Shown here: in pieces, positions 1 to 8,908 of the stretch
Layout: each line of letters begins with the position of its first letter
Position numbering within the stretch: the stretch's first letter is position 1
Assembly: GCA_005191425.1 (NCBI GenBank)
Contig: SUPR01000120.1
Span: forward strand, 1-8,908
From: Candidatus Helarchaeota ASGARD archaeon Hel_GB_B
Lineage (GTDB): Archaea > Asgardarchaeota > Lokiarchaeia > Helarchaeales > HEL-GB-B
DNA: 8,908 nucleotides
Direction: 5' to 3'
Notes under the pieces: model-generated
What the model was told of the DNA's origin: nothing
Databases searched by the model: none
The model's input: the letters and a program-made list of their open reading frames with translations, nothing else
Position numbers and translations under genes: made by a program

Positions 1-1899
1 TTTTTCTCCTCCCCCCTTGTGAGAGGAAATACCTAATAAATATTCCGCTCTGATTTCCTCAGGAGTTAGTGAGCGATTCCAAATTTTTACTTCGTCTATT
101 GTTCCGTTGAAGTAATAGGTGTATCCGCCGTGACCGATTCTCCAATTTCCTGAGTTCAGAACAATATCCCCTGTTTTGTCAACACTCTTTTTTAACACAC
201 CATTTACATAAAGTTTCATTGCTTGTTTGTCATATGTTCCTACTACGAAATACCATTTTCCTGTTTCAATATCTGTAGAAATCACAGTCTTTTCAGAAGA
301 ATTTGCTATTTGGAAATTAATAACTGAATTGCCATACCCCACTTTGAGACCCGGACCTTCATTCCACTCATCTCCTTTCAAAACAACACCTGCCCATTTA
401 TTAGGAACTTCTGATAAAAATATCCACGCACTTATAGTAATTCCATTTGGAAAATTTTGTAGACTTGAGGGATTTCCTATGTTCACATAATCATTTCCTT
501 TAAATTCCAAAGCGGAGCCGAATTTTCCACCAACTCTACTCGCTCCATAAATTGTTCCGTCATTATTGTTTTGAGAATCATAAGCAATATTTCCTGTTTT
601 TTCATCAAAACTCCAATAAGAAACTAAATTTTCGCCATTTGAAGAAGTTAATTTCATTAATTCTTGATCTTCCGCTCCCTTGTTTCCATAATTTTGTGTA
701 TTAGAATCGGTGATATGTATTTTTTCTATTGTTGCTTCACAATATTCAACATCGTTATAAACAATAGAATTGTTATATGCAGAAGTTCCTTCATAAATAC
801 AATAAGTATAATTATCTCCTTCTATAACATTACCCATAACGATGTTGTCTCTGGAAACACTATTTGAAATTTGAATTGCTGGATATTGTCCGCCTGTCGG
901 CCCTTCTTCAAACCTATTACCTATTATTAACCAATATCTTGCTCTATTATATCCAACAATTTGTTCTTTAACAGGATGTTCAAATAAATTACCCATTATC
1001 ACTATATTATCTGTCCATTCGTATTTGATATGTCTTACATTGCTCCAAAAATGATTATTTATAATTCTATTATCCCACGCTGAACTTCCATATATCCCTG
1101 CTGAAGTCGAAGAATCAGTGTCAATCCCGTTATTTGAAATGAAATTACCTGAAATTTCATTATCTACACTATGATATATTCCAATATGTGAATTTGAATG
1201 AATATCTGAATCAACAATTTTATTCATATAACCTCCAAAGTGTATGTCTATACCAACATAACAGTCTACAACTGAAATTCTTTCAAATATACAAGATTGA
1301 CATCTCATTACAATTCCTGAATTATTAATATTGTTGTTTTTGTTTCCGTCCAACTTCAAATCTCTAAGCTCTAAATTGTATATTGTAAAATCCGTATTTG
1401 TAGATTCGATAAGCGATTTATTGATGTTATCTGCCAATTTTAAAATCGTCGATTCCTTACCTTGACCTCTTATTATTAAATTGTTCCTATAACGTGGTTC
1501 TATTCGAATTGAATCCGTAAGAATGTAAGTCCCTTCTTTAATATATATATCTGCATTTTGATAATTACAATCTTCCAAAACTCCATTAATCACAGTAGCA
1601 GCATCTGAACTCGATAATATAATATTACCTGAAGAATTTTTCGCATAATACATTGAACCATCAGTCCAAATAACATAATCCGCAGTTTCTTGAAGAGAAG
1701 GAGAATTTATAATTTCATAATTATTCATATCTATATCTCCCATAGAGGTGAATCCATCTATATAAGTAACGTTAATCGTATCAGTAGTTCCGTCAATGTA
1801 TATCGCAGAACTTACGATACTAGTTAATATTATTAAAATAAAAACAATACCGAGTAAGCTGAGAAAATTCTGTTGTTTTTGTATCATTTTAAATTTCAT
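1..1899 (-). CDS. Secreted right-handed beta-helix (pectate lyase/tailspike-like) protein with a C-terminal LamG (concanavalin A-like) domain; 3'-partial, at least 633 aa
   Basis: Not in the ORF track. I checked every codon in this frame: there is no stop from ATG 1899 to base 1, and an upstream in-frame TAA lies at 1914..1912 (alternative ATG at 1887). It begins MKFKMIQKQQNFLSLLGIVFILIILTSIVSSA (signal peptide). It continues with IYIKEGTYIL..LIIRGQGKESTILKL..LELRDLKLDGNKNN and repeated N(x)I(x)GN/N(x)I(x)NN turns (beta-helix, about 1600-690). It then has LVSYWSFDE..GKFGSALEFKG..TISAWI..WYFVVGTYD..KLYVNG..FNGTIDEVKIWNRSLTPEEI (LamG, about 630-40). Confidence 0.9.
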   Translation of the reverse strand, partial: MKFKMIQKQQNFLSLLGIVFILIILTSIVSSAIYIDGTTDTINVTYIDGFTSMGDIDMNNYEIINSPSLQETADYVIWTDGSMYYAKNSSGNIILSSSDAATVINGVLEDCNYQNADIYIKEGTYILTDSIRIEPRYRNNLIIRGQGKESTILKLADNINKSLIESTNTDFTIYNLELRDLKLDGNKNNNINNSGIVMRCQSCIFERISVVDCYVGIDIHFGGYMNKIVDSDIHSNSHIGIYHSVDNEISGNFISNNGIDTDSSTSAGIYGSSAWDNRIINNHFWSNVRHIKYEWTDNIVIMGNLFEHPVKEQIVGYNRARYWLIIGNRFEEGPTGGQYPAIQISNSVSRDNIVMGNVIEGDNYTYCIYEGTSAYNNSIVYNDVEYCEATIEKIHITDSNTQNYGNKGAEDQELMKLTSSNGENLVSYWSFDEKTGNIAYDSQNNNDGTIYGASRVGGKFGSALEFKGNDYVNIGNPSSLQNFPNGITISAWIFLSEVPNKWAGVVLKGDEWNEGPGLKVGYGNSVINFQIANSSEKTVISTDIETGKWYFVVGTYDKQAMKLYVNGVLKKSVDKTGDIVLNSGNWRIGHGGYTYYFNGTIDEVKIWNRSLTPEEIRAEYLLGISSHKGGGEK

Positions 1900-1974
1900 A
1901 ATTATAATATTTTAATTTATATAAAAATTAAATTTAAATTTATTATTATTAATTTTTTAACTTATTAAGAATTT

Positions 1975-3777
1975 TCATTTTTTAAAAAACGGATATAAAA
2001 TTATTATTAACAATAATAGAACTGAGAGAATATGCCAAAGTTTTATTTCGAATCCACTTTTTGGAAGTGGAAAAATTGTAGTATTTAAAAAAATTATAAG
2101 CTTTTCGAGAGAAAAAATATAAGATTTTCCAATTCTCATTACAATCGGAAAACTTTTCGCGTAATTCGAAGAAATAAATTTCAAATTACTCTGATAATCT
2201 CTTCCAATTTCGACATCTTTTGGAACTCGGATATCGAAATAAATCCATCTCTCAGAATTCCCGACGATATCGAAATCGAGAATCTGAGCCCAATTTTTTT
2301 CGTCGAGAGATAAATAAATCCAATTTTTACTCTCGTCATTAGATTCAATTTCAACTCTAATATGAATCGTTTTCTCAGAAGGATTTATAATTTTAAGAGC
2401 ACAACCTTTTTCTAGACCAAAACATCGAATTTTACTTCCCGGATATCCAAATAGAACTAAGTGATCTAAATTCAATTCGAAACTCTCATTTTCACAATCG
2501 AGAGGACAATTCTCTGGTGTCTCTCCGATTTCACACACACCATTTCCACAAATCGGAGAAATTTCTCCTCCGCCTCCCCCCGACGTTTCGCTAGTATAAA
2601 AATAAGAAAACTCAATTTTAACTTCATATTCTCCCTCAGATAAAGAACTTGAAGAATGATTTTTACCTATTACTAGAGTCTTAGATGAAGTTAAAAAAGT
2701 TAAATTTTTATTCGAGTTATTAATAGTATAATTTAAGCTCATTAAATTTGACAAACTCTCTGAGATAAAAGGCATCGAAAAATTGATTTTATAATTTCGA
2801 CTCGAGTTGTCTTTAACTAAGATCCAAGTTATATAAGAAACTTGTCGGATATTATCCTCGGTATCGACGATTTTTTTACAATAACCGTAATCTAAATAAT
2901 TTCCTTTAGTATAACCGACGGGACAAATAGTATTTCCAATATCTTTTTGGATTATTGTAGAAGCATTGAGTTGAATAGATAAAATCGTATTAGTCGAAGT
3001 AAAATTTTTAATTATTTTATTTGAAGTTAAATTCGAATAAATCGATGTATTATAATAATTAGAAAAATCAACTTCGATATTTGTAAAATTAATATCGATA
3101 TTTTTGGAAATATTAAGAGTGAAATTATAAATTTGATAAGTATTAACTTCGACAACTGAATCGCTGATTAAAATTGGGAGAGAATAAGATTCACTTAGCC
3201 AATCTCCACTCCACTCTGAATATAAAGTTATATTAGAATTATTTTCTAAAATTCCATTAAAATTTCCTCCTATCGCTAAAATTCCTGAGTATTTGTTATA
3301 ATGATTAATTGAATATTTCAAAGAAGTATTTGCTTTATTTTCTAAAATATCTGATTTATAAATTCTTTGACAACTGAGATTTTTTATTGTCGATGAAAAA
3401 TTATGAAAATACGAATTATTTGTGAAACTGTAATTTATATAATAATCATCGACGCTATTTGAAGAATCATTCGCATATACAGTTCCCGAAAAACTTAAAT
3501 TATTAGAAATATTTAAAAAAATCGGATTCGAATCTCCAAATGAGCAATTAGAATAATCTCCTATCCAAACACAATCTCTATCTAATAAGCCATTTCCATC
3601 TGTCACACCAATTAATAAAATTACTTCGTTTTTGGAACCGAGTTCAGAAATATTGAGAGTTACAACGTTAATCGAAGGTTGAGTATTTGAAGTTCCTCCA
3701 ATTTCAAAAATATCTTCAGCGAATACTATGTTAATTATAATTAAAAATAAAAAAATTAATAAAGTTATTTTTTTCAT
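1975..3777 (-). CDS. Membrane-anchored cell-surface glycoprotein (600 aa) with Gly linker, Cys motif and C-terminal transmembrane helix
   Basis: Signal peptide MKKITLLIFLFLIIINIVFA. About 27 N-x-S/T sequons by manual count. TSGGGGG linker followed by CGNGVCEIGETPENCPLDC. Hydrophobic C-terminus LWHILSVLLLLIIILYPFFKK. Confidence 0.85.
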   Translation of the reverse strand: MKKITLLIFLFLIIINIVFAEDIFEIGGTSNTQPSINVVTLNISELGSKNEVILLIGVTDGNGLLDRDCVWIGDYSNCSFGDSNPIFLNISNNLSFSGTVYANDSSNSVDDYYINYSFTNNSYFHNFSSTIKNLSCQRIYKSDILENKANTSLKYSINHYNKYSGILAIGGNFNGILENNSNITLYSEWSGDWLSESYSLPILISDSVVEVNTYQIYNFTLNISKNIDINFTNIEVDFSNYYNTSIYSNLTSNKIIKNFTSTNTILSIQLNASTIIQKDIGNTICPVGYTKGNYLDYGYCKKIVDTEDNIRQVSYITWILVKDNSSRNYKINFSMPFISESLSNLMSLNYTINNSNKNLTFLTSSKTLVIGKNHSSSSLSEGEYEVKIEFSYFYTSETSGGGGGEISPICGNGVCEIGETPENCPLDCENESFELNLDHLVLFGYPGSKIRCFGLEKGCALKIINPSEKTIHIRVEIESNDESKNWIYLSLDEKNWAQILDFDIVGNSERWIYFDIRVPKDVEIGRDYQSNLKFISSNYAKSFPIVMRIGKSYIFSLEKLIIFLNTTIFPLPKSGFEIKLWHILSVLLLLIIILYPFFKK

Positions 3778-3804
3778 AAAATTATTATTTTAATTTATTT
3801 TAAA

Positions 3805-6411
3805 TTAACTATTCGATTCTATTTTCACTTTGAAATCCATAATCCCATCTCCGTAACAGAAATCATCTTTTATTACATAGAAAATTCTCGAATCGACGAT
3901 TTTTTTCTCCCAAACTCCTTGAGTCGAGGGTGTTATATTTATGAACTCTGTTCCATTGTAATATTTTATATATTCCCCTGAAGTTACTGTAGAATCAATG
4001 CATAGAGCTGTCGTTGTTGAATTAATAAAAGTTCCTGGAGGTGCTATTGAATTATTTGGAAGATAATAATTTAGTGTAATATTTCTAAACCATTTTTTAA
4101 GAGCTGTCTGTTCATCTCCAAAAGTTTGGATAACTGGAGTTCCAGTTCCGTAATCGGAATCATAAAATTCTAAGTTTGGATAAACTGAATTTTTATTTAT
4201 TATATGAGTGTAATTACAAATTCCGTTTGAAACTGAGTACAAAATATCATTAACCTCACAAGAATCTCCATTTACATAATATCCTGAGATTTTTAATTTA
4301 TAAGGAAGAGAAACTCCAGTGTTATTAATCCATTTTACTTTGTTTATATTTGAATTTGCAATTATATCTCTATAGGTATCCCATTTATAATCTGAGATTT
4401 CGATATAAGAAGATAAATTGAAATCTGATACCATTATCGACTGATTCTCAGTGTTATTTAAATTTCCCGCTGTATCGTTAACAAAAGAAGATATATTATA
4501 AGAACCTTTACTTAAACTTATATTTACTTCGTAAATAGTTCCGGAAATTAGAGTCATTAAATAATTTAACATTGAATTATAAACTCGAGCCCAAACCGAA
4601 TCTAAATGGATATCCGAAGCTGAGACGTTAATTTTTATATTTTTTTTATCTACATTTAATATTAAATTTGACAAATTCACAGTTCCATTATAATAATTTA
4701 TCGAAATCTGTTGATTTGAAATTAAAGGATTAATAGTATCTATGATTAATTCTCTAATTTCACTTTGATAAACATCATCTCCCACAGAACAATTAATATA
4801 CCAATTATAAACTCCATCTGAAAGAGATTGATTAGCTATTACAATAGTCGGAGTATTGTTATCTGCAGTTACAGTTCCATACCCTGTATCGTTGATAAAT
4901 AACTCGCAAGGATAAGAATTAAGACTTTTTCCGATCATTGTGAAATTAAAACTTGGTGTCATATTATTTAAAGCTTTTTGATTTGGAGGTGAATTTAATA
5001 TCAATTTCGTGCTGTCTTGTAAATTAAATTTCACTCCATTTTCAGCTTTTAAATTTATCACTGTTATATTACAGTATTCAGAAGTATTTGTTATTATTAT
5101 TTCATCGTAATCTTCCGTGACTTCATAGCTACATTCTTTAAAAGTCGAATTTCTAATAAAATATGGAACTAAAAAAGTTACGTTTACTTCTCCAGTTCCT
5201 ATGGGAGTTATCGTTGCGTTGTGATTTGAAGAACAATTTTCTATTGAATTTATTATATTATTATTGGATGTCGAATATAAATAAGGCATCACATAAAAAG
5301 TTTCGATTGTTGTCGTATTTGATGTTCCTGAACTGTCGTTTGCTGTGATTTTCCATTGTATTATTTTATTACATTGATTAGGAGTTGTATAAGAAAAATT
5401 ACTCCATTTCGGAGTAAGAGAATCTCCTAAATCTATTGTCGAAATATTCGTCCAAGAACCTGTAATATTTAAATTTAAAACTGCTGTATCGAGTTTACCA
5501 GTTAAATTATATTCATATATAGCGTCATTGTAATAGCCTATAACATATAATTTAGTACCATTGTTATTAAATGTCATACCGCTCGGTCTATAATCTTGAG
5601 AAATAACTTTTAAATCGTCATTATAGATTCCTGTACTTACATCATAAGGTGTTGATAAATTATATTCATTTACACCTACACTAGCATAACCTACTATATA
5701 TAATTTAGTACCGTCATTGTTAAAAGCAATACTTTCAGCATTGCCTTCAATATCACTTACATCTAGAAAATCATTATAAATTCCTGTGCTAATATCATAA
5801 GGCGTTGACAAATTATATTCAAATACTTTACTATTATATTCACCCATTACATATAACTTAGTACCATTATTATTAAATGCGATGCCTTTAGGATCTTCAT
5901 CTTGATTGCCAACATATAAATCATCATTATAAACTCCTGTACTTATATCATAAGGCGTTGATAAATTATATTCATATACTTTATAATGTTCAATTCCTAC
6001 GATATATAATTTAGTACCATTATTATTGAAAATCAAATCTTGTGGATAAATATCTTGAGAACTTACACTCAAATTATCATTATATACTGCAGTGCTAATA
6101 TCGTATGGAGTGGATAAATTATATTCATAAATTGCAGCATTTTCTTCACCGATCACATATAACTTAGTACCATTGTTATTAAATACGACACCTGTCGGAT
6201 GATCGTCTTCTGAAATATAAAAATTATCATTATAAATACCTATAGATACATCGTAAGGTATGTCGATAGGAATCCATTTCGCTCTCAACTCTATACTCTC
6301 GTTCATTTTGACATAAGTCAAATTTTGTCCAACATCGCTATAACTTGGCGCAGCTTCAATTAAGTTTAAAAAAGAAATAAATAACAAATTTATAAATATG
6401 ATTTTCTTCAT
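3805..6411 (-). CDS. Secreted surface glycoprotein (868 aa) with five beta-propeller-blade repeats and several Ig-like domains
   Basis: Signal peptide MKKIIFINLLFISFLNLIEA. Five 50-51 aa repeats span aa 52-305. Ig-like segments end in the motifs WKITANDSSG, LSDGVYNWYINC..IIDTINP and YNISSFVNDTAGN. Many sequons; no C-terminal hydrophobic anchor. Confidence 0.87.
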   Translation of the reverse strand: MKKIIFINLLFISFLNLIEAAPSYSDVGQNLTYVKMNESIELRAKWIPIDIPYDVSIGIYNDNFYISEDDHPTGVVFNNNGTKLYVIGEENAAIYEYNLSTPYDISTAVYNDNLSVSSQDIYPQDLIFNNNGTKLYIVGIEHYKVYEYNLSTPYDISTGVYNDDLYVGNQDEDPKGIAFNNNGTKLYVMGEYNSKVFEYNLSTPYDISTGIYNDFLDVSDIEGNAESIAFNNDGTKLYIVGYASVGVNEYNLSTPYDVSTGIYNDDLKVISQDYRPSGMTFNNNGTKLYVIGYYNDAIYEYNLTGKLDTAVLNLNITGSWTNISTIDLGDSLTPKWSNFSYTTPNQCNKIIQWKITANDSSGTSNTTTIETFYVMPYLYSTSNNNIINSIENCSSNHNATITPIGTGEVNVTFLVPYFIRNSTFKECSYEVTEDYDEIIITNTSEYCNITVINLKAENGVKFNLQDSTKLILNSPPNQKALNNMTPSFNFTMIGKSLNSYPCELFINDTGYGTVTADNNTPTIVIANQSLSDGVYNWYINCSVGDDVYQSEIRELIIDTINPLISNQQISINYYNGTVNLSNLILNVDKKNIKINVSASDIHLDSVWARVYNSMLNYLMTLISGTIYEVNISLSKGSYNISSFVNDTAGNLNNTENQSIMVSDFNLSSYIEISDYKWDTYRDIIANSNINKVKWINNTGVSLPYKLKISGYYVNGDSCEVNDILYSVSNGICNYTHIINKNSVYPNLEFYDSDYGTGTPVIQTFGDEQTALKKWFRNITLNYYLPNNSIAPPGTFINSTTTALCIDSTVTSGEYIKYYNGTEFINITPSTQGVWEKKIVDSRIFYVIKDDFCYGDGIMDFKVKIESNS
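5497..6258 (-). repeat. Five tandem in-frame repeats with a 153-nt period, consensus PYD(I/V)STG(I/V)YND-x10-P-x-G-x2-FNNNGTKLY(V/I)xG-x6-YEYNLST
   Basis: The plus-strand word TAGTACC occurs at 5553, 5706, 5859, 6012 and 6165, exactly 153 nt apart. Units are 50, 51, 51, 51 and 51 aa. The pattern fits four-stranded beta-propeller blades. Confidence 0.95.
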
Positions 6412-6422
6412 AATTTTATTAT

Positions 6423-6445
6423 TTTAAAATATAAAAAAGAAAAAA
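6423..6445 (-). terminator. Possible oligo-T (archaeal-type) terminator after the 6452..6997 gene
   Basis: The minus strand reads TTTTTTCTTTTTT shortly after the TGA stop. Specificity is low because the background is AT-rich. Confidence 0.25.
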
Positions 6446-6451
6446 TATTTT

Positions 6452-6997
6452 TCATATTTCACAGAACCAGAACCAAGTCCAACCCATTGTGTTACAAATG
6501 AAAAACTTTATGATATCCCAGAAATTCATTGGATCATCTGGAGGTGAGTAACAAACTCTATAACTTTCTGAGACTTCATCGATTATATAAGGTGTTCCTG
6601 GAACTCCTTGAGTCAAATTAACTCCTATTATTTTCGAAGTGTAATTATATACTCCAGCTTCACTAAAGGTGCAAAGAATTTGATGATCTGGACAATATCC
6701 CGTTGTTATGCTATAAAATTCTCCATCTTCATGTTCACCGTCTTTATCTAGAGACCAAACGCAATACTGATATAATCCCTCACCAGTGTATTTATTAAAA
6801 AAACTCTCATATTCACTGTAACTCTGAGAAAATTGAACTGCATCTCCAATGTAATAGTCACATTCGTCTTCACCTGAACTCACGAAACCGCCTATTTGAA
6901 AAATATCTACAGCAAATGTCATTGGAGTCACCAATAATATCATTATTATTGACATCGAGATCAAATTACTTTTCATAAAATAATAAACTAAAAACAT
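6452..6997 (-). CDS. Small exported protein, possible PKD/Ig-like fold, with an aromatic amphipathic C-terminal tail
   Basis: Hydrophobic N-terminus ending TFA (alternative ATG at 6976). CTFSEAGVYNYT resembles the PKD HTYxxxGxYxV strand. C-terminus FWDIIKFFICNTMGWTWFWFCEI. Confidence 0.75.
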   Translation of the reverse strand: MFLVYYFMKSNLISMSIIMILLVTPMTFAVDIFQIGGFVSSGEDECDYYIGDAVQFSQSYSEYESFFNKYTGEGLYQYCVWSLDKDGEHEDGEFYSITTGYCPDHQILCTFSEAGVYNYTSKIIGVNLTQGVPGTPYIIDEVSESYRVCYSPPDDPMNFWDIIKFFICNTMGWTWFWFCEI

Positions 6998-7128
6998 ATA
7001 TATAATTTCAATTTTTTAAATTTTCGAAATTGTTTTCGAAGAATCGTCGATTAAAATTTTTAAGCTACAACTTAATTACATTTTTAATATTTCTTAATTT
7101 ATTTTTTAAAATTTTTAAATTATAATTT
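6998..7128. promoter_or_regulatory. Divergent intergenic region likely holding promoters for the RHH gene (+) and the leftward gene cluster (-)
   Basis: 131-nt non-coding AT-rich gap between divergent starts at 6997 and 7129. TATA-like TTTTAAA about 25 nt upstream of the RHH ATG. TTTTCGAA occurs at 7021 and 7033. Confidence 0.5.
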
Positions 7129-7299
7129 ATGAGTAAAAAAATCTCTCTACAAATTAGGTTACCGAAAAAAATCATCGAAGAAATCGATAAAGCAATAGCT
7201 AAAGGATTCTACTCTTCGAGATCAGATTATATCCAAGAACAAGTGAGAAAAAGTATATTAGAAAAATTAGAAAAAGAAGTTAAGAGAAAAAATAAATAA
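7129..7299 (+). CDS. Ribbon-helix-helix (CopG/Arc/MetJ superfamily) DNA-binding protein, 56 aa
   Basis: Not in the ORF track. ATG 7129 to TAA 7299 gives MSKKISLQIRLPKKIIEEIDKAIAKGFYSSRSDYIQEQVRKSILEKLEKEVKRKNK. This matches the RHH pattern: alternating beta-strand ISLQIRLP, helix A (IIEEIDKAI), G-x-Y-x-SRS turn, helix B (DYIQEQVRK). Confidence 0.9.
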   Translation: MSKKISLQIRLPKKIIEEIDKAIAKGFYSSRSDYIQEQVRKSILEKLEKEVKRKNK

Positions 7300-7311
7300 T
7301 TTTTTTATTTT
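7300..7311 (+). terminator. Possible oligo-T terminator between the convergent RHH and transglutaminase-like genes
   Basis: TTTTTTTATTTT fills the whole 12-nt gap between the two convergent stop codons. Confidence 0.3.
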
Positions 7312-7875
7312 TTAAATTTTAAAATATCTCTCGGTTTTCGATTCTATTAGTGTTAAAGAATTCATAAAGTTATTAATAGAATTTTCGTCGATGAATCCCG
7401 TAGTTAAAATAGGTCTCCAAGAGTTGTTATAAAAAATCAAAGAGATACAATGATTTCCGTTATAAGTTCCACATACTGAATAACACGAAATATTTTTTTC
7501 ATAGAAAATTGAACAAAGTAAAATTGATTTATCACTACAAATTCCTTTTCCTTTCGCTAGAGTCGTTGTAGCATTTTGACATCGAGTCGATAAATTTTTC
7601 AATTGATCATAATCATAAGGAAAATTCAAAATCCAATCTTGTATATCGCGAATCGTGGTTAAATTTTTAGCTAATTCTTTAATTTGGTTATTAGAATCGA
7701 AACAATATCCCCATAACTGTTCCTGTTTCAATAAATCATTTTTCTTAATTAATTCTTCTAAGTTATATTCATATTTTTCAAAAAGATATCGATTTTTAAA
7801 TTCTTCATTCGCAATGACGATTATTAAAAAATTAATTAAAATTAATATTAAAATAAATAAAATTTTTTTAATCAT
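7312..7875 (-). CDS. Exported or membrane-tethered transglutaminase-like (papain-fold) protein, 187 aa
   Basis: Hydrophobic N-terminal helix. Core motifs IQDWIL..PYD, TTTLAKGKGICSDKSILLCSI (catalytic Cys113 context), GTYNGNHC (His142) and NNSWRPI. Confidence 0.78.
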   Translation of the reverse strand: MIKKILFILILILINFLIIVIANEEFKNRYLFEKYEYNLEELIKKNDLLKQEQLWGYCFDSNNQIKELAKNLTTIRDIQDWILNFPYDYDQLKNLSTRCQNATTTLAKGKGICSDKSILLCSIFYEKNISCYSVCGTYNGNHCISLIFYNNSWRPILTTGFIDENSINNFMNSLTLIESKTERYFKI

Positions 7876-7948
7876 AGTTTATTTTAATTTTATTATATTT
7901 AAAATTTCTGAATCGAAAATTTAAAAATTAAAAAATTAAATTTTAAAA

Positions 7949-8653
7949 TTATCCTTGAGCTATTGGAGGAGTGCATTTCTCAGTTCCATCTGGTGAGAAA
8001 CAGTAGTTTTCACTTGGATATCTGGAGACTGGAGTTCCATTTGAACTGGTGACATAGAATTTCATTTGCCAAGAAATCGTTGAACTCTTAATTTGATAAC
8101 ATTTCCCATTATCACAGATTTCGAAAAATCCACAATCTTCACTCGTGTTACAAGAACCGGTGACAAATTTTTCCTTGGTTTTTTTGCACATTACTTCAAC
8201 TTCTCTATGTCCTTCAGGAGTATAAGTGATCTCTGCTAAAATACAACCATCGGAATTAGTTTTCGGAAGTCCTGTCGCCGGATCACAAGGTTCTAAATTT
8301 CCACAACTCAAATCAGTGCAAATATTTCCGCAATATAGGTCTAAGTACTGTTGAGCAAATTCAATAGCTTCTTCTTCGAAATTCGGTGAATTTGGATCTA
8401 AAAGTAAATTTTCGGGTTTATAACAACTGTAAATTGTGAAACTGATATCCGATCCTATACTCCAAGTACCTTCATCTCGAATTTCTCCTTTATCACAATA
8501 GCAATTATCAGCAAAAGGGGTTTCACTACAATGTCGCGGTTGATCCATTGCAATAGACCAAATTGAGAGTCCTATTTTTGAAAATATTAAGAACATTGAA
8601 GCTACTAAAATTATTATAATAAAAATTTTATTTTTATTTTTTCTTCTTTTCAT
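7949..8653 (-). CDS. Cys-rich exported or membrane-anchored protein, about 234 aa
   Basis: The track start at 8701 is a TTG followed by an AT-only stretch. ATG 8653 gives a basic-then-hydrophobic N-terminus (MKRRKNKNKIFIIIILVASMFLIF). The protein has 16 Cys, including CNTSEDCGFFEICDNGKC. Confidence 0.8.
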   Translation of the reverse strand: MKRRKNKNKIFIIIILVASMFLIFSKIGLSIWSIAMDQPRHCSETPFADNCYCDKGEIRDEGTWSIGSDISFTIYSCYKPENLLLDPNSPNFEEEAIEFAQQYLDLYCGNICTDLSCGNLEPCDPATGLPKTNSDGCILAEITYTPEGHREVEVMCKKTKEKFVTGSCNTSEDCGFFEICDNGKCYQIKSSTISWQMKFYVTSSNGTPVSRYPSENYCFSPDGTEKCTPPIAQG

Positions 8654-8694
8654 AATTTTATAAATTTTTAAATTATTTATAATTTTATTTTTAA

Positions 8695-8907
8695 TTACCA
8701 ATTAAATAACCCGGCGATCCAACTTAAAATTAAATTAAAAAACTCAGCGATTTTTTCCCAAATCGAAGGTTGAACCGGTTGAGTAATACATTCCCCAATC
8801 GCAACACAACGATTATCTGAAGAACAGGTAAAAGTTATCCCAACACAAGGAGGCTCCGGGCAATCTTCGTCGACCATACATTGGATAACTCTCGGATTAC
8901 ATTCTCC
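8695..8907 (-). CDS. C-terminal part of a Cys-rich surface protein with an amphipathic tail; 5'-partial
   Basis: The frame stays open beyond the track's ATG 8877 to the window edge (GECNPRVIQC-MVDEDC...), so that Met is probably internal. It contains CMVDEDCPEPPCVGITFTCSSDNRC and ends IWEKIAEFFNLILSWIAGLFNW. Confidence 0.75.
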   Translation of the reverse strand, partial: GECNPRVIQCMVDEDCPEPPCVGITFTCSSDNRCVAIGECITQPVQPSIWEKIAEFFNLILSWIAGLFNW

Positions 8908-8908
8908 A

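What the first reader, a model, noticed from the sequence alone, without database searches (positions are those of the whole stretch)
5290..6351. Five-blade propeller array appears inserted inside a single Ig-like domain
Removing the repeat array (aa 52-305) joins APSYSDVGQNLTYVKMNESIELRAKW to KLDTAVLNLNITGSWTNIST..WSNFSY..IIQWKITANDSSGTSNTT. The joined sequence reads as one continuous Ig-like domain of a type I recall from DPANN surface proteins. The flanks and repeats are seen in the sequence; the single-domain reading is inference. This would be a domain insertion into a loop rather than ordinary head-to-tail accretion, placing a swappable binding head at the tip of the protein.
Basis: partly seen in the sequence, partly recalled or inferred. 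Interest (0 to 1): 0.7.

Follow-up and report, generated by a model that had tools for sequence, protein, structure and literature searches.

The report
Propeller nested in split beta-sandwich domain
A secreted archaeal surface protein carries a five-bladed propeller spliced into a loop of one small beta-sandwich domain, and in related genes this propeller has been exchanged as a cassette, a known way of displaying a binding head that is seen here in a new setting.

Summary
ORF 3805-6411 (-) encodes an 868-aa secreted protein with five 50-51-aa repeats at aa 52-305. These fold as a five-bladed propeller (pLDDT 96-98).

The single-domain reading is supported by sequence:
- A homolog (P0300) has both flanks contiguous. 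The propeller-deleted flank profile aligns to it end to end, 65.9 bits, with 2 extra residues at the junction.
- The C-flank matches only columns 34-100 of a 104-column domain (hhalign 95.6%). That domain occurs as tandem units hitting Pfam DUF7743 in same-order archaeal genomes, so the C-flank lacks about 32 N-terminal columns. The N-flank is 31 aa.
- A split-chain fold gave weak support (0.57 against 0.01).

The Ig-like fold itself was not confirmed, because AlphaFold2 confidence in the flanks was low.

"Swappable" is supported in relatives. Scaffolds about 91-93% identical carry propellers 35-38% identical, with sharp DNA breakpoints at the insert borders.

Many relatives are about 500-aa membrane-anchored proteins. 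Two of them lie on about 11.7-kb circular, ORFan-rich elements, which may be archaeal viruses or plasmids.

The design matches the "split domains" of bacterial RTX adhesins, and this scan has found propeller-in-Ig modules on other DNA before. I class it as a new variant of a known kind. The binding function is inferred.

The parts
3805..6411 (-). Whole gene, 868 aa plus stop (P0001): a secreted modular surface protein
   Evidence: ORF list and translation. It is the only copy in its own genome.
6352..6411 (-). Signal peptide, aa 1-20 (MKKIIFINLLFISFLNLIEA)
   Evidence: Read from the sequence. Relatives have an equivalent hydrophobic leader ending ...A/AP.
6259..6351 (-). N-flank, aa 21-51: proposed first two strands of the split host domain
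   Evidence: This is the most conserved part of the family, with 79% mean pairwise identity. It is contiguous with the C-flank equivalent in P0300. Its predicted pLDDT is 76-78 when co-folded with the C-flank and 43 with an unrelated chain.
5497..6258 (-). Guest domain, aa 52-305: five-bladed beta-propeller. Blades are aa 52-101, 102-152, 153-203, 204-254 and 255-305.
   Evidence: Repeats are shown. AlphaFold2 pLDDT is 96-98. VIA-align gives Z 23.2 to 3qqz_A. The same five-blade unit matches more than 10,000 clusters at 50% identity, with the best-matching stretch usually spanning about aa 52-305 of the query.
5284..5496 (-). C-flank, aa 306-376: remaining strands of the split host domain
   Evidence: hhalign gives 95.6% probability, E 1.3e-8, to columns 34-100 of the 104-column DUF7743-type units. 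Mean identity in the family is 76%.
5002..5283 (-). Domain D2, aa 377-470: Cys-containing all-beta domain that always travels with the split module
   Evidence: It is conserved in all relatives. No Pfam match was found. AlphaFold2 pLDDT is 48-78.
4426..5001 (-). Two Big_13-like Ig stalk domains, aa 471-562 and 563-662
   Evidence: Pfam Big_13 scores 20.9 bits, below the cut-off of 27. Many homologous copies occur in related surface proteins.
3808..4425 (-). C-terminal region, aa 663-868. Together with the Ig stalk it is shared by proteins that carry other N-terminal heads.
   Evidence: P0256-P0259 align with aa 465-868 at 69-72% identity but carry a beta-helix (PF13229) or DUF2341 (PF10102) N-terminal part.

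Best explanation
P0001 is a secreted, probably heavily N-glycosylated (45 sequons) archaeal surface protein. Its membrane-distal module is a 'split domain'. A small ~100-residue all-beta domain of the DUF7743-like type, probably an Ig-like sandwich, is interrupted between its second and third strands. A complete five-bladed beta-propeller sits in that gap.

The repeat phase means that the first strand of the array should close the last blade. The chain would then enter and leave the propeller side by side and return to finish the host domain (inferred). The host domain, together with D2, forms a conserved pedestal, and the propeller is the exposed, variable head.

Sequence variation between relatives is concentrated in the D-A and B-C loops. 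In four-stranded propeller blades these loops lie on one face, which is the usual ligand-binding face.

In relatives the propeller is replaced as a unit by recombination at the conserved flanks.

The most likely role is recognition or attachment to a surface ligand (glycan or protein) of another cell. In the ~500-aa membrane-anchored relatives found on ~11.7-kb circular elements, the role may be host recognition by a virus-like element.

What is shown: the repeats, the propeller fold, homology of the flanks to a contiguous domain, and cassette exchange. What is inferred: the exact packing, the Ig-like fold, the insertion-loop geometry and the binding function.
For: 1. Contiguous homolog. The fused-flank HMM aligns over positions 2-99 of 99 to P0300 aa 251-351 at 65.9 bits. 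The C-flank alone scores 55.9 bits at aa 282-351. The N-flank alone scores 9.3 bits at aa 251-274, just 7 residues upstream. Only 1 of 278 other proteins (510,000 residues) reached that N-flank score.

2. The C-flank is an incomplete domain. hhalign gives 95.6%, E 1.3e-8, to columns 34-100 of 104-column units. Those units hit Pfam DUF7743 above its cut-off: 41.7, 41.5 and 31.7 bits against 27. A global alignment of the fused flanks covers unit columns 3-102 with one gap at the junction.

3. The N-flank always travels with the module. It is present in 20 relatives, including an internal copy in P0260 that follows another Ig domain. It is the most conserved segment: 79%, against 54% for the propeller.

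4. Split-chain fold. The verdict was weak support. ipSAE was 0.57, 0.53 and 0.57, with best control 0.01. The mark was reached by 58 of 80 solved complexes and 2 of 110 mismatched pairs. At 0.60 or under it was reached by only 7 of those 80 solved complexes and by both mismatches that passed. The runs agree in at least 96% of contacts and the partner's pLDDT is at least 76. The alignments were my own, so these counts hold only roughly.

5. The propeller is autonomous. Structural matches cover aa 54-305 only. Among the fetched homologs, 130 complete five-blade units were found without these flanks.

6. Cassette exchange. P0266/P0292 are 93% identical in the scaffold and 38% in the propeller. 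P0268/P0292 are 91% and 35%. Scaffold and propeller identities are uncorrelated over 169 pairs, r = -0.14. At DNA level, P0268 against P0292 is 97-99% identical in codons 1-50, with third positions 96-100% identical. Identity falls at ...RAKWTP to 32-70%, with third positions 21-61% (mostly below 45%). It recovers inside the C-flank to 92-97%.

7. Variability maps to the D-A and B-C loops of every blade (with strand positions).
Against: AlphaFold2 did not place the flanks with confidence. In P0001:21-480 the pLDDT was 27-49 for the N-flank and 37-59 for the C-flank. I had no coordinates to inspect.

The contiguous P0300 domain folded at mean pLDDT 55.8 and found no structural match. The Ig-like fold is therefore unproven.

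Neither the flanks nor P0300 hit any Pfam family directly. The link to DUF7743 is transitive.

The N-flank similarity to DUF7743-type units is not detectable on its own.

The complex score is in the weak band.

The cassette-exchange evidence comes from metagenome contigs of relatives, not from this gene. No ligand or binding activity is known.
Confidence: 0.78

Rival explanations
1. Ordinary head-to-tail architecture. The 31-aa N-flank is only a mature N-terminal leader or linker, and aa 306-376 is a small self-sufficient domain that follows the propeller.
For: AlphaFold2 gave the N-flank low confidence and only one short strand. In thousands of other proteins the same five-blade unit sits in series with other domains. 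One example is a complete Ig-type domain directly after the propeller in P0168.
Against: The C-flank matches only columns 34-100 of its 104-column domain family. The N-flank is the most conserved segment and is retained even when the module is internal, as in P0260. P0300 has the N-flank equivalent directly fused to the C-flank equivalent. The co-fold raises both pLDDTs against the controls.
Confidence: 0.12
2. The N-flank belongs to the propeller, as a closing (velcro) strand, a cap or a plug, and not to the C-flank domain.
For: Many propellers close with an N-terminal strand. The N-flank lies immediately before blade 1.
Against: Five full repeats already supply all 20 strands, so closure can be made by the first in-array strand. 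The top structural matches (Z above 20) start at aa 54-56, although a few weaker rows begin at aa 46-51. The more than 10,000 related five-blade units carry no such segment. In P0300 the equivalent segment lies after the propeller and next to the C-flank equivalent.
Confidence: 0.07
3. Artefact. The nested arrangement or its variants come from mis-assembly of repeats in metagenomes.
For: The window is a whole 8.9-kb contig of a binned genome. Relatives with 3 or 4 blades exist.
Against: The repeats are only 69-82% identical at DNA level. The same nested order occurs in at least 20 clusters from many independent samples and assemblers. P0268 is identical on four contigs.
Confidence: 0.03

Closest known systems
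Ig-like 'split domains' of Gram-negative RTX adhesins (AhLap, MpIBP, FrhA type; PMC12077191, which cites Graham et al. 2024, Proteins 92:933)
   Same: A small Ig-like domain of a stalk is interrupted by a complete ligand-binding domain. The termini of that domain lie side by side, so it projects away from the stalk axis (PMC12077191). A conserved scaffold with a variable projected head is the same principle.
   Different: Here the protein has a Sec signal peptide and no RTX nonapeptides or type I secretion signal. It is archaeal. The host domain is DUF7743-like and is the first domain of the mature protein. The guest is a five-bladed propeller rather than a CBM, vWFA or beta-roll. The guest is exchanged by recombination at the flanks.
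Integrin beta-subunit hybrid domain with the inserted beta-I domain, and nested pilus-tip adhesins such as RrgA of Streptococcus pneumoniae (from my own knowledge)
   Same: A beta-sandwich domain carries a whole binding domain in one of its loops at the distal end of a stalk.
   Different: The lineages are unrelated. The guest there is a vWA fold and not a propeller. No sequence similarity was tested here.
Five-bladed propellers: YjiK C-terminal domain (PDB 3qqz, SdiA-regulated family) and bacterial glutaminyl cyclases (3mbr, 3nok)
   Same: These are the best structural matches of the guest domain: Z 23.2, 22.0 and 20.5, rmsd 2.6-2.8 A, over 212-226 aligned residues.
   Different: Sequence identity is only 11-13%. 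The Pfam models SdiA-regulated, Glu_cyclase_2 and SGL are below their cut-offs for P0001. Those proteins are not nested in another domain. The enzymatic residues were not examined.
Methanosarcina surface-layer protein fragment with tandem YVTN propeller and PKD domains (PDB 1l0q)
   Same: An archaeal surface protein that combines a propeller with an Ig-like domain. It is the top Foldseek hit (E 7.4e-11).
   Different: That propeller has seven blades and stands in series with the PKD domain. It is not inserted into it.
Receptor-binding protein of Staphylococcus phage phi11 (PDB 5efv)
   Same: It contains a five-bladed propeller used as a host-recognition platform, and it matches the guest at Z 17.1. 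It is a precedent for a viral attachment role of this fold.
   Different: It is a tail-fibre-type trimer of a tailed phage with no split host domain. Homology is not shown.

Membership tests
Five-bladed beta-propeller fold | Five four-stranded antiparallel blades closing a ring | tested here: met
   There are five repeats. AlphaFold2 pLDDT is 96-98, with four strands per repeat. The top VIA-align matches are five-bladed propellers, Z 20-23.
Pfam SGL (PF08450), SdiA-regulated (PF06977), Glu_cyclase_2 (PF05096), Lactonase (PF10282) | Score at or above the curated gathering cut-off | tested here: not met
   For P0001: Lactonase 13.2-18.4 bits against 21.7, SGL 14.4 against 26.3, SdiA-regulated 14.6 against 21. 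The relative P0266 passes SGL partially, 41.1 bits. No Pfam or NCBIfam model describes this 51-aa five-blade unit.
DUF7743 (PF24893) as the host domain | Direct Pfam match of the flanks or of the contiguous homolog | tested here: not met
   No hit for P0001:300-480 or P0300:240-360 at E up to 5.
DUF7743 (PF24893) as the host domain | Profile-to-profile homology to units that do pass the Pfam cut-off, covering the whole domain | tested here: inconclusive
   The C-flank gives 95.6% probability to unit columns 34-100. The N-flank aligns to columns 3-32 only in global mode and with low confidence. The units score 31.7-41.7 bits against a cut-off of 27.
Ig-like (E-set type) beta-sandwich fold of the host domain | Seven to nine strands in two packed sheets, with structural matches to Ig-like domains | tested here: inconclusive
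   The AlphaFold2 model of P0300:246-354 is all-beta with 8 strands, but mean pLDDT is 55.8. Foldseek found no match at E <= 0.001. Big_7 is below its cut-off in the contiguous units, 18.8-22.1 bits against 24.1. Language-model neighbours are Big_13, Big_7, DUF4625 and DUF7743 clusters at 0.82-0.90, which is only a lead.
Split-domain display module (RTX-adhesin type architecture) | One host domain interrupted by a complete guest domain, with the two host halves forming one fold | tested here: met
   Contiguous homologs were found. The guest is autonomous. The co-fold of the two halves gave weak support, 0.57 against 0.01. Packing was not seen in coordinates.
RTX adhesin (the protein family itself) | [quoted passage not shown] | tested here: not met
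   P0001 has no GGxGxD motif. It has an N-terminal Sec-type signal peptide. The genome is archaeal. The protein works like a split-domain adhesin but is not a member of that family.

The most novel reading that the evidence does not exclude
The split-domain propeller module may be the host-recognition spike of an undescribed group of ~11.7-kb circular archaeal viruses or virus-like elements from hydrothermal sediments. These elements would retarget themselves by swapping whole propeller cassettes at the conserved flank sequences. The chromosomal gene in this window would then be a cellular relative or a captured copy that mounts the same head on a cell-surface stalk. This could reflect head exchange between virus and host, or a decoy.
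Probability: 0.25. Interest if true: 0.75.

Novelty: new variant of a known kind. Interest (0 to 1): 0.5.

Why it matters
Projecting a binding domain out of a split Ig-like domain is an established principle for bacterial RTX adhesins. This case extends it in four ways:
- The setting is archaeal surface proteins and small circular, probably viral, elements.
- The host domain is different (DUF7743-like).
- The guest is a five-bladed propeller, a very abundant module that Pfam and NCBIfam do not describe.
- DNA-level evidence shows that the guest is replaced as a cassette at the host-domain borders.

If the ~500-aa relatives are viral spikes, the conserved flanks are natural recombination handles for host-range change. 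They would also be useful markers for finding the receptor-binding proteins of uncultured archaeal viruses.

For annotation, the case shows that a 31-residue 'leader' can be the first third of a domain whose remainder lies 254 residues downstream.

Tried and rejected
- AlphaFold2 of P0001:21-480 with a 94-row alignment. The propeller was excellent but the flanks had low confidence. No coordinates were available, so packing could not be read.
- AlphaFold2 of the contiguous P0300 domain. Mean pLDDT was 55.8, and Foldseek against the PDB gave only noise.
- hhalign of the flanks against the neighbouring Big_13-like Ig domains of the same protein family. Probability was 0.1% or less, which is uninformative at Neff ~1.5.
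- Pfam and NCBIfam on P0001, on the flanks and on P0300, P0299 and P0301. Nothing passed a cut-off.
- PDB sequence search with the DUF7743-type array. No match.
- Pattern scans of GTDB genome contigs and IMG/VR viral contigs with the C-flank+D2 alignment. No relatives.
- The metagenome scan mostly returned contigs of proteins already in hand.
- Pfam and PHROGs on ten ORFs of circular element L022. Almost all are ORFans. Only a DUF6385 hit below its cut-off and one PHROG of unknown function appeared.
- Literature searches for a propeller inserted in an Ig-like domain, and for archaeal-virus propeller spikes. No direct precedent in the held library.
- SSU rRNA was not found in the bin.
- I considered P0270/P0295 (propeller 100% identical, scaffold 75%) as a clean cassette swap and rejected it. 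The identical block runs from the N-flank into the middle of the C-flank, so it is a single breakpoint and could also be an assembly join.
Full report
**Observation.** The window's longest ORF (3805-6411, minus strand) encodes an 868-residue protein, P0001. The finding's span 5290-6351 is residues 21-374.
- After a Sec-type signal peptide (aa 1-20) and 31 residues (aa 21-51) come five repeats of 50-51 residues at aa 52-305, in strict register (PYD[IV]S, GTKLY and EYNL motifs).
- At DNA level they form a 153-nt array with 69-75% matches.
- AlphaFold2 with a 94-row alignment models aa 54-305 at pLDDT 96-98, with four strands per repeat.
- An exhaustive structural comparison puts five-bladed propellers on top: YjiK 3qqz_A (Z 23.2, rmsd 2.7 A, 226 residues), then glutaminyl cyclases 3mbr_X and 3nok_B (Z 22.0 and 20.5). 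The matches cover model residues 34-285, which are aa 54-305.

**The guest is an autonomous, very common module.** A search of 1.84 billion cluster representatives found 10,279 proteins at E <= 0.001. For most of them the best-matching stretch spans roughly aa 52-305 of the query. Among 180 of the fetched homologs there are 130 complete five-blade units, often several per protein. No Pfam or NCBIfam model describes the unit. P0001 stays below every cut-off.

**Are the two flanks one domain? Sequence evidence.** About 20 close relatives share the order N-flank, propeller, C-flank and a further domain D2 (aa 377-470).
- Most are ~500-aa proteins with a leader and a C-terminal transmembrane anchor.
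- In P0260 the module is internal, directly after another Ig domain, and still begins with the N-flank.
- The flanks are the most conserved parts. Mean pairwise identity is 79% for the N-flank and 76% for the C-flank, against 54% for the propeller.

The decisive relative is P0300 (474 aa). It has five ~43-residue propeller repeats at its N-terminus, followed by one unbroken stretch.
- A profile built from the family's flanks with the propeller columns deleted aligns to that stretch from position 2 to 99 of 99. The aligned region is aa 251-351, the score is 65.9 bits, and there is only a 2-residue insertion at the former junction.
- The C-flank profile alone gives 55.9 bits at aa 282-351. The N-flank profile alone gives 9.3 bits at aa 251-274.
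- In 510,000 residues of other fetched proteins only one sequence reached that N-flank score.
- P0299 and P0301 have the same leader, D2 and anchor but another, Trp/Cys-rich repeat array at the N-terminus. They also carry a contiguous version of the domain, at 17.7 and 10.4 bits.

**A second, independent line.** A search of 60 related genomes found weak C-flank matches in two genomes of the same order.
- These lie in large ORFs made of tandem ~104-residue units.
- The units hit Pfam DUF7743 (PF24893) above its cut-off: 41.7, 41.5 and 31.7 bits against 27. They hit Big_7 just below its cut-off.
- Profile-to-profile comparison aligns the C-flank (positions 2-68) with unit columns 34-100 of 104, at 95.6% probability and E 1.3e-8.
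- So the C-flank is the last two thirds of a domain and lacks about 32 N-terminal columns. The N-flank has 31 residues.
- In global mode the fused flanks cover unit columns 3-102 with a single gap at the junction. Confidence is low over the N-flank part.
- The insertion point corresponds to the short turn between the strand ...VNITVHITD and the strand VDTVLINTNYTG of the contiguous units.

**Structure evidence is weaker.**
- In the AlphaFold2 model of aa 21-480 the flanks have pLDDT 27-59. I had no coordinates.
- The contiguous P0300 domain folded as eight strands at mean pLDDT 55.8 and found no structural neighbour.
- The two flanks were folded as separate chains, with 21-row alignments of my own. 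The verdict was weak support. ipSAE was 0.57, 0.53 and 0.57, with best control 0.01.
- The mark was reached by 58 of 80 solved complexes and 2 of 110 mismatched pairs. At 0.60 or under it was reached by only 7 of those 80 solved complexes and by both mismatches that passed.
- The runs agree in at least 96% of contacts and the partner's pLDDT is at least 76. The pLDDT of each flank fell to 33-54 when its partner was replaced.
- Language-model neighbours of the P0300 domain are Big_13, Big_7, DUF4625 and DUF7743 clusters at 0.82-0.90. This is only a lead.

I therefore call the host domain a DUF7743-like all-beta domain, probably Ig-like, but not shown to be.

**Swappable head.**
- Scaffold identity (flanks plus D2) and propeller identity are uncorrelated over 169 pairs of relatives, r = -0.14.
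- P0266/P0292 are 93% against 38%. P0268/P0292 are 91% against 35%. P0269/P0272 are 92% against 51%. P0001/P0260 are 77% against 40%.
- In a codon alignment of P0268 and P0292, from different samples, codons 1-50 are 97-99% identical, with third positions 96-100% identical.
- Identity drops at ...RAKWTP to 32-70%, with third positions 21-61% (mostly below 45%), through the propeller. It returns within the C-flank to 92-97%.
- Saturated silent sites between near-identical flanks mean that the cassette was replaced by recombination, not changed by selection.
- Array length also varies: 5 blades in most, 4 in P0296 and P0297, and 3 in P0293. The repeats are only ~79-82% identical in DNA.
- Within blades, variability is concentrated in the D-A loop and the B-C loop, while the A-B and C-D loops are nearly invariant. 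By the established geometry of propellers the variable loops share one face.

**Context.**
- All neighbours in the window are exported proteins. They include a beta-helix plus LamG protein and a transglutaminase-like protein.
- The bin is a 3.5-Mb archaeal genome at 28% GC. Ribosomal protein L15e is present and L9 is absent. It is not a DPANN-sized genome.
- P0001 has no paralog in the bin.
- The C-terminal stalk (aa 465-868) recurs at 69-72% identity behind other heads, a beta-helix or DUF2341.
- Two of the ~500-aa relatives lie on contigs of 11,821 and 11,903 nt that each have an exact 141-nt terminal overlap. Their gene orders are circularly permuted relative to each other.
- These contigs are therefore complete ~11.7-kb circles. 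They are full of small ORFans and carry an RHH protein. A related contig carries an STIV B116-like gene.
- A signal peptide, ectodomain and C-terminal anchor protein on such an element is a candidate spike or attachment protein. This is inference.

**Comparison with what is known.**
- The arrangement works like the Ig-like split domains of RTX adhesins, which project ligand-binding domains with adjacent termini away from the stalk (PMC12077191).
- It also works like the integrin beta hybrid/beta-I pair and nested pilus-tip adhesins (from my own knowledge).
- It is not a member of the RTX adhesin family. It has no RTX motifs, it has a Sec leader, and the genome is archaeal.
- This scan has already reported propellers nested in Ig-like domains on other DNA: Poseidoniales, Saccharibacteria-like and Calditrichota. 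The general design is therefore not new.
- What is particular here is the host domain type, the five-blade guest, the natural contiguous and nested pair of relatives, the DNA-level cassette replacement, and the link to small circular elements.

**Verdict.** It is a new variant of a known kind, of moderate interest.

Noticed in passing
L022:1-11821 and L025:1-11903 (family genes at L022:6541-8064 and L025:1939-3468): Two contigs carrying ~500-aa relatives are complete circles of ~11.7 kb. Each has an exact 141-nt terminal overlap, and their gene orders are circularly permuted. They hold about 22 mostly ORFan genes, an RHH protein and an 807-827-aa CarboxypepD_reg-repeat protein. They may be an undescribed archaeal virus or plasmid group.
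   Followed up: partly
P0293, P0296, P0297 (for example L021:5001-6401): Relatives have only 3 or 4 blades between the same flanks (spacing 155 and 206-207 aa instead of ~255). The repeats are ~79-82% identical in DNA, so assembly collapse is not obvious. How a 3-blade array would close is unexplained.
   Followed up: partly
P0299 aa 28-300 and P0301 aa 28-240 (L017): These have the same leader, D2 and anchor as the family, but the head is a different ~50-aa Trp/Cys-rich repeat array (CxNCTGxGxWELIxG...FYWNGTxWV). It is placed before a contiguous host domain and has no Pfam match.
   Followed up: no
window 5497-6258 compared with the rest of the window: TCGA occurs 66 times in the window (7.4 per kb, against 2.07 per kb in the whole bin) and 14 times in this gene. 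It occurs zero times in the 762-nt propeller cassette, with sites 8 and 5 nt outside its borders. Several relatives' contigs are strongly TCGA-depleted (L012, L014, L025, L001). This is compatible with import of the cassette from a TCGA-avoiding element. It also raises a question about the binning of this contig.
   Followed up: partly
window 5497-6258 (aa 52-305) and P0002-P0255: The 51-aa five-blade unit occurs in more than 10,000 clusters at 50% identity, often many times per giant protein (up to 6,246 aa). It has no dedicated Pfam or NCBIfam model. Source annotations call it YncE or YvrE.
   Followed up: partly
window 3808-5001 (aa 471-868) and P0256-P0259: The Ig stalk and C-terminal region are shared at ~70% identity with proteins that carry other N-terminal heads (beta-helix PF13229, DUF2341 PF10102). 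This is head shuffling at a second level.
   Followed up: partly
P0280 aa 714-737: This is the only other protein reaching the N-flank score (PTYSDKSTNTTLAGVSTEFRVKWTD). The segment follows a Big_13-like domain directly. A C-flank-like segment lies about 330 residues downstream (aa 1046-1132). This could be another split or a separate domain.
   Followed up: no
P0300 aa 278, P0299 aa ~334 and P0301 aa ~274, compared with window aa 347 (Cys in TxxCNK): The contiguous forms have a conserved Cys in the turn where the propeller is inserted in the nested forms. All forms keep the Cys in the later strand. The contiguous forms may therefore hold a disulfide whose partner is missing or moved in the nested forms.
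   Followed up: no
window 1-1899, 1975-3777, 6452-6997, 7312-7875, 7949-8701 (all minus strand): Every large neighbouring ORF begins with a hydrophobic leader. They include a beta-helix (NosD-like) plus LamG protein that runs off the window, a 600-aa protein with a C-terminal anchor, a transglutaminase-like protein and a Cys-rich protein.
   Followed up: partly
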